The position numbers were made by a program, and so were the translations under genes. The notes beneath the pieces were generated by a model. It was not told the DNA's origin, searched no databases, and saw only the letters and a list, made by a program, of their open reading frames with translations. Of a DNA stretch of 64,000 bases, positions 1-64,000 are shown piece after piece (positions within the stretch are counted from its first letter, which is position 1; every line of letters starts with the position of its first letter). The stretch is from Candidatus Kaiserbacteria bacterium. GTDB taxonomy: Bacteria > Patescibacteriota > Minisyncoccia > Phycocordibacterales > UBA2100. The stretch is taken from positions 526,199 through 590,198 of the forward strand of contig CP070993.1 in the NCBI GenBank assembly GCA_017134395.1. Direction: 5' to 3'.

Positions 1-344
1 ACATTCTCCGTACGTGCCTTTTTTGATGCGTGCGAGAGCGTCTGTGATGTTATTAAAACGTGTTTCAAGTTCAGTAACAATACCGTTATTTGTTGTCTTT
101 TCTTCAAATCGGTCTGCAAGTATTGCAGCGTCGGCTGTACCTGTTTCGTAATCGCCGTTCGTACCTTCCCAATTTCGGGGGTTCGATTGATCAACCTTTC
201 CAATATCAGAAAGTTCAATCTCAAGAACCGCCTTTTCTTGGCTGAGGCGTTCTTCTAATTTCTTCATTGTTCGTGAATCTACCATAGTGGACTACTATAC
301 ACTATTTTCTAAATCTGCAACATATCTTGACGAAATCGGTTTAA

Positions 345-1400
345 TTAGCGGACACGAACTCTATCTGCAAGTTCTGTAAGCGTTCGAGAGTCAGTTGTGA
401 TAGCGATGGCGTCATGCCCGATAAAAGCATACATTATACGGGCTACACCGTCTTCGTCATACAATATACGCACATCGATGTTGTCTATGACGGTGTCTTC
501 AAAGATGTTTGCTCCTGCTGCGATTGCTGGTTTTACAAATGATGAACGAGGACTAAAGAGAGGAAGTAAATCTTCCTCAATACTTTTTTCCCACGCGAGC
601 ATGCCTGCAAAAGCATGTCCATATGAGCGAGTGGTAAGCAAAAGGAATGGTGTATTTTCGTCAAGAACGTGGATACCGAGTACATAGTCTTCCGCGAGTG
701 TCTGTAGGAAGGTTATTGGAACTCGTGCTTGAATGGTTTCTAAAAAGTCTCTAGAACCTAGTCGTTCTATCGTTTCCTGCTCATCCTCTTCAGAAATCTT
801 TTCGGTGAGGTACAGCTCTACCATTGAACCAAGTGAGAAAAAAGTATTTCTTCGTACTGACGCGAGCAATTCTATTACATTTCGAGCTCGTACTCCGGTT
901 ACATCAACTCGCTCTTGCGCTTCGATGAAGATAAAGGATGAGGTAATTTGCTGTGTTGTAGGAGGGGCTGTATTAAGACGGTACGCATAATATGAACCTA
1001 AGGCAAATAAAGATGCAATGATAACGAATAAAATAGCTAGGAAAACAATCACCATCGTTTTTTTTGGTTCCTCTTCTATTTCTTCTCTGGGGCCGTCTTT
1101 TGCGCGTCGGTTGCTCTCCATTGCTGCAATGCGCGTTAGAGATGTTTTTTGGTCGCGCACCAGGTGTTGTATGTCATCTTTAAATGTATGAACAATCGCT
1201 TTGTTTTTTGAGGGTGCTTGCGTACGTATGCTCTCAGATTTCTGCACATCTGGCGCAGCTTTTAGAGGCTCAGGTGTTCCTTGTGTAGGTTCACTAGCTT
1301 CGTTTTTCTCCGTCGGTTTTTGGTTTTGATTCTGAGGCATGACGTTCGTTTGAAGTTGGTGGCATAACGCCCTTGTTTGATGCAAATTTTGGATCAACAT
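345..1400 (-). CDS. hypothetical membrane-anchored protein (low-complexity N-terminus, one TM helix, C-terminal extracytoplasmic domain); start uncertain because the ORF overlaps the pnp 3' end
   Basis: 351-aa ORF with a hydrophobic segment VIVFLAILFVIIASLFALGSYYAY; no family recognised; no clear SD at the candidate starts. Confidence 0.4.
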   Translation of the reverse strand: MLIQNLHQTRALCHQLQTNVMPQNQNQKPTEKNEASEPTQGTPEPLKAAPDVQKSESIRTQAPSKNKAIVHTFKDDIQHLVRDQKTSLTRIAAMESNRRAKDGPREEIEEEPKKTMVIVFLAILFVIIASLFALGSYYAYRLNTAPPTTQQITSSFIFIEAQERVDVTGVRARNVIELLASVRRNTFFSLGSMVELYLTEKISEEDEQETIERLGSRDFLETIQARVPITFLQTLAEDYVLGIHVLDENTPFLLLTTRSYGHAFAGMLAWEKSIEEDLLPLFSPRSSFVKPAIAAGANIFEDTVIDNIDVRILYDEDGVARIMYAFIGHDAIAITTDSRTLTELADRVRVR

Positions 1401-3465
1401 CTTTTATAGATAGGTTGATACGTTTCTTATCATCAATCTCTTTGATTATAACAGGAACACGCTCACCTTCTGCTATTACATCAGCGACTGAGTTAATACG
1501 GAACGGAGCCAATTCTGATATATGCACCAAGCCTTCTGTGTTTGCCCCGATACGCACGAATGCCCCGAAGTCCATTATTCGTGTTACTTCTCCGTCGAAT
1601 TTCTCCCCTGCTACGTATTCATGCGTTAGTTCCTCAATCATTTTGGCAGCTTCTTCTGCAGCACCGTTTTGTCCTGTTATAAACACAGAACCGTCATCTT
1701 CAATAGATATTTCTGTTGTTCCCGTTTGGTCTTTGATACCATTGATTGTTTTTCCTCCTGGGCCGATAACAAGACCAATTTGGTCTTCCTTGATTCGTAA
1801 TGAAATTATTTTTGGTGCGCGTGGATTAATATCAGCACGTGGCTCCGAGATTGCTTTGAGCATAACATCCATGATTTGCATTCGTGCTACCTTTGCTTGA
1901 GCAAATGCCTCAGCAAGTACAGGTACTGTTACTCCTGCTACCTTTACATCCATTTGTACTGCAGTTACACCCTCACTTGTTCCAGCTACCTTGAAATCCA
2001 TATCGCCAAAGTGGTCTTCTGGTCCTTGTATATCAGTAAGTATTTTGTAGTTCCCTTTCGTGTCACTCATCATACCCATTGCAATACCTGCTACTGGACG
2101 TTTGATGGGAACACCTGCGTCCATCAGAGCTAAGGTAGAACCACACACACTTGCTTGCGAACTAGAACCATTACTTGCCATTGTTTCAGAGACTATTCTG
2201 ATGGTATAAGGGAAATCTTCTTTGCTTGGCAATACGGGAAGAAGTGCTTTTTCAGCGAGCGCACCGTGACCTATCATTCGACGATTAAATCCACCAACAC
2301 GCCCTGTTTCTCCAACAGAGAACGGCGCGAAGTTGTAATGATGCATGTATCGTTTCTTCGAGTCTGGGAATTCAATGGTATTCATAAGCTGTGCATCGTC
2401 GGGGCCGCCAAGAGTAAGTGCGGAAAGAACGTGAGTACCACCACGGTAGAAGATACCTGTTCCATGAATAAGATCAGATATTCCTCCAGCTTGTGCGTAA
2501 AGGTCACGAATTTCGTCCATCTTCCGTCCATCTTGTCGACGATCGTTTTCAAGAGCTTCTACGTGTACGAACTTGTCCACTTGTATTTCAAAGTATGCAG
2601 CAGCGTTAGCTGCTTCTTCGGGTAGTTGTTCTTTTACTAAAGTCATCCATTCACTCTTTAATGCGTATGCTCCCTTTTCACCGAATACGTATTCCCCCAT
2701 TTTTGGTTCAACTTCATTCGAAAATAATGTTGAAACTGCTCCACTTGCCTCTTGTGTAGGAATCTCTTGCTTTTCTTTTCCAATTTCTTTTATGATACTT
2801 TTCTGCCATTCTTGGAGTGTATTGTGTACTGCAACAGCAGCGTCGAGTCCCTTAACGAGACGTTCTTCAGGAACTTCTTTTGAGCTAACTTCTACCATGT
2901 TGATATTTCCATCTTGACCACATGCTAAGAGGTCGAGAATCTCAACATCCGAAGTTCGCTGTGCGTAGGAAGGATTAATAATGAATGTCTCGTCATTTGC
3001 TACTTGCCCGATACGAACTGCACTCACTGGGCCGTCCCATGGGATGTCGGATGTACTTAATGCAAGTGATGCAGCAATAACTCCTAGCACGTCAGGATCT
3101 TCTTCGTCGATTGCTAAGACAGTTACAATTACCTGAATATCACGACGTAATGTTTGATCAAACAGTGGGCGGATGGTTCGGTCTACAACACGCGCCGAAA
3201 GCACCGCCTCTTCTGAAGGTCGCCCTTCGCGGCGCTGGAAACGACTTCCTAGGATTGCACCAGCTGCGTAGAATTTTTCTTCAAATTCTACCGATAATGG
3301 AAACCAATCCTGGCCGTCACGTTGTCCACCCATAACAGCCGTTGCCATAACAGCAGTGCTGCCATACCGTAAAATCACTGAACCACTTGCTTGGTCTGCT
3401 AAGTCTGTAAATTGAGCAGTAAGGGTTTTGCCTCCTACCTCAATTGAGTATTCTTTTTTTTGCAT
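1294..3465 (-). CDS. pnp: polyribonucleotide nucleotidyltransferase (PNPase)
   Basis: 723-aa ORF with two RNase PH-like halves plus KH and S1 domains (…GEKFDGEVTRIMDFGAFVRIG…); typical PNPase length and N-terminus. Confidence 0.95.
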   Translation of the reverse strand: MQKKEYSIEVGGKTLTAQFTDLADQASGSVILRYGSTAVMATAVMGGQRDGQDWFPLSVEFEEKFYAAGAILGSRFQRREGRPSEEAVLSARVVDRTIRPLFDQTLRRDIQVIVTVLAIDEEDPDVLGVIAASLALSTSDIPWDGPVSAVRIGQVANDETFIINPSYAQRTSDVEILDLLACGQDGNINMVEVSSKEVPEERLVKGLDAAVAVHNTLQEWQKSIIKEIGKEKQEIPTQEASGAVSTLFSNEVEPKMGEYVFGEKGAYALKSEWMTLVKEQLPEEAANAAAYFEIQVDKFVHVEALENDRRQDGRKMDEIRDLYAQAGGISDLIHGTGIFYRGGTHVLSALTLGGPDDAQLMNTIEFPDSKKRYMHHYNFAPFSVGETGRVGGFNRRMIGHGALAEKALLPVLPSKEDFPYTIRIVSETMASNGSSSQASVCGSTLALMDAGVPIKRPVAGIAMGMMSDTKGNYKILTDIQGPEDHFGDMDFKVAGTSEGVTAVQMDVKVAGVTVPVLAEAFAQAKVARMQIMDVMLKAISEPRADINPRAPKIISLRIKEDQIGLVIGPGGKTINGIKDQTGTTEISIEDDGSVFITGQNGAAEEAAKMIEELTHEYVAGEKFDGEVTRIMDFGAFVRIGANTEGLVHISELAPFRINSVADVIAEGERVPVIIKEIDDKKRINLSIKDVDPKFASNKGVMPPTSNERHASESKPKTDGEKRS

Positions 3466-3618
3466 ACGTCATTATTGCGTGATGCCTAAATTTCAGTATT
3501 ACACAATGCTTGCTCGAAATATGTGTACCACTGTGATCTAAACACCACAATTATTTATAACTACTTCGAACTCTATCAAATTCTCACTGTAACTCAAACG
3601 GTGTGTTAGACTTTTTGT

Positions 3619-4200
3619 ATGAAACAACTGGTGCACATACACGGAGGTGAATGGTTTGATTCGTACGAGGAATACTTTAAGTATCTTGAGGCGTCTGAAA
3701 TAGATGATGTAAATGTGACACCCGTTCAAAAGTGGCGGGACCGGTATGAAGAATTTCTTGGTGCTGATTGGAGTATTATTCGCCCGCATATGCCTAGTCC
3801 CAAGAATGCAAAATACCTTGAATGGAAATTGTGGTTTGAAAAGTACATTCCTTATTTAGAAGACGGAGTTACTCTTGTTGGGCACTCACTTGGTGCTACA
3901 TTTTTAGCTCAGTATCTTTCAGAGAATACTCTCCTTAAAAATATACAGAGCCTTCACTTAGTAGCACCTGCTTTTGACGGGGCTGGAGGATTCGGATTAA
4001 CAGAGATGGTTAGTAACATACAAAAGCAAGTATCAAAGGTGTACCTATATCATTCTAAAGACGATTCACTTGTTCCCTACGAAGACTCTGTACATTTATA
4101 TGAATTGTTACCAGAGGCAGAATTTCTGCAGTTTGACGAAAGAGGTCATTTTCTGACGCCAGATTTCCCAGAGCTTTTTGAAAATGTTAAAAAAGCATAA
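3619..4200 (+). CDS. alpha/beta-fold serine hydrolase (YdeN/RBBP9-like esterase)
   Basis: 193 aa, nucleophile elbow GHSLGA, small-hydrolase size. Confidence 0.7.
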   Translation: MKQLVHIHGGEWFDSYEEYFKYLEASEIDDVNVTPVQKWRDRYEEFLGADWSIIRPHMPSPKNAKYLEWKLWFEKYIPYLEDGVTLVGHSLGATFLAQYLSENTLLKNIQSLHLVAPAFDGAGGFGLTEMVSNIQKQVSKVYLYHSKDDSLVPYEDSVHLYELLPEAEFLQFDERGHFLTPDFPELFENVKKA

Positions 4201-4228
4201 GAAAAAGCGGCCGTGAGGCCGCTTTTTC
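4201..4228. terminator. bidirectional intrinsic terminator between convergent genes
   Basis: aaaaagcggccgtgaggccgcttttt: GC stem flanked by A and T runs. Confidence 0.6.
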
Positions 4229-4243
4229 TATTGAACTAAACTG

Positions 4244-4783
4244 TTATCCGGTTATTCCGGGTATTTTCCAGTTGCGATGAGCAATGAGGTATTTCTTAGG
4301 GTCTTCATCCATATCTATAAAGTCGTCACAGACTTCACGGAGTTTTGATGATGAAGATTTACCAAAGCTAATAACCTCAACTTGCGTTCCTGAATGACGT
4401 TGGAGATATTCCACAAGTGGAATAAAGTCCCCGTCACCTGTTGCAAGTATGACGGCATCGAGCTTAGGTGCCATAGTAACGGCATCAATTGCCATGCCTA
4501 CGTCCCAATCGGCCTTCTTTGCACCACCAAAAAAGATTTGTAGATCTTTCGTAATGATTTCGATACCAAGCTTTTTCATAGCCTCAAAGAAGCTTTGTTC
4601 TTCGCCTGATTCCGTAGTAACCACATAGGCACGCGCTCGTATGAGCTGGCGTCCCGCAACACTTTCTTTCAAGACATTGTCGAAATTGACTTTCGCCTTG
4701 TAGATATTCTTTGCGCTGTGGTAGAGGTTTTGAGTGTCGATGAAAACACCGACACGTTGTTCTTTATGTTTAATAACTGACAT
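4244..4783 (-). CDS. NYN/LabA-like domain protein
   Basis: 179 aa; VGVFIDTQNLYHSAK … ILATGDGDFIPLV pattern of NYN/LabA PIN-like domains. Confidence 0.7.
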   Translation of the reverse strand: MSVIKHKEQRVGVFIDTQNLYHSAKNIYKAKVNFDNVLKESVAGRQLIRARAYVVTTESGEEQSFFEAMKKLGIEIITKDLQIFFGGAKKADWDVGMAIDAVTMAPKLDAVILATGDGDFIPLVEYLQRHSGTQVEVISFGKSSSSKLREVCDDFIDMDEDPKKYLIAHRNWKIPGITG

Positions 4784-5025
4784 AAAAATAGTTTCTTAAA
4801 AAATTACACTGAGTAAAAAATTCGACCAAACATATCAACAAAATCCATTCCGGAAGAAATGTATCCATTTTGCACAATTACTTGTTAAAAGTTTTTTAAT
4901 AATACATTGCATTATTTCGAAACTTTTAACTTCGTACTTGCACCAAAATTTTCATATTTCTTCTCGAAAGCAATTTTGCTGATATGTTGTGTATGTATCA
5001 TACAGTACGACTAACCAAGAATGCA

Positions 5026-5049
5026 AAAAGTGCACAAAAGTGCACTTTT
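5026..5049. terminator. intrinsic terminator downstream of rpsO
   Basis: perfect palindrome aaaagtgcac-aaaa-gtgcactttt. Confidence 0.6.
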
Positions 5050-5076
5050 ATAGGAGAGTTCTTTTTTATTTAAAAA

Positions 5077-5343
5077 TTACTTCTTTAATCCAAGTGCTTT
5101 TACGAGCTTGCCATATACTTTTGAGTCTTTGCTCTCAAGATACTTAAGGTGCTTGCGGCGATCCGCAACCATCTGTAGAAGACCTCGACGTGAGTGGTTA
5201 TCCTTATGGTTCTTTTTAAGGTGTGAAGCGAGTTCGTCGATACGTTTACTCAAAACTGCCACTTGTGCCTCTGGAGAACCAGTATCACCATCGTGTCGTT
5301 GTCCTTTTTTTAGAGCGTTAGCTTTTTGTCGTTTTGTAAGCAT
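5077..5343 (-). CDS. rpsO: 30S ribosomal protein S15
   Basis: MLTKRQKANALKK…GLLQMVADRRKHLKYL, 88 aa, canonical S15; pnp lies 1.6 kb away on the same strand with two genes between, a loose version of the usual rpsO-pnp linkage. Confidence 0.9.
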   Translation of the reverse strand: MLTKRQKANALKKGQRHDGDTGSPEAQVAVLSKRIDELASHLKKNHKDNHSRRGLLQMVADRRKHLKYLESKDSKVYGKLVKALGLKK

Positions 5344-5496
5344 GATATACACAAAATATGCCCGGTAATTGCTGTACGAGACAACATATCCGGACGTGAG
5401 ACAAATATAGCACAGTTTATATCTATTGGCAACCCCACCCCTCTCTTTTGCGGTTTGCGGGCATTATTACTCACTACTCATGATAAACTATGCATA

Positions 5497-6432
5497 ATGA
5501 GTTCTAGTCTCGAAAATAGTAAGCAAGAGTTCCTTGAATACCTAGAAATTGAGCGAGGGCGTGCTGTGAAGACAGTTGAAAACTATGATCGATACCTTGT
5601 TCGTTTTTTTGACCACACCAAAGTAAAGAACCCGAAAGATATAACTGAAACAAAAGTACGAGAATTCAGGCTTTGGCTTAACAGGCAAGTTACCCAAAAT
5701 GGAACAACAGTAAAGCGTAGAACACAAAACTATTATTTAATTGCTATTCGTGCATTTTTAAAGTTTTTACGAAAACGCGGTATCACGAGTCTTTCTCCTG
5801 AGCGTATTGAATTAGCAAAAGTTTCTCAGCGTGATCTTGATTTAATCACACGTAAAGAACTTCAGCGTCTTCTGGCTGCGCCAATGCGGGCGTATGAAGA
5901 GAGCGAAGATGAAGCAGTTAAATTACGGGCTATTCGTGACAATGCGATGTTACAACTCTTGTTTTCAACAGGCCTTCGTGTTTCAGAACTAACCTCACTA
6001 AATAGCGATATTGATCTTTCGAAAGATGAAATGTCAGTACGCGGTAAGGGTGACAAAGTGCGTGTTGTATTCTTTTCGCCCGAAGCAAAAAAAGCAGTTC
6101 AGAGATATTTAGATGAACGAAAAGATTTAGATGAAGCCCTGTTTGTAAATATGGGTCGCAACGCGAGCGAACACAATGATTTACGTCTTACTCCAAGAAG
6201 TGTGGAACGTGCAGTCAAACACTATGCAACTCGTGCTGGCATTACAAAAACAGTTACACCGCATGGCTTACGGCACAGTTTCGCAACCGATTTATTACAA
6301 AATGGAGCCGACATTCGTAGCGTGCAGGCACTACTTGGGCACGCTAATATTGCAACCACTCAAATATACACACACGTTACGGACAAACACCTTAAGGACA
6401 TTCACAGTAAGTTTCACAATAAAGGAAAGTAA
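5497..6432 (+). CDS. tyrosine site-specific recombinase, XerC/XerD type
   Basis: C-terminal catalytic motifs HGLRHSFATDLL … LLGHANIATTQIYTHV; N-terminal SAM-like domain (FLEYLEIERGRAVKTVENYDRYL). Confidence 0.85.
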   Translation: MSSSLENSKQEFLEYLEIERGRAVKTVENYDRYLVRFFDHTKVKNPKDITETKVREFRLWLNRQVTQNGTTVKRRTQNYYLIAIRAFLKFLRKRGITSLSPERIELAKVSQRDLDLITRKELQRLLAAPMRAYEESEDEAVKLRAIRDNAMLQLLFSTGLRVSELTSLNSDIDLSKDEMSVRGKGDKVRVVFFSPEAKKAVQRYLDERKDLDEALFVNMGRNASEHNDLRLTPRSVERAVKHYATRAGITKTVTPHGLRHSFATDLLQNGADIRSVQALLGHANIATTQIYTHVTDKHLKDIHSKFHNKGK

Positions 6433-6460
6433 AACGTCGAGGATGGTATCCTCGACGTTT

Positions 6461-6811
6461 TCATTTCTCGTCATGCAATAATTTTTGTAAGTGCTCGATC
6501 ACCTCTTGTGGGCACGTACGTACATCGTTTAAGAAAGTACTCAAAACCTTTTGAACTGTTTCTGGATCTCCAGGATATGCACTTTCAAATAGTGCTTTCT
6601 CGTGTACTCCGTAAAGGTGAGACACCTCATCAAACAGTGCGTTTATTTGCATGCATTTTTCTCGCTGACGTTTAGTTAGGGTTGGTCGCGGTTTTATACC
6701 AAAGACCTTCTCAAACTCCTTACGAGATAGACGCCCGTATTTCTTCATAAGGTCTCCTTTCTTCTGGTGCGAGTGTGCCATGAAACAGAAAGGTGCACAA
6801 TGTGATAGCAT
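6461..6811 (-). CDS. hypothetical protein
   Basis: ORF only; basic N-terminus; no family recognised. Confidence 0.3.
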   Translation of the reverse strand: MLSHCAPFCFMAHSHQKKGDLMKKYGRLSRKEFEKVFGIKPRPTLTKRQREKCMQINALFDEVSHLYGVHEKALFESAYPGDPETVQKVLSTFLNDVRTCPQEVIEHLQKLLHDEK

Positions 6812-6817
6812 TCTGAC

Positions 6818-7627
6818 ATGAGAATTGTTTCATGGAATGTAAACGGACTGCGAGCAGTGCATCGAAAAGGAAACTGGAATGACGTTTTTGCACTTAAGCC
6901 TGATGTTCTTTGTTTACAGGAAATAAAAGCACAAAAAGATCAGTTGCCTGATGATGTTACCGAAGTCGATGGGTTTCATGCGTACTTTAATTCATCACAA
7001 ACAAAGAAAGGTTATGCGGGTACAGCTTTGTACTCGAAAAGGAAACCGCTAAACGTTTCATATGGTTTACCAGACGATATAACTGAGAAACATAGTTTAC
7101 TTACTGATGGATATGGAGAGCCAAACAGAGAAGGGCGCGTGATAACAGCAGAGTTTCCTGAGGTTTTCGTAGTAACAGTGTATACACCTAACACCAAAGA
7201 TGATCTTTCGCGCCTTGAATTACGCCACAAACATTGGGACCCAGCGTTTCTCGAGTACTGTGTAACATTACAAAACAAGAAACCGGTCATATTCTGTGGT
7301 GATTTGAATGTTGCACACAAACCAATTGATCTCGCACGTCCTAAGGAAAATGAGGGGAATAAAGGCTTCACAGTACAAGAACGACAAGGAGTAGATAATA
7401 TGATAGAGGAGGGTTTCATAGACACACTGCGCATGTTTTTTGCTGATACCAAGGATTTATATACGTGGTGGAGTCCATGGAACGGTGCACGAGATCGTAA
7501 TGTTGGATGGCGCATTGATTACGTATTTGTGAGTGAGCAGTTAGAAGACATAGTGCAACATGCAGATATACATCCAGATATACACGGGTCTGACCACTGC
7601 CCGGTGTCGCTAGACGTAGAAATCTAA
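6818..7627 (+). CDS. xth: exodeoxyribonuclease III (AP endonuclease)
   Basis: MRIVSWNVNGLRA…LCLQE…; C-terminal GSDHCPV motif. Confidence 0.9.
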   Translation: MRIVSWNVNGLRAVHRKGNWNDVFALKPDVLCLQEIKAQKDQLPDDVTEVDGFHAYFNSSQTKKGYAGTALYSKRKPLNVSYGLPDDITEKHSLLTDGYGEPNREGRVITAEFPEVFVVTVYTPNTKDDLSRLELRHKHWDPAFLEYCVTLQNKKPVIFCGDLNVAHKPIDLARPKENEGNKGFTVQERQGVDNMIEEGFIDTLRMFFADTKDLYTWWSPWNGARDRNVGWRIDYVFVSEQLEDIVQHADIHPDIHGSDHCPVSLDVEI

Positions 7628-7725
7628 AGGACATTTTATAAAGGACAAATGTCCTTTAGCTCTAACGGACATTTATCCACAAGGACATAGAAAATGTCCT
7701 TTATACATTGTATAATGTCCGATAG
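7625..7725. repeat. GGACAT/ATGTCC palindromic repeat module, copy A
   Basis: taaaggacatttt / ataaaggacaaatgtcctttag / ctctaacggacattt / aaggacatagaaaatgtcctttat / taatgtccgat; same block as at 10410-10511 and 11930-11997. Confidence 0.7.
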
Positions 7726-7992
7726 ATCGTTCTTTAGGATAAAGTTAAGTTCTTTTCCGTTCTTTATAGTGTCTTCATGTGTTGTAAACAAAACAAAAAA
7801 CACACACAAACTCCGTACAATATGCGTACACACGATGTGAAATCGTTTACGTATAAACAAGGAACACTTTCCTTGTTAAAACAATCAGCACGGTAGGCAC
7901 AAAAAATAAGCAAAAACCACCTCTGGGAAGCCTTGAGGATTCGCACAGAAAAAACCGCGAATCAACAAATATAGCGTATCACCCACATTATC

Positions 7993-8016
7993 GAGACCGC
8001 CTTTAGGCGGTTTTTG
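7993..8016. terminator. intrinsic terminator-like hairpin
   Basis: gagaccgcctttaggcggtttttg. Confidence 0.5.
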
Positions 8017-8022
8017 CGTACT

Positions 8023-8060
8023 AAAAATCCTCCGCTTAGTTTTCTAAGTGGAGGATTTTT
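8023..8060. terminator. intrinsic terminator downstream of cca (bidirectional hairpin)
   Basis: aaaaatcctccgcttag-tttt-ctaagtggaggattttt. Confidence 0.6.
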
Positions 8061-8064
8061 AGAG

Positions 8065-9528
8065 CTAGGATACGTGATGCTTTTTTCGAAGCGCTTCTAT
8101 TTCTTTTTCGTCCTCTTCTTCCCTTCTGTCTTTTCCTTTTTCTCCAAGTTTTTGTAACTCGTTTATTGGCAATTGAGCTAATTCAGCAGCCCTGTCTTCA
8201 AGGTATTCAGGGGTGTTTTGTTTTGGCTCATCAAGAACCTCTTCAAGAAGTGCATGGAGTATCCATCCTACTTTTGGTCCTGGCCCGTCACCTAATATTT
8301 CAATAATTTTGTCGCCATTAATTTTGAGCATAGCAACTGAAATAGGATCACGAAGCGCTTCGTCAACCATGGATTTGTATTTGCGAAAACGAAATGGTTG
8401 TTCTTTTGGCCGGCCCGTACCAATGCGATCGCAGGTGCGTAATTCAAGCAGTTCCTGAATGTGGTCAACTCCAACATTTTGTATCATTCGACGAACTGCA
8501 CTGAGAGTTATTTGGTCAGGGTCGGAGAAAAACATATGCCAACGGACGAGCTTCTCTACGTTGTGTGCAGTATCTTTTGGAAATTTCAAGTCTCTTAATA
8601 TTTTGCGTGTCATACGCGCTCCAATAACTTCGTGCCCATAGAATGTGTAATCATTTTTTACTGTGTCACGACGTCGGCTTTCTGGTTTCCCTATGTCGTG
8701 TAGTAATGCAGCAAGGCGTACATCAAAAGAATAGTTTTTGTCTGCGGCATGCTGTAGGCTGCGCATAAGGTGTTCGAACACATCGTATGAATGCGCTTGG
8801 TTTTGCTCACATCCAATACCCTCTTTGAGTTCAGGAATGATGTATTCCATTAATCCTAAGCGTTGTGCAAAAAATACTGCCTGCATCGGCGTGTCTGATG
8901 CAACGATTCGCATGAGCTCGTCTCGTACGCGTTCTTGAGAAACTTTTTCAATAAGCTGCGCATGCTCTGCTATTGCCGAGGCAGTTTTTGATTCGATTGT
9001 GAAGTTGAGCTCAGCTGCAAGGCGTATTGCACGCATCATACGTAGTGCGTCCTCTGTAAAACGATCTGTAGCTTCCCCGACAGTAACAATACGTTTTAAT
9101 CGTATGTCCTCTACCCCTTTATATGGGTCTACAAGCTCGTCGCGCGTTGGATTGTATGCTATGGCATTCATCGTGAAATCACGTCGCTGTAGGTCGTCTG
9201 TGAGATTCTTGCTAAATGTTACTTCATCAGGATGGCGCGCGTTGCTGTATGTTGATTCGATTCTATAAGGGGTCACCTCGACCACTTTGAGCGTGGGGTC
9301 GTCAGACTCCGTTTTTACACCGACAGTCCCAAAATCATTTTCATAGAAAGAATCAGGAAATATTTTTTGAATTTCCTCAGGGTTAGCGTTTGTAGTAAGA
9401 TCCCAATCTTTAGGAATCTTGTTGCGTATAAGATCGCGCGTACAACCCCCTACGAGGTATGCTTCGAAACCAGCATTCTCTAATGTCGTAACAATGGTAA
9501 GAACTTCTTGCGGTACAGAGTGTCTCAT
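8065..9528 (-). CDS. cca: CCA-adding tRNA nucleotidyltransferase (pol-beta NTase head plus HD domain)
   Basis: N-terminal GGCTRDLI… NTase motif, HD motif LLHDIGK; 487 aa. Confidence 0.85.
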   Translation of the reverse strand: MRHSVPQEVLTIVTTLENAGFEAYLVGGCTRDLIRNKIPKDWDLTTNANPEEIQKIFPDSFYENDFGTVGVKTESDDPTLKVVEVTPYRIESTYSNARHPDEVTFSKNLTDDLQRRDFTMNAIAYNPTRDELVDPYKGVEDIRLKRIVTVGEATDRFTEDALRMMRAIRLAAELNFTIESKTASAIAEHAQLIEKVSQERVRDELMRIVASDTPMQAVFFAQRLGLMEYIIPELKEGIGCEQNQAHSYDVFEHLMRSLQHAADKNYSFDVRLAALLHDIGKPESRRRDTVKNDYTFYGHEVIGARMTRKILRDLKFPKDTAHNVEKLVRWHMFFSDPDQITLSAVRRMIQNVGVDHIQELLELRTCDRIGTGRPKEQPFRFRKYKSMVDEALRDPISVAMLKINGDKIIEILGDGPGPKVGWILHALLEEVLDEPKQNTPEYLEDRAAELAQLPINELQKLGEKGKDRREEEDEKEIEALRKKHHVS

Positions 9529-9586
9529 TGCTCAATTGTAGTACACCTATTGCTATGAAGCGAATATACCGTATGATTGCCAACAC

Positions 9587-9658
9587 GCACCCGTGGTGAA
9601 ATGGATATCATTACGGTCTTCGGAACCGTCGTTGGGGGTTCGAGTCCCTCCGGGTGCA
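9587..9658 (+). tRNA. tRNA-Arg (anticodon TCG), no encoded CCA
   Basis: hand-folded cloverleaf: acceptor GCACCCG/CGGGTGC, D-stem GTGA/TCAT, anticodon stem ACGGT/ACCGT with loop CTTCGGA, T-arm GGGGG-TTCGAGT-CCCTC. Confidence 0.8.
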
Positions 9659-9723
9659 CAAATGGCCGCCCACAAAGCATTGCTTTGTGGGCGTTTGCCA
9701 TTTCCACACCCGGAGGGACTCGA
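9639..9723. repeat. ~85-bp imperfect palindrome containing the tRNA-Arg 3' end and its inverted copy around an inner hairpin
   Basis: ttcgagtccctccgggtg…cgcccacaaagca|ttgctttgtgggcg…cacccggagggactcgaa; also makes mirrored artefact ORFs on both strands. Confidence 0.75.
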
Positions 9724-9948
9724 AAAGAGTCGTCGGTATACAAGATAATGAAGCGAAGCGAAATTAGGCTTGTCGGCGACGTCGGGGCAGCGAGTACTTA
9801 GCAAGGCCGCAGCCGAGCTTAGTACTGGCGCCGAGTCCCCACTTTGTAAGAGGTCATGAAGGCGTCAGGAAAATTATTCGTGACCGAGTCCCTCCCCCAC
9901 TTCACAAAATTGCACCACGCCTAATTTGATATATAATCACTCTCACTT

Positions 9949-9977
9949 GCGGCTATATGAAACAAGCATATAGCCGC
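9949..9977. repeat. hairpin formed by a copy of the first 9-11 nt of tRNA-Gly(GCC) and its complement
   Basis: gcggctatatg-aaacaag-catatagccgc; tcaCttgcggctata here versus tcaTttgcggctata at the real tRNA 5' end (10104-10118). Confidence 0.6.
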
Positions 9978-10109
9978 GGCGTTCAGACACAATGTCTACG
10001 CAAAGCGCATTGATGTCCCCCGATTTCACGTTCTTGTAAGCGAGCTTCCAGAAACATGAAATCGGAGCACATCTTTCTGCAAAATGCAGAAGCGCTCTGC
10101 TCTTCATTT

Positions 10110-10180
10110 GCGGCTATAGTTTAGTGGTATGACACGTCCTTGCCAAGGATGAGACGGGAGTTCGATTCTCCCTAGCCGCA
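10110..10180 (+). tRNA. tRNA-Gly (anticodon GCC), no encoded CCA
   Basis: acceptor GCGGCTA/TAGCCGC, anticodon stem CGTCC/GGATG with loop TTGCCAA, T-arm GGGAG-TTCGATT-CTCCC. Confidence 0.9.
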
Positions 10181-10181
10181 C

Positions 10182-10228
10182 AAATACACAGAAAGACTAG
10201 GTTCTCGCCTAGTCTTTCTGTGTATTTA
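10182..10228. terminator. hairpin immediately after tRNA-Gly
   Basis: aaatacacagaaagactagg-ttctcg-cctagtctttctgtgtattt (20-bp arms). Confidence 0.6.
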
Positions 10229-10350
10229 GGCATTGTGCATAGAGAATCGAAAGACGGAAGCCTGCGTGCCTAAGCACGAGTAAGGGCTGAGTCCGGCCTG
10301 GAGCACTTAGTAGAATTAAGCCTGAAAGGCGCAAATTATACTTAGTGACT

Positions 10351-10372
10351 GGAGGCGATTCTCCCTAGAAAA
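10351..10372. repeat. partial direct copy of the tRNA-Gly(GCC) T-arm and 3' end
   Basis: ggaggCGATTCTCCCTAGaaaa shares the 13-mer cgattctccctag with tRNA-Gly 10163-10175. Confidence 0.6.
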
Positions 10373-10409
10373 CTGACCAATTCTGGCCAGTTTATACTCG
10401 GAAGGTTTT

Positions 10410-10511
10410 TTAAAGGACAAAATTTGTTGATAACTCTGGGGATAGGTGGATAAAGGACATTTCTAACGGACATAAAAATGTCCGTTATCCCCAAAAATGT
10501 CCTTTATCAAC
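10410..10511. repeat. GGACAT/ATGTCC palindromic repeat module, copy B
   Basis: taaaggacaaaattt … ataaaggacatttctaacggacataaaaatgtccgttat … aaaaatgtcctttatc. Confidence 0.7.
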
Positions 10512-10608
10512 AGACTTATGAACAGTTTTATCTTATTTGTGCACATTTGTGTTTCATAAGAAACAATATGAACTTTTCCTAGTATTAGAGCCATTTAACT
10601 CTTCCACA

Positions 10609-10628
10609 TGTTTTCACGTGAAAACATA
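10609..10628. repeat. TTTCACGTGAAA palindromic unit (copy 1)
   Basis: atgttttcacgtgaaaacat, a 20-bp palindrome with a CACGTG core. Confidence 0.7.
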
Positions 10629-10747
10629 GAGAAGATTTAGGACAAGAATGGATGTTGAGGGTGTGAAACAAGCGGGTTCAAAATGACATATTTTCTCTAT
10701 TTTTGCACGTTTGGCCCTAGTTAGTGTGACTTACTGTACTTATTAGT

Positions 10748-10764
10748 ATTTCACGTGAAACTAT
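10748..10764. repeat. TTTCACGTGAAA palindromic unit (copy 2), abutting the 3' end of the K+ channel gene
   Basis: atttcacgtgaaactatg. Confidence 0.7.
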
Positions 10765-11549
10765 GAAGTGAGTGAAGAATGCTTGTGTTTAACTGGCTCA
10801 CCACAGTGTTTACATCGGATTGCGTCGATATCATGAGCGCTTAAGCCACAATTTGGGCATGTATAGTGCACTTTTGCCCCATGAAATATAGTTCTCGTAA
10901 GTTGCAAAAAGAGGGTAATACCTATAAGCATAGCCACCACAGAGAGCATTTTGCCCCACGGTCCTGCAGCTGTGACGTCACCATAGCCAGTTGTTGTAAG
11001 GGTGGAAACAGTGAAGTATAGTGCATCAAGGTAGGAATTTATATGTGGATTGAATTGTGCTTCAGCAACAAAGACTATGGCTGTCATTATTGCGAGAAAC
11101 ACAAAGAAGTTGAGTAGACTTTCAAGAGTTGCGCTGTATTGGTAGATAGTTTTGCTCTCTTTTTTGGCTAAATTCACCAAGTAGTAGGTGCGAAGGATCT
11201 TGAGTGAGCGCAAAACTCGCAAAAGTGCCAAGTTTCCTACCAAAAGTGGTGCAAAGAGTGAGACAATGACTAAAATATCTATTACGCTAAAGACGTTAAA
11301 GACAAACGAGAGCCTTCGGGGTGAAATCCATAAGCGCGCAAGATACTCTAAGAGGAAAAGAGTACCAAATACAATTTCCAGCACCTTCGTGAAAGAATGT
11401 CCTGGATTTGCAGCTTCTAATAGGAAAATGCCAAAAACTGCTACGTTTAAGAGGATAAGCACCCGGTTAAAGATAATGCTTTTACGAGTGCGCTTGTGAA
11501 AGAGAGTAGTGAGTTGCTTTTTTACTTTGGGAAAAGAACTTTTCTTCAT
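10761..11549 (-). CDS. voltage-gated-type (6TM) potassium channel with C-terminal zinc-ribbon
   Basis: K+ selectivity filter TLTTTGYGDVT; S4-like LALLRVLRSLKILR with arginines at every third position; C-terminal CPNCG…CKHCG. Confidence 0.85.
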   Translation of the reverse strand: MKKSSFPKVKKQLTTLFHKRTRKSIIFNRVLILLNVAVFGIFLLEAANPGHSFTKVLEIVFGTLFLLEYLARLWISPRRLSFVFNVFSVIDILVIVSLFAPLLVGNLALLRVLRSLKILRTYYLVNLAKKESKTIYQYSATLESLLNFFVFLAIMTAIVFVAEAQFNPHINSYLDALYFTVSTLTTTGYGDVTAAGPWGKMLSVVAMLIGITLFLQLTRTIFHGAKVHYTCPNCGLSAHDIDAIRCKHCGEPVKHKHSSLTS

Positions 11550-11562
11550 TACAATATGCTAG

Positions 11563-11580
11563 CATAGTTTCACGTGAAAT
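11563..11580. repeat. TTTCACGTGAAA palindromic unit (copy 3) in the 32-bp divergent intergenic region
   Basis: catagtttcacgtgaaat directly upstream of the yraN ATG, next to palindrome atgctagcat. Confidence 0.7.
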
Positions 11581-11581
11581 C

Positions 11582-11968
11582 ATGAGTAGAAACAAAGATA
11601 TTGGGAATACTGGAGAGCACATAGCCGCACGTTTTTTAGAGACGAAGGGGTTTTCTATTTTAGGTAAGAATTACAGCAAGAAATGGGGTGAACTCGACAT
11701 TATTGCTAAGAAAGAAGGAGTAGTGCATTTTGTGGAAGTAAAAACAATTTCACGTGAAACTCAAAACATAGTTTCACGTGAAAATAATTCTGCGTATAGA
11801 GCGGAAGAGAATATGCATAAGAAAAAGATAGAGCGTTTACATAGGGCTATTCAGAGTTATATAGAGGAGTTCAATGTAAAAGAGGATTGGCAGTTAGATT
11901 TAGTGACTGTAGTTCTTTTTATAAAGGACAAAAAAGCTGAGTGTCGATTTGTAGAAAATGTCCTTTAG
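11582..11968 (+). CDS. yraN: YraN-family (UPF0102) endonuclease-like protein
   Basis: EHIAARFLETKGFSILGKNY…GELDIIAKKEGVVHFVEVK; contains an in-frame tandem insertion of the palindromic unit. Confidence 0.75.
   Translation: MSRNKDIGNTGEHIAARFLETKGFSILGKNYSKKWGELDIIAKKEGVVHFVEVKTISRETQNIVSRENNSAYRAEENMHKKKIERLHRAIQSYIEEFNVKEDWQLDLVTVVLFIKDKKAECRFVENVL
11747..11785. repeat. two tandem TTTCACGTGAAA units (copies 4 and 5) inside the yraN coding sequence
   Basis: atttcacgtgaaactcaaaacatagtttcacgtgaaaat, translated in frame as ISRETQNIVSREN. Confidence 0.75.
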
Positions 11969-11997
11969 ATTATAAAGGACATTCTTACGGACATTTT
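11930..11997. repeat. GGACAT/ATGTCC palindromic repeat module, copy C (overlaps the yraN 3' end)
   Basis: ataaaggacaaaaaa … gaaaatgtcctttagattataaaggacattcttacggacatttta. Confidence 0.7.
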
Positions 11998-12150
11998 AAA
12001 TAGAGAATTCAGTGCTGCACAAGATAATAAAGAGACTCAGACCTATGATCTAATATATTGGAAGAATGAAGAAATGTGTGCAATAATGCCCCCGACCCAA
12101 AAGCACTCATTGTTTCATTAGTGTTCGTAACTGAATGGGTCATACGCTAT

Positions 12151-12224
12151 CGGGGCGTAGCATAGTGGTAGTGTACTCGCTTTGGGAGCGAGCGGTCCGA
12201 GTTCGATTCTCGGCGCCCCGACCA
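12151..12224 (+). tRNA. tRNA-Pro (anticodon TGG) with encoded CCA
   Basis: acceptor CGGGGCG/CGCCCCG, anticodon stem CTCGC/GCGAG with loop TTTGGGA, T-arm CCGAG-TTCGATT-CTCGG, 3' ACCA. Confidence 0.9.
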
Positions 12225-12236
12225 AAATCTTAAAGT

Positions 12237-12260
12237 CCATGCGCAGCATGGGCTTTTTAG
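12237..12260. terminator. intrinsic terminator after tRNA-Pro
   Basis: cccatgcgcagcatggg followed by cttttt. Confidence 0.6.
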
Positions 12261-12535
12261 ATTCTAATTTGTATATCTGCAGTAGAGAAACTTGACAGTA
12301 TTATGGCTGGCAGTATCTTATATATATGCACGTGAACATACATAAGATTATATTTCTGAATCTGATTGGTCTCAGCGAGGCATCTGTGTGGGTACGAGTA
12401 TAAATATAAAAAATTTTAAACTCAAGCACCCGCACAAAGCGGGCTTTTTGTTTGGTTTTTCAGTCAGTGTATATAACGTTTTGGTATGTACTGACTGGGG
12501 AAGCAATGAGGCTTTTTCAGAAAAAGGAGGTCAAT

Positions 12536-12721
12536 ATGACCGAAAGAGAACGACATTCGGAGGACCCCGTCCTAACCACCAATGGGATTGATGGTATGAG
12601 TGAGGGGGATGAATTGGACAAACCCAACGAAAATACTGCGCCTGTAGTACATAAATTGGGATGGGATCCGGAAGAGCCGGGTGAGAATCTTTCAGACAAA
12701 CGCTGTCGTTTAGGCGGCTGA
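12536..12721 (+). CDS. small acidic hypothetical protein (61 aa)
   Basis: strong SD AAAGGAGG 6 nt before the ATG; followed by a terminator at 12730-12768; sequence MTERERHSEDPVLTT…. Confidence 0.45.
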   Translation: MTERERHSEDPVLTTNGIDGMSEGDELDKPNENTAPVVHKLGWDPEEPGENLSDKRCRLGG

Positions 12722-12729
12722 ACCTTCTG

Positions 12730-12768
12730 CGAGCGTGGCGGAGACATCTCTGTCACGCTCGTTTTATA
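12730..12768. terminator. intrinsic terminator
   Basis: gcgagcgtg-gcggagacatctctgtc-acgctcg plus tttt. Confidence 0.6.
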
Positions 12769-13945
12769 TTGGGAAGTAGGGGAGTAGGTTTGGTACAGTA
12801 GTTTCTCCAAACTCCTGTACACGATTTTCAAAGTCACCGATATTTAGAAAGGATAAGAGAGTATTTCCGGTGTGTATTTGCAGACTTCTATCAATATGCG
12901 AAAGAGTGAGCGCACGCAAGTCGCGCTCTGCTGTAGTATTTCCTACACTGCTGGTCACAATAATTCCAACCAATTTGTTCCATTGGTTCATTACTGCTCC
13001 GCCTGAGGACCCACCTTGAGCAACGATTGTCCCACCAAGTGATAGAATATCGATGAGAGCTTCTGAGAACGTATACACTTTCTGTATTTCTACTGTTGTC
13101 GATACCGGCCAGAGGCCTCGTTGTAAGAGCGCGCTACCTAGAAAGCCTGCTGGATAACTAGCGAGTAATACAGGATCATTCATTGTGGTAACTGCTTCTC
13201 GTGTGTCGAACGATACGAAAGGAAAAGTGAGCGGCTTTTCAGTCCCGTCTGTAGTACCAGTTATGTAGAGAAGCGCCCAATCATGTTCTCCAGTTCCTGT
13301 TGGTGTCTCCAATTGTAAATCTTTGCCATGATTTTGTGCCCACATATACGGGAAAGTAAGTATCTCAGCAGTGTATTTTGTTTTGGCGGGGGATCCAGAG
13401 CGTATAACACACGAAATAATGGCGTTAGGGTGCTCTTTCACTAGCAAATATTGTGCCACATGTGCGTTGGTAAGAATTACTCCTCGTGGATCGATTATAA
13501 TCCCGCTACCTATTGCGCCAGATACAGACGAACCAGGTGTGCTAGCACAGAGTATGTTTACTAAGGCAGGGGAGGAGACAGTATTTACAACTTCTAAAGG
13601 AAGCGGTGGAGTTTCGTAAAATGAAGGTGTCGGAGTCGGTGCCTCTATGATTGGCGAAGTGACTATAATTTCTGATTCGATAATTATTTCGGGAGTGATC
13701 TCTACGCCAGCTGGCAGATTTATATGCTCCGACTCTATTTGTGGCTCTTGTAATACAGCAGGTTCTTCAATTAGCTCTTCATCAACTACAAGAGTCGCAC
13801 TTTGCTCTATTGAGCTTATTACGGCACCTTGTTGCGTGTATCCAGGTATAAACGTAGAAACGGCTAATAACGTAGCAGTGGCTACACTGGCTAGGAATAG
13901 ATAGATTGTAGTAATAAGGCTCTCTAACATGCCGATAGCATACAC
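12764..13945 (-). CDS. trypsin-like (S1 family) serine protease with N-terminal membrane anchor
   Basis: catalytic His context ILTNAHV, serine motif GGSSGGAV, N-terminal TM/signal segment. Confidence 0.75.
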   Translation of the reverse strand: MYAIGMLESLITTIYLFLASVATATLLAVSTFIPGYTQQGAVISSIEQSATLVVDEELIEEPAVLQEPQIESEHINLPAGVEITPEIIIESEIIVTSPIIEAPTPTPSFYETPPLPLEVVNTVSSPALVNILCASTPGSSVSGAIGSGIIIDPRGVILTNAHVAQYLLVKEHPNAIISCVIRSGSPAKTKYTAEILTFPYMWAQNHGKDLQLETPTGTGEHDWALLYITGTTDGTEKPLTFPFVSFDTREAVTTMNDPVLLASYPAGFLGSALLQRGLWPVSTTVEIQKVYTFSEALIDILSLGGTIVAQGGSSGGAVMNQWNKLVGIIVTSSVGNTTAERDLRALTLSHIDRSLQIHTGNTLLSFLNIGDFENRVQEFGETTVPNLLPYFPI

Positions 13946-14090
13946 GTGCTTGAGCTTGAGAGCCAGTCTGGTAGTATGTGCCTTGTCCTAATAAGACATG
14001 TGGGCGTAGTTACGTGCAAAATAACTATCCCACAACAGCCTTGCTGTTGTAGATTCGGGTAGTGGACACAGTAGAAGGGTAGAGATAATT

Positions 14091-14161
14091 GCGGGTGTAG
14101 TTAAGTGGTATAACAACAGCCTTCCAAGCTGTGGTCGGGAGTTCGATTCTCCCCACCCGCA
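14091..14161 (+). tRNA. tRNA-Gly (anticodon TCC), no encoded CCA
   Basis: acceptor GCGGGTG/CACCCGC, anticodon stem ACAGC/GCTGT with loop CTTCCAA, T-arm GGGAG-TTCGATT-CTCCC. Confidence 0.9.
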
Positions 14162-14571
14162 CATTAGAAGACAGCTACATTGATTTCAGAGAAGACCCTT
14201 GTAACTAGCGGTGGATTTCACTGGAATGTTCGAGTGTATAAGACAGTACGTACGTGGTGCTCGTAATATGTAGAGCTAGAGCCTTTTGAAAGTTCGAGAA
14301 GTTGCCAACTCTTGGGGGCATTGCTGTTCGTATACTGCTATTCCAATGGTAGCTCGTTCTCATCTTTGTCTTTCCACGGCCACGAATTCTCTCGTTCCAT
14401 GCGTTCATATTCACGCGTACACAGCAAAAAGTACTGTTCAAGTTCTGGTGGCAAGTTGCTCTCATTTTCCATAGAGACATGATACCGCATTAATTCTATT
14501 TCGATATTTTTCAGCAACTAATAAAGAAAACCCAGTCACCGTTAAGTGTCTGGGTTTTATGGCGGAGCCAA

Positions 14572-14808
14572 TTAGGATTGGCTTTTCGAGCCGCGTTCAA
14601 TGCCGAGCAGAGTGATTGCATCGCACACTGATGACTCATCGTACATCTCGCAAGCGTCATTGATTGCTGAGACGTGAATGAAGCCATTCGGACTAACTTC
14701 CAAGACGAGCTTTTGGTAAGCAGGACTCGTCCTGACTTCAGCGTCCCAACCATCCTTGAATTTTTTGAGATTTTGCAACGCTTGCTCCGGTGAAACCGAG
14801 CATGTCAT
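14572..14808 (-). CDS. small hypothetical protein (78 aa)
   Basis: internal Met with SD AAAGGAGAA 6 nt upstream; terminator hairpin 14527-14558 downstream; no family recognised. Confidence 0.45.
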   Translation of the reverse strand: MTCSVSPEQALQNLKKFKDGWDAEVRTSPAYQKLVLEVSPNGFIHVSAINDACEMYDESSVCDAITLLGIERGSKSQS

Positions 14809-15132
14809 GACATTCTCCTTTTGGTTGCTGATAGCAAGTGCCGAGCGTTCAATCAGCAGCGGCTGGCAACAACCAAATAAATGCGTGTAGAGACTACCAT
14901 ATAACCCAAAAAAATACCATGTTTTACATACCAACTGCCTCTGTTCCCTATGTTTTGGTTCGGGGTTTGTGGATGAGCCTTGAAACAGCATCAATGGCTT
15001 CCGATGAAGTAACCGCAGCCACTAATTCCTCGAAGTCTAAATTTGTCACCTGCTGTGGTCTTCGAGAAGTGGCTCGACCTTGTGCACATATATAACAAAA
15101 GACTGGGCAAAAATCCAGTCTTTTGTTATATA

Positions 15133-15160
15133 AAAACCCCCGCTCGTGCGGGGGTTTTTA
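15133..15160. terminator. bidirectional intrinsic terminator downstream of hup
   Basis: aaaaacccccgctcgtgcgggggttttt. Confidence 0.8.
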
Positions 15161-15177
15161 TTTAAATAGGAAGAAAA

Positions 15178-15456
15178 TTATGCTCCCTTAACTGCGTCCT
15201 TAAGTGCCTTAGCTGCGCGGAACTTAGGTACTCGCATTGCTGCGATCTGGATAGATTCACCAGTTCGCGGGTTGCGTCCTGTTCGTGCTGCTCGCATCTT
15301 AGCTTCGAAGATACCCAATCCTGCGATTGATACTTCGTCACCGCTCTTAAGACCATCTACGATACCGTCGATGATAGCTTCAACAGCGCGTTCTGCGTCT
15401 GCTTTTGTACCTCCGAGTACATCGTGTACTTTGTCTGCAAGTGCTGCTTTATTCAT
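15178..15456 (-). CDS. hup: DNA-binding protein HU
   Basis: MNKAALADKV…GLGIFEAKMRAARTGRNPRTGESIQIAAMRVPKFRAAKALKDAV, canonical HU arm. Confidence 0.92.
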   Translation of the reverse strand: MNKAALADKVHDVLGGTKADAERAVEAIIDGIVDGLKSGDEVSIAGLGIFEAKMRAARTGRNPRTGESIQIAAMRVPKFRAAKALKDAVKGA

Positions 15457-15545
15457 AGTATTTTTATTATTGTGATAAAAGCGACCTTATGTCTCAAAGC
15501 ATTATATAGAGCGGTCTATTTTGTGCAATAGGAAGAGGGTACTTA

Positions 15546-16394
15546 CTATTTATCAAAATTCTTTCGATATAAACTTTTTTTGTACGTTCCGAGCACAGAA
15601 ATATGCTTGGTGTGGTCTTCTAATTCCTCAAGAGCCTCTTTAAGAGGTGACTCGTCTGCCTTTCCAAGACATTCAAGGTAGAAGTGAGCTTCTTTATGGC
15701 GTTGCATAGGAACAAAGCTTTCTAGCTTTATGATGTTTATTTCATGTTTAGCAAAAGAACCGAGAGATTCGTATAGTGCTGCTGGATTGTCTAGCACGTC
15801 GTATACAATACTGGTTATGCAATCACCATTTAGTGGCTTATCTACAGGGTTTTTTGTCAGTATAAGAAATCGCGTGACGTTATCGTTGGAATCTTGCATA
15901 TTCTCTTGCAGAACATGGACTGTGTCATATAGGGTTGCTGCGTATACTGAAGCAAGTGCTGCATAGGCCTTATTTCCAGTATCAGAAATGAAGGAAACAG
16001 CTTTAGCGGTGTCCCCATACGGAACTGGCTCTATATTAAGAGATCGTAAATTTTTTGTACATTGTGAAAGCGCTTCACGATGACTATACACTTGTTTTAC
16101 GTCTTTGAGCGAAGTTCCCTTTAAAGCTATAAGAGCATGACGAATAGGTAGAAAATGCTCAGCGATGACTGTCAAGCCGCTTTTTGGCAACAAATGATGT
16201 AAATCTGCAACACGCCCTGCTGTTGAATTTTCAATAGGAAGAAGCGCGTGAGTCGCTTCCGCGTTCTTAACTGCTTCGATAACTGCATCAAACGTAGGGT
16301 AGCCAACACGCCCTGCTGTAGGGTCATATTCTGCAGCAGCAATACTCGAATAGGAACCTTCGACACCTTGATAGGCTATTTTTAGGTTCTGCAT
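15546..16394 (-). CDS. pheA: prephenate dehydratase (PDT plus ACT domains)
   Basis: IAYQGVEGSYS N-terminus, ESRP-like motif (FLILTKNPVD), C-terminal ACT-like segment. Confidence 0.8.
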   Translation of the reverse strand: MQNLKIAYQGVEGSYSSIAAAEYDPTAGRVGYPTFDAVIEAVKNAEATHALLPIENSTAGRVADLHHLLPKSGLTVIAEHFLPIRHALIALKGTSLKDVKQVYSHREALSQCTKNLRSLNIEPVPYGDTAKAVSFISDTGNKAYAALASVYAATLYDTVHVLQENMQDSNDNVTRFLILTKNPVDKPLNGDCITSIVYDVLDNPAALYESLGSFAKHEINIIKLESFVPMQRHKEAHFYLECLGKADESPLKEALEELEDHTKHISVLGTYKKSLYRKNFDK

Positions 16395-16403
16395 ACAGTG
16401 GAA

Positions 16404-17933
16404 TTAACGCGCAAACTCGATTGAGCGACTTTCACGGATAACGTTGATCTTCACTTCTCCTGGATAATTGAGTTCGTTCTCTATTTTTAGCGCGATATCT
16501 CGGGCTAGTGTCCGTGCTTCCGTGTCAGTAACTTCTTCTGGTTTCACAAAGATACGTACTTCACGCCCAGCGGATATAGCATAACTTTTATCAATACCTG
16601 GGAAGCTATTTGCAACAGCCTCAAGTTCTTCCAGTCGTTTTATGTAGTTTTCTACCGTATCACGTCGTGCTCCAGGGCGTCCAGCTGAGATAGCATCGGC
16701 AACTTGTACGATGTAGCTTTCAGGGTTTGAGTACGGATACTCTTCGTGATGCGCTTCCATTGCTTTTATAACTTCTGGGTCAACATTAAACTTGGCAAGA
16801 ATACGTCGTCCAATTTCTACGTGGGTACCGGTTACTTCATGGTCAACTGCCTTGCCAATATCGTGTAAAAGGGCACCGGCGCGTGCGACTTGTACATCTG
16901 CACCAACTTCTTCTGCGATGATAGCAGCAATATGTGCCATTTCAGTTGAGTGAATAAGTACGTTTTGCCCGTAACTTGTACGGAAATGTAGTCGTCCTAA
17001 TACAATAAGTAGTTTTGGATCAAGATTATGTACTCCTACTTCGTAGGCTGCTTCTTCACCACGTTTTTTGATGATGACGTTGATTTCTTCACGTGCTTTT
17101 TCAACAGTATCTTCAATTTTTGCAGGCTGAATACGTCCATCAATCATGAGATTTTCAAGAGCAACGCGAGCAACTTGCCGACGTATTGGATCGAATGATG
17201 AAATCGTGATAGCACCAGGTGTGTCATCAACAATAACGTCTACTCCAGTTGCTCGTTCAAATGCGCGGATGTTTCGTCCTTCCTTGCCAATGATTTTACC
17301 CTTAATTTCCTCATTAGGAAGCATAACCGTGGTTGAAAGCACGTCTGCTTGCAGGTTATTACCTACACGATGGATGGCTGTGGTGATAATATCTTGCGCT
17401 TTTCGTTCGTATTTTTCTATACCTTCCCGTTCCAGTTTTTGTAGACGAACATGTAAATCTTCCTCGTGAGTCGATTCAACTTGCTTTAACAATTCGCTTT
17501 TTGCTTCTTCTACTGAGAGTCCAGCAGTTTTTTGAAGAGCATCTTCCCGTTCAGCAAGCTTTTTTTCAGCTTCTTCACGTAATTCTTTTACGCGTTCAGC
17601 CTTCGTTTTCATTTCTTCGTGATCTTCATCGAGATCACCTTGCCGTTTATCAAGGAGTTCTTCTTTGCGAATAAGGCGATCTTCAGTTTTCTTAAGATCA
17701 CCTTCCTTTTCTTTTAATTCACCTGTACGTTCAGCGATTATTTTATCGGATTTTTTCTCCGCGTCTTCCGTGATGCGCTTGGCATCTTCTTTAGCCTCAA
17801 GCATCATTTGCTTGATTTGTAGCTCCATTGAGCCACGTTTACCGAGGGATACTATCCAACGTAGAAAGTATCCGAACCCAGTACCGAATGCTGCTGCGAG
17901 GAGCAACAGCATGAGTATTACTTTTAATGACAT
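16404..17933 (-). CDS. rny: ribonuclease Y
   Basis: N-terminal TM helix, long coiled-coil, KH domain, HD domain (LLHDIGKAVDHE), 509 aa. Confidence 0.92.
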   Translation of the reverse strand: MSLKVILMLLLLAAAFGTGFGYFLRWIVSLGKRGSMELQIKQMMLEAKEDAKRITEDAEKKSDKIIAERTGELKEKEGDLKKTEDRLIRKEELLDKRQGDLDEDHEEMKTKAERVKELREEAEKKLAEREDALQKTAGLSVEEAKSELLKQVESTHEEDLHVRLQKLEREGIEKYERKAQDIITTAIHRVGNNLQADVLSTTVMLPNEEIKGKIIGKEGRNIRAFERATGVDVIVDDTPGAITISSFDPIRRQVARVALENLMIDGRIQPAKIEDTVEKAREEINVIIKKRGEEAAYEVGVHNLDPKLLIVLGRLHFRTSYGQNVLIHSTEMAHIAAIIAEEVGADVQVARAGALLHDIGKAVDHEVTGTHVEIGRRILAKFNVDPEVIKAMEAHHEEYPYSNPESYIVQVADAISAGRPGARRDTVENYIKRLEELEAVANSFPGIDKSYAISAGREVRIFVKPEEVTDTEARTLARDIALKIENELNYPGEVKINVIRESRSIEFAR

Positions 17934-18145
17934 ATGTTTTTATGCCCACTTATCTTACTTGTATGCTTTTTTGTTGGAGTGCTTCGGTTCTTGTAGAGAG
18001 GAATTACGGGAGGTTCACTTGCACAAAAGAGTCAAAACGCGTCAGAAAGCGGGGAAATTTACTGAAAATGATTAAATTACAACCAGTACGTATGAGAATA
18101 CCAGAAATTTGACAATACGCAAAAAGAAAAGCATATCGTACATAT

Positions 18146-18174
18146 AAAAACGGCGACCAAAGGTCGCCGTTTTT
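18146..18174. terminator. intrinsic terminator downstream of clpP
   Basis: aaaaacggcgaccaaaggtcgccgttttt. Confidence 0.8.
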
Positions 18175-18191
18175 ATAAGAGGTAAAGAAAC

Positions 18192-18794
18192 TTACGCAAG
18201 TACTTTATCGATTATCCCGTACTTCTTTGCTTCGTCTGCAGTCATAAAGAAGTCACGGTCGACGTCTTTATCAATTTGTGCAAGTTTTTGCCCAGTGTTT
18301 TTCGCAAGGATTTTATTTAGAGATTCACGAAGACGTAAAATGTGACGTGCGCTAATTTCAATGTCAGTTGCTTGTCCTTGTGCACCTCCCATTGGTTGGT
18401 GAATCATTACTTCTGAGTTTGGTAGCGCAAAACGTTTACCTTTCGCTCCGGCACTGAGTAATACTGATCCCATTGAAGCTGCCATTCCAACACAGATAGT
18501 CGAGACATCTGGCTTGATGTGTTTCATGGTGTCGAGAATAGCAAGTCCTGCACTTACATGACCTCCGGGAGAGTTTATGTAGAGTGCGATGTCTGCCTTC
18601 GGGTCTTCAGATTGCAGAAAAAGAAGTTGCGCAATAATTAAGTTGGCAACATGGTCGTCGATACCACCACCTAGAAAGATTATACGTTCCTTAAGTAGAC
18701 GAGAGTATATATCGTATGCACGTTCACCGTATTGGCCTTTCTCTATAACCATCGGTACGAGTTGTGCGCTTGGTGTGTTATTTTCATTGTTCAT
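18192..18794 (-). CDS. clpP: ATP-dependent Clp protease proteolytic subunit
   Basis: [29 protein letters not shown] … active-site [11 protein letters not shown]…. Confidence 0.93.
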
Positions 18795-18887
18795 ATTCGC
18801 GAAATATACCACGAGTCGGGCACAACTCAAACAAATACTCAATAAAGTAAACGCCTCAGTGACTGAGGCGTTTACTATTTCTGTGGC

Positions 18888-19973
18888 TTATTTACTGCTC
18901 CCAAAGGATTCAAAGTATTTGAATACCATTTCGTTGCGTTTTGTTGTTTCGGTGTAGATTCTAATGTTCTGTTCGTCTGCTTGTGGGTACGCCTGCTTTA
19001 TGTGATCGACTTCTTTTTGAACGTCTTCTTCATCTGGAGTTATTTTTTGTTCTTTAGAGATGGTATTTAGTATGAGCTGCAATTTTCCGCGTTTTTCTGC
19101 CTCAGGTTCCCAGTCCTTATGCAGTTCTTCAATAGTTTTACCAACGTTCTTTAGGTAATCTTCAAGTTTTGTTCCAGTTTGTGCAACTTCTGACTCCATC
19201 TGCATTTGAATACGTTGTATTTCTTGGTCAACCAACAGTTTTGGCAATTCTATCTTTGAATCAGCAATAATTTTCTCAACAGTTTCGATACGTTTCTTTT
19301 CGATTCCGCGAAGTTTCTTTTCTTCGAGGATGTTTTCCTTAACTTTTGCTTCGAAGTCTGCGACAGTTTTAAAGTCACCAAGTTTCTGTACAAATTCTTC
19401 GTTTAATTCAGGTAGGTCTTCATCTTTTATTTCTTCTGGAACTTTTGGTTGATCAGTACCGTCACTTTTTTGTTTTTCGTACGCATCTACCTGTGCTCGC
19501 TGGCGACGGATATGATTAAGAGTCTCCGTTAACTCTTTATCGGTAACTTCAAACTTTTCTTCCTTACTGAATATACTTTTAGCTATTTTTGTATAATCAG
19601 CGAGCTTAATCTCAGGCATAACGGCAGTAGTGGCAGTAAATTCAAGGGGGTTACCAACTGCTAGTTTTGTAATCTGTATTTGAGGAGAACCAATAGCATC
19701 TATTTTTTCTTCAACTACAATTTGAGGGTATACATCAGCAAGCGCCATGTTTGCGGCTTTCTCCATAACTTTACTGTCTCCAATGTGCCCTACAAGCATA
19801 TCTTCAGGTACATGACCCTTACGAAAACCAGGAACCTCTACGTTTGCGCCCAATTTCTTGAGGGCCTTCTTTCGATACTCTGCGATTACTTCAGCGGGTA
19901 CGGTAGCTGATATTTCATATTCAGAGCCGTCTAATTTTTTAGTTTTTACATCTGTATATTGTGTGTTTGTCAT
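18888..19973 (-). CDS. tig: trigger factor
   Basis: ribosome-binding N-domain, PPIase-like middle and C-terminal domain; tig-clpP adjacency as in many bacteria. Confidence 0.9.
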   Translation of the reverse strand: MTNTQYTDVKTKKLDGSEYEISATVPAEVIAEYRKKALKKLGANVEVPGFRKGHVPEDMLVGHIGDSKVMEKAANMALADVYPQIVVEEKIDAIGSPQIQITKLAVGNPLEFTATTAVMPEIKLADYTKIAKSIFSKEEKFEVTDKELTETLNHIRRQRAQVDAYEKQKSDGTDQPKVPEEIKDEDLPELNEEFVQKLGDFKTVADFEAKVKENILEEKKLRGIEKKRIETVEKIIADSKIELPKLLVDQEIQRIQMQMESEVAQTGTKLEDYLKNVGKTIEELHKDWEPEAEKRGKLQLILNTISKEQKITPDEEDVQKEVDHIKQAYPQADEQNIRIYTETTKRNEMVFKYFESFGSSK

Positions 19974-20006
19974 GCGCGTGAGTGTATCAGCTGTTAAACG
20001 ACAATG

Positions 20007-20075
20007 CAAAACCGCCCAGTCGTAGTTTTGGTCGATAGAAATCTCTATTTCTCAAAACTACGACTGGGCGGTTTT
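20007..20075. terminator. long hairpin (22-bp arms) between tig and the upstream gene
   Basis: aaaaccgcccagtcgtagtttt … aaaactacgactgggcggttttt. Confidence 0.6.
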
Positions 20076-20099
20076 TACCTCACTCAGATACTCTTATAT

Positions 20100-20453
20100 C
20101 TAGAGTTCTAACTCGAGTGATTCGAGATCAGCTTCGAGTTGCGCTTCGAATGCAGCGGTATCAAATGTACCTAAATCATTCTCAATTTGCACTGGTTCGT
20201 CGCTTGGTGCCGCTATATCTTCATTAAGGTTCTCTTCAAGAATTGCATCTTCGTTGGGTGCAGTATCTATACCTCTAAGAGAATCCCAGAAGTACAAACC
20301 GCCAAATACAAGGAGGATAACGATTATGATGATACCTACAAGAGGGCCAGTGCCACCTGATTTACCAGGTGTTTCTGTAACTGGCACATCTGTTTGCACT
20401 GGTTGTTCGGTTGGCTTCTGTGCTGGGGGAGTGTTGTTGTATTGTTCTTCCAT
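20100..20453 (-). CDS. hypothetical single-pass membrane protein with acidic C-terminal tail
   Basis: TM segment LVGIIIIVILLVFGGLYFW; no family recognised. Confidence 0.4.
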   Translation of the reverse strand: MEEQYNNTPPAQKPTEQPVQTDVPVTETPGKSGGTGPLVGIIIIVILLVFGGLYFWDSLRGIDTAPNEDAILEENLNEDIAAPSDEPVQIENDLGTFDTAAFEAQLEADLESLELEL

Positions 20454-20474
20454 ACGTTACGTTTATTAGAGTGA

Positions 20475-21419
20475 TTATTCAGTTTCGTCTGAATCATCAG
20501 CTGGGTTAGTAATGTCTTTTATTGCTCGTGTAGCATCTTTAAGTGCACTGTGCGCTTCTTTTACCAATTCTGTTGCACCACGCACTGCTTCCTTCATTGA
20601 ATCGAGGTGGTCCCGTGGAGTATCTGACTCAAGTGCCTCGGTAAATATAGTTCGAGCATTAGCTACTGCACTCGATGCTTCGCTAATTGCTTGCTCTGCT
20701 TCTACAGCGGCAGTCGTTGCAAATGCCGTATCAACTCCATCTGCATCTAGTTGTGCAAGTTTGTTGTGTATACGGTCTAGGATGCCGGTAAAACTATCCA
20801 GTGCCCCCCCAAGGCGTCCGAGGATGCCTTCTAGTTGACCTTTGATTCGGTTTCCAGCTTCACTTTTAATCTCGGCCTTTAATTCGCCACGTTGTTCGCG
20901 GATTTCTTCACGGAGATTTGCTGCACGTCCACGGAATTCGTCTCGTTTTTGTAATGCCTCTTCTCGCATTGTCTCTCGTTCTGCGCGCGCTGCTTCCAAT
21001 ATTGTTTGTCGTTCCTCTGGTGTATCAGCTGCATCAAGCGCTTCTTTTATTTCGCTTTTGCGTGCCTCGAATTCTTCTTTCGCACCATCTCGCATTTCTT
21101 TGCCTTCATTAGTAAGTTCTTTACGCGTTTCAATAACGCGATTTTGAAATGCGTCTCTCTTTTCCTCAATTATATTGCGTATATCCTCGTTCTCTTCTTT
21201 TACTTCCTCCCTGTTTGCACGAAACGCTTCTCGTGCCTCTTTGGTGTCAGCTTGTAGTGATCTGAATGGAATGGGTTTTCCATCTGGGCTATTTATTCTA
21301 TCTGTTGCAGGAGCAGGGAAAGCCTCTTGCGCCGAAACAACTTGTACACCAGCAACAAATGCCAATGTAACAATTATTGCAAGCGTAACAGCAACCGATA
21401 ATGAATGAGTGTTTGTCAT
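20475..21419 (-). CDS. hypothetical secreted coiled-coil protein (E/K/R-rich)
   Basis: signal-peptide-like N-terminus LSVAVTLAIIVTLAFVAGVQVVSAQE; heptad-like charged repeats. Confidence 0.45.
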   Translation of the reverse strand: MTNTHSLSVAVTLAIIVTLAFVAGVQVVSAQEAFPAPATDRINSPDGKPIPFRSLQADTKEAREAFRANREEVKEENEDIRNIIEEKRDAFQNRVIETRKELTNEGKEMRDGAKEEFEARKSEIKEALDAADTPEERQTILEAARAERETMREEALQKRDEFRGRAANLREEIREQRGELKAEIKSEAGNRIKGQLEGILGRLGGALDSFTGILDRIHNKLAQLDADGVDTAFATTAAVEAEQAISEASSAVANARTIFTEALESDTPRDHLDSMKEAVRGATELVKEAHSALKDATRAIKDITNPADDSDETE

Positions 21420-21492
21420 AAGATGTATATATTAATAATTTGTAACGTACAGAAAATATGCGACGGGAGCCGCTTTTCTTACTGTATATGGT

Positions 21493-21527
21493 AACACCCC
21501 CTGCTCGCGTAGCGAGCAGGGGGTGTT
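21493..21527. terminator. intrinsic terminator downstream of ppa
   Basis: aacaccccctgctcgc-gtag-cgagcagggggtgtt. Confidence 0.8.
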
Positions 21528-21558
21528 AATTGAGCTTTGATAAGCGTTTTATTGTTAT

Positions 21559-22089
21559 CTACTTCTCAAACTTCTCTTTATAGAGAGCAATTCCTTCAGT
21601 AATTGCTTTTTTCGCGGCTTTCGCTCCTTCAATACCGTTCACTTCTACCTCTTTATCTTGGAGTTTCTTGTATGTTCCAAAAAAGTGTTCGATTTCTTTC
21701 AAGGTATGTGGATTAACGTCAGCTTTGTCTTGCACGGCGTCCCAGCGCGGGTCTTCTGTTGGCACTGCGATAACTTTGTCATCGTTGTCACCACCATCAA
21801 TCATCTTCAGGAGTGCTACTGGCCGTACGCGAGCTAATATTCCCGGGTATAGAGGATGTGTTGTAAGGACGATAACGTCAAGTGCATCGTCGTCGTGCCA
21901 ATATGTTTGCGGTACGAACCCGTAATCAAATGGGTAGTCTTGTGCTGTGTGCATGACTCGATCGAGTGCAATCATGCCTGTCTCTTTGTCGATTTCGTAC
22001 TTATTTTTTGAACCGCGGTTGATCTCAATAATAACGTTTGCTTCATTAGGAGTGTTTTCACCTGCGGATACATCGTGCTGAAGGTTCAT
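21559..22089 (-). CDS. ppa: inorganic pyrophosphatase (family I)
   Basis: DYPFDYGFVPQTYWHDDDALDVIVL…, 176 aa. Confidence 0.92.
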   Translation of the reverse strand: MNLQHDVSAGENTPNEANVIIEINRGSKNKYEIDKETGMIALDRVMHTAQDYPFDYGFVPQTYWHDDDALDVIVLTTHPLYPGILARVRPVALLKMIDGGDNDDKVIAVPTEDPRWDAVQDKADVNPHTLKEIEHFFGTYKKLQDKEVEVNGIEGAKAAKKAITEGIALYKEKFEK

Positions 22090-22138
22090 AGTAGTAGTTT
22101 AGTTAGTTTTGTTAAAGATATTTACTAGAATAACGTAC

Positions 22139-23455
22139 TTATTCCTTTCCTGCTTCCTTTTCTGTGTCAGTATCTGCTTCTTCGTTTACTTCTTCTGTTT
22201 CGTCTTCTGGAGCTTCTTTTTTCTCCTCCTGTTCCTCAACTGCCTCTTCCTTGTGATTTTCAACTTCTTCCACTGCTTCTTTTGTTTCGGCTGGGGCTGG
22301 TATTTCAACTTCTCCGTCCTCATCAGTTTCAGCGAGTGCTTCTCCTTTGGCTGATTTAATATCAATACCCCAACCAGTAAGTTTAGCGGCAAGACGTACG
22401 TTTTGCCCACCACGACCGATTGCAAGTGATTGCTGGTCCTCGGTTACTTCAACAGCAGCACGTTTCTCTTCTTCAGAAATCTCTACTGAAAGAATTTCTG
22501 CTGGTGAGAGTGCGCGCTCGATAAATTCACGCGTGTCTTCTGCCCATTCAATGATGTCTATTTTTTCTCCGCCGAGTTCACTTGTTACGGTAGAAACACG
22601 CACTCCTCTTTGTCCAACAAGTGAACCAACAGGATCAATGTGATCATCGTGCGTTACTACGGCAATCTTAGAGCGAGAACCAGCTTCACGTGCAACTTCT
22701 TTTATTTCTATTGTTCCATTTGCAAGTTCTGGAGACTCAAGTTCGAATAAACGTACTAAGAACTGCGGGTGGGAACGTGACAACTTTAAGAATGTCCCGC
22801 GAGGGCTTTCATCTACTTTGTATAAAAGAGCGCGAATCCGCTCACCTTGACGGTATCGCTCACCGGGGATTTGTTCTTCGTACGGTAAGATGCCAGTTGC
22901 GCGCCCGAGGTCTACATAGAGGTTTCCACGTTCAAATCGTTGTACGTGTCCTGAAACTACCTGACCTTCATGTTCACCAAACTCTTCTATAATAGATACT
23001 TTTTCAGCTTCACGAATCTTCTGCATAATGACCTGCTTAGCTGTTTGTGCTGCAATGCGGCCAAAGTCTTCTTGTGCTTCAAGAGGGAAATCTACTTCGT
23101 CATCAAGTTCAACTCCTTTCTTAATGAGGCGAGCATCTTCAATCATGATGTGATGTTCTGGATTGAAACGAGTTCGGTCGTCGTCTGCCGCCACTTCTTC
23201 TGGCTCTTCTCCCTCCACATCTTCTGGGCGAACAAGCGTTTCGTCTACGACGATCTTTATCTGCTTAAATTCCACATCTCCAACTTCAGTGTTGAATGCA
23301 GCACGAATAATCTGACCACGTTTTCCGTACTCTTTTTTATATGCCGCCGCAAGAGCCATCTCGATAGCGCTAATGACCTTCTCGCGTGGAATGCCTCGGT
23401 CTTCTTCTAGCTCACCAAGGACTGAATTAATTACTTTTAAATCAAATAAACTCAT
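22139..23455 (-). CDS. nusA: transcription termination/antitermination factor NusA with acidic C-terminal extension
   Basis: N-terminal domain MSLFDLKVINSVLGELEE…, S1 and two KH domains, C-terminal E-rich tail. Confidence 0.92.
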   Translation of the reverse strand: MSLFDLKVINSVLGELEEDRGIPREKVISAIEMALAAAYKKEYGKRGQIIRAAFNTEVGDVEFKQIKIVVDETLVRPEDVEGEEPEEVAADDDRTRFNPEHHIMIEDARLIKKGVELDDEVDFPLEAQEDFGRIAAQTAKQVIMQKIREAEKVSIIEEFGEHEGQVVSGHVQRFERGNLYVDLGRATGILPYEEQIPGERYRQGERIRALLYKVDESPRGTFLKLSRSHPQFLVRLFELESPELANGTIEIKEVAREAGSRSKIAVVTHDDHIDPVGSLVGQRGVRVSTVTSELGGEKIDIIEWAEDTREFIERALSPAEILSVEISEEEKRAAVEVTEDQQSLAIGRGGQNVRLAAKLTGWGIDIKSAKGEALAETDEDGEVEIPAPAETKEAVEEVENHKEEAVEEQEEKKEAPEDETEEVNEEADTDTEKEAGKE

Positions 23456-23676
23456 AGTTTTTTAGGTTACCACACTGATTTTTGTAAAAAGAAAGACCGG
23501 CACAAGCCGGACTATTCATAAACAGTATGTGCTACGCAGTATACCTACTGCTTGTAATCAAGTCAATACTACTGAGGTCTTGCATAAAGGTGCTTCTACA
23601 CAGTAAAAAAGGGCTTTAAATGCGGCATTTGGTATACTTACATACAAGAGGGTGCAGTAAGCACTCGTGTTATCAC

Positions 23677-25422
23677 ATGTACATTAATGACGAACAACTT
23701 CGTGAATTTTTAAGCGACTCAGGACTTGTTTCGCAGAAAAAATTCGATAACGCTGTAAAAACAGCGACAGAAAAAAGCATTACGGTGAGTGAAGTGTTGG
23801 TTTCAGAAGGAGAGATTTCTGAAGACGATTTGCGACGCTCGCACGCGTACGTACTTGGTATTCCTTTTGTTAATTTGTCTGATTCAAAACCAGATCTTAA
23901 TACTCTGGCTCTTATTCCAGAACCTATTGCGCGACGTAATAATATTGTTGCGTTTAGGCAAGAAGAGAACAATTTGGAAGTTGCCATGCTTGATACGGAT
24001 GATTTGGCAGCGATTGATTTCGTAAAGAAGAAGACGCAGCTTAAGATTCTGCCGCGACTTACTGACGCTGCATCAATTAAACAGATGCTTCGCTTGTACC
24101 AAAAGACACTTCGCGACGAATTGGGAGATGTAATTACGCGTGAATCACAAACGCTTGAAAAGTTTGGAAAATTACAACCAGAGAACGAAAAGGATTTACG
24201 AAAACTTGCAGAAGGAGTTCCTGCTGTACGAGTGCTTGATTCATTACTGCGCCACGCAATTGTACAAAATGCATCTGACATACATATAGAGCCACAAGAA
24301 GACGCGCTGTTAGTTCGCTATCGTATTGATGGAATTTTGCATGACGCTATGTCACTGCCAAGTAGTGCCACTGCTTCGATTACTGCACGTGTAAAAATTT
24401 TGGCCAACTTACGGTTGGATGAAAAAAGACTCCCTCAAGATGGGCGGTTCAGAATGGAGACAGATGGCGATAGGGTGTCATTCCGTGTTTCAGTGCTACC
24501 GACGTATCATGGAGAAAAAACAGTTATGCGATTGTTGCGCGAAGACGTTTCTGGATTCACATTAGAATCTCTTGGCTTTCATGGTGAGGGGCTTGAACGC
24601 TCACATGATGCTACTAGAAAGAAAACTGGGTTGATTCTTGTTACAGGCCCAACCGGTTCTGGTAAGTCAACAACTCTCTATACTATGTTGGATATTTTAA
24701 ATACTGCAGACGTCAATATTTCAACAGTTGAAGATCCGATTGAGTATCAGATGAAGCGCATAAACCAAACACAAGTTCGACCAGACATTGGATTCACATT
24801 CTCTACAGGGCTTCGGTCACTCGTCCGGCAAGACCCTGATATTATTATGGTTGGTGAAATTCGAGACCGCGAAACTGCGGCGTTAGCCATTAATGCAGCA
24901 CTTACTGGCCACCTTGTGCTTTCAACGCTTCACACCAATTCAGCAGCTGGCGCAGTGCCACGTCTTATTGATATGGGGGTAGAGCCTTTTTTACTTGCAT
25001 CAACATTGCAAGTAGTTATTGGCCAACGACTTGTTCGTACACTGTGTAACGATAGAGAAGAATACAAACTATCCGCCGCCGAAATTAGGGGTCTGGAAGA
25101 GATGGCCGACTTAGGGGCCGTACTGAAGGCATTAAAAGAAGAAGACATTGTTTCCCAAAAAAGTACATTTAAAAATGTTTCTCTTTCAAAAGAAAAGCCA
25201 ACAAAAGAATGTGAGACGGGTTACAGTGGACGAAAGGGAATTCAAGAAGTACTGCCGGTGACAGAAGGAATTAAAAAAATGATTCTTTCAGGGTCTTCAG
25301 CTGATGCTATTGAAGATCAGGCACGAAAAGAGGGGATGCTTACCATGCTTGAGGATGGTATTTACAAAAGCGCATCAGGAACGACGAGTCTTGCCGAAGT
25401 ACTTCGTGTGGTAAGTGAATAA
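23677..25422 (+). CDS. pilB: type IV pilus assembly / type II secretion ATPase (PilB/GspE family)
   Basis: Walker A GPTGSGKST, GspE N-domain, Asp and His boxes; 581 aa from the Met at 23677. Confidence 0.9.
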   Translation: MYINDEQLREFLSDSGLVSQKKFDNAVKTATEKSITVSEVLVSEGEISEDDLRRSHAYVLGIPFVNLSDSKPDLNTLALIPEPIARRNNIVAFRQEENNLEVAMLDTDDLAAIDFVKKKTQLKILPRLTDAASIKQMLRLYQKTLRDELGDVITRESQTLEKFGKLQPENEKDLRKLAEGVPAVRVLDSLLRHAIVQNASDIHIEPQEDALLVRYRIDGILHDAMSLPSSATASITARVKILANLRLDEKRLPQDGRFRMETDGDRVSFRVSVLPTYHGEKTVMRLLREDVSGFTLESLGFHGEGLERSHDATRKKTGLILVTGPTGSGKSTTLYTMLDILNTADVNISTVEDPIEYQMKRINQTQVRPDIGFTFSTGLRSLVRQDPDIIMVGEIRDRETAALAINAALTGHLVLSTLHTNSAAGAVPRLIDMGVEPFLLASTLQVVIGQRLVRTLCNDREEYKLSAAEIRGLEEMADLGAVLKALKEEDIVSQKSTFKNVSLSKEKPTKECETGYSGRKGIQEVLPVTEGIKKMILSGSSADAIEDQARKEGMLTMLEDGIYKSASGTTSLAEVLRVVSE

Positions 25423-25425
25423 TAT

Positions 25426-26634
25426 ATGAAGTTCACCTACAAAGCAGAACGAGATGGGGAGACGTACACTGACACTATTGAAGCAACTGATAGGTTTGAG
25501 GTGTATAGACATGTGAGAGCAGAGGGGGGAACGGTGATTTCGGTTACCTCGGAAGCACAAAACAACTGGAGTCTTACGTATTGGAATTCTAAATTTTCGA
25601 CAGTAAAAGAGCACGACAAAATTGTGTTCGCATCAAACCTTGCAGCCATGATTTCAGCCGGACTTCCGATATCGCGTGCGCTTTCAGTTGCAGAGAGACA
25701 GGCAAAAAACCCCAAACTAAAAAGCGTTATCTTGCATGTGCGTGGGGATATTCAAAAGGGCGGCACGTTTCATGAGGCGCTTGGTAGATTTCCTAATATA
25801 TTTTCTAAATTATTTGTCGCAATGGTTCGCGCAGGTGAAGAGTCAGGAACACTCGATGAGGCACTTACGACAGTTGGAAACCAACTTCAACGCTCATACG
25901 AACTGAAGAAAAAAATTAAAGGAGCACTTATTTATCCAAGTATTATTGTAGTGGCTATTGTTGGTATTGGTTTTCTGATGATGACTGAAGTAGTACCAAC
26001 ACTTTCGAAGACATTTACAGAATTAGGAGCTGATCTCCCCAAGGCAACGCAGGCGATTATTAATGTGAGTGATTTTTTGGTGAATTACACACTCCTTGTA
26101 CTACTTGGCGTTTTGGGTTCTGTTGCAGGGGTATATGGAATTTTACGAACAGCTGGTGGTCAGCGTGGCAGAGATAAGATTCTCCTAACGACTCCTTTAA
26201 TTGGTGAGCTTGTGAAAGAAATTAATGCAGCACGAACTGCACGGACATTTGCTTCGCTCCTAGCGGCTGGGGTAGATATTCTTACTGCACTTCAAATTAC
26301 TGGCGAAGTTGTACAAAACCACTATCACAAAGATGTGCTTAAAGCAGCAGCAGAAAAAGTTCAAAAGGGAGGGCAGCTTTCGGATACATTTATGAAACGA
26401 GAAGATCTCTACCCGCCGCTTATGGGTGAGATGATAGCAGTAGGTGAAGAGACAGGTGCACTTGCTGACATGCTTTTACGTGTAGCTACTTTTTACGAAG
26501 GCGAGGTTGAACAAAAAACAAAAAATATGTCGACAATTATTGAACCATTTCTCATGTTAATCATTGGTGTGACTGTCGGGTTCTTCGCAGTTGCGATGAT
26601 AGGACCTATTTACTCTCTCTCTGAGGCTTTCTAA
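25426..26634 (+). CDS. pilC: type IV pilus inner-membrane platform protein (PilC/GspF family)
   Basis: two GspF repeats, 3 TM helices, 402 aa, immediately downstream of pilB. Confidence 0.9.
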   Translation: MKFTYKAERDGETYTDTIEATDRFEVYRHVRAEGGTVISVTSEAQNNWSLTYWNSKFSTVKEHDKIVFASNLAAMISAGLPISRALSVAERQAKNPKLKSVILHVRGDIQKGGTFHEALGRFPNIFSKLFVAMVRAGEESGTLDEALTTVGNQLQRSYELKKKIKGALIYPSIIVVAIVGIGFLMMTEVVPTLSKTFTELGADLPKATQAIINVSDFLVNYTLLVLLGVLGSVAGVYGILRTAGGQRGRDKILLTTPLIGELVKEINAARTARTFASLLAAGVDILTALQITGEVVQNHYHKDVLKAAAEKVQKGGQLSDTFMKREDLYPPLMGEMIAVGEETGALADMLLRVATFYEGEVEQKTKNMSTIIEPFLMLIIGVTVGFFAVAMIGPIYSLSEAF

Positions 26635-26656
26635 CCCAAAAAATAATATTGATTGG

Positions 26657-26680
26657 TAACATACTGATGCATCAGTATGT
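26657..26680. promoter_or_regulatory. perfect 24-bp palindrome (candidate operator) between pilC and the pilin genes
   Basis: aacatactgatg|catcagtatgtt; core ACTGATGCATCAGT shared with 37029-37049 and 37498-37518. Confidence 0.55.
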
Positions 26681-26738
26681 TTGAGTTCTCAGCAACGAGT
26701 GTACACGTGTATTCAACAGTACGGTACAATACTAAGTA

Positions 26739-27200
26739 ATGAAGTCGAATGTTCTTTATATACGAGGGGTAGGACTGCTAGAGATTGTAGTAGGAGTATC
26801 ACTCCTTACCACGGTTTTTGTAGGAATGTTTGGCGTGTTACAGCTCGGAACTCGGCTTGCGACAGATAATAAATCTCGTACCGGAGCACTCGCACTTGCG
26901 ATTGAGAGAATGGAATACATACGTAGCCTCGATTACGATGATATCGGGACGGTTGGTGGAGACCCTTCAGGTGCCCTCTTGGTGAGTGTACCAATTACAC
27001 TGAATAACATTGCGTACACACAACGCACGTATATTGTATATGTAGATGATCCCAAAGATGGTTCCGGTGGCTCAGATTCAAATGGTATAACCGATGACTA
27101 CAAGAGGGTAAAAGTTGAGGTGTCATGGGTGGGTCCAAAAAATAATGTACGAGAGACTACGTTAGTGAGTGATATTTCATCGCTATTAATAGAATCATAG
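26739..27200 (+). CDS. prepilin-type (pseudopilin-like) protein
   Basis: N-terminus MKSNVLYIRGVGLLEIVVGVSLL resembles a class III signal with Glu at +5; 153 aa. Confidence 0.6.
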   Translation: MKSNVLYIRGVGLLEIVVGVSLLTTVFVGMFGVLQLGTRLATDNKSRTGALALAIERMEYIRSLDYDDIGTVGGDPSGALLVSVPITLNNIAYTQRTYIVYVDDPKDGSGGSDSNGITDDYKRVKVEVSWVGPKNNVRETTLVSDISSLLIES

Positions 27201-27201
27201 T

Positions 27202-27798
27202 ATGAAATATTACGCATCACAGCGCGGATTTACTTTATTAGAAGCAGTTGTATTACTGGGCGTGTTTGTTTTGATTGTCGGCGCTATTGTTTCTTCACTA
27301 CGGTATGTCTATCGAGGTCAGCGGTTTGCTTTTGAACAAGCTGATGCGACGCGTTCAGCTCGAACTGGTATTGAACGCGCGGTGCAAGATTTACGCGAAG
27401 CATCAGATGCAGACAATGGCGCGTATCCTATTGTATCGATGGCAACAAGCAGCGTTTCTTTCTATAGTGACTACGACAATGACAATAAAATTGAACAGAT
27501 TCGGTATTTTATAGATGGGACAGATTTCAAAAAAGGAATTATAGAATCTAGTGGAGACCCTCCTGTGTACAATGGGGGAAGTGAGGTGGTGACAACTATT
27601 GCAACTGAGGTTCGTAATAATGTAATCGGTACACCTATGTTTACTTACTATGATAAGAGTGGGGTATTTATGAATGACTATACTGATATCGACCAACTGG
27701 CTTTTGTGACGCTACGACTTGTTGTTAATCTGCACCCAGAACGCGCGCCTGATGATTTTGAGCTCAGAAGTAGCGCCGCACTCCGTAACATTAGATAA
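27202..27798 (+). CDS. type IV pilin-like protein
   Basis: canonical prepilin signal RGFTLLEAVVLLGVFVLIVGAI. Confidence 0.75.
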   Translation: MKYYASQRGFTLLEAVVLLGVFVLIVGAIVSSLRYVYRGQRFAFEQADATRSARTGIERAVQDLREASDADNGAYPIVSMATSSVSFYSDYDNDNKIEQIRYFIDGTDFKKGIIESSGDPPVYNGGSEVVTTIATEVRNNVIGTPMFTYYDKSGVFMNDYTDIDQLAFVTLRLVVNLHPERAPDDFELRSSAALRNIR

Positions 27799-27799
27799 T

Positions 27800-29218
27800 A
27801 TGAAACATTCTTCACAAAAGGGAATCGTAATTATTTTAGTGCTGGTGTTTGCAGCAGTATTTGGATTGTCAGTTTCTGCTCTCACAAGTTTTATATTTAG
27901 CCAGGCGCAATTAGGGGCTGGAAAAGAAGTGCGCGAACAGGCGCTGAATATAGCCGAAGCAGGTCTTGAATACTATCATTGGTTCCTTACTCACAACCCT
28001 GGAGATACCCAAGACGGAACTGGAGGCCTCGGGCCGTATGTACACACCTATTCTGATCCAGAAACCGGTGAAATAGGTTCGTTTAGTTTAGATATTGTTG
28101 GAAATGAGTCTTGTGGAATACTGCAGTCAATAGACGTCACATCAACTGGCACCGTGAATTCCGACCCCAAATTTACTCGAACTGTTTTTGGGAGACATGC
28201 TGCTCCTTCTGTTGCTGAATACTCGTACATTATCGGGGACGACGTATGGGCTGGTGCTGATCGTGAAATTACCGGACCCTATCATTCAAATGGAGGCATA
28301 CGGATGGATGGGACCAACAACTCAGTGGTAACGAGTGCTGTCTCAACGTGGTCTCAGAGTTTCAACTGCAACGGTGGGAGTGCATCCCCGGGCGTGTGTG
28401 GTGACGGGCCAAATTCTACGCTCTGGCGATACCCTGCTTCTGAGTTGAGCTTTAGTGATATAGAGGCTAATTTCTCGAGTATAAAAACAGCAGCAATTGC
28501 GGATGGTATTTATCTTGCGCCATACGGCTCAACTGAAACCTACATCTTTAATCCTTACGGAGGTCCAACAGACACTGCGGCTGATGGGTACCACTTGATT
28601 TTTAATGCAGATGGAACAGTTGATATATATCAAGTTACCAGCACGACAGGATATTGGGGGTATCTTTCGGGCATTGGGTACACAGCCGATTACCATATTA
28701 TAAGTGGAGAGTCTTTTATAGAGCGACGTACAGTACCTACAGATTGTTCAGTTATCTTTGTTGAAGATAAAGTATGGATTGAAGGAACAGTAAAAGGAAA
28801 AGTAACAGTCATAGCAGCAGATTTGGTGAATTCTGGATATGATCCAGATGTAATTATCTCTGGTGATATTGATTACTCTGTACAAGATGGTTCAGATGGC
28901 CTTACTGTCATCAGTGAATTTGGTATCTACCTACCGAGAGACTCCGCTGATACACTTTCAATACACGGTATTTTTGTCGCACAAGGAGATAGATTTGGTC
29001 GACCATATTATAGCGGTAGTTTAAAGACGCAATTAACAATAAAAGGATCTATTGTGTCGAGTCAACGAGTAGGAACTTCTTGGTCATCAGGATCTACTAT
29101 TATTTCAGGTTACCAGAATCGGGATAGCATATATGATCGACTACAGACAACAAACCCGCCTCCATTTACGCCATCGAGGACGCTCATTCCTGAATATATT
29201 CTTTGGCAAGAACTGTAG
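27800..29218 (+). CDS. large pilus-associated protein (minor pilin/PilX-like N-terminus, big C-terminal domain)
   Basis: N-terminal hydrophobic helix QKGIVIILVLVFAAVFGLSV; pilin-operon context; Gly/Ser/Thr-rich C-terminal domain. Confidence 0.5.
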   Translation: MKHSSQKGIVIILVLVFAAVFGLSVSALTSFIFSQAQLGAGKEVREQALNIAEAGLEYYHWFLTHNPGDTQDGTGGLGPYVHTYSDPETGEIGSFSLDIVGNESCGILQSIDVTSTGTVNSDPKFTRTVFGRHAAPSVAEYSYIIGDDVWAGADREITGPYHSNGGIRMDGTNNSVVTSAVSTWSQSFNCNGGSASPGVCGDGPNSTLWRYPASELSFSDIEANFSSIKTAAIADGIYLAPYGSTETYIFNPYGGPTDTAADGYHLIFNADGTVDIYQVTSTTGYWGYLSGIGYTADYHIISGESFIERRTVPTDCSVIFVEDKVWIEGTVKGKVTVIAADLVNSGYDPDVIISGDIDYSVQDGSDGLTVISEFGIYLPRDSADTLSIHGIFVAQGDRFGRPYYSGSLKTQLTIKGSIVSSQRVGTSWSSGSTIISGYQNRDSIYDRLQTTNPPPFTPSRTLIPEYILWQEL

Positions 29219-29236
29219 CGTGGTACAATCATTTCT

Positions 29237-29989
29237 ATGAAATCGGTGATTTGTAATTGGAAAATGAATCCTGCAACTTTTGCTGAGGCGAAGAAACTCT
29301 TTGATGCAACGAAAACACTTGCAGCTTCTGTAAAGAAAGTAGATATCGTTGTCGCCCCACCTGTTGTTTTCTTACGAGAGCTTGCAAAAGGGTACAGAGG
29401 CACTCGTGTGGAATTTGGAGCACAGAATATTTCAACCGAAAGTGAAGGGTCGCATACTGGTGAAACCGCTGCTGCACAAGTACGAGATGCTGGGGCAACG
29501 CATGTGATTATAGGTCATGCAGAGCGCCGTGCACTGGGCGAGACTGATGAACAAGTTGGCAAAAAAGTACTCACGGCACTTGAAAATAAAATGGATGCCA
29601 TAATTGCAGTCGGCGAAAGTGAACGCGACATACATGGGGAGTACGTACAGGTAGTTCGGAATCAAATCGTCACTGCACTACGAGAAATTCCTGCAGCGAG
29701 ATTTAAAAATGTAACCATAGCATATGAACCTATATGGGCAATTGGGGCGCCAACTGCACCTGACGCAAACGAAGTGCATCAAATGATGTTATTAGTTCGA
29801 AAGACGGTACGCGATGCGTTTGGAGATAAAGCACTTAAAGCAGTACGTGTTGTGTACGGAGGGGCGGTAAATGAAGATAATGCTGAGGGCATATTACGTG
29901 TTCCAGATCTCGACGGTGTATTAGTGGGTCGGGCAAGCCTTGATCCAGCACGGTTGAAAGTTATAGTACAAGCGGCACAAAGCGCATGA
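29237..29989 (+). CDS. tpiA: triosephosphate isomerase
   Basis: CNWKMN…, IIGHAERR, YEPIWAIG…. Confidence 0.92.
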   Translation: MKSVICNWKMNPATFAEAKKLFDATKTLAASVKKVDIVVAPPVVFLRELAKGYRGTRVEFGAQNISTESEGSHTGETAAAQVRDAGATHVIIGHAERRALGETDEQVGKKVLTALENKMDAIIAVGESERDIHGEYVQVVRNQIVTALREIPAARFKNVTIAYEPIWAIGAPTAPDANEVHQMMLLVRKTVRDAFGDKALKAVRVVYGGAVNEDNAEGILRVPDLDGVLVGRASLDPARLKVIVQAAQSA

Positions 29990-31092
29990 ATGTAGAATGG
30001 ATAGATGAACAGAATGATTTAGCTGGCAAAGTGGTGCTAGTCCGTGCTGGGCTAAATACTCCTATAGAAAAAGGAGTGGTTCGGACTGATTTTCGAATAC
30101 GAAAAGCTATCCCGACACTACGTTTTCTTAGAGACCAGGGTGCTCGGGTAATTGTAATTGCACACATTGGGCGCGATAAAAACGAAACACTCCAGCCTGT
30201 TGCAGATGCGCTTAATGAATATTTTCCAGTAAGGTTTCAAGAAAGAAAAGATCTAGATGTTTCTACATTACAAAATGGTGACATCACGTTGCTTGAAAAC
30301 CTACGACAAGATAATCGTGAAGTAGCTGGTGATGAAACTCTCGCACAGGAACTCGCAGCGCTTGCTGATGTTTTTGTACAAGATGCATTTTCAGTGTGTC
30401 ATCGGAACCATGCGAGTATTGTTGGGATACCAAAATACATCAAAAGTTATGGTGGTTTGTTAGTGAGGGAAGAAACTGAGAAATTAGCGAGTGTTCTCCA
30501 ACCAGAACATCCTGCACTTTTCATTTTAGGAGGTGCGAAGTTTGGGACAAAAGAACCACTCATTCGGAAATTTATGGGAGTCTATGATTCTGTCTTTATC
30601 GGTGGTGCACTACAAAACGAGCTACTCGCTGCGCGCGGAATAGAGGTAGGGGCGTCGGTTATCGATGATGGTGAAGTTGCCAAAGATATTTTAGAAAATG
30701 AAAAAGTAGCTGATGTGCACGATGTTATTGTTGAGCATGTTGATGGAAGTTCTGAAACGCTTTCAATAAACCAAATAGGTAACGAAGACACGATTGTTGA
30801 TATAGGAGAGGGCACGATGCAGAATTTTGTTGCAACGTTTAATACATACAAAACTATTGTGTGGAACGGACCACTTGGCTGGTACGAAAAGGGGTACATC
30901 AGTGCGACAAAAACATGTGCACAGACACTTGCATTAAGTAGCGCAACGACAGTTGTTGGAGGTGGAGACACCATCGCACTTATTCAAAAAGAAAAGTTAG
31001 AAAATGAGTTTGACTTTGTTTCAACAGGAGGTGGGGCAATGTTGGAGTTTTTGCTCAAAGGAACGCTTCCCGGGCTTGAAGTACTGAAATAA
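29986..31092 (+). CDS. pgk: phosphoglycerate kinase
   Basis: VRAGLNTP…, two-lobe PGK with GGGA…; 4-bp overlap with tpiA. Confidence 0.9.
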   Translation: MNVEWIDEQNDLAGKVVLVRAGLNTPIEKGVVRTDFRIRKAIPTLRFLRDQGARVIVIAHIGRDKNETLQPVADALNEYFPVRFQERKDLDVSTLQNGDITLLENLRQDNREVAGDETLAQELAALADVFVQDAFSVCHRNHASIVGIPKYIKSYGGLLVREETEKLASVLQPEHPALFILGGAKFGTKEPLIRKFMGVYDSVFIGGALQNELLAARGIEVGASVIDDGEVAKDILENEKVADVHDVIVEHVDGSSETLSINQIGNEDTIVDIGEGTMQNFVATFNTYKTIVWNGPLGWYEKGYISATKTCAQTLALSSATTVVGGGDTIALIQKEKLENEFDFVSTGGGAMLEFLLKGTLPGLEVLK

Positions 31093-31102
31093 GAAACACT
31101 CT

Positions 31103-31522
31103 TTACAGAGAGTCTTTTATTTTTGCTGCGATTTTCTCGGCGATAGTGGTCAATGTTTCGCTACTTGGATTTCCCTCTTTTCCTTCGAGTAATATTTTTG
31201 AAGTGATGTCTTCGTGATCTTCTGTTGGTATAAGATGTACGTGTGTATGTGGTACGTCCCATCCTGCGATGACCAGACCCATCTTTTTTGGTTTCAGCGC
31301 ATTTTCGATTGCTCCAGCAAGAATGTGTGTAGCTTGCATGACATGCATATATACTTCGATCGGGAGTTTTTCAAAATTTGGCTCGTGTACTTTTGGTACA
31401 ACAAGTAAGTGACCTGGGCGGATTGGATGGATATCCATAAATGCCAATACGGTTTCATTTTCGTACACTTTATACGAGGGCAGTTCATCTCTAACTATTT
31501 TACAAAAAATACATTCTTCCAT
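31103..31522 (-). CDS. HIT-family (histidine triad) hydrolase
   Basis: CIFCKIV…; histidine triad HTHVHLIP. Confidence 0.85.
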   Translation of the reverse strand: MEECIFCKIVRDELPSYKVYENETVLAFMDIHPIRPGHLLVVPKVHEPNFEKLPIEVYMHVMQATHILAGAIENALKPKKMGLVIAGWDVPHTHVHLIPTEDHEDITSKILLEGKEGNPSSETLTTIAEKIAAKIKDSL

Positions 31523-31544
31523 TAGTGCAGTATAATCCAAACAC

Positions 31545-33272
31545 ATGACTAAATCCAAAGCATACACAGTACGAAAAAAACCGAGCGAAACAGTACGGAA
31601 AGCACTCAAAGAATTTCCAGATTTTGTACAGGAAATTTTGGCAGCTCGGGGTATAAAAACACATAAAGCTGCACAAGATTTTTTTAATCCAAACTACGAT
31701 GAACAAGTATATGATCCATTCCTTTTGCACGACATGGATGTTGCTGTTACACGGATCATAAAAGCAATCGATAATAACGAACATATTGCTATCTACAGCG
31801 ATTTTGACGCAGACGGTATTCCCGGTGGTGCGCTGTTACACGACGTATTCAAAAAGATTGGCTACGAGCGTTTCACAAACTATATCCCACACAGAGACAC
31901 AGAAGGGTATGGTTTTCATAAGGAGGCAGTCGATACTCTCTTAAAGAAGGAAGTATCGCTTATTATAACGGTGGATGTCGGCATTACGAATGGTGAAACG
32001 GTTACGCATGCCAATACATTAGGAGTCGATGTTATTGTTACTGACCATCATATTCCTAGTAAAACACTGCCTGATGCAGTTGCTGTTGTGAACCCGCAAC
32101 GCGAAGATGAAACATACCCATTTCGGTTTTTTTGCGGGACAGGTGTGGCGTTCAAATTAACTCAGGCACTTTTTATTCGGGCGCGAGAGCAAGACAAAGA
32201 CTGGGTTAAAGATGTTCCGGAAGGGTGGGAAAAATGGTTGCTCGATTTAGTTGCTATCGCGACTGTTGGTGACATGGTTCCGCTTGTCGGTGAAAACAGA
32301 ACATTGGTGCACTACGGACTGACTGTGTTGCACAAATCACGACGACCAGGAATTACTGCACTATGTCGTAAGTTGGGTATCGGGCAGGCGTACATTACAG
32401 AAGATGACATCGGATTTTCTATTGCGCCACGAATTAATGCAGCTTCGAGAATGGGAACTCCTGAATTAGGATTTCGATTGCTTACGACTGTTGATGGTGC
32501 AGAAGCCGCAGACGTCGCGCGCGAGTTAGAATCTCTTAACAATAAACGTAAAGGAAGTGTTGCGAGTATTACGAAAGAGTTAAAGAAACGTTTTGAAGAA
32601 AATTCAGATGGAGCAGTTCTTGTTGCAGGAAATCCAAATTGGAATCCAGCATTACTTGGGCTTGCTGCTAACTCTCTTGTAGATACGTATGGAAAGACGG
32701 CGTGCTTATGGGGACGGGAAGGCACCGGAAGTATCAAAGGGTCATGTCGTGGGAACGGAAACGTAAATGTCGTAGATATGTTTAATCACGCAAGTCATAC
32801 TCTTGTACAATTTGGCGGACACGAACATGCGGGAGGTTTTTCTGTTGATGCAGACAAAGTGCACATTATGGAGGATGCTTTTAACAGTGCGTACAAGGAA
32901 CTTTCAAAAGGGGTCAAACTGTTAGTGCCAGAAGCTGATGCTGTTTTGCCGCATGCGTCATTACGCGAAACGCATAAAGTACTTTCACAATTTGCTCCGT
33001 TTGGTATGGGGAATTCCAAACCAGTATTTGTATATAAAAGTGCTCTTGTACGTTCGTTGAAACAATTTGGAAAAGAAGAGGCACATATAGAATTACATCT
33101 GGCAGCTGATGAATTTGAGAATACTGTTCGAGCGATTGCGTTCTTTAAAAACCCACAATCATTTTCACGAACCCCAGAACAAGATCGTGTCGTTGACGTT
33201 CTGTGCACTATAGAGCTCTCACGTTTTGCTGGTCGCGTAAATCTTGAGCTACGCATTGTGGATATTGTGTAA
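31545..33272 (+). CDS. recJ: single-stranded-DNA-specific exonuclease RecJ (DHH/DHHA1)
   Basis: IAIYSDFDADGIPGGALL, DHH motif VIVTDHH, DHHA1 GGHEHAGG. Confidence 0.85.
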   Translation: MTKSKAYTVRKKPSETVRKALKEFPDFVQEILAARGIKTHKAAQDFFNPNYDEQVYDPFLLHDMDVAVTRIIKAIDNNEHIAIYSDFDADGIPGGALLHDVFKKIGYERFTNYIPHRDTEGYGFHKEAVDTLLKKEVSLIITVDVGITNGETVTHANTLGVDVIVTDHHIPSKTLPDAVAVVNPQREDETYPFRFFCGTGVAFKLTQALFIRAREQDKDWVKDVPEGWEKWLLDLVAIATVGDMVPLVGENRTLVHYGLTVLHKSRRPGITALCRKLGIGQAYITEDDIGFSIAPRINAASRMGTPELGFRLLTTVDGAEAADVARELESLNNKRKGSVASITKELKKRFEENSDGAVLVAGNPNWNPALLGLAANSLVDTYGKTACLWGREGTGSIKGSCRGNGNVNVVDMFNHASHTLVQFGGHEHAGGFSVDADKVHIMEDAFNSAYKELSKGVKLLVPEADAVLPHASLRETHKVLSQFAPFGMGNSKPVFVYKSALVRSLKQFGKEEAHIELHLAADEFENTVRAIAFFKNPQSFSRTPEQDRVVDVLCTIELSRFAGRVNLELRIVDIV

Positions 33273-33309
33273 GTACTATCAGTACTAAGTGAGGTACTAT
33301 AATTCGTAT

Positions 33310-34311
33310 ATGAAAAGTTTTTCTAAAAAAGAAGCGTTTGTAGCTGGGTGGGAAAGTTTTAAGGAGCGTCCATTTTTTATCATTGGGTTATTTCTTATTA
33401 CTACTATCATTTCTATTATTACTGGCCTCATTGCTGACGAAGTTTCAGATGGTGTTATTGGTGCCACAGTAAATGTCGCTGACTTTGCAATACAAACCAT
33501 TATTGGAATGGGCTCAACCCTGATACTTTTGCGATTATATGACAGAGTTGAAACTGACTATACAGACTTACTAGAGCCGCTTCACTTATTTTGGAAATAT
33601 CTCGTCGCATCAATTCTTGTATTGTTAGTTGTGGCGTTTGGACTCATTCTCTTTATTGTTCCAGGTATTGTTGCCGGTGTTGCACTTTTGTTTGCATCGT
33701 ACCTTATTATTGATCGCGATCTTGGACCTGTTGAGGCAATGAAAGAAAGCCTTCGCATCACCAATGGACACCGTTGGAATATCGTACTTTTCTTATTGCT
33801 CGCATTGGGACTTAATATTCTCGGGGCACTTTTCTTTGGAGTTGGTTTGCTCGTAACCATTCCTGTTTCAGCACTTGCAATGGTGCATGTGTATCGATGG
33901 TTGCTTAACCCGCCAACTGAAATAGGAATTGAAGTTTCACTTTTGGTTAAGATCGTTACCGTTCTTTCTATTACAGTTATCTTTATTGGAACGGCCCTTT
34001 TGATTTTTGGGATTGTGGATGGGTTTCTGAACGATTCGGAGTTACGAGATACACAACGTCGTTCAGATTTGTCGCAAATTAAATTAGCATCCGAAATGTA
34101 CTTTGGTACATACAATACGTTCCCAGAATCAGTAGAAGTATTAGTGCCCGACTTTATGTCTCAAGTTCCTGTTGACCCAATCACAGGTATACCGTACGAA
34201 TATGTTCTTCGTGAAGGAGGTGCAGATTTTGAAGCATGCACTATTTTAGAAAATGATGAATCTGGAGGGATACATTGTGAATTCGGTTTAGAATTTGGAG
34301 CTAATAAATAG
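33310..34311 (+). CDS. polytopic membrane protein with C-terminal pseudopilin (GspG-like) domain
   Basis: ~6 TM helices followed by …FLNDSELRDTQRRSDLSQIKLASEMYF…PVDPITGIPYEYV, the GspG/pilin signature, without a prepilin cleavage motif. Confidence 0.5.
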   Translation: MKSFSKKEAFVAGWESFKERPFFIIGLFLITTIISIITGLIADEVSDGVIGATVNVADFAIQTIIGMGSTLILLRLYDRVETDYTDLLEPLHLFWKYLVASILVLLVVAFGLILFIVPGIVAGVALLFASYLIIDRDLGPVEAMKESLRITNGHRWNIVLFLLLALGLNILGALFFGVGLLVTIPVSALAMVHVYRWLLNPPTEIGIEVSLLVKIVTVLSITVIFIGTALLIFGIVDGFLNDSELRDTQRRSDLSQIKLASEMYFGTYNTFPESVEVLVPDFMSQVPVDPITGIPYEYVLREGGADFEACTILENDESGGIHCEFGLEFGANK

Positions 34312-34374
34312 CACGCACTTGCGAGTGTAGTGAGACGTTCGACAGTGCAAAGAGCACTGGGTATACTTATCCGC

Positions 34375-34782
34375 ATGGATAAAATCATTTGCTATACAGA
34401 CGGTGCTTCACGCGGAAACCCAGGACTGGCTTCAGCAGGGGCCGTTATTTTCCAGGGAGAGAAAGTAGTAGCAGAGATTCGTTCACCTCTTGGTGTGCGG
34501 ACAAATAACTGGGCTGAGTACGAGGCGGTGGTACAAGTATTACAGAAAATTAAAGACTTAGACCTTTCAGACAGAAGTATAGAAATACGAATGGATAGTA
34601 AACTTGTTGCCGAACAACTCTCAGGTAATTGGAAGATTAAGAAAGATACGCTCCGTGAGCAATACAACAAAATTCAAGATATTTTACAGAGCGGATTTGG
34701 CGACGTTGCATACACTCATGTTCGACGAGAAAAAAACACCTACGCAGACAGATTGGCAAACGAAGCGCTAGATGCGCAGTAA
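34375..34782 (+). CDS. rnhA: ribonuclease HI
   Basis: ICYTDGASRGNPGLASAGAVI … YTHVRREKNTYADRLANEA. Confidence 0.85.
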   Translation: MDKIICYTDGASRGNPGLASAGAVIFQGEKVVAEIRSPLGVRTNNWAEYEAVVQVLQKIKDLDLSDRSIEIRMDSKLVAEQLSGNWKIKKDTLREQYNKIQDILQSGFGDVAYTHVRREKNTYADRLANEALDAQ

Positions 34783-34784
34783 GT

Positions 34785-36224
34785 ATGCATCGATTTCTCC
34801 CCGTACTCTTCGGGGCGTTTGCCTTAGGAATTGCAGTCAGATCATTTTATGAATTTGGATTGACTTTCGTAGGGCTCTTTGTTTTGAGTGCTCTTAGCCT
34901 ATTGTTTGTTTCACGGCGCAGACTCTTCGTGGTATGTGCAATAGCCCTTTTGTTCTTTGCGCTTGGTGTTGGACGTATGCACGTTGCGGTACCGGTTACG
35001 ATTACGAACATAGAGGTACACACAGAAGACATTGTTGTATTTGAAGGAGTGGTTATAAAAGAACCAGATATTCGAGATACCTACACCAATATAGTTGTCG
35101 CACGCACTGATACAAAACAAAAAGTACTTGTACGGATAACTCCATTTGAAGAGGTTCACTACAAAGACGAAGTCGCGATACGAGGAATCCTTGAAGCACC
35201 TGAAAATTTTGAGGGCGAAGGAGGCAGGATTTTTAATTACAGAGCGTATTTAGCAAAGGATGCTATTTACAGCATCGCTCCGTTTCCTGAATTTGAAGTA
35301 CTTACGAGTAATTCAACACCAACAGGTTTACTTCTCACGCTCAAAGGGGCGTACTTAGCATCTCTCAAGAGTGTTCTTCCCGAGCCTTCAGCGGCACTCG
35401 CTGGTGGAATTACTGTAGGTGAGAGGCGTTCATTAGGCGATGAGCTCACGCAAGATTTTCGCGATACGGGGCTCATACATATTGTAGTGCTCTCTGGTTA
35501 CAATATTGCCATTGTGGTGCTGTTCATTGTAGCGATGCTTTCGTTTCTACCGCCCAAGCCGAGACATCTCGTTGCTATAGGTGGTATTTTTGTATTTACT
35601 ATCCTCGTCGGTGCTTCAGCGACTGTCGTGCGTGCCGCAATAATGGGAAGCATCGCGTCGTTGGGGGTTGTCGCGGGTCGTACCTATGCGGCACTCTACA
35701 CGCTCGTGCTTGCCGGATTTGCTATGCTGCTGTGGAATCCGTATCTATTAATATATGACCCATCATTTCAGCTCAGTTTCGTAGCAACTGCTGGGCTGTT
35801 ACTTGGAGTTCCGATACTTTTACCGTATCTCCATTTCGTACCCGAAAACTATGCATTGAAGGACATTTTTGCAGCTACCATTGCAACGCAAATCGCCGTA
35901 CTTCCGTTACTGGTGTACATGATAGGGGATGTTTCATTGGTAGCAGTACTCGTTAATCTTCTCGTACTTCCTACAATACCGTTGGCGATGCTCTTTGTGT
36001 TTTTAACTGGTGTAGTAGGAATGGTATACCAACCATTTGCACTTTTGTTTGGGTTTATCGCCCATGCGTTCTTATCGTATGTCATTTTACTCGTAGAGTT
36101 TTTTGCTGACGTTCCATTTGCGGTTGTTAGTCTGCCGACTTTTTCTTTTGTATTTGTGCTTGCTGCATACGGGCTACTGACTGCACTCGTGTGGTATATA
36201 CAAAGAAAAAACGACCCAGCATAG
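34785..36224 (+). CDS. comEC: ComEC/Rec2 competence channel protein, membrane (N-terminal/competence) part only
   Basis: ~10 TM helices, competence-domain motif GLIHIVVLSGYNIAIV; no metallo-beta-lactamase domain in this ORF. Confidence 0.75.
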   Translation: MHRFLPVLFGAFALGIAVRSFYEFGLTFVGLFVLSALSLLFVSRRRLFVVCAIALLFFALGVGRMHVAVPVTITNIEVHTEDIVVFEGVVIKEPDIRDTYTNIVVARTDTKQKVLVRITPFEEVHYKDEVAIRGILEAPENFEGEGGRIFNYRAYLAKDAIYSIAPFPEFEVLTSNSTPTGLLLTLKGAYLASLKSVLPEPSAALAGGITVGERRSLGDELTQDFRDTGLIHIVVLSGYNIAIVVLFIVAMLSFLPPKPRHLVAIGGIFVFTILVGASATVVRAAIMGSIASLGVVAGRTYAALYTLVLAGFAMLLWNPYLLIYDPSFQLSFVATAGLLLGVPILLPYLHFVPENYALKDIFAATIATQIAVLPLLVYMIGDVSLVAVLVNLLVLPTIPLAMLFVFLTGVVGMVYQPFALLFGFIAHAFLSYVILLVEFFADVPFAVVSLPTFSFVFVLAAYGLLTALVWYIQRKNDPA

Positions 36225-36299
36225 AATTAACTACACTGAGCCACTTCGTCTACCTGATACTTTTTGCACGATAAAGTTGACGCGCGTTCCTGTATTTAA

Positions 36300-36893
36300 T
36301 TATGTATTTGCAAAACGTTGTGTTGCAACATCCCAATTGAGATTTTTGAGGAACGCCTCAACATGTTGAGCCTTTTCTGCAGGTAAATAATCAATCATGT
36401 ATGCGTGTTCCCACATGTCTGCAGTAAGAAGTATATCTACGTCCGCGAGCATGCCAAGCTCGTGGTCTGCCGTCCACCATACATGAGGAGTATTACTACT
36501 TTTGTCCCACCCGAGTGTTGTCCATCCAGAACCGCGGCTCATGGCAACACTCTTAAAGTGTGTAATGAAGTCCTCCCAACTTCCGTATTTTTCGGCAACT
36601 GCTGTTTCAAGTGCAGTGCCACGGGGTTCATCTGTTTTTCCACCTACCCACTGTGAAAAGTAGAGTTCGTGCATGCGCATACCATTAAATTCGAATCCTA
36701 AACGACGACGGACTGACTCAATAGCAAATGCATATTTTTCAGAATCTTCTTTAGTAAGATCTGCTATTTGTTCTCGTAGAAGGTTGATGTGTTTCACATA
36801 CCCATTGTACAAGCCAACATGCACTTCTAATTGTTTTTCTGAGATCCCTTCCATTTCTGGGAAATTAAATGTTTGAGTTTCGTATGCGTGCAT
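36300..36893 (-). CDS. sodA: Fe/Mn superoxide dismutase
   Basis: C-terminal DMWEHAYMIDY metal-ligand motif, N-terminal helical-hairpin His region, ~197 aa. Confidence 0.85.
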   Translation of the reverse strand: MHAYETQTFNFPEMEGISEKQLEVHVGLYNGYVKHINLLREQIADLTKEDSEKYAFAIESVRRRLGFEFNGMRMHELYFSQWVGGKTDEPRGTALETAVAEKYGSWEDFITHFKSVAMSRGSGWTTLGWDKSSNTPHVWWTADHELGMLADVDILLTADMWEHAYMIDYLPAEKAQHVEAFLKNLNWDVATQRFANT

Positions 36894-37020
36894 ATAAGTA
36901 TAACTAAGTGCTAATTGCACGCATCATACCACGCACTTCTTGATACACCATCATAGAACGGATGAGCGCAGTGACCTCATCCCTCGTCTTTTATTAAGTT
37001 TTTTTGTGCACACGTATATA

Positions 37021-37049
37021 TTGCAAATGTGCTGATGCATCAGTACATT
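37021..37049 (+). promoter_or_regulatory. sigma70-like promoter (TTGCAA-17-TACATT) with a near-perfect 26-bp palindrome (candidate operator) spanning the spacer and -10; the ATG of the downstream regulator is at the predicted +1
   Basis: ttgcaa atgtgctgatgcatcag tacatt; palindrome aaatgtgctgatg|catcagtacattt. Confidence 0.5.
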
Positions 37050-37055
37050 TAGTTC

Positions 37056-37493
37056 ATGGCGCTTGTATCGAAAAAAGTTTTTTCTGCAGAAACGCGAAAA
37101 CGTATTCGCCGGCAATTTATCGAGTTGTTTGCACGACAGAAAACGCGTAAAGATATAGCTACTGTTCTTGACCAACTTTTGACCGACACCGAGCGCTTGA
37201 TGCTGGCAAAACGCATTGTGCTTATACTTATGCTACAAAACAAAAGTTCGTACTACGAGATACGTGAAGCACTTGGCGTCAGTACCGACACGTCTGCACG
37301 ATGGCATGCATTACTTGAGGAAGGCGAGCTCGATGCGATTGTTAAAACACTCAAGCAGAAAAAAGCTCGCGAACACTTGCTCGATACGGTAGAAATTATT
37401 TTGCGCAGTGGTATGCCACCTATTGCAGGAAGAAATCGGTACTCACGGACATTTCAACTTATAGCTGAAGTAAAGCAGGAGAAGCGTTGGTAA
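37056..37493 (+). CDS. TrpR/YerC-YecD-like helix-turn-helix DNA-binding protein
   Basis: 145 aa; LLTDTERLMLAKRIVLILMLQNKSSYYEIREALGVSTDTSARW resembles TrpR-family HTH proteins. Confidence 0.55.
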   Translation: MALVSKKVFSAETRKRIRRQFIELFARQKTRKDIATVLDQLLTDTERLMLAKRIVLILMLQNKSSYYEIREALGVSTDTSARWHALLEEGELDAIVKTLKQKKAREHLLDTVEIILRSGMPPIAGRNRYSRTFQLIAEVKQEKRW

Positions 37494-37497
37494 TAAC

Positions 37498-38373
37498 ATG
37501 CTGATGCATCAGTACATTCGGGAATATAGGAAAAAAATTACCGTTGCACTTATCGGTGTACTTTTTGTGGGCGTAGTGAGTATTTGGTATCCGATTCTTA
37601 GCACCGAAAGCAAAAGAATTCTGACTGTTTCATTTCTTGATGTGGGGCAGGGTGATGCTATTTTTATTGAAACTCCAAGTGGGCGGCAAATTCTGGTTGA
37701 TGGAGGAAAAGATAATAGAGTATTGCATCAACTCAATGACGCTATGCCATTTTGGGATAGGTCGATTGATGTTGTTGTTGCGACACATCCTGATGCCGAC
37801 CACATAGGCGGACTAATAGAAGTACTTAAACGTTACCGTGTTGATACGTTTGTTCACTCAGGTGTGGCACACGATACAGAAGAGAATACGGCACTGGCAT
37901 CTTTGGTTGCCGAAAAAGATGTCCGCTCTGTTCTTGCAAAGAGAGGTCAAGTTTACGATTTCGGAGACGGAACTACTATTACCATATTGTTTCCTGACAG
38001 ACCGGTAAGTGCTCTTGAATCAAATGCAGCATCTATTATTGCACAGGTCACCTTTGGCAAGCATTCGTTCCTGCTTACGGGGGACTCCCCAAAAATGATA
38101 GAAGAGTACCTACTTTCTTTAGGAGGCGATCAATTGCAGAGTACTGTACTTAAAGTAGGGCACCATGGTTCCAAGACATCAAGTTCTCCTCTGTTTGTTG
38201 GGTTTGTAGCACCAGAGTATGCGGTGCTGTCCCGTGGCTGTGATAATAGGTACGGACATCCGCATGAAGAAGTTATAGCTGTATTGAATAGTTTTGAGAT
38301 TGCCACATTCGATACCTGTGATGATGGACGAGTTACGTTTACCAGTAACGGGCAGATCCTACAGATCAAGTGA
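37498..38373 (+). CDS. ComEC C-terminal metallo-beta-lactamase domain as a separate ORF with one N-terminal TM helix
   Basis: SFLDVGQGDAIFIETP…HPDADHIGG…VGHHGSKTSSS (MBL motifs); the first 21 nt of the ORF are the shared palindrome atgctgatgcatcagtacatt. Confidence 0.8.
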   Translation: MLMHQYIREYRKKITVALIGVLFVGVVSIWYPILSTESKRILTVSFLDVGQGDAIFIETPSGRQILVDGGKDNRVLHQLNDAMPFWDRSIDVVVATHPDADHIGGLIEVLKRYRVDTFVHSGVAHDTEENTALASLVAEKDVRSVLAKRGQVYDFGDGTTITILFPDRPVSALESNAASIIAQVTFGKHSFLLTGDSPKMIEEYLLSLGGDQLQSTVLKVGHHGSKTSSSPLFVGFVAPEYAVLSRGCDNRYGHPHEEVIAVLNSFEIATFDTCDDGRVTFTSNGQILQIK

Positions 38374-38374
38374 T

Positions 38375-38403
38375 TTGACAAATTGTACTTTCGTGCAATA
38401 ATC
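38375..38403 (+). promoter_or_regulatory. near-consensus sigma70 promoter TTGACA-17-ATAATC
   Basis: ttgaca aattgtactttcgtgca ataatc, 26 nt upstream of the SD/ATG of the 38429 gene. Confidence 0.6.
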
Positions 38404-38428
38404 TTTCTGTCTGAACAAGGAGAAGCAG

Positions 38429-38824
38429 ATGAAAGTTCTTTTTTTCGTTATCGGTATGCTTTTGAGCATCTCAACAGTGTTTGCTGAGGAGTTTGGGTGG
38501 GTAGAAACAGCCGATGATTTCTGGGTGAATGAAATCGGGTGCAGCGTTTCGCTCAATCCAATCAGTTATCGCTGGGAATTTGGCTATGAGCAAACCTTGA
38601 TTACCCGAGAAATTAACTCCGGAAGATTCCAGTATGGGGATGAAGAATCTTTTCAAGAGTTTCTTAGCCAATGCGGAACATTTGATGTCCTGCAGCAGCT
38701 CCAGGAGGATTGGAAGAAGGAAAATCAAAAGCCACCTGATTCACCGCACCAACAAAAAAGGCCGGAACGTTACGTTCCGGCCTTCTTCTTTTTCAATTTG
38801 CTTAAATCAATCCAGCGGCTTTGA
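38429..38824 (+). CDS. small secreted hypothetical protein
   Basis: signal peptide MKVLFFVIGMLLSISTVFAEE; SD AAGGAG; the ORF tail reads through the shared terminator. Confidence 0.5.
   Translation: MKVLFFVIGMLLSISTVFAEEFGWVETADDFWVNEIGCSVSLNPISYRWEFGYEQTLITREINSGRFQYGDEESFQEFLSQCGTFDVLQQLQEDWKKENQKPPDSPHQQKRPERYVPAFFFFNLLKSIQRL
38755..38794. terminator. bidirectional intrinsic terminator shared by the convergent rpmB and 38429 genes
   Basis: aaaaaaggccggaacg-ttac-gttccggccttcttcttttt. Confidence 0.75.
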
Positions 38825-39044
38825 GTGTTTTGTACACACCATTTTTGTTGATAGTTTTGATTGCTTTGGTTGAGATAACCGCGGTTACCTTTTTGCCAAG
38901 TTCGGGTACGAAGAAAGTTTTCTTTTGCAGGTTAACAAATCGACGTTTCTTTCCGCCATGGTTAAATTGCGTCGCACGCGTACGGTTACTGTAGCGTCCG
39001 CCTACTTGAGATTTCTTTCCTGTCACCACACATTCCTTTGCCAT
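38802..39044 (-). CDS. rpmB: 50S ribosomal protein L28
   Basis: MAKECVVTGKKSQVGGRYSNRTRATQFNHGGKKRRF…, ~80 aa. Confidence 0.85.
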   Translation of the reverse strand: MAKECVVTGKKSQVGGRYSNRTRATQFNHGGKKRRFVNLQKKTFFVPELGKKVTAVISTKAIKTINKNGVYKTLKAAGLI

Positions 39045-39087
39045 ATTGGTCGCCATGCTACCATAGGGGTACTTAATAGGCAATGAT

Positions 39088-39714
39088 ATGGGAGCAGATA
39101 TACTTTTTCTTATAGCGATTTTAATTGTGTCGGTGGTTATTCATGAGGTGTCTCATGGGTTTGTTGCTAATTGGCTTGGGGATCCAACTGCGCGATTAGA
39201 AGGGCGACTTACGCTTAACCCGGTGAGTCACATCGATCCTATGGGTTCAATAGTCCTTCCCGCGATTCTGGCACTTTCTAGTTCGCCATTTCTTTTTGGA
39301 TGGGCAAAGCCAGTACCGTATAATCCCTACAACTTACAGCGCGGAGGTAGGTGGGCTGAGGCGTTAGTTGCAGGCGCGGGTCCAGCAGCGAACGTACTCA
39401 TTGCATTACTGTTTTCAGTACTCATTAGACTAGACGTATTACCTGCTGCTGCAGCGAGTCTTGCTGTGTCAATAGTGTTTCTCAATATACTTCTTGCACT
39501 ATTTAATTTGCTCCCTATCCCACCACTTGATGGATCTAAGGTGTTTCCTCAGTTATTGCCGCCTAGTCTCGCCTTTCAATACCACCGTCTACGCATGGTT
39601 CTTGAGCAGAACCTCTTTCTTGGGTTTGGTGTGGTGATTGTGTTTATTTTGCTGTTCGGTTCGTGGTTGGCATCGCTAATCACTGTCATTACTCGATTTT
39701 TAATTGGCGCTTAG
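39088..39714 (+). CDS. membrane zinc metalloprotease, site-2-protease/M50-like (COG1994 type)
   Basis: HEVSHG (HExxH) in TM1, NPVSHIDP motif, 5-6 TM helices, 208 aa. Confidence 0.65.
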   Translation: MGADILFLIAILIVSVVIHEVSHGFVANWLGDPTARLEGRLTLNPVSHIDPMGSIVLPAILALSSSPFLFGWAKPVPYNPYNLQRGGRWAEALVAGAGPAANVLIALLFSVLIRLDVLPAAAASLAVSIVFLNILLALFNLLPIPPLDGSKVFPQLLPPSLAFQYHRLRMVLEQNLFLGFGVVIVFILLFGSWLASLITVITRFLIGA

Positions 39715-39715
39715 T

Positions 39716-40969
39716 ATGTTTGAAAAAATAAAAGGGATGTTCAATGAACCTTCGGTGCAAGAAGAAGAGCCCCTTATTGTTGTTGACGAAAATACTGGAG
39801 AAATTCCTGTGGCGAGCTCACCGACGGGGGATAGTTTGAATGCTGTGCGAGAACGTATTGCAGCGTCACAAACTGCAGAGCTGCCCCAAACAATGAATCG
39901 AACAACACCAGAAGATGACCCAGTTGCTGCAGCTATGGCGAGTATTACAAATGACAATAGAGAGGCTGAGGTAAGCGGACCGATTGTTCCAGAAATTCCA
40001 CCAAGTGAAACAACATTACCGAAGAATTTTGAGATGCATACTCCACCAGCTTCACCTCGACAACCAATACGCGTCCAGTCAGTTGAAGCAGAGCCTTTGG
40101 CAAGTGACAAGCCAAAAGAAGCTGGAGACCATGAGCACCTTGCAGCAATGGCTGGTATGCGTGAGGGGGCTGCACAAAATGTAGGTGTAGGAGCATCTCG
40201 GCTCAGTATTGATTTGGGTTCATTAGACGCACCATTGTCAATACCTACCAAAGAGACGATTGGCGCAAATGGTGCAGAACCAATAAAGGAAGAACTAACC
40301 ATTAAAAAAGCAATAAAAGAAGAGGAATCAGTTAATCAACGAGGCACTTCTGAGATTGAAGCAACATTAGCTGCTATTAGAGGGGGAGGTGTCCATGAAA
40401 AAACTCCTGCGAACGAGAACATTCCTGACCTGCCAGTTGCAGAAGTTTCTACTGAAACGATAGAAACACCAATAGCAAAGAAAAATACACAAGTAACTTC
40501 AATATCTGTGGAAGAAGTTGCCCCTGTTGAGAGTAACGATGCAAAAAAACCAGTAGCAGAGGAAGCTGAAGAAGAGGTTGTGCTGAACCATCTTGAAACA
40601 AAACAAGAAGAAACTGCAAAGGCAGAGAGTTCACCAGCTGGCGGAGAAGAAGATAACCTCACTGTAATTGAAATACCAACAGCTGAGGAGACAACAACGA
40701 TAGAATCGGGATTGCTACCACCTACAGAGCAAGAGGTAGATCGCATATTAGGGGAGGCACAAGAGGAAATTGATGATAAAAGAAAAGAGGAAATCAAAGA
40801 AGCGTTAGCACTCTATATAGCAAGCGATATTAAGCTAAGAGAGCTTTTAGATGGCGTGGTAACAGAGGATAAAAGACCATTGATTGAAATAGTAAAAGGA
40901 GCTGGCCATGCATCGGCACAAAAACAAGGACTTGCGAAGGCACTTAATCAAATGCGAAAAGCTGCTTAA
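39716..40969 (+). CDS. hypothetical acidic, low-complexity protein (E/T/P/A-rich) with a conserved-looking C-terminal ~60 aa
   Basis: ORF only; compositionally biased. Confidence 0.4.
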   Translation: MFEKIKGMFNEPSVQEEEPLIVVDENTGEIPVASSPTGDSLNAVRERIAASQTAELPQTMNRTTPEDDPVAAAMASITNDNREAEVSGPIVPEIPPSETTLPKNFEMHTPPASPRQPIRVQSVEAEPLASDKPKEAGDHEHLAAMAGMREGAAQNVGVGASRLSIDLGSLDAPLSIPTKETIGANGAEPIKEELTIKKAIKEEESVNQRGTSEIEATLAAIRGGGVHEKTPANENIPDLPVAEVSTETIETPIAKKNTQVTSISVEEVAPVESNDAKKPVAEEAEEEVVLNHLETKQEETAKAESSPAGGEEDNLTVIEIPTAEETTTIESGLLPPTEQEVDRILGEAQEEIDDKRKEEIKEALALYIASDIKLRELLDGVVTEDKRPLIEIVKGAGHASAQKQGLAKALNQMRKAA

Positions 40970-41045
40970 ACACTAAAGAGCTGTTGCATTTAAGAGGTCA
41001 GCGTAGTATATTTTGCGCACTGCCTATTCGGGCGGCTTTCAATAT

Positions 41046-41462
41046 ATGTCAACAATTAACCAATTGGTTCGAAAGAAACGAAAAAGTGTTGCTCGAAAGA
41101 GCAAGACTGTGGCTCTTCGACGTGGGTTTAACAGTTTGAAAAATAAGCCATCTCGATACGCGTCTCCATTCAAGCGAGGAGTGTGTACTAAGGTAACAAC
41201 AAAAACTCCACGTAAGCCAAACTCAGCTATTCGTAAAATTGCTCGTGTACGTCTTACAAACGGAATGGAAGTTACTGCATACATCCCTGGTGAAGGACAC
41301 AACCTACAAGAACACTCCGTAGTAATGATTCGTGGTGGTCGTGTGAAGGATATTGGTGTACGGTACACCGTTGTTCGTGGGCGACTTGATGCCGAAGGTG
41401 TTGGAAAGCGACGAAGCGGACGATCAAAGTACGGTAATAAGAAACCGAGAGACAACGAATAA
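41046..41462 (+). CDS. rpsL: 30S ribosomal protein S12
   Basis: [13 protein letters not shown]…[16 protein letters not shown]…. Confidence 0.95.
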
Positions 41463-41465
41463 TAT

Positions 41466-41936
41466 ATGCGACGACCACTAAAGAAAAAGCACGTTATTGT
41501 AGAGGACTCTGTATATGGGTCAGTTAAAGTAACCAAGCTCATTAACTACATTATGGAGCGAGGGAAGAAGGATACTGCACGAAAGATTGTGTACTCAGCC
41601 TTTGAAGAACTAAAAGGAAAGGACGGGAAAGAAGATCCGATAGCACTTTTTGAGACTGCTATTAAAAACGTTGCACCACTTATGGAAGTGCGCTCACGCA
41701 GGGTTGGTGGTGCAAACTACCAGGTTCCACGCGAAGTTCGTCCAGAGCGACGTCTTGCACTTGCACTTCGATGGATTGTGGAAGCAGCTCGCGCAGGAAA
41801 AGGAAACGATATGTACCAACGTCTTGCTGATGAAATCCGCAAAGCTGCTACTGAAGAAGGAGAAGCAGTGAAGAAGCGTGAAAACACACACAAGATGGCA
41901 GATGCTAACAAGGCTTTTGCTCACTTTGCTTGGTAG
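41466..41936 (+). CDS. rpsG: 30S ribosomal protein S7
   Basis: MRRPLKKKHVI…RRVGGANYQVPREVRPERR…. Confidence 0.95.
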   Translation: MRRPLKKKHVIVEDSVYGSVKVTKLINYIMERGKKDTARKIVYSAFEELKGKDGKEDPIALFETAIKNVAPLMEVRSRRVGGANYQVPREVRPERRLALALRWIVEAARAGKGNDMYQRLADEIRKAATEEGEAVKKRENTHKMADANKAFAHFAW

Positions 41937-41969
41937 CATCTCTCTATTCTCGGCACATTGCTTTGTCGA

Positions 41970-42028
41970 AAGCCCAAAAGTTTTATTTACCGTATGCTCG
42001 ATACGGCTCACAAAACTTTTGGGCTTTC
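41970..42028. terminator. long hairpin right after rpsG (16-bp outer arms, inner hairpin)
   Basis: aaagcccaaaagtttt…ccgtatgctcgatacgg…aaaacttttgggcttt. Confidence 0.55.
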
Positions 42029-42262
42029 TTCGTGCACTGCACTCAAGAATAGCAAGATGCACTGTATCATTTTATTTTTCACGCGCGCCTTGTATTGCAT
42101 TTCATTTGAGAAACTTTTTACTTACATCTACTAGAGGAGATCAAAATTAGAGTCCACCAAAAACAAAAACATCCAATTAATCGGATGTTTCTAAGGACTT
42201 GTCTATTTTTTTGTGATACATTGTTCGCAGTTGTATAGAATTCCAATGAAAGGAAGGGAAAT

Positions 42263-42625
42263 ATGTTCGGAAGAAAGCAGCAAAAGGTTTCCGAAGTACC
42301 CAATGTTTGGGGAGGGTATATTTCTATGTTTCGTCCTGAAATCATGGAAGTTGCTTCGCAAATGAGCAGAAAGCTTTACCCACGAATCAAACAAGGGTTT
42401 AGTATTCAAACTCGATACATCTCCTGGAATGGCAAAGTGGAGCTTTACATCGGAGATGAAGTACTTGCGCGTGTCGTTGTGGAGGGAGAATGCAGCACTC
42501 CATCTACAATGATCGTAGAGACCAATCTGTCTTCAGAATACGAGGCCTTATTTCGTGAAGCAATGAGATTTCGGGGACCGAAACTTGTATTCTGTCTGAA
42601 GAAAAGATTGGATGAGCTGTCCTGA
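42263..42625 (+). CDS. hypothetical protein (120 aa) inserted between rpsG and fusA
   Basis: SD AGGAAGGG before the ATG; own terminator 42626-42660; no family recognised. Confidence 0.5.
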   Translation: MFGRKQQKVSEVPNVWGGYISMFRPEIMEVASQMSRKLYPRIKQGFSIQTRYISWNGKVELYIGDEVLARVVVEGECSTPSTMIVETNLSSEYEALFREAMRFRGPKLVFCLKKRLDELS

Positions 42626-42660
42626 AAAGAGGCGACACTTCGGTGTCGCCTCTTCACTTT
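42626..42660. terminator. intrinsic terminator
   Basis: aaagaggcgacac-ttcg-gtgtcgcctcttcactttt. Confidence 0.75.
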
Positions 42661-42764
42661 TAGTTCATTTTAAGGTACTCTTGTGCCACGCCGTTTTTGG
42701 GCGTTTTTATTTTATTGTAGATTTCTACAACGTATACAACTATTAATTATTTAACTTATAAAGT

Positions 42765-44906
42765 ATGGCTCGTAAACTTCCACTAGATAAACTCCGAAAC
42801 TTCGGAATCGTTGCTCACGTTGACGCTGGTAAAACAACAACCAGTGAGCGTGTTCTCTTTTACACAGGAATGAGCCACAAGATTGGTGAAGTGCACGATG
42901 GAGAGACGGTCACTGACTGGATGGAGCAAGAACGAGAACGTGGTATCACTATTACTGCAGCCGCTATTTCATGTGACTGGCAGCCTACCTACGACAGAGA
43001 AGACGAAAGCAAGAAGCACGCATTTAACATCATCGACACTCCAGGTCACATCGACTTCACCGCAGAAGTAAAGCGTTCTATGCGCGTGCTCGACGGAGCA
43101 GTTGTTGTGTTCGATGCTGTTGCCGGAGTTGAACCACAGTCAGAAACAAACTGGCGATATGCTGAGGAAGCAAACGTGCCACGTATTTGTTTTATTAACA
43201 AACTAGACCGAACAGGCGCTTCATTCGAACGTTCATACCAGAGTGTTCTCGACAGACTTTCAAATAAGGCAATTCGTGCACAGCTCCCTATTGGAGAAGA
43301 AGAAAACCACGAAGGGGTTGTCGACCTCCTTTCAATGAAATCATTCCGTTTCGAAGGGAACATGGGCATGGACATCATAGAAGGAGACGTGCCAGAAAAT
43401 ATGGTTGCAGATGCTGAAAAGTATCGAGGCGAATTAATCGAAAAAATTGTTGAGCAAGACGAGGAAGCGATGAACGCATACCTTGAAGGTAACGAACCAT
43501 CGTACGAAGAACTGAAAGCATTGCTCCGTAAGGCAGTTATCGCAAACGAAGTATTTCTTGTGTACTGTGGGTCAGCTTTGAAGAATAAAGGAGTACAATT
43601 GGTACTTGATGCCGTTGTCGACTACCTCCCGTCACCACTTGATCTTCCTCCAGTAACTGGAACAGACCCAAAAACAGGAGAAGAGGTAAGCCGAGCACCA
43701 AGTGATGAAGAACCGCTTGCTGCGCTGGCTTTCAAGCTACAAACAGACCCGTTCGTCGGGCAACTTACATTCTTCCGAGTGTATTCAGGAGTATTTAAAT
43801 CTGGTTCATACGTATATAACGCATCAACTGGAAGCAAGGAGCGTGTGGGACGTATTGTGCGTCTTCAGGCTGACAAGCGAGAAGAAGTTGAAGAAGTATA
43901 CACGGGAGAAATTGCAGCCGCTGTTGGTCTAAAGGACACAAAAACAAGCCATACACTCTGTGATGAGGCGAATCCTATTGTTCTTGAAGAAATGACATTC
44001 CCAGAACCTGTGGTTGCCGCAAGAATTGAACCAAAGACGAAACAAGACCAAGAGAAGATGGGTATTGCCCTTAACAAACTCTCAGATGAAGACCCGACTT
44101 TTAAAGTGTCGACTGACACAGAAACAATGGAAACAATTATTGCTGGAATGGGTGAGCTTCACCTAGAAATTCTTGTAGACCGTATGAAGCGAGAATTCAA
44201 CGTTGAAGCAGATCTTGGTAAGCCACAGGTTGCTTACCGAGAAACAATCCAGGGAACAAACGAAGCAGAAGTGAAATACATCAAGCAAACTGGTGGTCGC
44301 GGACAGTACGGACACGTTAAGTTGCGCATCAAGCCACTTGAGGCGGTTGATCCTGAAGCAAAAGTACCTAAGAACATTGACCGAGAAGACCACTTCGAAT
44401 TTGTTAACAACATTAAGGGGGGTGTTATTCCAAGCGAGTACATACCTGCTATTAAGAAGGGTATTAAAGAGGCTATGGAACGAGGAATCGTTGCAGGATA
44501 TGCAATGGTAGATATCTCGATAGATCTATTCGATGGCTCGTTCCATGATGTTGACTCATCAGAAATTGCCTTCAAAATTGCTGCATCACAAGCATTTCAA
44601 GAAGTTGCCAAAGGAGCACAGCCAGTATTGCTCGAACCTATTATGAAGGTCGAAGTCACCACACCAGAGCAGTTTATGGGAGATGTAAACGGAAATCTGA
44701 ACTCTATGCGGGGACAGGTAGAGGGTATGGATGATCGTGGTAATGCAAAAGTTATTACAGCAAAAGTGCCACTTTCTGAGATGTTTGGGTACACAACCAC
44801 ACTGCGGTCTATGACCGAAGGACGAGCGAATGCAACTATGGAGTTCTCACACTACGCTGTGGTTCCACACAACGTAGCAGAAGAAATCAAAACTGCTCGT
44901 TCGTAG
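42765..44906 (+). CDS. fusA: elongation factor G
   Basis: [20 protein letters not shown]…, 713 aa, five-domain EF-G. Confidence 0.96.
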
Positions 44907-44928
44907 AACAAATAGTATATAATCAAAT

Positions 44929-44969
44929 TAAAAGGCCCAGAAAGAAAGTTTCTTTCTGGGCCTTTTGCA
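44929..44969. terminator. bidirectional intrinsic terminator between fusA and the convergent lipoprotein gene
   Basis: aaaaggcccagaaagaaa-gttt-ctttctgggcctttt. Confidence 0.8.
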
Positions 44970-44984
44970 ACGTGCTTAGCAGCC

Positions 44985-45518
44985 TTAGAGCGGGCTGCCT
45001 GGCGGTGTTGTTGTGCCACCGCTGACCGTATTGTTGATGGTTGTCGTTGGTCCGGTAACTGTTGGGTTTGCCGTCGCGGCCCCGCCAGCACCACCGGTTG
45101 CAGTGTTTGTGTTGGTGTTTGAGCCGCCAGTGCCAGTCGCCGTAGCGTTACCGCCTTCGGCCGAAGCATTGGAGTTGACGACAGTGTTATCGCTCTGACT
45201 CGATATTGCGTTACCGATGATCTTCGCTGCAACAACTGGCGTTACAATCGTACCGACGCCTTCAATGACCTGACCAACAACAGATTTACCACCGAATGAT
45301 GCCGTATAGACCGGCTTACACGGGCCTGATGTTCTGGTCCTGCAGACCCAGACGGTTGCCGTTGTCACCGTGGGCGATGCACCGCTGCCAGGTGACGTAC
45401 TGTACCTGTCGATTTGTTGCTGCCCATCCGGTGCTGGTGGGTGCCAGACCTCATGGGTGCCTGCAGAACATGCTGCAAGAAATCCCGTAAGAACAGCAAT
45501 CAAAAGAGCATTTCTCAT
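44985..45518 (-). CDS. putative lipoprotein, low-complexity (G/T/N/A-rich) secreted protein
   Basis: lipobox-like LTGFLAACSAG; locally GC-rich relative to flanks; sits antisense between fusA and tuf. Confidence 0.5.
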   Translation of the reverse strand: MRNALLIAVLTGFLAACSAGTHEVWHPPAPDGQQQIDRYSTSPGSGASPTVTTATVWVCRTRTSGPCKPVYTASFGGKSVVGQVIEGVGTIVTPVVAAKIIGNAISSQSDNTVVNSNASAEGGNATATGTGGSNTNTNTATGGAGGAATANPTVTGPTTTINNTVSGGTTTPPGSPL

Positions 45519-45882
45519 ATCTTATCCCTTTTTCTGTACAGATCGGAATTAATCTGTAGAACTCTAATTTTTACGAACTATGACCACAATGCTATATAAG
45601 CGGAGATATGTCAATAATTTGCAATTAAACTGCCCATATCGAATATCGCACATATATGTGATACTTATACGAAGTAGTGTGAGGTGGTGTTTTATAGAGC
45701 GGCTTTTCTGCTTGACTCGACACATGGTTTTGCTACCATGTGCCCACGCGTGTTGCGCGCTTTTTTATATTGCGTGCAGAGTGTGTAATTAATAATGCGA
45801 TTGCACAATGTAGGGAAGCTTCTCGCGCCTCTACATTGGGTAATCGTCGGGATATATTCCCACTAATAATAAACGTAATTTT

Positions 45883-47079
45883 ATGGCAGAAGCATTTGAC
45901 CGTTCAAAGCCTCACCTAAACGTTGGAACAATTGGTCACGTCGACCACGGAAAGACAACGCTTACCGCGGCTATTTTGAACTCACTTCATCTTTCAGGTC
46001 AGACTGTAAAGATGAAGAAAATCGATGAAATCGATAACGCTCCAGAAGAAAAGGAGCGAGGTATTACAATCGCTCTATCTCACAACGAGTACGAGACAGC
46101 AGATCGTCACTATGCGCACATTGACGCGCCTGGTCACGCCGACTACATTAAAAACATGATCACTGGTGCCGCACAGATGGACGGTGCTATTCTTGTGGTA
46201 GCCGCAACTGACGGTTTGATGCCACAGACACGTGAGCACATTCTTCTTGCAAAGCAGGTAGGTGTTCCACGAATCATTGTCTTCTTGAACAAGACAGACA
46301 TGCCTGATGTTGACGAAGAAATGATTGAACTCGTTGAAGAGGAAATCCGCGAAGACCTTACAAAGTACGGTTTTGATGGTGAGAACACACCATTCATCCG
46401 TGGTTCAGCTCTTAAGGGATCTGAAGCGACTGATGTAAACGACGAATGGGTACAAAAGATCCTTGAGCTTACAAAGTCTATGGACGAGTACTTTGAAGTA
46501 CCAAAGCGAGAGACTGACAAGCCATTCCTTATGCCTATTGAGGACGTATTCTCAATCGAAGGACGCGGTACAGTTGTTACCGGTCGTATCGAACAAGGTA
46601 AAGTGAAAATTGGTGAAGAAGTTGAAATCGTTGGTATTAAAGAGACTACAAAGACAACAATCACTGGTATTGAAATGTTTAACAAGCAACTTGAAGAGGG
46701 TCTTGCAGGAGACAACGCAGGAATCCTACTTCGTGGTACAAAGAAAGAAGATGTACACCGAGGGCAAGTTCTTGCAGCAAGCGGTTCGATTACACCCCAC
46801 ACAGAGTTTGAAGCGGAAGTATACGTACTTTCAAAGGAAGAAGGTGGACGTCACACTCCATTCTTCTCAGGGTACAAGCCGCAATTCTACATGCGAACCA
46901 CAGACGTAACTGGAGAGGTAACACTTCCAGACGGAACTGAAATGGTTATGCCAGGAGACACTGCAACCTTTAAAGTGAAGCTTGTAGGACCTATTGCTCT
47001 TGACGAACAAATGAAGTTCACTGTTCGTGAAGGTGGACGTACAGTTGGTGCTGGTGTACTAACAAAGATAGTTGCCTAA
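45883..47079 (+). CDS. tuf: elongation factor Tu
   Basis: [14 protein letters not shown]…, 398 aa. Confidence 0.97.
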
Positions 47080-47141
47080 CAACTAACGTAGCTAAAAACT
47101 TGCAATAAACACAACTACACAGTATTGTGTGCGAACGTTCT

Positions 47142-47495
47142 ATGACAGTAACAGAGAAAAAAACAAAAAAAGCAGCAGCAAAGGGAGGCGCAGAGCGTCT
47201 TCGAATACGGGTTCGTGCATACGAACACAAGCTGCTGGATGTATCAGTGAAACAAATCATCGATACCGCATTTCGTTTTGAGGCTGAAGTTCGAGGTCCT
47301 GTGCCACTTCCTACAGAAATTAAGAAGTACACAGTAAACCGTTCAACTTTTGTCCACAAAGACGCGCGAGAACAATTCGAGATGCGCGTACATAAACGAT
47401 TGATTGAAATCCTACATCCAAATCCTAAAGTTATTGAGGCGCTTACAAACATCAGTTTGCCAGCAGGAGTCTCAATTGACGTTAAGATGGTGTAA
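47142..47495 (+). CDS. rpsJ: 30S ribosomal protein S10
   Basis: RLRIRVRAYEHKLLDVSVKQII…PLPTEIKKYTV. Confidence 0.9.
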   Translation: MTVTEKKTKKAAAKGGAERLRIRVRAYEHKLLDVSVKQIIDTAFRFEAEVRGPVPLPTEIKKYTVNRSTFVHKDAREQFEMRVHKRLIEILHPNPKVIEALTNISLPAGVSIDVKMV

Positions 47496-47520
47496 TAATT
47501 CTCTGCGAAAGCTACTATAC

Positions 47521-47548
47521 AAAAAACCGCCCCCAGGGGCGGTTTTTT
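47521..47548. terminator. intrinsic terminator immediately after rpsJ
   Basis: aaaaaaccgcccc-cagg-ggcggtttttt. Confidence 0.75.
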
Positions 47549-47591
47549 GTATGCAACATATTAATCCCGTAAATTTCTGTAGTTAAAGCGA

Positions 47592-47627
47592 TTAAACCAC
47601 CAAAACGCATGCGTTTTGGTGGTTTAA
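47592..47627. repeat. perfect 36-bp palindrome between rpsJ and rplC
   Basis: ttaaaccaccaaaacgca|tgcgttttggtggtttaa. Confidence 0.7.
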
Positions 47628-47761
47628 CTTGCATCATAAAAATCTTCATGTATACTCTTTGAGTCTTAAAAGACGGCTACGTCCCCTTGAGAGTGTTCTC
47701 ATGAGGAACCAATGGCACTAAGCGAGCTGCTCAGTGTTATTGAGTAGCATTTTTTATACCC

Positions 47762-48370
47762 ATGAAATTCATTCTTGCAACAAAACAGAAGATGACTCAG
47801 ATATTCGATGAAACAGGAAAGGTATTTCCTGCAACTGTTGTAAGTGCTGGTCCGGTTACCGTTACTCAAGTAAAGAACGCAGACGTAGATGGTTACGAAT
47901 CTGTACAGATCGGTTTTGGTGAAGAAAAAGAAAAGAATTTAAAGAAGGCACAAAAAGGACACTTTGGAGATCTTGGATCTTTCAAAACACTTCGTGAGTT
48001 CCGCGTACCAAATGGTGAAGTACAAAAAGGAGATGTTATTGACGCTACTGCTTTTGAAATAGGCGACAAGGTTACGGTCAGTGCTATCAGTAAAGGTAAG
48101 GGAAACCAAGGTGTGGTAAAGCGCCATAACTTTGCAGGAGGAAACCGAACTCATGGTAACAAGCACTCAGAGCGACGTCCTGGTTCTATTGGTTCTACTG
48201 GTCCTCAGCGCGTGTTGAAGGGTCTAAAAATGATGGGGCGCATGGGTAGCGATCGTGTTACCGTGAAGAACTTGAAGGTTCTACAAATCGACAAAGATAC
48301 CAACACATTGGTAATTTCAGGGGCAATTCCTGGTCGCCCTGGAACATTAATTGAGATTCATCACGCATAG
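47762..48370 (+). CDS. rplC: 50S ribosomal protein L3
   Basis: canonical L3. Confidence 0.95.
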   Translation: MKFILATKQKMTQIFDETGKVFPATVVSAGPVTVTQVKNADVDGYESVQIGFGEEKEKNLKKAQKGHFGDLGSFKTLREFRVPNGEVQKGDVIDATAFEIGDKVTVSAISKGKGNQGVVKRHNFAGGNRTHGNKHSERRPGSIGSTGPQRVLKGLKMMGRMGSDRVTVKNLKVLQIDKDTNTLVISGAIPGRPGTLIEIHHA

Positions 48371-48373
48371 CCT

Positions 48374-49060
48374 ATGAAATCAGATATTTACACACAAGAA
48401 GGAAAGAAGAAGGGCAGTGTTGAATTACCAGCATCAGTATTTGAAGCTGCATGGAAGAGTTCACTTGTACACCAAGTGGTAGTAGGAATGCAGGCAAACG
48501 CACGTACTCCAATTGCTCACACAAAGATTCGTAGTGAAGTAAAAGGTGGTGGAAAGAAACCTTGGAAACAAAAAGGAACTGGACGAGCACGACATGGTTC
48601 AAGCCGAAGTCCTATTTGGAGGGGTGGTGGAGCAACATTTGGTCCACGAAACGATAAGATTTTCGCAAAGAAGATCAACCGAAAGATGCGAACACAGGCA
48701 CTCTACAGCGTGCTTTCTCGAAAAGTTAAGGAAGGACAAGTGCTTTTTGTAGACTCACTTACTTTTGAGGCGCCAAAGGCATCACAAGCACATACGGTGA
48801 TTGCTAACCTTGCAGGTGTATCAGGGTTTGAAACTTTAGCATCAAAGAAGCACAATACAGCACTGATTGTTCTTGCAGAAAAGAACGTAAACATACAAAA
48901 GAGCTTCAGTAACTTTGGTAACATAAAGGTTGGACTTACAGAAAACCTCAACACAGTAGATGCGTTGAAGTACAAGAGTTTGATTATCGTTTCACCAGAG
49001 GAAAGTATTAAAGCACTTGAGGAGCGAGCAGAAATATCTCGTATAAATGAAACAGAATAG
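48374..49060 (+). CDS. rplD: 50S ribosomal protein L4
   Basis: canonical L4. Confidence 0.93.
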   Translation: MKSDIYTQEGKKKGSVELPASVFEAAWKSSLVHQVVVGMQANARTPIAHTKIRSEVKGGGKKPWKQKGTGRARHGSSRSPIWRGGGATFGPRNDKIFAKKINRKMRTQALYSVLSRKVKEGQVLFVDSLTFEAPKASQAHTVIANLAGVSGFETLASKKHNTALIVLAEKNVNIQKSFSNFGNIKVGLTENLNTVDALKYKSLIIVSPEESIKALEERAEISRINETE

Positions 49061-49063
49061 CGT

Positions 49064-49477
49064 ATGGCATCATTATTTGGAAAAAAAGAAGAAGAAAAGA
49101 ATCCGCCAGCTGGCGGAGAGGAAGCTACACCGGTAGTTGAGGCAACCAAAAAAGAAACAAAGGCTGTAACGCACAAGGCTGTTGTTGATGGAAAAGAAGA
49201 CATTGCACGTGTATTGGCTCAACCACGTATGACAGAGAAAGCTACGCTTGGTATCGATAAGGGCGTATACGTATTCAATGTTGCACCTGATACAAACAAG
49301 AAGCAGATTAAGGAAGCCATCAAACTTGTATACAAGGTTGATCCGGTTAAGATTCATGTGACTACAATCCGTCGTAAGAGTGTTCGAAATTCACGCACTG
49401 GAATGAAGGGAGTAAAATCAGGAGGCAAAAAAGCCTACGTGTACCTTAAAAAGGGTGACACAATTTCACTAATGTAA
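49064..49477 (+). CDS. rplW: 50S ribosomal protein L23 (with N-terminal extension)
   Basis: …VLAQPRMTEKATLG…VYVFNVAPDTNKKQIKEAI…. Confidence 0.9.
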   Translation: MASLFGKKEEEKNPPAGGEEATPVVEATKKETKAVTHKAVVDGKEDIARVLAQPRMTEKATLGIDKGVYVFNVAPDTNKKQIKEAIKLVYKVDPVKIHVTTIRRKSVRNSRTGMKGVKSGGKKAYVYLKKGDTISLM

Positions 49478-49479
49478 GT

Positions 49480-50322
49480 ATGAAAAAGCATAAGCCAATA
49501 ACACCAGGTCGTCGCGGGATGACACGAGTTTCATACAAAGCTAAAGTTACGGTAAGTAAGCCTCTAAAGGCACTTACTAAAGGAATGAAGCGTGGAGTAG
49601 GACGAAACTCAGCAGGACGCATTACTACTCGACACAAAGGTGGTGGACACAAGCGCCGATGGCGAGAGATTGACTTCAGGTACGATAAGATTGGAATTCC
49701 AGCTAAAATCGAGACTGTTGAATACGATCCAAACCGAACTGCATACATTGGTCTCGCACTTTACGCAGATGGAGAACGACGTTACGTTGTTATCCCCAAG
49801 TCTGTAGAGGTAGGACACGAGTTCCTTATCGCAGAAGATGCACCGGTAAAGCCTGCAGGACGTCTACCATTAGGAAAGATTCCAATTGGAACATTCATCT
49901 ATAATATTGAAATAAAGCCAAATGGCGGTGCAAAATTGGCACGTTCTGCTGGAAACTATGCAGAAGTTATTGCTCACGACGCAGGATACACTCAAATCAA
50001 GATGCCTTCGTCAGAAGTTCGAAAAATATTGAGTACGGCATGGGCATGCATTGGTGAAGTTTCAAACGATGAACACAAGCTTGTAACTATCGGAAAAGCT
50101 GGGCGTGCACGACACATGGGACGCCGTCCAACAGTTCGTGGTGCTGCCATGAACGCCGTAGATCACCCACATGGTGGTGGTGAAGGTAAAGCAGGACGTG
50201 GACACCGTCGCGCACGAAGTAAGTGGGGTAAGCCTACAGGAAAGGGGCAGAAGACTCGAAAAGCAAAGAAATACTCAAACACACTTATTGTTCGTCGCCG
50301 AAAGGTTGGCAAAAAGCGATAA
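49480..50322 (+). CDS. rplB: 50S ribosomal protein L2
   Basis: canonical L2 (…HPHGGGEGK…). Confidence 0.95.
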   Translation: MKKHKPITPGRRGMTRVSYKAKVTVSKPLKALTKGMKRGVGRNSAGRITTRHKGGGHKRRWREIDFRYDKIGIPAKIETVEYDPNRTAYIGLALYADGERRYVVIPKSVEVGHEFLIAEDAPVKPAGRLPLGKIPIGTFIYNIEIKPNGGAKLARSAGNYAEVIAHDAGYTQIKMPSSEVRKILSTAWACIGEVSNDEHKLVTIGKAGRARHMGRRPTVRGAAMNAVDHPHGGGEGKAGRGHRRARSKWGKPTGKGQKTRKAKKYSNTLIVRRRKVGKKR

Positions 50323-50323
50323 T

Positions 50324-50357
50324 AAAAAAACCGACAGCTCTGCTGTCGGTTTTTTTA
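50324..50357. terminator. intrinsic terminator directly after rplB
   Basis: aaaaaaaccgacagc-tctg-ctgtcggttttttt. Confidence 0.8.
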
Positions 50358-50360
50358 TTC

Positions 50361-50407
50361 AGATAAAGTAAAAGGCCTCACGAATACATTCGCGAGGCCT
50401 TTTTTAG
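50361..50407. repeat. direct repeat unit 1 (contains a terminator hairpin)
   Basis: agataaagtaaaaggcctcacgaatacattcgcgaggccttttttag; ~90% identical to 51069-51116. Confidence 0.8.
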
Positions 50408-50429
50408 CGCTTAGGAACTTTTGAGATAG

Positions 50430-50990
50430 TTACCAATACGCGAACGGATCTTGCCATTCGGGGTATTTCTCATCAAGCCAAGCCAGAGCTTGTTTCCAAC
50501 ACCCACTCTCTTTGTGCTTACCTATATCTTCGTAAGTACCTGGAATTGAACGTATGACCTTTGCGCTTTCGGTATTTTGAATTGCAAAAAGGTCATTGGT
50601 CGGCAAGGTCCGATCTATAATTATTGTCGAACAGGGGACACCTTCATCTCCGCCAAGCATGTTATTGTATGGGCGAAAGCGTGTCAGTAATGTCGTGTGA
50701 TATTCTGGTGAACGATCACCGACATTTACATTAACTTCACCTCGACAACGATGCTGGTCGTCGAAGAGGCCTTTGGTTTCCCACCCTTTTTCCTCATGAG
50801 GTATCGTACCTATTGTCCAGCCATGAGGCAGAGAATGGCAATAAACATGACCGCCTGCTTTTTCGAGAACAAAACCCGCAGCCTGCATTTTTTTGAAATG
50901 TTCGTCAGGAAAACGATACGGTTCTCTTTCAGCTCGCCGTGGGGCAAGTTCGAAATAGACATAGTTAAGATCAATGTACTCATTAGGCAT
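50430..50990 (-). CDS. hypothetical protein (186 aa, His/Cys/Trp-containing, enzyme-like) antisense inside the S10 operon
   Basis: strong SD AGGAGG 6 nt before the ATG; no family recognised. Confidence 0.55.
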   Translation of the reverse strand: MPNEYIDLNYVYFELAPRRAEREPYRFPDEHFKKMQAAGFVLEKAGGHVYCHSLPHGWTIGTIPHEEKGWETKGLFDDQHRCRGEVNVNVGDRSPEYHTTLLTRFRPYNNMLGGDEGVPCSTIIIDRTLPTNDLFAIQNTESAKVIRSIPGTYEDIGKHKESGCWKQALAWLDEKYPEWQDPFAYW

Positions 50991-51068
50991 AGTAACCTCC
51001 TGTGGTTATTTCCTAAAATTAGAGTACAGCTTTTGACTATTTTAAGCAATGCTATTTCGAATTTAAGA

Positions 51069-51116
51069 AGATAAAAAGTAAAAGGCCTCACGAATACATC
51101 CGTGAGGCCTTTTGGA
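51069..51116. repeat. direct repeat unit 2 (contains a terminator hairpin)
   Basis: agataaaaagtaaaaggcctcacgaatacatccgtgaggccttttgg. Confidence 0.8.
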
Positions 51117-51128
51117 GTTTGAAGGTGT

Positions 51129-51344
51129 TTATTTATTTAGAGACTTAAGCTCTGCGCGATACTCATTCAAACGTTCTTGCAGCTCAATTTCTTGTTGCCC
51201 TGCAGCCTCTTCGATAGCTTCTTCAACCCGACCGATTGCGAGTAGAACCGCAAATTTGCAATCGAAAAGATCACGTTCATGGTCGCCTGCTTTTTCGGGT
51301 TCAATGGTGGTACCATCTCTAGAAACAGTGTAGCGAGTTTCCAT
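51129..51344 (-). CDS. small acidic hypothetical protein (71 aa)
   Basis: SD AAAGGAG 7 nt before the ATG; METRYTVSRDGTTIEPEKAGDHERDLFDCKF…; ends just before repeat unit 2. Confidence 0.5.
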   Translation of the reverse strand: METRYTVSRDGTTIEPEKAGDHERDLFDCKFAVLLAIGRVEEAIEEAAGQQEIELQERLNEYRAELKSLNK

Positions 51345-51440
51345 GTACAAGCTCCTTTCTGTACAAGGCACATTCAAGGTACCAAAACTCATAGTATGCT
51401 GCATATATATTTCCGCAAGGGGCGCAGGAGCACAATAAGA

Positions 51441-51469
51441 TTGACTTATCGGCCAATTTCGCATAGTAT
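51441..51469 (+). promoter_or_regulatory. sigma70-like promoter TTGACT-17-TAGTAT upstream of rpsS
   Basis: ttgact tatcggccaatttcgca tagtat; restarts rightward transcription after the antisense cassette. Confidence 0.5.
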
Positions 51470-51553
51470 ATGCGGCACGCCACTGAGGCGGCTTTTTATT
51501 GCAAAGCGAGAGGAGCTCACAAGCCTCTCTGTACAGGCAATATATCCAACAAT

Positions 51554-51883
51554 ATGACACGATCAATAAAAAAAGGACCTTACGTCGACGCTAAGTTGAT
51601 GAAAAAAATTACCGGAAAAACTCCAGAAGATAGTGGGGTAATTAACACGTGGGCACGTGGAAGTGATATCGCACCAGAAATGGTAGGGTTTACATTTGGT
51701 GTACACAACGGACGAAAGCACATTGATGTGCTCGTTACTGACGATATGGTAGGACACAAACTTGGTGAATTTTCACCAACTAAGACGTTCCACCGACATG
51801 GAGGTAAGATGCAGAAGGAGCTTGAGGTAAAGAAGAAAGAAGCTGAAGTAACTGCAGCAAAAGCTGCGAAAGCAGCAGCATAA
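51554..51883 (+). CDS. rpsS: 30S ribosomal protein S19 (with C-terminal K/A-rich extension)
   Basis: [12 protein letters not shown]…[17 protein letters not shown]. Confidence 0.93.
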
Positions 51884-51891
51884 TACGTAGT

Positions 51892-52221
51892 ATGAAAGCA
51901 TTTTTGAAAAATTACTCACAATCACCACGCAAGGTACGCCTTGTAGCTGATTTGATACGTGGAAAAGATGCGCAACACGCACGTGCTATTTTGTCATTTA
52001 TGGACAAAAAATCAGCACCTGACCTTAAAAAGCTTCTTGAATCAGCACTTGCAAACGCTGTAGACCAAAAAAAGAATACAGAAGATTTGATAGTAAAAGA
52101 AATATTTGTTGATTCAGCAGGAGGAGCACTACGTCGTTGGCGTCCACGTGCTTTCGGCCGCGCTGCACCATTTCGCCGTCGTTCAAGTAAAATAACCCTT
52201 CAATTAGGGGAAAAAGAATAA
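51892..52221 (+). CDS. rplV: 50S ribosomal protein L22
   Basis: canonical L22. Confidence 0.93.
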   Translation: MKAFLKNYSQSPRKVRLVADLIRGKDAQHARAILSFMDKKSAPDLKKLLESALANAVDQKKNTEDLIVKEIFVDSAGGALRRWRPRAFGRAAPFRRRSSKITLQLGEKE

Positions 52222-52222
52222 T

Positions 52223-52891
52223 ATGACACACACTGTACATCCATATGCCCACCGTTTAGGAATTATTCGCGACTGGAAGTCACGATGGTTTGGAACAAGT
52301 GCGAAACAATACCGCGAGAATCTTCGTGTAGACACATTGGTACGTACATATCTTACAAAGCGACTACGTGGGCTCTATGTAACTGCTCTTGAAATTGAGC
52401 GAGGCGAAAAAGAGCTTCGTCTAAACATCAAAACGTCACGTCCTGGTATGGTTATCGGACGCTCAGGAGAGGGTACACAGAAGCTTCTTGTTGATATTAC
52501 CAAGCAACTACGAAAACTTCGCCTCGGTGATGATATGCCAAAGGTAAAGATTGACGTTGAAGAAGTACGTTCGCCAGAATCTCACGCTGCTATCGTTGCG
52601 TACATGGTTGCTGAAGGGCTCGAAAAACGAATGCCGCATCGTCGTATCTTAAAGCAAACAGTTGAAAAGGTTATGGCTAACCGAGACGTTAAAGGAGTAC
52701 GTATTGCACTTGCCGGACGACTTGGAGGAGCTGAAATGGCACGTCGTGAAGAAATTAAGCGCGGACGAATTCCACTGCAGACATTCCGAGCAGACATCGA
52801 TTACGCAAAAGAAAAGGCCTATCTTCCATACGGTATCGTTGGAATTAAGGTGTGGGTATACCGCGGAGATATTTTCGAAGACACTAAATAG
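52223..52891 (+). CDS. rpsC: 30S ribosomal protein S3
   Basis: canonical S3 (KH domain). Confidence 0.95.
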   Translation: MTHTVHPYAHRLGIIRDWKSRWFGTSAKQYRENLRVDTLVRTYLTKRLRGLYVTALEIERGEKELRLNIKTSRPGMVIGRSGEGTQKLLVDITKQLRKLRLGDDMPKVKIDVEEVRSPESHAAIVAYMVAEGLEKRMPHRRILKQTVEKVMANRDVKGVRIALAGRLGGAEMARREEIKRGRIPLQTFRADIDYAKEKAYLPYGIVGIKVWVYRGDIFEDTK

Positions 52892-52902
52892 ATTGAGCGC
52901 GT

Positions 52903-53322
52903 ATGTTATTTCCTAAAAAAGCAAAATACCGAAAGTGGCAAACTGGCCGCAAAAATGCCAAGAAACTTGCACGTCCTGAAACACGTGGAGTAGAGGTAGC
53001 TTTTGGTGCATACGGCCTTAAGGCAATGGGGCAAGCACGTATTACCTCAAACCAAATCGAGGCATCACGAAAGGTCATTACACGTACTATTGGAAAGCTT
53101 GGAAAGATGTGGATTCGCATCTTCCCAGATCGACCGTTTACTCAAAAAGCGGCTGAAGTAGGTATGGGTAAGGGAAAGGGTGACCCACAAGGGTACGTGA
53201 CTGATGTTCGAGCTGGACGAATTTTGTTTGAAGTTGATGGTGTCTCAGAAGAAGTGGCACGCGTTGCTCTGCGTAAGGCGAGCATGAAGATGCCAATCAA
53301 AACTAAGATTGTGGCCCGATAA
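52903..53322 (+). CDS. rplP: 50S ribosomal protein L16
   Basis: MLFPKKAKYRKWQTGR…. Confidence 0.95.
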   Translation: MLFPKKAKYRKWQTGRKNAKKLARPETRGVEVAFGAYGLKAMGQARITSNQIEASRKVITRTIGKLGKMWIRIFPDRPFTQKAAEVGMGKGKGDPQGYVTDVRAGRILFEVDGVSEEVARVALRKASMKMPIKTKIVAR

Positions 53323-53327
53323 TTTGT

Positions 53328-53519
53328 ATGAAAGATTTAAAGAAAAAAAGTGATAAAGATTTAGAGAAGCTTATACGTGAAAAGCGTGAGGAGTTACGTG
53401 AGTTCCGCTTTAAGAGTGCTGGCTCACGTACACGGAATGTCCGGGAAGGGCGCAATACACGAAAAGAAATTGCACAAATTTTGACTGAACTTACACTTCG
53501 GACTAAAGTAGCAAAATAA
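53328..53519 (+). CDS. rpmC: 50S ribosomal protein L29
   Basis: MKDLKKKSDKDLEKLIREKREELREFRFK. Confidence 0.9.
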   Translation: MKDLKKKSDKDLEKLIREKREELREFRFKSAGSRTRNVREGRNTRKEIAQILTELTLRTKVAK

Positions 53520-53521
53520 TT

Positions 53522-53788
53522 ATGGAAGATACAAACACACAAAAAGCAGGAAAGACATTGCGCGGCACCGTAGTAGGTGTTGAGATGAAAGATACTGCGA
53601 AAGTAGCCGTTGCTCGATACGTAAAGCATCCTAAGTACAAGAAGTTCATCAAGCAGGTGAAGAAGTTCTTGGTGCATGATCCAGAAAATACTGCTTCAGT
53701 GGGGGACAAGGTAGTTATTCGTGAATCACGACCAATATCAAAGCGTAAAAACTTTGTGCTCGAGAGCAACGAAAGCACAACTAAGTAA
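53522..53788 (+). CDS. rpsQ: 30S ribosomal protein S17
   Basis: …LRGTVVGVEMKDTAKVAV…. Confidence 0.93.
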   Translation: MEDTNTQKAGKTLRGTVVGVEMKDTAKVAVARYVKHPKYKKFIKQVKKFLVHDPENTASVGDKVVIRESRPISKRKNFVLESNESTTK

Positions 53789-53793
53789 CATAT

Positions 53794-54165
53794 ATGATTC
53801 AACCGCAAACAATAGTAAAAATCACCGATAACTCAGGAGGTAAAATTGCCCGCGTTTTCAAAGTACTCGGTGGATCAAAACGACGGTACGCACGTATTGG
53901 AGATGAGGTGGTTATTGCTGTACAAAGTGCAGAACCACGAAAGCAGGTAAAGAAGAAAGATGTACTGCGCGCTGTTGTAGTACGACAAGTACAGCCGTTT
54001 CGTCGTCGCGATGGTTCATACATTCGCTTTGACGAAAACGCTGTAGTGATTGTTGAAAAAGGAAAGAAAGAACCAAAGGCAAACCGTGTATTTGGTCCTA
54101 TTCCTCGAGAGATTTCAGAACGTGGTTATCAGAAAATCGTGTCGCTTGCACCTGAAGTAGTATAG
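53794..54165 (+). CDS. rplN: 50S ribosomal protein L14
   Basis: MIQPQTIVKITDNSGGK…. Confidence 0.95.
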   Translation: MIQPQTIVKITDNSGGKIARVFKVLGGSKRRYARIGDEVVIAVQSAEPRKQVKKKDVLRAVVVRQVQPFRRRDGSYIRFDENAVVIVEKGKKEPKANRVFGPIPREISERGYQKIVSLAPEVV

Positions 54166-54168
54166 ATT

Positions 54169-54483
54169 TTGAATATGAAGATTAAAAAAGGAGACAAAGT
54201 AATAGTTATCGCAGGGAAAGACAAAGGAAAGTCTGGGGCGGTACTTCGCGCACTTCCACGAGAAGACAAGGTGATTGTTGAGGGTGTAAACGTTGCTAAG
54301 CGTCACCAAAAAGCACGTCGCGGAGGAGAAAGTGGACAAATTATCGACAAAACACTTCCCGTACACATTTCAAACGTTGCGCTCGCCGACCCTAAGGGTG
54401 GAAAGCCAACTCGAATTGGCATTGAACGCAAAGACGGAAAGCGTGTACGAGTTGCTAAGAAGAGTGGAACAGTAATAAAGTAA
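54169..54483 (+). CDS. rplX: 50S ribosomal protein L24 (start may be the Met at 54175)
   Basis: [19 protein letters not shown]…. Confidence 0.92.
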
Positions 54484-54484
54484 T

Positions 54485-55027
54485 ATGGAAACACTAGCTG
54501 AAAAACAAACAAATATGTTCAAAGCGCTTAAAGAGCGTTTTGGATACAAGAGCATTATGCAAACACCAAAGCTCGATAAAATCGTTATCTCTGCAAAGGT
54601 TGGTTCAATGAACGACAAAAACAAGATTGCACTTGTCGTTGATCGTCTTGCAAAAATTACCGGACAGCAGCCAAAAGCAAACCCTGCTAAGAAGTCAATT
54701 GCTACGTTCAAATTACGAGAAGGAACTATTATTGGGTACTCTGTAACGCTGCGAGGACAACGAATGCGTAATTTCCTCGACAAACTCATTCATGTTGCAC
54801 TTCCTCGAACACGTGACTTCCGCGGATTAGAGGTAACTGCAATTGATGAGATGGGCAATTACACTATTGGTATTAAAGAACACACTATTTTCCCAGAAAC
54901 TTCTGATGAAGATCTTCGAGACGTATTTGGACTTGGTGTGACACTTGTCACAACCGCAAAAACAAAAGAAGAAGCAGAAGCATTCTTGCGAGAAATCGGA
55001 CTTCCTCTAAAGAAAACAGCAGAATAA
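54485..55027 (+). CDS. rplE: 50S ribosomal protein L5
   Basis: canonical L5. Confidence 0.95.
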   Translation: METLAEKQTNMFKALKERFGYKSIMQTPKLDKIVISAKVGSMNDKNKIALVVDRLAKITGQQPKANPAKKSIATFKLREGTIIGYSVTLRGQRMRNFLDKLIHVALPRTRDFRGLEVTAIDEMGNYTIGIKEHTIFPETSDEDLRDVFGLGVTLVTTAKTKEEAEAFLREIGLPLKKTAE

Positions 55028-55097
55028 ACTAAAAACCGACTCTTAGGGTCGATTTTTTATATCTACGTAGGTACTTAGCGCTGATTACATACAAGAG

Positions 55098-55137
55098 TCA
55101 TAAACCATCAGAATGCAGGCATTCTGATGGTTTATGA
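55098..55137. repeat. near-perfect 40-bp palindrome in the rplE-rpsZ gap
   Basis: gtcataaaccatcagaatgc-ag-gcattctgatggtttatgag (17-bp perfect arms). Confidence 0.7.
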
Positions 55138-55190
55138 GACACTGTCGTGCTTAATCATTAAGGCGTGTATTTCCACTCTCGTTACCTTTA

Positions 55191-55219
55191 TTGACTTTGT
55201 ATACCACCTCAGGTAATAT
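55191..55219 (+). promoter_or_regulatory. sigma70-like promoter TTGACT-17-TAATAT inside the spc cluster, ~220 nt upstream of rpsZ
   Basis: ttgact ttgtataccacctcagg taatat; the leader has several small hairpins (tgacctttaatcaaaaggtca, ctacaaagactctttgtag, cgtttaggaacg). Confidence 0.5.
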
Positions 55220-55444
55220 GCTCGCACCTGAAGAAGGTCACAGTTTCATGCGTGCAAGAAGGATTGCACAAAACACAGCTACAAAGACTCTTTGTAGCCA
55301 ACATGAGTGACCTTTAATCAAAAGGTCAATTTTAAATAAGGAACAGAGTTTTACGAAGTAAAACGACAATTCCGAATTTATGCCGCGCACTTCGTGACGT
55401 TTAGGAACGTTAGTGCAGCCGGCTAAAAAGAACATATCAATATT

Positions 55445-55631
55445 TATGGCAAAGAAATCAATGATTGCGCGAGCACAAAAGACACCGAAATTCCTTTCGC
55501 GTGTTGTTCGCCGTTGTTTCAAGTGTGGACGCCCACGAGGCTACATGCGTGCTTTTGACCTGTGTCGTATCTGCTTCCGAGAAGAGGCACTAGAAGGACA
55601 CATCCCCGGAATTAAGAAATCATCATGGTAG
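55445..55631 (+). CDS. rpsZ: 30S ribosomal protein S14 type Z (zinc-binding)
   Basis: [12 protein letters not shown]…[23 protein letters not shown] (C-x-x-C … C-x-x-C), 61 aa. Confidence 0.93.
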
Positions 55632-56020
55632 GCGACCCGATAGGAGACTTCATAGTGCGTTTAAAGAACGCCGGCGCAGTAAAGCACGAAGGTGTGGCAC
55701 TTCCGCATTCTAAGATGAAAATGGCTGTTGCTGAAGTTCTTAAGAATGCTGGATTCATCAAGTCTGTTGAAAAGCAAGGAAAGAAGATTCGAAAGACTAT
55801 TCATGTTGAACTTATGTATAAAGAAGATGGAACACCACGTATTACAGAAGTGAAGCGTGTTTCAAAGCCGGGACGTCGTGTATACAAAGGAGCAGATGAA
55901 ATTTTTCCTGTGCGTTACGGTAAAGGAATGCTCGTGCTCTCAACACCAAAAGGTATTTTGACAGATTCACAGGCACGAAAGGAGCGAGTTGGAGGAGAGG
56001 CGTTATTTGAAATTTGGTAA
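55625..56020 (+). CDS. rpsH: 30S ribosomal protein S8
   Basis: canonical S8. Confidence 0.95.
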
Positions 56021-56021
56021 T

Positions 56022-56558
56022 ATGAGTCGAATTGGTAAACAAGCTATTGTTATTCCTGCGGGAGTCGAAGTATCTATCACAGATAATGTTATTTCAGTGA
56101 AGGGTAAAGGAGGAGAACTGCAAAAAAATCTTCACGATGACGTTTCTATTGTGGTAGATGGAGAGGCAGTTGTGGTGACTCCCAAGAACGAGACACGAGC
56201 TGCTCAAGCTCTCTGGGGAACATTCTCTTCTCATATGCGAAACATGATTGACGGTGTGAACACACCTTTTGAAAAAAAGCTCCTCGTAGAAGGAGTTGGT
56301 TTCAAGGTAGATTTGAGCGGTTCAAAACTTGTACTGAACGTTGGATTCTCGCATCCAATAGAAATGATAGTTCCTGATGGGTTAGACGTGTCTGTTGAAA
56401 AGAACGAAATAACTATCAAAGGAGCAAACAAAGAAACTGTTGGTCAGTTCGCTGCTAACGTGCGAGCAAACAAAAAGCCAGAACCGTACAAAGGGAAAGG
56501 TATTCGTTACCATGATGAAGTGGTTCGTCGAAAGGAAGGTAAGCGCGCAACCGCATAG
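56022..56558 (+). CDS. rplF: 50S ribosomal protein L6
   Basis: MSRIGKQAIVIPAGVEVS…. Confidence 0.95.
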   Translation: MSRIGKQAIVIPAGVEVSITDNVISVKGKGGELQKNLHDDVSIVVDGEAVVVTPKNETRAAQALWGTFSSHMRNMIDGVNTPFEKKLLVEGVGFKVDLSGSKLVLNVGFSHPIEMIVPDGLDVSVEKNEITIKGANKETVGQFAANVRANKKPEPYKGKGIRYHDEVVRRKEGKRATA

Positions 56559-56571
56559 AGCATAATTACGT

Positions 56572-56919
56572 ATGGATACTCAAATTAAAACATTACGACG
56601 AACACGACGAAAGAATCGCATCCGAGCGAAGGTTGTAGGAACTGCAACTCGTCCACGTCTTGCAATGTACCGTTCAAACCGACAGGTAACTGCACAACTC
56701 ATTGATGACGAAGCCAACGTAACAATCGCTTCAGTGAGCACAGCAAACCAAAAAGGCGCTACTCCAAAGGAAAAGTGTGTTGCAGCAGCTGGTGCGTTAG
56801 CTGAGGCAGCAAAAGCAAAGAAAATTACTTCAGTAGTTTTTGACCGAGGAGGGTATCTTTACACTGGTAACATTAAAGCCTTTGCTGACGCGGCACGTGA
56901 GGCAGGCCTTACATTTTAA
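56572..56919 (+). CDS. rplR: 50S ribosomal protein L18
   Basis: canonical L18. Confidence 0.93.
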   Translation: MDTQIKTLRRTRRKNRIRAKVVGTATRPRLAMYRSNRQVTAQLIDDEANVTIASVSTANQKGATPKEKCVAAAGALAEAAKAKKITSVVFDRGGYLYTGNIKAFADAAREAGLTF

Positions 56920-56924
56920 ATAGT

Positions 56925-57539
56925 ATGACTGACGATATTAAAAAAACAGAAGAAGGTGAAGCAGTAGTTGCAAAGACTGATGCAGCACCAGCTACAGATC
57001 CAAAAGCTGCAGCGCCAACAGCACGTACTGGAGGAGCACCTCGAGGAGGTCGCGGACCACAGCGTAGCGGTGGACGCCGCCCACAACGTGGAGAGAGAGG
57101 AGACAGAACTCCAGAATTCGCACAGAAGATTATTGGTATTCGTCGAGTAACTCGTGTTATGGGTGGAGGTCGCCGATTTAGTTTCTCTGTAGCTATGGTT
57201 ATAGGAGATAAAAAGGGACGTGTTGGTGTTGGAACTGGTAAAGCAGGAGACACAGCATTGGCAATTGAAAAAGCTATACGAGATGCCAAGAAGAACATGA
57301 TTACTATTGCACGTACTGAAACAAATAGTCTTCCACATAATACAGAAGCAAAATATGGTTCAACAGTAATCGAAATTCGTCCAGCGCAGGGTCGCGGACT
57401 CGTTGCAGGAGCTTCTGTTCGAACAGTACTTGAGCTCGGTGGTGTCACAGATGTTACAACAAAGATTCTTTCACGAAGTAAAAACAAGACAAACATTGCA
57501 CGAGCTGCAGTAGTTGCGCTTCTAAAGCTAGAAAAATAA
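56925..57539 (+). CDS. rpsE: 30S ribosomal protein S5 with N-terminal low-complexity extension
   Basis: …GGRRFSFSVAMVIGDKKGRVGVGTGKAGD…. Confidence 0.93.
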   Translation: MTDDIKKTEEGEAVVAKTDAAPATDPKAAAPTARTGGAPRGGRGPQRSGGRRPQRGERGDRTPEFAQKIIGIRRVTRVMGGGRRFSFSVAMVIGDKKGRVGVGTGKAGDTALAIEKAIRDAKKNMITIARTETNSLPHNTEAKYGSTVIEIRPAQGRGLVAGASVRTVLELGGVTDVTTKILSRSKNKTNIARAAVVALLKLEK

Positions 57540-57543
57540 GCAT

Positions 57544-57999
57544 ATGACTGGATTACATTCACTTACAAAAAGTACAAGCCAAAAAACAAAGCAACGAATC
57601 GGTCGCGGTGGTAAACGTGGTAAAACAAGTGGTCACGGACACAAGGGGCAAAAGCAACACGGACGTCACGGTATTCGACCAGAGATGCGTGACATGATTA
57701 AGAAGCTTCCAAAGTTGCGTGGACACGGTGTAAACCGCTCTCGCACTGTAAACAGTAGTCGTGTTTCTAATACTCCTGTAAACCTTTCACAGCTTGAAGA
57801 AGTATTTGCAGCAGGCGATACAGTCACTCCAACTACTCTTGTAGAAAAGAAAGTAGTTTCAAACCGCGCTGGGAAAGCACCGCAAATAAAGATTCTTGGA
57901 CGAGGAACACTTTCTAAAAAACTTACAATCGAAAACTGTACAGCTTCTGAGACAGCAATAAAGGCAATCGAAGCTGCAGGGGGGAGCATAAAAGCCTAA
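57544..57999 (+). CDS. rplO: 50S ribosomal protein L15; no L30 gene between rpsE and rplO
   Basis: …GRGGKRGKTSGHGHKGQKQ…. Confidence 0.93.
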   Translation: MTGLHSLTKSTSQKTKQRIGRGGKRGKTSGHGHKGQKQHGRHGIRPEMRDMIKKLPKLRGHGVNRSRTVNSSRVSNTPVNLSQLEEVFAAGDTVTPTTLVEKKVVSNRAGKAPQIKILGRGTLSKKLTIENCTASETAIKAIEAAGGSIKA

Positions 58000-58005
58000 C
58001 CGCGT

Positions 58006-59280
58006 ATGATTGGAGTATTTTTCCAAAAACTAAAACTTATAGTCAGAGACGAATCGCTACGGAATCGCGTTTTGTTTATGCTTGGTGCGTTGATTCTCTT
58101 TCGTATTCTTGCAACTATCCCGATTCCGGGAGTGGACATTGCACGTCTTGATCAATTTTTTGCAAACAACCAATTCCTAGGCCTATTGAACATTTTCTCA
58201 GGAGGTGGGCTTTCTAACCTTTCCATTGTAATGCTTGGTGTAGGTCCATTTATTACTGCATCAATCATAATGCAGCTTATGACTGTGCTTTCGCCAAAAA
58301 TGAAGGCAATGTACCAAGAAGAAGGAGAAGCAGGGCGTGTTAAGTTTACACAGTTCTCACGATATCTCACTGTTCCTCTTGCTTTCATGCAAGGATTCGC
58401 TTTCCTTACCTTGCTCCAGCAAAACGGTATCGTACCTCCGTTGGAGTTCGCTGCGATGATGACGAACGTTATGGTTATCGCAACTGGATCACTTCTTCTT
58501 ATGTGGCTCGGAGAACTTATCACCGAATTTGGTATCGGCAACGGAGTTTCATTGATTATTTTCGCGGGTATCGTTGCAACTCTACCAAGTACAGTAAGTC
58601 AACTTATTTTTACATTCGATATTTCACAAATACCATTGTACTTAGGATTTGCAGTTGCTGCTGTTGCAGTGGTTGCTGGAGTAGTATTTATTACTGAGGC
58701 AGAACGGCCAATTCCTATCACCTATGCACGGCAGACTCGTGGTGCAAAACAGTCAGGTGGTATTTCTACTTACTTACCATTACGAGTAAACCAAGCAGGT
58801 GTTATCCCAATTATTTTCGCACTTTCGATTCTTCTGTTCCCACAGGTGCTCGCGGCATTCTTTGTGAATAGCGCATTCCCAATTATTGCAACCATTGCAA
58901 CAGCCATTACAAACGGACTTACAAACCAGATTATTTACGGAAGTCTGTACTTTGCTATGGTCTTCTTCTTCACCTACTTCTACACTGCAATGACATTCGA
59001 CCCGAATCGAATTGCTGACAACCTTCAAAAAAGTGGCGCATTTATCCCAGGAGTTCGACCAGGAAGTCATACGTCAGAGCACGTAGGGAACATTTTGACG
59101 CGAATTACCCTTGTTGGAGCGCTCTTTCTTGGTGGTATTGCCGTACTTCCTATTGTTATGCAAGGAATCACTGGTATCACGACACTAACTATCGGTGGAA
59201 CCGCACTTCTTATTGCGGTATCTGTAGTTCTTGATATCGTGAAGCGTGTTGAGGCACAGGTTTCTGTCCGCGAATACTAA
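58006..59280 (+). CDS. secY: preprotein translocase subunit SecY
   Basis: 10 TM helices, 424 aa, follows rplO. Confidence 0.95.
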   Translation: MIGVFFQKLKLIVRDESLRNRVLFMLGALILFRILATIPIPGVDIARLDQFFANNQFLGLLNIFSGGGLSNLSIVMLGVGPFITASIIMQLMTVLSPKMKAMYQEEGEAGRVKFTQFSRYLTVPLAFMQGFAFLTLLQQNGIVPPLEFAAMMTNVMVIATGSLLLMWLGELITEFGIGNGVSLIIFAGIVATLPSTVSQLIFTFDISQIPLYLGFAVAAVAVVAGVVFITEAERPIPITYARQTRGAKQSGGISTYLPLRVNQAGVIPIIFALSILLFPQVLAAFFVNSAFPIIATIATAITNGLTNQIIYGSLYFAMVFFFTYFYTAMTFDPNRIADNLQKSGAFIPGVRPGSHTSEHVGNILTRITLVGALFLGGIAVLPIVMQGITGITTLTIGGTALLIAVSVVLDIVKRVEAQVSVREY

Positions 59281-59398
59281 TCTCTTTTATATTTTTCAAA
59301 ACGCCCGGTTGCTAGCAGCTGGGCGTTTTGAGTTATGTAGACCTGTGGTGTAGAAAAAATAAGCTGGATTCTAGCGTTTGCTTTGATACACTCTTTGC

Positions 59399-59989
59399 AT
59401 GTATGGAAAGAAACAGGTGCTTGTTATTGCAGGTCCCACGGCAAGCGGAGAGAGTACATTTACTCGCGAGCTCATAGATTCTTTTGATAATTTTACTAAG
59501 TTGATTTCAGCAACTACGCGAAAACCGCGTTTAAATGAACAACATGGTGTTGATTATTATTTCTTTACTAAAGAGGAATTCTTTAAGGAGGTTGAGGCTG
59601 GCAATATCATTGAGCACACGCATGTAGCAAACAGAGATGCCTATTACGGTGCGTATAAACCAGACCTCGACGCGAAACTCATTAAACATCTCAATGTCAT
59701 AGCAAATACTGATCCGAAGGGCGCTAAATTCTTTAAAGATAATTACGGGGCTACAACAATTTTTTTACGACCAAAATCTTTAGAAGTTATTGAGGACAGG
59801 TTACGACGGCGTGATCCAGATATTACCGAAGAGGAAGTACAGAAGCGTGTTTTGAGTGCCAAAAAAGAAATAGAGGAAGCAGAGGGGCGTTTCGACCATA
59901 TTGTATGGAATACAGACGGGGAGTTTGCTGACACCATATTTAATGTGGTTGAGATTTTGAAGCAAGAAGGCTATAGTGTCCCGGAATAA
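59399..59989 (+). CDS. guanylate kinase-family protein with non-canonical P-loop (GPTASGES)
   Basis: GMK signatures ATTRKPRLNEQHGVDYYF; Walker-A Lys replaced by Glu. Confidence 0.7.
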   Translation: MYGKKQVLVIAGPTASGESTFTRELIDSFDNFTKLISATTRKPRLNEQHGVDYYFFTKEEFFKEVEAGNIIEHTHVANRDAYYGAYKPDLDAKLIKHLNVIANTDPKGAKFFKDNYGATTIFLRPKSLEVIEDRLRRRDPDITEEEVQKRVLSAKKEIEEAEGRFDHIVWNTDGEFADTIFNVVEILKQEGYSVPE

Positions 59990-59994
59990 CTAAT

Positions 59995-60564
59995 ATGCAT
60001 CTGAAAAATATAGTAATTATTTCTGGGCCATCTGGTGCTGGCGAGGACTCTGTTATTGAAGGTCTGAGTGAGCACGTAACAGTGAATCGAGTAATAACTA
60101 CTACGACACGAAGTCCAAGAGAGGGAGAGAGTGATGGCGAGGATCATTACTTTATTTCGAAAGAGGATTTTGAGGAACGTATCGAAAGTGGCTCAATGAT
60201 AGAATGGGCAAAACAATACAATGGGAACTTTTATGGTGTTACAAAAGAAGAGCTGCAACGAGTAAATGATCTAGATGGAGTTGGAGTATGGAAAATTGAA
60301 TATCAAGGAGTTATTACTGCAAAGAAACTTTTCCCAGACATAATATCCATATTTCTCATGGCGGAGTCACTTGAGGTGTTAGAAGACCGTATAAGGGCCC
60401 GTTCTGATGTTTCAGAAGAGTTTATAGCTGAGCGTATGAAATATACGCAAGAGTGGCTCAAACACGCTGATATATACGATTATTCACTTATTAATAAACA
60501 AGGACTGTTACACGAGACTATACAGGAGGTCGTGGACATTCTTCGTAAAGAACAGTATCTTTAA
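59995..60564 (+). CDS. guanylate kinase-family protein, second paralog, with non-canonical P-loop (GPSGAGED)
   Basis: TTTRSPREGESDGEDHYF; Walker-A Lys replaced by Glu and Ser/Thr by Asp. Confidence 0.7.
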   Translation: MHLKNIVIISGPSGAGEDSVIEGLSEHVTVNRVITTTTRSPREGESDGEDHYFISKEDFEERIESGSMIEWAKQYNGNFYGVTKEELQRVNDLDGVGVWKIEYQGVITAKKLFPDIISIFLMAESLEVLEDRIRARSDVSEEFIAERMKYTQEWLKHADIYDYSLINKQGLLHETIQEVVDILRKEQYL

Positions 60565-60571
60565 GCACGTT

Positions 60572-61168
60572 ATGAATGAAACAAAAGCAAAGACAGTTCT
60601 TTTTTTCGGACCTTCAGGTGCAGGAAAAGGGACACAGGTAGAACTATTAAAAGAGCATCTTGCAAAAAAGTCAGACAGAAAAATTGTGTACATTGAAATG
60701 GGAGGGCTGTTGCGTGCAATGGTTGCCCGAGGTGACCTAACTGGCAAGTTAACACATGAAATTATTTCAAACGGTAAACTCATGCCCAGTTTTATGCCGA
60801 TATACTTACTAACTCAGTACCTCGTAGATAACTTTACTGGCGAAGAACATATTGTTGCAGATGGCGTTACGAGACGAGAAGGACAGGCAAAGGCGTTTGA
60901 TGACGCGATGGCATTTTACGGACGTGAAGATTACGAAGTTGTTTTGATGGAACTTTCTCCTGAGGTGGCACTTGAGCGATTGCTTGCCCGCGGACGTAAC
61001 GATGATTCTGAAGAAAAGATACAGCGGCGAATTGATTGGTACAATAAAGATGTACTTCCCGCACTTGATGTAATGAAAGAAAGAGGACGTACAATTCACA
61101 GAATTGACGGTGCTCCAGAAGTTGAGGAAGTACATAAAGAAATTTTAAAAGCATTACAGCTTGCATGA
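60572..61168 (+). CDS. adk: adenylate kinase (short, no zinc lid)
   Basis: FFGPSGAGKGTQ canonical P-loop; position after secY as in spc operons. Confidence 0.85.
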   Translation: MNETKAKTVLFFGPSGAGKGTQVELLKEHLAKKSDRKIVYIEMGGLLRAMVARGDLTGKLTHEIISNGKLMPSFMPIYLLTQYLVDNFTGEEHIVADGVTRREGQAKAFDDAMAFYGREDYEVVLMELSPEVALERLLARGRNDDSEEKIQRRIDWYNKDVLPALDVMKERGRTIHRIDGAPEVEEVHKEILKALQLA

Positions 61169-61920
61169 TAATCCGAACGGAAACAGATCGAGATAACTTA
61201 CGAGAAGGAGGGCGACGCCTTGCTACTATATTACGCAAAGCGTCAGAAAAAGCTGTAGCAGGTGTATCCTTAAAAGATATTGACTCATATATTCTCTCTC
61301 TTATAGAAGAATACGGTGACACACCGTCATTTACTGGTTACGGAGAGCCGCCATTTTCTGGCGTATTTTGTTTGTCAGTAAACGATGGGATTGTGCATGG
61401 TATTGCGAACGAATACGAACTTATTGAAGGGGATCTGCTAAAAATCGATGGAGGTATTTGGCACGAAGGATTGTGTACTGATTCAGCGATTACTATTGGA
61501 ATCGGTACTATCGCAAAAGAAGATCAGGAACTTATATGGGCAACGAAAGAAGCACTTAATGCACAAATTAGAGTTGCGGTAGCAGGAAATACCATTGGAG
61601 ATATCGGTCATGCCGCTGAGGAGATAGCAAAAAAGCACGGATACGGATTTCCAAAAGAGTTAGGTGGTCACGGCGTTGGCCTTCAAGTACATGAGCCTCC
61701 GTTTATTGCAAACTACGGAAAGAAGGGTACTGGCGAAGTATTAAAAGCAGGTGATGTGCTTGCACTCGAGCCGATGTTTGCCAGAGGTTCTGGAAAGATA
61801 CGTCTTGCCAACGACGGATGGTTGTATGAAATGGTAGACGGTTCACAAAGTGCTCACTTTGAACATTCAATTATTGTTGGGGAAATAGAGGCAGAAGTGT
61901 TGACAGTCGAAAACGAATAA
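61165..61920 (+). CDS. map: methionine aminopeptidase type I
   Basis: pita-bread fold metal ligands (D…D…H…E…E pattern), 251 aa, follows adk. Confidence 0.9.
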   Translation: MIIRTETDRDNLREGGRRLATILRKASEKAVAGVSLKDIDSYILSLIEEYGDTPSFTGYGEPPFSGVFCLSVNDGIVHGIANEYELIEGDLLKIDGGIWHEGLCTDSAITIGIGTIAKEDQELIWATKEALNAQIRVAVAGNTIGDIGHAAEEIAKKHGYGFPKELGGHGVGLQVHEPPFIANYGKKGTGEVLKAGDVLALEPMFARGSGKIRLANDGWLYEMVDGSQSAHFEHSIIVGEIEAEVLTVENE

Positions 61921-61945
61921 ACGTACAGCGCGGTATAATATCGAT

Positions 61946-64000
61946 ATGCCGCACATGGAAGGGTCAACACCTGATGTATCCTCAACAGAACCCGTTGAGC
62001 GTTTTCGCACACCAGAGGAAGAACTTGCGTACTTACGCGAACGGGTGCGTATAAAAGAAACTGAACTTGAAGGAGAAAAGTCAGGCTTCGAGAAAGACAG
62101 AATTGCAAAAAGAGAAATTATTAAATATCACGATACCCCGGCCGAAGATGTTCTACACGAACGATACCAAACGTCAGAAAGTCATATATTACGCGAAAAA
62201 CTACGTCTCGAACCCGAAGAGCATGATGTACAGATTGATGAGCTTTTGAAAATGGTGGCAGATAAGGGTATTAAAAATACTCTCGCAGTGGTAAGTAAGA
62301 TGGGTAGTGCACATCTTGAAGATGATTTACATCGAGCGCTTGTTCAGTATGTTGCTGAAGGATTTTCAACACAGGGAGTACGGAAAGGCTCTGAAGACTG
62401 GAAAGCGTTACACATGGTCCTCTATGAGGTTTCGCTTCCAGCCCAAACTGCAAACGACAAAAATAATCAAAACCAAGATCTCGAAAAACTTCTTGCATCC
62501 ATGGAGCAATTTTATGCTGGGATGCTGAGTGTTATGGGAAAGGGAAAACTCCAGAAAAAAGATATTTTTTCTGTTGAGATTGCAGTGCATCAAGGAAGCG
62601 AAGAGGCGATTTTTTATGTTGGGGTACCACGCAAAAAAAGAGATTTGTTTGAACGACACCTTATTTCCATATTTCCTAACGCTCAAATCGAAGAAGTGCG
62701 CAGTGATTACAATATTTTCAGTTATGGAGGAGTTCACGCTGGGGCATATGGTGTTCTCGAAAGAAGTCCGGTGTATCCAATAAAAGAATACAAAGAATTT
62801 GTGCACGATCCACTAAACATCGTACTTTCAGCATTCAGCAAGCTTAAAAAACATGGAGAAGGAGCGGCTATTCAATTTATTATTGGCGACGACGGAGATT
62901 CATATAACCGCCAATATAAAAAGGTAGTTGATTATCTTCGCGATGGAAAAGAAGCAAAAAAGGCAATACGTCATGGAACATCACCATTTCGTGAAGCAGT
63001 AGACGCGCTTGGTGAGAATCTTGTTGATATAGCGATGAATCGCTCAAAGAATACGATAAACGATAAAGCAGTTGATCAAATGACTCTCGAGACAATCACT
63101 AAGAAGGTTAATAGTCGTATTGTTCCAGTAAACATTCGTATACTTGCTTCAGCACAAGAAGAGGGTCGTGCGGAGGACATTATTGAAAACATTGCATCAA
63201 CATTTAACCAATTCGAAGAAGCGCAGGGTAATGCAATCAAATTTATCCACGAACGTGGCGCAGCATTACGGAAATTCATGCACGCATTCACTTTCCGGAC
63301 ACTCAACTTTAAAAGACTACAGCCGCTTTCTCTTACGGAACTGACATCCATGTACCATCTTACGGGACAAGGAGTTTCAACATCGCGTGAACTTAAACAA
63401 ACACGTGCAAAACATGTTTCAGCTCCTATTGAAGTATCTGCAGACGAAGACGACGAAGAGCCAGTACAAAAGGCACCTTACGTACCAACTCCTGCACCTG
63501 TTGACCAACATAAAGAAGAAGTAGTTGCCCCAGCCCCAATGGCGAATACACAAAAAAGACGTGGTGTAATACTCGGAAAGAACACGTTTGGCGGTACTGA
63601 TACGATGGTCAAGTTCTTAGCGGAAGACCGTATGCGTCACTTCTACGAAATTGGACAAACGGGAACAGGTAAAACAAACCTGATGAAGAATATGATCATT
63701 CAAGATATTAAGAACGGAGAGGGGTGCTGTTACATTGATCCACATGGTTCAGATATTGTTGATATTTTGGCAGCTATTCCACCTGAAAGACACGACGATG
63801 TTATCTATTTCGACCCAAGTTACACAGAACGCCCGATGGGTCTTAACATAATGGAATATAATCCAGATTTTCCTGAGCAGAAAACGTTTGTAGTAAACGA
63901 AATATTCAGTATTTTTGAAAAACTTTTCTTGGCAAAATCACCTGAGTCGCTTGGCCCGATGTTTGAGCAGTACTTCCGTAACGCTGCACTTTTGGTGCTT
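61946..64000 (+). CDS. large P-loop NTPase (TraD/VirD4/HerA-like ATPase domain) with ~550-aa unique N-terminal region; 3'-truncated by the window edge
   Basis: open frame from the ATG at 61946 to the window end with no stop; Walker A YEIGQTGTGKTN followed by CCYIDPHGSDIV…VIYFDPS; absent from the ORF track only because it is incomplete. Confidence 0.6.
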   Translation, partial: MPHMEGSTPDVSSTEPVERFRTPEEELAYLRERVRIKETELEGEKSGFEKDRIAKREIIKYHDTPAEDVLHERYQTSESHILREKLRLEPEEHDVQIDELLKMVADKGIKNTLAVVSKMGSAHLEDDLHRALVQYVAEGFSTQGVRKGSEDWKALHMVLYEVSLPAQTANDKNNQNQDLEKLLASMEQFYAGMLSVMGKGKLQKKDIFSVEIAVHQGSEEAIFYVGVPRKKRDLFERHLISIFPNAQIEEVRSDYNIFSYGGVHAGAYGVLERSPVYPIKEYKEFVHDPLNIVLSAFSKLKKHGEGAAIQFIIGDDGDSYNRQYKKVVDYLRDGKEAKKAIRHGTSPFREAVDALGENLVDIAMNRSKNTINDKAVDQMTLETITKKVNSRIVPVNIRILASAQEEGRAEDIIENIASTFNQFEEAQGNAIKFIHERGAALRKFMHAFTFRTLNFKRLQPLSLTELTSMYHLTGQGVSTSRELKQTRAKHVSAPIEVSADEDDEEPVQKAPYVPTPAPVDQHKEEVVAPAPMANTQKRRGVILGKNTFGGTDTMVKFLAEDRMRHFYEIGQTGTGKTNLMKNMIIQDIKNGEGCCYIDPHGSDIVDILAAIPPERHDDVIYFDPSYTERPMGLNIMEYNPDFPEQKTFVVNEIFSIFEKLFLAKSPESLGPMFEQYFRNAALLVL

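Follow-up and report, generated by a model that had tools for sequence, protein, structure and literature searches.

The gene described here encodes a chimeric membrane protein in which a six-helix membrane domain of the DUF975 type is followed by a near-complete type IV pilin/GspG subunit devoid of a leader and of processing signals. The second part is regarded as a whole leaderless pilin because the last transmembrane (TM) helix of the protein is a degenerate alpha1-N of the pilin module. The original prediction, made from the sequence, of a polytopic membrane protein with a GspG/pilin-like C-terminal module is borne out by profile searches, AF2 and Foldseek; instead of about six TM helices, the full-length AF2 model has seven long helices, of which six make up the DUF975 part and the seventh (TM7, residues 211–241) belongs to the pilin-like module itself. 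The best explanation of this arrangement, probable on the whole but of low certainty as regards mechanism, is that the uncleavable, tethered head would act as a static extracytoplasmic interaction module.

The same architecture, with invariant head motifs, is found in 37 full-length orthologues (38–83% identity) that derive from independent NCBI, ENA, JGI, Logan and TARA assemblies, and the fusion is present in nine GTDB species genomes, all of them Patescibacteria. The protein is 100% identical to an NCBI entry named "DUF975 family protein [Candidatus Kaiserbacteria bacterium]", in which DUF975 is the sole annotation and the C-terminal module is unlabelled; with that label and no Pfam match on the head, current annotation misses the head altogether. 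Coordinates of the gene, its parts and its neighbors are given in Table 1 for the window, that is, the whole stretch of 64,000 nt that was analyzed.

Table 1. Features of the fusion gene and of its surroundings, in positions of the window
Feature	Position	Strand	Basis
Whole gene, DUF975 + leaderless pilin fusion, 333 aa	33310..34311	+	Uninterrupted ORF, ATG 33310, stop ending 34311
DUF975-type membrane domain, residues 1–200, six helices	33310..33909	+	Pfam PF06161
Predicted cytoplasmic juxtamembrane linker, residues 201–214 (PPTEIGIEVSLLVK)	33910..33951	+	Orthologue alignment
TM7, residues ~211–241, alpha1-N counterpart	33940..34032	+	hhalign, GspG 5wda alignment, AF2 helix
Pilin-like head, residues 243–325	34036..34284	+	AF2, Foldseek, profile matches
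R246-D247-T-Q-R250, start of alpha1-C	34045..34059	+	R, D and R invariant in orthologues
P287-V-D289-P290-ITGIP-Y296-E-Y298	34168..34203	+	Counterpart of GspG "P-x-DPWG-x-x-Y-x-Y"
C310...E314...C323, Cys pair and Glu, all invariant	34237..34278	+	Orthologue alignment
recJ (DHH, DHHA1, RecJ_OB), immediately upstream	31545..33272	+	Pfam, synteny
RNase H gene (rnhA), immediately downstream	34330..34782	+	Pfam, synteny
comEC (DUF4131 + Competence, no MBL domain), 3 nt past the RNase H stop	34785..36224	+	Pfam, synteny
Type IV pilus gene cluster (context only)	23620..29218	+	Pfam T2SSE, T2SSF, weak N_methyl
pilB; pilC	23620..25422; 25426..26634	+	Pfam T2SSE, T2SSF
Minor-pilin-like ORFs	26739..27200; 27202..27798; 27719..29218	+	Weak Pfam N_methyl, N-termini

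The DUF975 Membrane Domain

Residues 1–200 score 48.8 bits with Pfam DUF975 (PF06161), for which the cut-off is 34.8 (E = 1.1e-12), and AF2 models them as helices 21–44, 49–77, 84–114, 116–136, 155–174 and 180–199, laid out as TM1, TM2 and two helical hairpins. Lysine and arginine residues counted from the sequence number 5, 3, 4 and 2 in the segments predicted to lie inside and 0, 0 and 0 in those predicted to lie outside; the positive-inside rule together with the helix count would therefore place the N-terminus and the K/R-rich loops on the cytoplasmic side. Scores against YciC/UPF0259 stay below the curated cut-offs (NCBIfam NF002774, 25.6 vs 227 bits; Pfam PF06790, 20.6 vs 31.4 bits), and judged by sequence the protein is related to YciC/UPF0259 as a superfamily member only. 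Short DUF975 homologues of 200–230 aa are 40–48% identical to residues 1–200. Typical members of the DUF975/UPF0259 (YciC)/GPDPase_memb/DUF7847 superfamily stop after helix 6, whereas here TM7 and a pilin head are added; a precedent for such a membrane domain bearing a second module is GPDPase_memb, which Pfam itself describes as the membrane domain of glycerophosphoryl diester phosphodiesterase.

The Pilin-Like Head

In the AF2 model the head comprises the alpha1-C helix (243–268), a short helix (275–278) and three strands (297–301, 306–312 and 321–325). The R246-D247-x-x-R250 sequence, followed by L254, is the family signature of the pilin clade to which the head belongs, and the proline- and tyrosine-containing motif further downstream aligns to GspG (2kep) and EpsG (3gn9), with D289, P290 and Y298 invariant in the orthologues. 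These pseudopilin motifs, which the original prediction had picked out from the sequence alone, are thus present and (nearly) invariant across the 37 orthologues, and a chance match is excluded. C310 and C323 probably form a disulfide like that of the pilin D-region; a thiol-disulfide oxidoreductase family has been reported to be enriched in bacteria of the candidate phyla radiation (CPR) (PMC6744442).

The homology between head and pilins is visible only at the level of profiles and structure. Used as a single sequence, the C-terminal 93–126 aa gave no sequence match in the PDB, and neither the whole protein nor a C-terminal fragment gave a Pfam match to T2SSG or N_methyl even at E ≤ 10. Profiles, in contrast, do recover the pilin families. 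A profile of TM7 plus head aligned to canonical prepilins with 99.87% probability and an E-value of 1.1e-31 (hhalign); a first search with this profile returned at least 14 matches, and an exhaustive search of representatives and a profile of the head alone went further. The head-only profile matched 249 proteins at E ≤ 1e-5, nearly all of which carry Pfam N_methyl (PF07963) and/or T2SSG (PF08334), and its eight best matches in the PDB are all GspG/EpsG/PulG (E-values from 1.6e-4 to 0.018), the "PtDPxtxxpYeY" of the profile aligning on the "PvDPW-GnpYqY" of GspG. T2SSG is also reached in Pfam at E ≤ 0.001 by 28 of 112 relatives of the head. Structure prediction leads to the same families: AF2 models the TM7–head module with a pLDDT of 91.3 as a long helix plus a small sheet, the pilin "lollipop", and Foldseek ranks PulG first (1t92, prob 1.00, target TM-score 0.57) and type IV pilins next, with E-values for pilin structures that are weak (best 0.013, none ≤ 0.001).

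By the positive-inside rule and the helix count, the head would be extracytoplasmic, on the outer face of the cytoplasmic membrane, in the topology of an unassembled prepilin. Its net charge is about -10, compared with a mean of -13.5 in the orthologues and of -4 in other heads, and many orthologues carry extra acidic C-terminal tails. No specific functional patch was identified among the conserved residues of the head, because all of them belong to the structural core common to the whole pilin clade. Apart from the fusion gene, no second copy of the head was found in the window, for instance in a major pilin.

TM7 and the Missing Cleavage Signal

The hhalign alignment to canonical prepilins starts within TM7 (residue 221 against prepilin position 16), the alignment to residues 6–64 of GspG 5wda covers the TM7 helix, and in the AF2 model of the module a single helix (module positions 6–63, protein residues 211–268) runs from alpha1-N into alpha1-C with one kink. 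Ahead of this pilin-like helix lie 200 residues that include six helices. The linker that joins the two parts carries a conserved G-[IV]-E-V-S motif and a nearly invariant K214, which takes the R(-2) position in the hhalign register; it occupies the usual place of a prepilin leader and is not a canonical cleavage site.

The defining feature of type IV pilins is the class III signal, composed of a short basic leader, Gly(-1), usually Phe at +1, and Glu(+5), and cleavage by prepilin peptidase needs Gly(-1). In the hhalign register that signal is absent here, as I215 stands in for Gly(-1) and S220 for Glu(+5), with no Phe(+1), and the cleavage pattern G[FILMVYWAST][TSA][LIVMFP][LIVMPAT]E has no match anywhere in the protein. 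The earlier statement that a prepilin-peptidase motif is lacking therefore holds for Gly(-1), Glu(+5) and the leader alike. Since there is no Gly(-1), prepilin peptidase would not be expected to cleave the protein, and since it has neither a free N-terminus nor Glu(+5), and carries six further helices, it should not be extractable into a filament, save conceivably as a terminal subunit that stays bound to the membrane. From this we infer a permanently tethered, monomeric pilin head, in agreement with the proposal that the domain cannot be processed and polymerized like a pilin and would stay anchored.

Distribution of the Head and Its Partner Domains

The head was matched by 27,130 representatives of 50%-identity clusters at E ≤ 1e-3. 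When the best 148 of these 27,130 are sorted by architecture, using motif and hydropathy counts, 17 are canonical prepilins, 49 are polytopic fusions, 36 are bitopic and have long N-terminal regions, and 50 show more than one domain match (tandem heads); non-pilin architectures thus outnumber true prepilins among these nearest relatives, in proportions biased by the ranking of the list against a profile of the fusion family. Partner domains include RDD, Pkinase, PsbP_2 and TSP3, and soluble tandem repeats also occur. A DUF975-like N-terminal domain was detected in between 31 (single-pass HMM) and 43 (jackhmmer) of the same 148 proteins, counts that rest on HMM scores possibly inflated by TM-rich profiles. 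The combination of a DUF975-like domain, a TM helix and a pilin head is a recurrent, unannotated architecture, and the design is common in metagenomes. No description of it was found in the literature searched; a 2026 preprint on the "Pam pilus" concerns unrelated Ig-like pilins.

Comparison With Known Systems

The CPR-enriched pilin family "fam000005" (PMC6744442) is among the closest known systems. The head has in common with the GspG/type IV pilins of CPR (PF08334 + PF07963) a hydrophobic alpha1-N-like helix followed by an alpha1-C of the form RDxxRxxDLxxI..AL..Y, a YP..L..L.P.Y...P.DP.T...Y.Y sequence, a small beta-sheet and the Cys pair. Unlike in those pilins, the helix is joined covalently at its N-terminus to a six-helix membrane domain, the leader, Gly(-1), Phe(+1) and Glu(+5) are missing, so that processing, methylation and polymerization would not take place, the sequence falls below every Pfam pilin threshold, and the head is unusually acidic.

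Archaeal ArlF/ArlG (FlaF/FlaG) provide a functional analogy only, and homology is not claimed. These proteins are relatives of filament subunits that keep an uncleaved N-terminal membrane anchor, and, as fixed components of a type IV filament machine, they remain in the membrane, where they contact the envelope without polymerizing into the main filament; they differ from the present protein in having an archaellin-like beta-sandwich, in being bitopic without a polytopic fusion and in being encoded in the archaellum operon. Pilins combined with other domains are also known from the modular type IV pilins (e.g., PilB/PilC of Streptococcus sanguinis, or large minor pilins like GspK, PilX and TadG/CpaL). 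In these "versatile molecular modules" the extra domain is C-terminal, the class III signal is kept and the protein is still filament-competent, whereas in the present protein a polytopic graft on the N-terminal side destroys that signal.

Proposed Role and Significance

In the explanation that we favor, the head would be a static extracytoplasmic module for binding or interaction that provides the DUF975 domain with an external contact. Its partner might be a protein of the cell envelope (pilins perhaps among them) or a ligand outside the cell or on the host surface; DNA is an unlikely partner in view of the strong acidity of the head. The module may have been taken over from the very numerous pilin genes of candidate-phyla-radiation bacteria and, in the Kaiserbacteria lineage, sits on the DUF975 gene of a recJ-DUF975-rnhA-comEC string. 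In this gene the rest of a pilin, alpha1 helix and head, has been put to another use: an unrelated polytopic protein carries it as an ectodomain that is permanently tethered to the membrane.

CPR/Patescibacteria live as obligate episymbionts, have tiny genomes and rely on pili, surface contacts and DNA uptake. Because of this dependence, surface modules derived from pilins, which form a large and hidden family, become concrete candidates for functions in host contact, envelope organization or as pilus accessories. The link to a pilin head would also open a first way into the function of the DUF975/YciC superfamily, and if the module is just a convenient stable ectodomain, the outcome is still of use for correcting the annotation and as a clear case of domain exaptation.

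Gene Neighborhood and Alternative Explanations

The fusion gene is part of a tight same-strand string, recJ-gene-rnhA-comEC, located 4–10 kb downstream of pilB, pilC and the minor pilins (the translated N-termini of the minor-pilin-like ORFs include RG|VGLLE and RG|FTLLE). The string is kept in 15 of the 15 long-form loci examined, which include the nine GTDB species genomes. This conserved placement favors a role at the pilus, as in the original prediction of a docking or platform element for the competence pilus encoded 5 kb upstream: TM7 and head would mimic an unassembled pilin and dock on the pilus base, the platform or the pilin pool, which would bring the DUF975 domain beside the pilus/ComEC DNA-uptake machinery, or, in a variant, an unextractable "last subunit" could anchor or terminate the fiber. 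TM7 keeps its homology to alpha1-N, alpha1-C and head are intact, and pilin heads and alpha1 helices naturally associate with other pilins. It also agrees with such a role that type IV pili and ComEC are reported to be enriched in CPR, and ComEA to be rarer there than in other bacteria (PMC6744442). However, in related genomes the same recJ/rnhA/comEC slot is held by headless short DUF975 homologues (L007, L009 and L019), with RNase H directly next and no pilin gene between, and the synteny is therefore a property of the DUF975 gene and not of the head. The co-occurrence anticipated with pilB, pilC and comEC was found for comEC in the long-form loci and broke down for pilB/pilC, which were not found upstream in the locus of a 40%-identity orthologue (L005). 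Against docking there are furthermore the presence of the head on kinases, RDD proteins and soluble tandem arrays, the three distant DUF975-plus-head genes that adjoin ribosomal, MreB or MacB genes with no pilus or competence neighbors, and the loss of Phe1 and Glu5, which are required for contacts between filament subunits. Docking to a competence pilus is thereby unsupported rather than refuted, and we consider it possible but improbable, bearing in mind that the operon-like placement with recJ, rnhA and comEC could mean a role in DNA uptake that the reading of the head as a generic module underrates.

More broadly, the proteins that pair a DUF975-like domain with a pilin head might constitute a new class of accessory parts of CPR type IV filaments, "anchor pilins", whose uncleavable alpha1-N and head could engage the pilus base or the pool of pilins in the membrane. 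If this rather unlikely proposal is true, the contact would terminate or tether the fiber, or would couple pilus retraction to the ComEC/RecJ route, encoded next to the fusion gene, for taking up DNA and salvaging nucleotides.

A sensory function of the ectodomain also appears unlikely on present evidence. The head would then be an external lid, or a sensor of ligands or cations, that gates or regulates transport or channel function in the DUF975 domain, which may have a CysZ-like fold. The best PDB match of the full-length AF2 model is indeed the sulfate permease CysZ (3tx3_A; Foldseek prob 0.90, query TM-score 0.41, target TM-score 0.55, 236 columns with an rmsd of 6.1), a superposition that is statistically weak (E = 0.8) and for which sequence-level support for a CysZ/EI24-like fold was not found. 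The frequent pairing of DUF975-like domain and head in the nearest relatives (the 31–43 of 148 given above) suggests a functional coupling, the head also forms the outer part of a Ser/Thr kinase, where ectodomains usually are sensors, and a strongly acidic head could bind cations. On the other hand, none of DUF975, UPF0259 and YciC is known to act in transport, and the full-length model, in which TM7 has a lower pLDDT of 70–82, does not predict with confidence that the module packs against the membrane domain.

Replacement of ComEA as DNA receptor is very improbable. The tethered head would have to bind incoming DNA in the way of ComP/ComZ-type pilins and pass it on to ComEC, in keeping with its operon-like position near comEC, recJ and RNase H and with weak Pfam ComP_DUS matches in some related heads; ComEA has been reported in only 31% of CPR genomes (PMC6744442). 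The acidity of the head and of the C-terminal tails, opposite to what is seen in known DNA-binding pilins, led us to reject a ComEA-like receptor, and the absence of any HhH, ComEA or other DNA-binding domain in Pfam and NCBIfam scans, together with the headless state of the short-form homologues at the same locus, argues in the same direction.

Hardly credible, too, is a pro-pilin in which a non-canonical cut near the cytoplasmic end of TM7 (e.g., after G206) would release a polymerizable pilin, as this implies a polytopic "leader" of 200 residues, and we know of no prepilin with a polytopic leader. The conserved G-[IV]-E-V-S...K on the cytoplasmic face of TM7 does lie roughly at the site of prepilin peptidase, but G206 is in the wrong register, 9 residues upstream of the position aligned to Gly(-1), several orthologues have E, P, D or A in place of this Gly, and neither register offers a Glu at +5; cryptic cleavage at this motif was therefore rejected.

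An artefact of mis-assembly, frameshift or gene calling that fused DUF975 to an adjacent pilin gene, an idea for which the short DUF975 forms at the same locus might speak, is effectively refuted, since the ORF is uninterrupted, contains no GFTLIE-type start and recurs with the same architecture in all the orthologues, independent assemblies and GTDB species genomes mentioned above, and since the short-form loci have no pilin gene before RNase H. Three ORFs on the minus strand (33582–34115, 33297–33500 and 34161–34388) are taken as shadow ORFs because the plus-strand frame is conserved at the protein level. An alternative GTG start on the plus strand, at 33289, would prepend MRYYNSY to the protein.

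The DUF975 protein and its C-terminal pilin-like module

The forward-strand reading frame from ATG 33310 to a stop ending at 34311 encodes a 333-aa protein with 100% identity to the NCBI entry "DUF975 family protein [Candidatus Kaiserbacteria bacterium]", which assigns the window to a CPR/Patescibacteria genome. Residues 1–200 match Pfam DUF975 (48.8 bits, cut-off 34.8), with sub-threshold matches to UPF0259/YciC and BPSS1780 (Pfam, NCBIfam), and by these profiles this part is a bona fide family member. An alternative start, GTG 33289, would place seven residues (MRYYNSY) ahead of the ATG (window 33289–33312); comparable extensions are present in two orthologue gene calls (P0019, MRYYDGYMSAPTY; P0030, MRYTKDMK), so translation may actually begin upstream of the ATG used in most annotations.

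The DUF975 domain is followed by a seventh transmembrane helix (TM7, residues ~211–241) and a head (243–325), together called the module, in which the original prediction saw a GspG/pseudopilin-like domain devoid of a prepilin-peptidase motif. Searched alone as a single sequence, the last ~125 residues gave no match in Pfam, NCBIfam or PDB sequences. Family profiles recover the relationship: the TM7 plus head profile ranked GspG chains top among PDB sequences and retrieved genuine prepilins with Pfam N_methyl/T2SSG from a 5.8-billion-sequence collection (E down to 3e-9). The head-only profile, from which the TM helix is excluded, gave GspG/EpsG/PulG chains as its first eight PDB sequence matches (E 1.6e-4 to 0.018), pairing the GspG motif PvDPW-GnpYqY with the conserved PtDPxtxxpYeY of the head, and 249 proteins at E<=1e-5, nearly all annotated prepilins. 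Profile–profile comparison (hhalign) with 28 canonical prepilins reached 99.87% probability (E 1.1e-31, 99 columns). The AlphaFold2 model of the module (pLDDT 91.3) has a long helix (58 residues, kinked once), a second, short one and a sheet of three strands, a predicted shape that is the pilin "lollipop". Foldseek ranks the pseudopilin PulG first among PDB structures (1t92, prob 1.00, E 0.013), followed by type IV pilins of Clostridioides, Thermus, Shewanella, Streptococcus and Neisseria; the E-values are weak, yet pilins account for nine of the first 11 matches. Homology places the module in the GspG/type IV pilin superfamily, as had been predicted.

All 37 full-length orthologues (329–367 aa, 38–83% identity) possess the extension, and about 60 further homologues are ordinary DUF975 proteins of 200–230 aa that stop after helix 6. 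Across the orthologue alignment R246, D247, R250, D289, P290, Y298, C310, E314 and C323 are invariant and Y264, P272, P280, P287 and Y296 nearly so, which covers the pseudopilin motif residues originally pointed out. Many orthologues (P0007–P0013, P0018, P0019, P0028; alignment columns ~365–392) also carry beyond the head an acidic/aromatic tail that is absent from the window protein (FDFSEDEFLLE, IDFDGDFEYYLGE, AAFDDELEFYFEDFTE) and might act as a short linear motif for binding.

Processing signal and topology

The hhalign alignment begins with residue 221 opposite prepilin position 16, the first residue past G-F-T-L-I-E; in the extended register K214 faces R(-2), I215 faces Gly(-1) and S220 faces Glu(+5). 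None of the 37 aligned orthologues restores the cleavage motif, in accordance with the predicted lack of a prepilin-peptidase site. In sequence terms the protein is a leaderless pilin, which would be neither cleaved nor polymerised. The class III signal is a defining feature of the GspG/type IV pilin superfamily, and the protein, being without it, should therefore be kept out of the prepilins. On the cytoplasmic side, a few residues upstream, the sequence has a conserved stretch, G-[IV]-E-V-S...K; it was rejected as a cleavage site because its Gly is variable, its register is wrong and Glu is absent at +5.

Predicted loops contain 5, 3, 4 and 2 K+R residues on one side of the membrane vs 0, 0 and 0 on the other, so that the positive-inside rule predicts a cytoplasmic N-terminus and an extracytoplasmic head, arranged as in a prepilin resident in the membrane. 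Such a location of the head suits the invariant Cys pair, which probably forms a disulfide; a thiol-disulfide oxidoreductase family is reported to be enriched in CPR (PMC6744442). The full-length model (pLDDT 87.4) shows seven long helices, and since confidence is lowest in TM7 (70–82), the module does not seem to pack tightly on the DUF975 bundle.

Genomic context

Genes surrounding the DUF975 plus head gene in the window
Feature	Position	Strand	Remark
pilB	23620-25422	+	
pilC	25426-26634	+	
three minor-pilin-like ORFs	26739-29218	+	after pilB/pilC
TIM	29237-29989	+	
PGK	29986-31092	+	
HIT	31103-31609	-	
recJ	31545-33272	+	
DUF975 + head gene	33310-34311	+	
RNase H	34330-34782	+	
comEC	34785-36224	+	479 aa, DUF4131 + Competence domains only
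SOD	36300-36920	-	
Trp-repressor-like HTH gene	37056-37493		
separate metallo-beta-lactamase gene	37498-38373	+	291 aa

All long-form loci that were inspected keep the order recJ-gene-rnhA-comEC: those of the orthologues at 58%, 54% and 40% identity and those of nine GTDB species genomes with the fusion, all Patescibacteria. Of pilB/pilC/comEC, comEC is present at each of these loci; the 40%-identity orthologue has PG-binding proteins in place of the upstream pilus genes and four genes between rnhA and comEC. Headless short DUF975 proteins fill the same slot in three related genomes: TIM-PGK-RecJ-DUF975short-RNaseH-ComEC (L019), PilB-RecJ-DUF975short-RNaseH-x-ComEC (L009) and RecJ-DUF975-DUF975-RNaseH-ComEC (L007), with no pilin gene or remnant ahead of RNase H in L007 and L009. 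Conserved synteny is thus a property of the DUF975 gene, and on this comparison the head has been gained by, or lost from, that gene inside a conserved block. The tandem genes of L007 (1470–2770; 212 and 211 aa) are both short, vs the single long fusion of the window.

The TM7 plus head profile detects no second head copy, and hence no major pilin of this type, in the whole 64-kb window. The three minor-pilin-like products comprise 153 aa (N-terminus RG|VGLLE), 198 aa (RG|FTLLE, weak N_methyl match) and 499 aa (hydrophobic N-terminal helix without Glu5), the last perhaps a large minor pilin of the GspK/PilX kind. Some ~1.3 kb downstream of comEC, past the divergently oriented SOD and the HTH gene, comes the metallo-beta-lactamase gene; among orthologous loci with gene tables read, SOD and Lactamase_B also follow comEC in L001, L003 and L005, and L007 has a weak Lactamase_B match after SOD. 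ComEC looks split, its nuclease domain being a stand-alone metallo-beta-lactamase gene.

Distribution of the head

HMMER, run exhaustively against 1.84 billion cluster representatives, recovered 27,130 head-bearing proteins at E<=1e-3, of which 2,486 reach E<=1e-10. By our own motif and hydropathy heuristics, the best 148 of the 27,130 comprise 17 canonical GFTLIE-type prepilins, 49 proteins with at least three hydrophobic helices ahead of the head, 36 with a single TM after a long N-terminal region, 28 short bitopic proteins without the motif (some probably fragments), 12 with two TM helices and six with none. More than one domain match occurs in 50 of the 148; P0118 (755 aa) has six near-identical ~124-aa tandem heads behind one N-terminal TM helix and P0117 (625 aa) three head units behind a DUF975-like/GPDPase_memb-like domain. 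Because heads occur as such soluble tandem repeats, the head would fold and function without its own TM helix. Pfam, run on 112 of the 148, found T2SSG in 28 (best E 1.3e-16) and N_methyl in only three, with RDD, UPF0259/GPDPase_memb/DUF975, Ser/Thr kinase, PsbP_2 and TSP3 repeats as partner domains. The helix ahead of the head in many fusions resembles the second half of pilin alpha1-N (e.g. "...GILSSIVLASLNSARQKSRDAKR").

The DUF975-domain profile matched 31 of these 148 relatives, a list ranked by likeness to the window protein's own family, in one pass (E between 1e-75 and 3e-4 for this set), and 43 after local jackhmmer iteration, usually across nearly the entire 200-residue domain; most polytopic head-bearing relatives are therefore DUF975-like too, with the reservation that TM-rich profiles can inflate such scores. 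The architecture "DUF975-like domain + TM + pilin head" occurs repeatedly (326–751 aa, often with an additional 60–90-aa N-terminal extension). Three distant members with usable contigs adjoin ribosomal-protein genes, mreB and a MacB/efflux cluster respectively, and none of the three has pilus or competence genes nearby.

Possible function

The best reading is that the permanently tethered pilin head would serve as a fixed extracytoplasmic interaction module of a DUF975-type membrane protein. The dock for the competence pilus originally proposed is possible, since other pilins are the natural binding partners of pilin heads and alpha1 helices, and since the gene is part of a DNA-uptake gene string; however, neither the gene surroundings nor the promiscuity of the head and its recurrent DUF975 pairing lend it specific support. 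A less likely role, as a sensor or lid on a CysZ-like membrane domain, draws on a weak match: the DUF975 part of the full-length model is structurally closest in the PDB to the sulfate permease CysZ (3tx3, Foldseek prob 0.90, E 0.8, TM-score 0.55 on target), with choline-transporter-like CTL1 ranking after it. For the uncharacterised DUF975/YciC superfamily, this resemblance could offer a lead at the level of fold. A ComEA-like DNA receptor is disfavoured by the net charge of the head (-10; orthologue mean -13.5 vs -4 for other heads) and by the acidic tails added in many orthologues. An assembly artefact is unlikely, as is cleavage at some cryptic position.

The tethered head may be compared with known modular pilins, which retain the class III signal and carry their extra domains C-terminal to the pilin module; here, in contrast, the graft is N-terminal and polytopic and the signal is destroyed. 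The nearest functional analogy would be the archaeal ArlF/ArlG, which are related to the filament subunit and stay uncleaved and anchored in the membrane.

Our literature search turned up no account of polytopic proteins with a fused pilin head from Patescibacteria. What Méheust et al. (2019) record for CPR is limited to the enrichment or wide occurrence of a pilin family, type IV pilus parts and ComEC (PMC6744442). The single gene is of moderate interest, and of more for leading to a large class of unannotated proteins.

Additional families and motifs

A distinct ~190–320-aa family (P0145, P0151, P0159, P0191, P0195, P0199, P0203, P0215, P0227, P0228, P0243) begins with ~75 cytoplasmic residues and has a single TM at ~77, the head motif RDxxR at exactly residue 109 and a Cys near the C-terminus; P0145, the one member tested, has no informative Pfam domain. 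Many DUF975-like plus head fusions (P0148, P0198, P0154, P0158, P0165, P0186, P0190, P0207, P0234, P0251) have in common a conserved motif, (L)K(S/G)(L)KGE(F/I)xFxPxxxxK, on the cytoplasmic side immediately ahead of the last TM, in place of which the window protein has GIEVSLLVK.

Follow-up and report, generated by a model that had tools for sequence, protein, structure and literature searches.

Twin palindromes bracketing the gene of a TrpR-fold regulator in Patescibacteria as probable operators of an autoregulated repressor

In the window, by which we mean the whole 64-kb stretch of DNA analysed here, the gene of a 145-aa TrpR-like protein is bracketed by two copies of the same palindrome. 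The same layout, with a palindrome of different sequence in each lineage, recurs across a large subfamily of such proteins in the Patescibacteria. We consider it probable that the protein is an autoregulated repressor with two cognate operators, one on either side of its own gene, and that in this clade the metallo-beta-lactamase (MBL) gene that follows is co-repressed with it. The features concerned are, in order of position:

26658..26681, no strand assigned: s3, the third copy, a perfect 24-bp palindrome with half-sites AACATACTGATG and CATCAGTATGTT; lineage-specific
34785..36224, plus strand: N-terminal part of ComEC with DUF4131 and Competence domains, the other half of a split comEC (Pfam)
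37021..37026, plus strand: TTGCAA, the -35-like hexamer of the regulator promoter (direct reading)
37026..37049, no strand assigned: s1, the upstream palindrome, half-sites AATGTGCTGATG and CATCAGTACATT with one mismatched pair; a probable operator occupying the promoter spacer and -10
37044..37049, plus strand: TACATT, the -10-like hexamer, 6 nt upstream of the ATG, with a predicted leaderless start (direct reading)
37056..37493, plus strand: TrpR-fold regulator of the Patescibacteria subfamily; the HTH covers about residues 66-88 and its recognition helix includes Asp78-Thr79 (Pfam PF01371, AF2, Foldseek)
37495..37518, no strand assigned: s2, the downstream palindrome, half-sites AACATGCTGATG and CATCAGTACATT; a second probable operator, at the regulator/ComEC-MBL junction
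37498..38373, plus strand: separately encoded C-terminal MBL domain of ComEC (Pfam Lactamase_B)

The sequence CTGATGCATCAG occurs exactly three times in the 64 kb, at 37026-37049, 37495-37518 and 26658-26681. The first two occurrences contain the 20-mer TGCTGATGCATCAGTACATT (37030-37049 and 37499-37518), which extended by its g/a first base is the 21-mer that an earlier note on this DNA had located at 37029-37049 and 37498-37518. Both copies were recovered, the second lying, as that note held, at the start of the ComEC MBL gene: s2 begins 2 nt after the regulator stop and spans the ATG codons of the Lactamase_B gene at 37498 and 37504. The perfect 24-bp palindrome placed by the same note at 26657-26680 is also present, but its true span is one base to the right (26658-26681), 24 nt past the pilC stop; from its centre to the pilin ATG the distance is about 69 nt. 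The centres of s1 and s2 are 469 bp apart. When the 14-mer ACTGATGCATCAGT was searched with at most two mismatches, only s1, s2 and s3 matched in the 64-kb window, as against 0.24 matches expected from shuffles, and none of 100 shuffles reached three. Relaxed searches revealed no further near-copy of the palindrome in the window. A search pattern for the window palindrome is TRMTGATGCATCAKYA.

Conservation of the two sites is evident among the nearest relatives. Only five close homologues of the regulator were found in a collection of 5.8 billion proteins, with 94, 86, 72, 65 and 44% identity. In the first four (L002, L005, L007 and L050) the regulator lies between the superoxide dismutase gene (sod) and the MBL gene, as in the window, and s1 and s2 are found at identical positions with the invariant core TGATGCATCA and drifting flanks. 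In the 94% relative s2 is identical to that of the window, and s1 is a perfect 24-bp palindrome in which, relative to the window, position 9 has changed symmetrically from G:C to A:T. The fifth homologue, of 44% identity (L006), is without twin sites and carries a LexA-type box, GAAC-N4-GTTC, upstream, beside a Peptidase_S24 gene; an explanation of the sites by LexA was rejected, as it fits this locus only.

The ComEC/Rec2 domains (DUF4131, Competence and MBL) are all present, divided over two genes with the superoxide dismutase gene between them on the opposite strand, and relatives show the same split; PilB, PilC and three pilin-like proteins are encoded at 23620-29218. The MBL gene product aligns to positions 411-663 of TIGR00361 (ComEC_Rec2) with 131.8 bits, the cutoff of 190 applying to the full-length protein. 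In five lineages the MBL ATG is located within s2 and 4 nt past the regulator stop, and on account of this position regulator and MBL gene probably share a transcript in the window clade, and the MBL gene would be co-repressed with the regulator. The window and the related loci hold no trp genes, no his genes near the regulator and no restriction or methylase genes adjoining it.

The promoter of the regulator gene was present as the earlier note had described it, and consists of TTGCAA, a 17-nt spacer, TACATT and a further 6 nt to the ATG at 37056. TTGYAM is found at the identical position and with the same 17-nt spacer in the four syntenic relatives, and their common layout can be written as TTG(C/T)A(A/C), 17 nt, TA(C/T)A(C/T)T, 6 nt, ATG. 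Since the window promoter agrees with the consensus at only 8 of 12 positions, and was not flagged by a consensus promoter scan, the promoter call is based on this positional conservation. In the family as a whole, a TAnnnT hexamer stands exactly 6 nt upstream of the ATG in 22 of 30 loci, and the palindrome overlaps the -45 to -5 region in every case. This spacing of the -10 suggests leaderless mRNAs for most family members, and the conserved -35, 17-nt, -10 and 6-nt geometry backs the leaderless, autoregulated reading first given to the window gene. Such a hexamer, 5-8 nt upstream of the first ATG, is found before 22 of the 74 open frames of the window (background 6%); pilin, tpiA and recJ are among them, and the feature is not peculiar to the regulator.

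The regulator itself matches the Pfam family Trp_repressor (PF01371) over residues 20-91 with 36.3 bits, against a cutoff of 27, as well as HTH_23, and its homologues likewise carry precomputed PF01371 annotation. Its start codon is fixed by a conserved N-terminus, MA(F/L)VSKK, which across close relatives reads MA(F/L)(V/T)S. The AF2 model (pLDDT 87.6) has 8 helices, and its three best PDB matches in Foldseek are 3kor, a YerC-like protein of S. aureus, and 6f9k and 1wrp, both E. coli TrpR (probability 0.94-0.97, target-normalised TM 0.58-0.73, with weak E-values of 0.45-1.3). The Pfam score and the nearest folds corroborate the TrpR-family HTH identity that had been assigned to the protein. 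Scores against the NCBIfam models of the characterized branches fall far below their cutoffs, with 23.4 bits against 67.25 for the TrpR equivalog (TIGR01321) and 20.7 bits against 42.2 for YerC/YecD, or HisR (TIGR02531), and judged by sequence the regulator is neither TrpR proper nor YerC/HisR. Compared with the TrpR/YerC proteins of about 100 aa, the model has two extra C-terminal helices, and the family shares a conserved loop, G-M-P-P-x-x-G-R-x-R-(W/Y), that is modelled with low confidence. We suspect that this C-terminal extension makes dimer-dimer or minor-groove contacts. An assignment as IS630-type transposase was discarded, because the match of 22 bits covers only positions 2-57 of the 299 in the profile and the protein stops at 145 aa.

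Further lineages were collected by profile search of metagenome and genome collections, the metagenome loci being taken with 3-kb flanks. The family comprises 1,581 clusters at 50% identity (E <= 1e-10), and those members that carry source names are all Patescibacteria (Kaiser-, Niyogi-, Taylor-, Zambryski-, Pace- and Saccharibacteria); this taxonomic breadth is based on the source names, while a narrower alignment against genome contigs gave 6 loci. About 25-27 distant homologue lineages with 26-44% identity, from groundwater, marine and other Patescibacteria, were compared. In nearly every locus a long palindrome lies over the promoter region and the same palindrome is found again 0-70 nt after the stop codon. 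When 80 nt upstream of the ATG and 110 nt downstream of the stop were searched for a common word of at least 10 nt with a palindrome, 27 of 29 evaluable loci had one, compared with 4 of 253 control genes of the same sequences, and the words shared by both flanks reached 26 nt. This comparison and the shuffle counts exclude a chance origin of the sites. It also answers the call of the earlier note for a check on whether motif and regulator family occur together: they do so as twin palindromes, with a sequence specific to the lineage. Two homologues are without twin sites, the 44% relative mentioned above and a partial homologue from Amesbacteria (L031/L041), while in one Parcubacteria locus the gene has a single copy upstream and three downstream, the latter ahead of msrB.

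The genes that follow the downstream palindrome vary (FBA, ProRS, ThrRS, ATP synthase, HtpX-like and msrB), and in about half of the family loci the next gene is convergent. Since the next gene is so often convergent and the neighbours are unrelated, the downstream site is not merely an operator that belongs to the following gene, which argues that it is part of the regulator's own module. In 20-kb loci, cognate palindromes are found beside the regulator only, with the exception of a third copy before tpiA in one locus (L038/UBA2100). Another locus (L043) carries an extra palindrome with a different core, of the type found in L040.

The palindrome core is lineage-specific, yet it is equal at both flanks of any one gene. 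The cores partition perfectly with residue 78, which in the predicted recognition helix comes directly before Thr79, an invariant residue, among loci that are phylogenetically non-independent. Ser78 goes with the core CGATATATCG (half-sites CGAT(A/T) and (A/T)ATCG) in 17 loci, Thr78 or Val78 with CAGTATACTG-type cores (left half CAGT(A/T), CAATA or TCATA) in 8 loci, and Asp78 with TGATGCATCA (TGATG followed by CATCA) in 5 loci, all those of the window clade. The covariation of core and residue 78, together with the co-location of gene and sites, argues that the palindrome is read by the encoded protein and not by another factor, and very probably it is this protein that binds the palindromes flanking its gene. 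The TrpR-like protein had been named as candidate binder from the window alone; the twin sites kept in relatives, their recurrence throughout the family and a core that tracks residue 78 all add to that proposal.

One may envisage the following sequence of events, in which we infer the binding itself, the repression and the part of any ligand. A dimeric TrpR-fold repressor would recognise the palindrome TAC-TGATGCATCA-GTA through its helix-turn-helix. At s1 it would occupy the spacer and -10 of its own sigma-70-type promoter, whose transcript probably begins at the ATG, and by binding there the protein would switch off its own production. Protein bound at s2 could either act together with s1, by looping out about 470 bp of DNA, or block transcription across the junction, so that the second site may have a looping, roadblock or insulator function. 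In this Kaiserbacteria clade, expression of the split MBL domain of ComEC would require the repressor to be inactive. The order of probable operator, gene and probable operator is the common design of the large Patescibacteria-specific TrpR-like subfamily, with a different palindrome in each lineage.

The earlier note had gone further and proposed a competence regulon, in which the repressor co-ordinates the type IV pilus and ComEC genes and s2 and s3 are its target operators. The link to the ComEC MBL gene holds, through its probable operon membership and through an s2 that overlies its start codon in five lineages, and the 44% homologue is also located near a ComEC gene. However, the post-stop copy is found in nearly all family members whatever gene comes next, the neighbours elsewhere in the family have no connection with competence, and as a general feature of the family the copy is no evidence in itself for such a regulon. 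The proposed tie to the pilus genes is not borne out. Although s3 is located in the interval from pilC to the pilin-like genes, five relatives with 91, 86, 81, 78 and 78% PilC identity (L044-L048) have it neither before nor after the pilin cluster, and in all five the pilin gene retains its own TACAAT-N6-8-ATG promoter. In the window s3, centred near -69, lies outside this conserved pilin promoter. The UBA2100 relative, with 86% identity in the regulator, does have a third copy beside the same pilin cluster, but on its other side: it is a 40-bp perfect palindrome in the gap between the last gene of the cluster and tpiA, overlapping the tpiA promoter region. A regulon of competence genes is on these grounds unlikely. 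A mobile or selfish cassette, remnant or active, in which the HTH gene and its flanking palindromes move as a unit with the palindromes as ends, would account for the presence of the module in unrelated contexts across lineages and for a weak resemblance of the protein to IS630 transposases in the HTH, and to HTH_23. It would also suit the patchy presence suggested by five close homologues as against dozens of PilC relatives at 73-91% identity, and this scarcity may reflect patchy gain or loss among Kaiserbacteria. We nevertheless regard it as extremely improbable, as a transposase or recombinase domain is absent, synteny is stable inside each sub-clade down to 65% identity, no paralogue of the regulator was found in the window or in the larger loci (one copy per 20-64 kb), and the sister sites do not form consistent direct repeats, the direct orientation being better in 10 loci and the inverted in 7.

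Palindromes of this kind could also act as RNA or DNA hairpins, that is as terminators, stabilisers of mRNA ends or stem-loops that sequester a start codon, and not as operators for a protein. The long perfect stems of distant relatives, which as RNA fold with -20 to -22 kcal/mol and a z of about -7, are in keeping with this, and so are the position of s2, s3 and the extra copies directly behind stop codons, the breaking of assemblies at the 40-bp copy, and palindromy that runs past the sequence common to sister sites. In 29 of 50 sites the perfect palindrome outruns the sequence in common with the sister site by 3 bp or more, and arms reach 23 bp. Hairpins, however, give no reason for equal cores at both flanks or for a core that tracks residue 78, and s1, located in the promoter spacer and -10, would not be transcribed from that promoter. 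The sites of the window clade are shorter, with non-compensatory changes in half-sites (C/A and G/T at positions 6-7) and unremarkable folds (z -1.7 to -1.9), and neither T-runs nor terminator-like matches were found at s1-s3. That the palindromes serve as hairpins in place of operators is consequently very unlikely.

The reading of the palindromes as simple operators of the autoregulated repressor does leave two observations unexplained, the extended palindromy and the need for a second, downstream site. The extended palindromy points to selection or mutational bias for palindromy itself, by cruciform or hairpin formation or by template-switch correction. One may speculate that long perfect palindromes extrude as cruciforms or hairpins that are read by the TrpR-like protein, that the module is a self-contained structural element of Patescibacteria chromosomes, either an insulator or boundary or a selfish unit, and that residue 78 is a one-residue specificity switch that has given rise to many orthogonal pairs; this is a doubtful extension, and we think it quite unlikely to be correct.

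Patescibacteria have very few regulators and are mostly unculturable, and to our knowledge almost nothing is known of transcription control in these bacteria (CPR). Autorepressors of the TrpR family with palindromic operators are already known, in TrpR and HisR. What appears to be new is the Patescibacteria subfamily, its operator-gene-operator layout with a leaderless-type promoter, and the correspondence between residue 78 and the core; in an incomplete library, literature on TrpR/YerC in Patescibacteria, Saccharibacteria, Parcubacteria or CPR yielded no description of the family or of the arrangement. A large CPR-specific branch of TrpR is hereby delimited, with a predicted operator for each member and an apparent one-residue recognition rule. 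The family is amenable to EMSA and DAP-seq on synthetic DNA, which dispense with cultivation, and it is a potential set of naturally orthogonal repressor/operator pairs. For the present genome the prediction is that the nuclease-like domain of the split ComEC is co-repressed with the regulator and that the pilus genes probably are not.

Elements of the arrangement are familiar from other systems. Lambda cI, encoded between OR and OL, and the lac repressor with O1/O2 looping act on two separated operators by looping or roadblock. They resemble the present case in having one operator copy at the promoter and another hundreds of bp away, but here the sites tightly bracket a single 0.4-kb gene and do so throughout the family. 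The C proteins of restriction-modification systems are small HTH proteins that regulate themselves, and palindromic boxes lie at the promoters of their genes, which are often leaderless. The regulator is likewise a small HTH protein, predicted to be autoregulated, with a palindrome at its own leaderless-type promoter; in contrast, C-boxes are found upstream only, the fold of C proteins is Xre-like and not TrpR-like, and the restriction and methylase neighbours are absent here. TrpR autoregulates its own gene and, with L-tryptophan as co-repressor, controls trp/aro genes. E. coli TrpR, with its trp, aroH and trpR operators, belongs to the same Pfam family as the regulator, has the nearest solved fold and binds a palindrome with GTAC-type outer half-sites. 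It is shorter, with 108 aa against 145, and lacks the extra helices and the GRxR(W/Y) loop, whereas the regulator has no trp genes nearby and has a predicted second operator after its stop codon and a leaderless-type promoter.

HisR (YerC/YecD), the histidine repressor of Firmicutes, is a TrpR-family protein of less than 100 aa with lineage-specific 20-bp palindromic motifs, cacTTTAnnnnnnTAAAgtg, and a site stands before its own gene in roughly half of the genomes examined (PMC9413887). The combination of a TrpR-family protein with lineage-specific palindromes is shared with the window regulator, but the motif is another one, the protein is shorter, the sites are at his genes, and a downstream twin is undescribed for HisR. 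The gamma-proteobacterial TrpR motif is TGTAcTnGTnnACnAgTACA (PMC9413887). The likeness to the E. coli trp operator that had been remarked upon in the window half-site proves to be real, as the 20-mer of s1 agrees with this motif at 13 of its 16 specified positions, with an exact right half and the same GTAC-N10-GTAC spacing.

The comEC gene of the window is carried as two genes, between which lie sod, on the opposite strand, and the gene of the TrpR-fold regulator. This order of split comEC, sod and regulator is kept in relatives as far as 65% identity.

34785-36224, comEC, channel part
37498-38373, comEC, metallo-beta-lactamase part

Palindromes at the loci of relatives and homologues, together with a LexA-type box at one of them, are listed by locus.

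Palindromes and LexA-type box at loci of relatives and homologues
L040 4678-4881, three cognate palindromes, 82-92 bp apart
L043 8138-8179 (L033 1138-1179), perfect 42-bp palindrome with core ACTCCAGTATACTGGAGT, directly 3' of the L25 gene on a Saccharibacteria contig
L042 3031-3068 and 12366-12401 (the latter L032 5366-5401), two copies of an unrelated 36-bp palindrome, AAAATTTGCGACTCAACCGGTTGAGTCGCAAATTTT
L006 about 1720-1765, intergenic region, GTGAACGTTCGTTCAC, a LexA-type box (GAAC-N4-GTTC)
L038 1417-1456 (L002 about 1438-1477), CGTTAACAGACCTACTGATGCATCAGTAGGTCTGTTAACG, perfect 40-bp palindrome ahead of tpiA in the UBA2100 locus

At the Parcubacteria locus L040 the 300-bp gap between the regulator gene and msrB is filled by three palindromes with the core belonging to that regulator, and their outer arms are self-complementary and differ from copy to copy. 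The core found in L043 is that of the L040-type regulator and not that of the regulator encoded 2 kb off, which suggests that each genome holds several regulator paralogues with separate sites. The two AAAATTTGCGACTCAACCGGTTGAGTCGCAAATTTT copies in L042 are spaced 9.3 kb apart. No twin palindrome was found at L006, the locus of a 44% homologue of the window regulator. A Peptidase_S24 (LexA-like) gene and a Y-family polymerase-like gene run divergently to the homologue there.

One assembly has a contig end (start of L003), and another a scaffold gap (N-run in L001), at the palindrome ahead of tpiA. Assembly breaks seem to occur at this sequence.

Further palindromes are found in the window itself.

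Other palindromes in the window, and the gene between the parS-like pair
10608-10627, parS-like palindrome ATGTTTTCACGTGAAAACAT
10761-11549, minus strand, ion-channel gene between the parS-like palindromes
11769-11786, parS-like palindrome TAGTTTCACGTGAAAATA, within a UPF0102 gene
42167-42190, palindrome AAACATCCAATTAATCGGATGTTT
47592-47627, TTAAACCACCAAAACGCATGCGTTTTGGTGGTTTAA, perfect 36-bp palindrome between tuf and the ribosomal-protein cluster
55098-55137, 40-bp palindrome between the L5 and S8 genes

No ParB gene adjoins the parS-like pair. The last three palindromes are long, have neither a T-run nor a match to the TGATGCATCA core, and may be operators for different regulators.

Leaderless-type promoters look common across this Kaiserbacteria genome, since a TAnnnT hexamer stands 5-8 nt upstream of the first ATG in 22 of the 74 open frames of the window, where the background frequency is 6%. 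These frames include pilin, tpiA and recJ.

Examples of TAnnnT before the first ATG in the window
26725-26741
29237
31545
33310

Follow-up and report, generated by a model that had tools for sequence, protein, structure and literature searches.

What are two minus-strand genes doing between rplB and rpsS? In most bacteria, these ribosomal protein genes are neighbors in the S10 operon and share a transcript. In a metagenome-assembled genome of Candidatus Kaiserbacteria they lie 1231 nt apart, and the gap contains a 186-aa gene and a 71-aa gene that both run against the ribosomal protein genes. An earlier note on this DNA proposed that the two genes form a cassette inserted into the S10 operon, possibly a toxin–antitoxin or immunity pair. 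We analyzed the locus within a window of 64,000 nucleotides, the whole stretch of DNA under study, and compared it with the same interval in related Paceibacteria. The features that the note described (the rplB terminator, the two minus-strand open reading frames, their Shine–Dalgarno sites, the repeats and the promoter) are all present in the sequence, and the locus reads as follows.

49480..50322, plus strand: rplB (L2; PF00181/PF03947), which closes the upstream transcription unit; 88–95% identity to relatives
50321..50359: bidirectional intrinsic terminator after rplB (A7-stem-T7; 18-bp stem, −23.4 kcal/mol, z = −10)
50361..50407, minus strand: hairpin repeat copy 1, predicted to end transcription of the 186-aa gene (stem of 15 bp; −23.9 kcal/mol as minus-strand RNA)
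50430..50990, minus strand: 186-aa gene, divergent member of an uncharacterised LPxGW / YPxWxDPxAYW family
50996..51000, minus strand: Shine–Dalgarno sequence GGAGG of the 186-aa gene, as read from the sequence
51021..51049, minus strand: TTGCTT-17-TACTCT, a weak promoter candidate for the 186-aa gene (below the promoter-scan threshold; hexamers 3/6 and 3/6)
51069..51116, minus strand: hairpin repeat copy 2, predicted terminator of the 71-aa gene (15-bp stem, −23.6 kcal/mol)
51129..51344, minus strand: gene of a 71-aa acidic small protein, apparently a lineage-conserved spacer resident
51352..51357, minus strand: Shine–Dalgarno sequence AAGGAG of the 71-aa gene, as read from the sequence
51391..51418, minus strand: TTGCGG-16-TACTAT, candidate promoter of the 71-aa gene, placed back-to-back with that of rpsS
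51441..51469, plus strand: rpsS promoter TTGACT-17-TAGTAT, with a counterpart in 58 of 64 related species
51476..51553, plus strand: rpsS leader, without a Shine–Dalgarno sequence
51478-51490, plus strand: 5′-terminal hairpin of the leader, CGCC/GGCG
51493-51497, plus strand: U5 tract of the leader
51497-51502 / 51537-51542, plus strand: leader stem P1, UAUUGC/GCAAUA, enclosing a variable P2
51554..51883, plus strand: rpsS (S19), which opens the downstream transcription unit; 95% identical in the nearest relative (L005, UBA2100)

The break between rplB and rpsS

The split between rplB and rpsS is class-wide. Across 64 non-redundant Paceibacteria loci, each from a different species, the two genes never abut closely; the gap between them ranges from 61 to 3892 nt, with a median of 650 nt. 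About 14 further loci had no rpsS in the downstream sequence on hand, which in four cases covers less than 1 kb and in about ten covers 2–4 kb. In 58 of the 64 species, rpsS has a promoter of its own, TTGAC(A/T)-16/17-TAnnnT, with a GC hairpin and U-tract that begin 4–9 nt past the −10 hexamer. The fresh rpsS promoter claimed for the window is real and belongs to this conserved set. The terminator after rplB has homologous counterparts in L005, L003 and L011. The proposal that a module was inserted into a working operon consequently fails, as the break, together with its terminator, promoter and leader, is a property of the class. The earlier suggestion to look for an empty site in related genomes had a divided outcome: none of the 64 species joins rplB tightly to rpsS, and the 186-aa gene is indeed absent from the relatives examined.

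The comparison with the classical operon shows what has been kept and what has changed. In Escherichia coli, the S10 operon (rpsJ to rpsQ) is a single transcript with an L4-controlled attenuator in its leader. The window retains the gene order rpsJ-rplC-rplD-rplW-rplB-rpsS-rplV-rpsC-rplP-rpmC-rpsQ, and likewise places a leader hairpin and U-tract ahead of a ribosomal protein unit. Unlike the classical operon, it carries a terminator and a conserved promoter within the rplB–rpsS gap, and that gap measures at least 61 nt in 64/64 relatives. The ribosomal protein cluster of the window is also cut by a terminator and a promoter after rpsJ and after rplE. What is odd here is not a single cassette: across a whole class of ultra-small CPR genomes, the most conserved operon of bacteria has been given new boundaries. 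Our search of the literature turned up no account of rplB and rpsS being separated in CPR.

A hot spot for accessory genes

With the boundaries of the operon redrawn across the class, the rplB|rpsS spacer is therefore a natural hot spot for strain-specific genes. The gaps of the related species contain 166 open reading frames between rplB and rpsS, and 105 of these are singletons. Even the close relatives, whose L2 proteins are 88–95% identical, each differ at this site. The cargo in other species includes PurC (SAICAR synthetase), pyruvate kinase, a ParE pair (a bona fide one in L009), peptidoglycan-binding/GH43-like proteins, DUF3298 proteins and a 2H phosphoesterase; much of it, such as PurC and pyruvate kinase, is housekeeping.

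The idea that bacterial chromosomes have integration hot spots flanked by conserved core genes was reportedly developed by Oliveira, Touchon & Rocha in 2017. The rplB–rpsS interval has the constant flanks and the variable content of such a hot spot: rplB and rpsS bracket it in 64/64 loci that have both genes, its gene content varies among related genomes, and its cargo includes a gene whose family occurs on viral contigs and a toxin–antitoxin module. It differs in its flanks, which most bacteria keep side by side in one operon, in that no integrase or tRNA gene is found at the site and in that the cargo is small, usually one to three genes. A reading of the insert as a compositional island was rejected, its GC content (0.42–0.46) being equal to that of the host. 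On a mobile or horizontally transferred origin of the cargo the signs are mixed: the viral-contig family and the ParE pair of L009 point towards it, the host-like GC content and the housekeeping genes away from it. The spacer offers a defined and easily found place in which to look for CPR accessory genes, including phage-derived genes and toxin–antitoxin modules. It also calls for caution, as CPR contigs with blocks of ribosomal protein marker genes may hold unrelated cargo.

The 71-aa gene

Judged from its homologues, the 71-aa gene has long resided in the spacer and is conserved within the lineage. Positional homologues occur in seven other species, none of which has the 186-aa gene. Group A of the family is recovered with E-values of 1e-16 to 1e-23; group B and the bridging sequence from L101 reach an hhalign P of 3e-5, versus 0.33 for the reversed control. 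In all eight species, the gene lies on the minus strand and adjoins the rpsS promoter. The −35 hexamers of its candidate promoter and of the rpsS promoter are 22 nt apart in the window, and a TTGCG-16-TAnnAT sequence with equal spacing and at the equal place is found in L005 and L003.

The protein has a pI of 4.6, is probably helical and conserves N-terminal YT(V/I)SRDG and IGR(I/V)EE motifs. It matches no entry in Pfam, NCBIfam, PADLOC or PHROGs (E <= 0.01), nor did a profile search of the PDB yield a match. A word-indexed homologue search returned the query alone, and a metagenome scan gave the L005 organism again and nothing else.

The conserved position raises the question of whether the 71-aa protein has a function linked to the rpsS unit, perhaps regulating it or associating with the ribosome; selection would then hold the gene in place, and the 186-aa gene would be unrelated cargo. 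Its immediate divergence from the rpsS promoter in 8/8 species, the short distance between the −35 hexamers and the two conserved motifs speak for such a role. However, the gene is missing from L001/L002 and L099, which retain the same rpsS promoter and leader; the protein evolves very fast, with 54% identity where L2 and S19 have 95%; and it contains no recognisable nucleic-acid-binding domain. We regard a functional tie to rpsS as unlikely, and favor an old spacer gene whose transcription would simply diverge from that of rpsS.

The 186-aa gene

The 186-aa gene appears to have a different history. Among all relatives examined, only the window genome has it. The earlier note called its product a His/Cys/Trp-rich, enzyme-like protein, and the richness is borne out by 8 His, 4 Cys and 6 Trp. 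The label ‘enzyme-like’ is unsupported, as the family conserves none of these His and Cys residues, and the enzyme reading was rejected for the same reason.

A word-indexed search of 5.8 billion clusters found only the protein itself. Using phmmer against 1.84 billion representatives, we found five matches (E = 1e-5 to 7e-4) that share its conserved motifs. These sequences have a common core, GF/LPxGW/D..GR.R with a C-terminal A..WLD..YPxWxDPxAYW, to which the window protein conforms; the invariant residues are P24, G39, P55, D77, W171, Y176, P177, W179, P182, Y185 and W186. Homologues were also found on four IMG/VR contigs of 62–127 kb (tblastn against viral loci, 6e-8 to 2e-4) and in a prophage-like early region, and the family is further seen in arrays of small unknown ORFs. 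The family contexts suggest that the gene has a phage origin, which is likely rather than proven because three of the five distant phmmer homologues lie in ordinary chromosomal contexts. Most likely, the 186-aa protein is a non-enzymatic accessory protein derived from a phage.

As the earlier note had remarked, neither protein matches a recognised family: like the 71-aa protein, the 186-aa protein has no match in Pfam, NCBIfam, PADLOC or PHROGs (E <= 0.01). Its viral homologues have none in PHROGs or Pfam, and tblastn against GenBank phages gave no match. The profile and structure searches that the note recommended were negative against PDB profiles for the 186-aa protein as well. An AlphaFold model reached an unusable pLDDT of 35 from the single sequence and a moderate 63 from eight sequences, and fold searches with the latter model were uninformative. 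The 71-aa and 186-aa proteins thus stand as two uncharacterised families offered for testing.

The two genes might nevertheless form a toxin–antitoxin or effector–immunity pair, inserted as one module. As in type II systems such as ParDE, the gene of a small acidic protein stands upstream of a larger one, and both are on one strand; the ParE-type pair of L009 occupies the same hot spot; and both coding sequences have an in-frame 27-nt patch in common (P ~0.0004). Unlike such systems, the window pair is separated by a 138-nt intergenic spacer that contains the 15-bp terminator hairpin with its U-tract (copy 2), and each gene has its own Shine–Dalgarno sequence. The genes do not co-occur elsewhere: the 71-aa family is found in its seven other species without the 186-aa gene, and relatives of the 186-aa gene have neither a consistent small upstream partner nor a 71-aa-like neighbor. 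Neither protein shows homology to a toxin–antitoxin or defense family in Pfam, NCBIfam, PADLOC or PHROGs. We consider a toxin–antitoxin or immunity pair very improbable. The reading as an inserted cassette is retained in part, as insertion describes the 186-aa gene and does not describe the older 71-aa gene. Two independent genes remain the preferred reading.

A duplicated terminator module

How did the 186-aa gene arrive? It is flanked by a direct repeat (50365-50403 and 51075-51113) of 39 nt with 95% identity, or of about 47 nt with one indel; none of 100 shuffled sequences gave such a match. The hairpin sequence is AAAGGCCTCACGAATAC. Both copies are hairpins of canonical terminator form, with U-tracts, and the substitutions between them give G·U pairs in the minus-strand RNA only. 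The earlier note had named a generic terminator, reused at many unrelated loci, as the result that would speak against an insertion. The hairpin is instead restricted to the window, where no copies beyond these two occur in its 64 kb (of a 688-kb genome), and to L005, which has one copy at the same site. Nor do close relatives carry the same two genes as a conserved core.

The arrangement in L005 is informative. Its single hairpin has a left flank resembling that of copy 1 and a right flank resembling that of copy 2; window positions 51075-51131, which span the copy-2 hairpin and the sequence on its right as far as the stop codon, match L005 positions 4885-4942. The cassette footprint that had been proposed is upheld for the 186-aa gene by this single hairpin with both outer flanks and by the gene's absence from relatives. 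On the sequence comparison, the 186-aa gene has the look of a recent arrival, with a terminator module of about 45 nt duplicated on either side of it. The L005 hairpin is followed by purC and not by a small gene of the 71-aa type, so that an ancestral site with the hairpin and small gene only was not observed.

Similar flanking duplications are found in the rplB–rpsS gaps of L009, L020, L030 and L070. The duplicated sequence is the 3′ end of rplB in L009, while in L070 a different terminator hairpin is duplicated around the cargo. Campbell-type integration by a single crossover, or unequal crossing-over, leaves direct repeats of the homology segment. The window insert, with direct repeats of a terminator module on both sides, and the L009 analog would resemble the product of such an event; the likeness is limited by homology segments of only ~40–50 nt in the window and by the lack of an observed circular donor. 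Within the 64 kb, we found no sign of a transposable element, MITE or insertion sequence: the insert has no transposase-like ORF, and its flanks are the 39–47-nt direct repeats, themselves terminator hairpins.

Alternatively, the hairpins could be recombination sites of an attC- or REP-like cassette-capture system that loads the slot site-specifically. The same imperfect palindrome does follow each minus-strand gene, and L070 has its own hairpin duplicated likewise. However, no integrase is found within the slot or next to it, only the window and L005 have the hairpin sequence while other species use unrelated hairpins or local repeats, such as the rplB 3′ end of L009, and the hairpins have the canonical form of terminators. 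We give a dedicated capture system very little credence and prefer a single crossover or an unequal exchange at the terminator. Finally, an artefact of assembly or binning is hardly credible, even though the genome was assembled from a metagenome, since the same architecture occurs in the independent assemblies L005, L097 and L098 with flanks 93–94% identical, a 39-nt imperfect repeat is too short for misjoins and the contig, with locus tags JXR01_03040/03045, is 688 kb long.

A model for the interval

The account that we judge probable is that the interval is an inter-operon spacer and hot spot with two independent minus-strand genes, an old 71-aa gene and a 186-aa gene added later by terminator-duplicating recombination. 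By this account, the interval would be a space between operons and not the interior of one. The bidirectional terminator would end the rpsJ–rplB unit, and the conserved sigma-70-type promoter would start the rpsS unit with its 5′-terminal hairpin, U-tract and structured leader. Accessory genes would come and go in this spacer between species; it may have become a hot spot because insertions there leave ribosomal protein expression uninterrupted. The 71-aa gene would be transcribed divergently, from a promoter back-to-back with that of rpsS. The 186-aa gene would have entered downstream of it by a Campbell-type single crossover or an unequal exchange at the terminator, duplicating the ~45-nt terminator module of the 71-aa gene, and therefore each gene would now end in its own copy.

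A bolder conjecture extends this account. The S10, str and spc clusters of Paceibacteria would be re-cut into short units; at least rpsS and tuf would share a leader made up of promoter, 5′-terminal hairpin and U-tract; the spacers would be dedicated capture slots in recurrent use, loaded by short-homology, terminator-duplicating recombination; the 71-aa protein would be a novel factor linked with the rpsS unit; and the 186-aa protein would be the founding cellular member of a phage-borne, host-directed family. As a whole, it is a long shot.

The rpsS leader

The leader of rpsS has a counterpart in tuf, which carries a leader of the same type. Its 5′-terminal stems are clade-specific (CGCC/GGCG, AGCUC/GAGCU and CCCGC/GCGGG). 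An Rfam search of positions 45000-56000 gave no match to a curated ribosomal protein leader and only sub-threshold, terminator-like matches. Stem-loops at the 5′ end stabilise bacterial mRNAs, as in the E. coli ompA and Bacillus subtilis aprE leaders. The rpsS hairpin resembles these in its position near the predicted transcription start. In contrast to them, it is always followed by a U-tract, and for this reason looks terminator-like; often the ATG comes directly after, without a Shine–Dalgarno sequence. A general 5′ stabiliser or a shared regulator fits the rpsS and tuf leaders better than an attenuator of the L4 type, because the rpsS transcript has the hairpin right at its 5′ end and the tuf leader is alike. 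The conserved rpsS promoter and leader could also serve expression work in uncultivated CPR organisms.

Organization of the rplB–rpsS gap

The str/S10/spc ribosomal gene cluster is present in the window, and its proteins belong to a Candidatus Kaiserbacteria MAG, in which they lie on a contig of 688 kb. Between the end of rplB (50322) and the start of rpsS (51554) lies a gap of 1231 nt, in which the GC content of the insert equals that of the host. We confirmed in the window sequence all of the elements that the earlier note had described: a terminator following rplB, two minus-strand genes with Shine-Dalgarno sites, direct repeats and an rpsS promoter.

Features of the gap in the window
50321–50359, both strands: perfect bidirectional terminator after rplB (−23.4 kcal/mol, z = −10)
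50365–50403 and 51075–51113: 39-nt direct repeat, 95% identity (about 47 nt with one indel)
50430–50990, minus strand: 186-aa ORF with a canonical Shine-Dalgarno sequence
51129–51344, minus strand: 71-aa ORF with a canonical Shine-Dalgarno sequence
51441–51469: rpsS promoter, TTGACT-17-TAGTAT

The rplB–rpsS junction across the class

We sampled the surroundings of close L2 homologues in metagenome assemblies and in 80 species-representative genomes (L2 identity 61–95%). Across the 64 non-redundant loci containing both genes, the median gap length is 650 nt (minimum 61, maximum 3892); the gap is shorter than 100 nt in 6 loci, 100 to 299 nt in 12, 300 to 999 nt in 26 and at least 1 kb in 20. At about 14 more loci, rpsS is missing from the downstream sequence at hand, which amounts to less than 1 kb in four and 2–4 kb in about ten. 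The classical tight rplB–rpsS junction was found at none of the loci surveyed. A TTGAC(A/T)-16/17-TAnnnT element is located upstream of rpsS in 58 of the 64 loci, and gaps as short as 70–100 nt still hold the rpsS promoter and hairpin. The class-wide gap, and the presence of these elements in even short gaps, argue that the operon boundary between rplB and rpsS is ancient in the class. The proposal that a cassette had interrupted an intact S10 operon is consequently not sustained, as the two genes were already split class-wide. This split, with its conserved promoter and 5′-hairpin leader, and the hot spot arising from it are the most interesting outcome of the analysis; literature searches turned up no description of such a split and leader.

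In the window, a terminator and promoter further divide the cluster after rpsJ (47495–47762) and after rplE (55027–55447), and rplC and rpsN are each preceded by a long leader. A related locus, L003, has an additional 117-aa gene between rpsJ and rplC. The window’s L23 (49064–49477, 137 aa) carries a Glu/Lys/Ala-rich N-terminal extension of about 40 aa, and relatives have L23 proteins of 123 to 159 aa.

Cargo in the spacer

Comparison of gap sequences indicates that the rplB–rpsS spacer is a hot spot. Counting gap ORFs of at least 45 aa, we obtained 166, of which 105 are singletons and the rest group into a few small families. The recognizable cargo includes SAICAR synthetase (PurC; L005 and L010), pyruvate kinase (L014), peptidoglycan-binding and GH43-like proteins with a ParE-type pair (L009), DUF3298 proteins (11 loci) and a 2H phosphoesterase (L099). 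Gap content differs in every one of the nearest relatives (L2 88–95% identical).

Gap content in the window and in related loci
Window: 186-aa gene and small (71-aa) gene
L005: PurC and small gene
L003: small gene alone
L101: 352-aa secreted-looking protein and small gene
L001: 137-aa unknown alone
L099: phosphoesterase alone
L009: more than 3.6 kb of cargo

The purC gene, a purine-biosynthesis gene carried as hot-spot cargo within an otherwise reduced genome, occupies the rplB–rpsS gap in antisense orientation in two species of Kaiserbacteria (L005, 4940–5773, minus strand; L010, 3211–4044, minus strand). In L009, a 3.3-kb insert after rplB encodes two peptidoglycan-binding proteins, one with a GH43-like domain, and the ParE-type pair. 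At the flanks of the insert, 46 nt of the rplB 3′ end are repeated with 87% identity (4791–4836 and 8120–8165), an att-like duplication without an integrase. The 977-nt fusA–tuf spacer of the window contains a second lineage-specific antisense gene of the translation cluster, a 177-aa lipoprotein-like ORF (44985–45518, minus strand; MRNALLIAVLTGFLAAC...) with a Thr/Gly/Asn-rich tail. The same spacer is only about 260 nt long, without an ORF, in L001 and L003.

Probable insertion of the 186-aa gene

In minus-strand RNA, each copy of the direct repeat folds into a hairpin with a 15-bp stem (about −24 kcal/mol), followed by a U-tract, and so lies just where the terminator of its upstream minus-strand gene is expected. 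The two substitutions separating the copies produce G·U pairs in minus-strand RNA versus A·C mismatches in plus-strand RNA, which argues that the minus-strand genes have retained the hairpins as their terminators. The 39-nt repeat was matched in 0 of 100 shuffles. Generic terminators reused at other loci do not account for it: it has no further copy in the 64-kb window, and the hairpin sequence occurs in no locus examined besides the window and L005.

L005, from UBA2100, is the closest genome, with 93–94% identity to the window at 50200–50402 and 51300–51700; between 50402 and 51300 the two are unalignable, save for the hairpin module. L005 has one copy of this hairpin, which shares its left flank (cagataaagt) with the copy ending the 186-aa gene and its right flank (ggagtttgaa, up to a stop codon) with the copy ending the 71-aa gene. 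This pattern is as expected if a 710-bp segment, made up of one hairpin together with the 186-aa gene and the region upstream of it, had entered at the small gene’s terminator and duplicated it; a short-homology single-crossover or unequal recombination may have been responsible. The earlier view of the 186-aa gene as a repeat-flanked insertion is thereby upheld, with the repeat now read as a duplicated terminator. Direct repeats of local sequence also flank cargo in the same gap at four loci: L009 (46 nt, the rplB 3′ end), L020 (98 nt), L030 (59 nt) and L070 (27 nt, another terminator). An in-frame 27-nt patch (50846–50872 and 51278–51304) is common to the 186-aa and 71-aa coding sequences, reading LEKAGGH in one and PEKAGDH in the other, with 22 of 27 nt identical and 14 consecutive exact matches (P about 0.0004 from shuffles). 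It sits at the break in homology between the window and L005, and is possibly a short gene-conversion tract.

A word-indexed search with the 186-aa protein matched only itself. An exhaustive phmmer search of 1.84 billion representatives found five proteins (E = 1e-5 to 7e-4), and the aligned family shares the motifs G(F/V)xF, LPxGW, D..GR.R and a C-terminal A..WLD..YPxWxDPxAYW. Pro, Gly, Asp, Trp and Tyr account for its invariant positions, with no His or Cys among them. The five proteins differ in their genomic surroundings: P0124 neighbors a serine recombinase and a cI-like repressor, and P0127 is part of an extended run of small unknown ORFs, including DUF3085, DUF6927 and GP88-like genes. 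The other three are in chromosomal contexts. A pattern scan of IMG/VR gave five matching loci, of which four have a full-length homologue on viral contigs of 62–127 kb, amid same-strand arrays of small genes; the fifth, L095, did not yield the plus-strand ORF. The 186-aa gene is thus real and not recognizably enzymatic, and members of its family occur on viral contigs and in a prophage-like region as well.

The 71-aa gene

Homologues of the 71-aa protein occur at the same position and orientation in L005 (54% identity) and L003 (39–41%), with BLASTP E-values of 1e-16 to 1e-23. A second group of proteins, about 90 aa long, occupies the same position in L008, L011, L012, L013 and L101; the L101 protein bridges the groups, sharing 46% identity with that of L005 across 50 aa, and hhalign links them with a probability of 72% (P = 3e-5; reversed control, 0.33). 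The rpsS promoter always adjoins the gene in divergent orientation, and the window, L005 and L003 share a conserved TTGCG-16-TAnnAT element at the corresponding position. The protein, which has no family or PDB match, evolves rapidly (54% identity where L2 and S19 are 95% identical), and its gene is missing from some relatives that retain the rpsS promoter and leader. Its same-place homologues, fast evolution and absence from some relatives make the gene an old, dispensable resident of the slot. The two minus-strand genes are therefore not one inserted cassette, as had been proposed, since the small gene is present in relatives that lack the 186-aa gene.

The suggested toxin–antitoxin or immunity layout fails as well: the 138 nt separating the genes hold a strong terminator, the two are not found together elsewhere, and neither matches a toxin–antitoxin or defence family. 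By comparison, the genuine ParE pair in the same slot of L009 illustrates what such a module looks like there.

Leaders of rpsS, tuf and rpsN

In 58 of 64 loci, a GC-rich hairpin (4–7 bp) and U-tract start 4–9 nt past the −10 hexamer, where the mRNA is predicted to begin (examples in L016, 4964–4990, L061 and L023). The stem varies by clade (CGCC/GGCG, AGCUC/GAGCU, CCCGC/GCGGG) with its pairing preserved, so that stems covary between clades. In many species, the rpsS ATG follows the hairpin and U-tract by 6–20 nt, without a Shine-Dalgarno sequence. The window’s subclade has a further 55-nt structured leader, in which P1 (UAUUGC/GCAAUA) encloses a variable P2; RNAalifold predicted 18 pairs from eight sequences, 6 of them with compensatory changes. 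No Rfam family matches either leader.

The tuf leader has the same promoter, hairpin and U-tract design, which is found at 2 of the 9 TTGACN promoters in the 64-kb window, those of tuf and rpsS. This design may give highly expressed translation genes a common 5′ stabilizer or a common site for a regulator.

Leaders of the shared design in the window
45712–45790: tuf leader, TTGACT-16-TACCAT, 8 nt, hairpin GCGTG/CGCGC, U6, TATATTGCG
51441–51502: rpsS leader, CACGCC..GGCGGC-U5-ATTGC

The rpsN leader motif (ATTCCGAATTTATGCCGCGCACTTCGTGACG...CGTTAGTGCAGCCGGC; window 55358–55420), which has no Rfam match, is a candidate cis-regulatory RNA. It reappears upstream of rpsS in L011 (about 5740–5900), where it stands in place of the usual rpsS promoter and hairpin; a more degenerate second copy lies a short way upstream.
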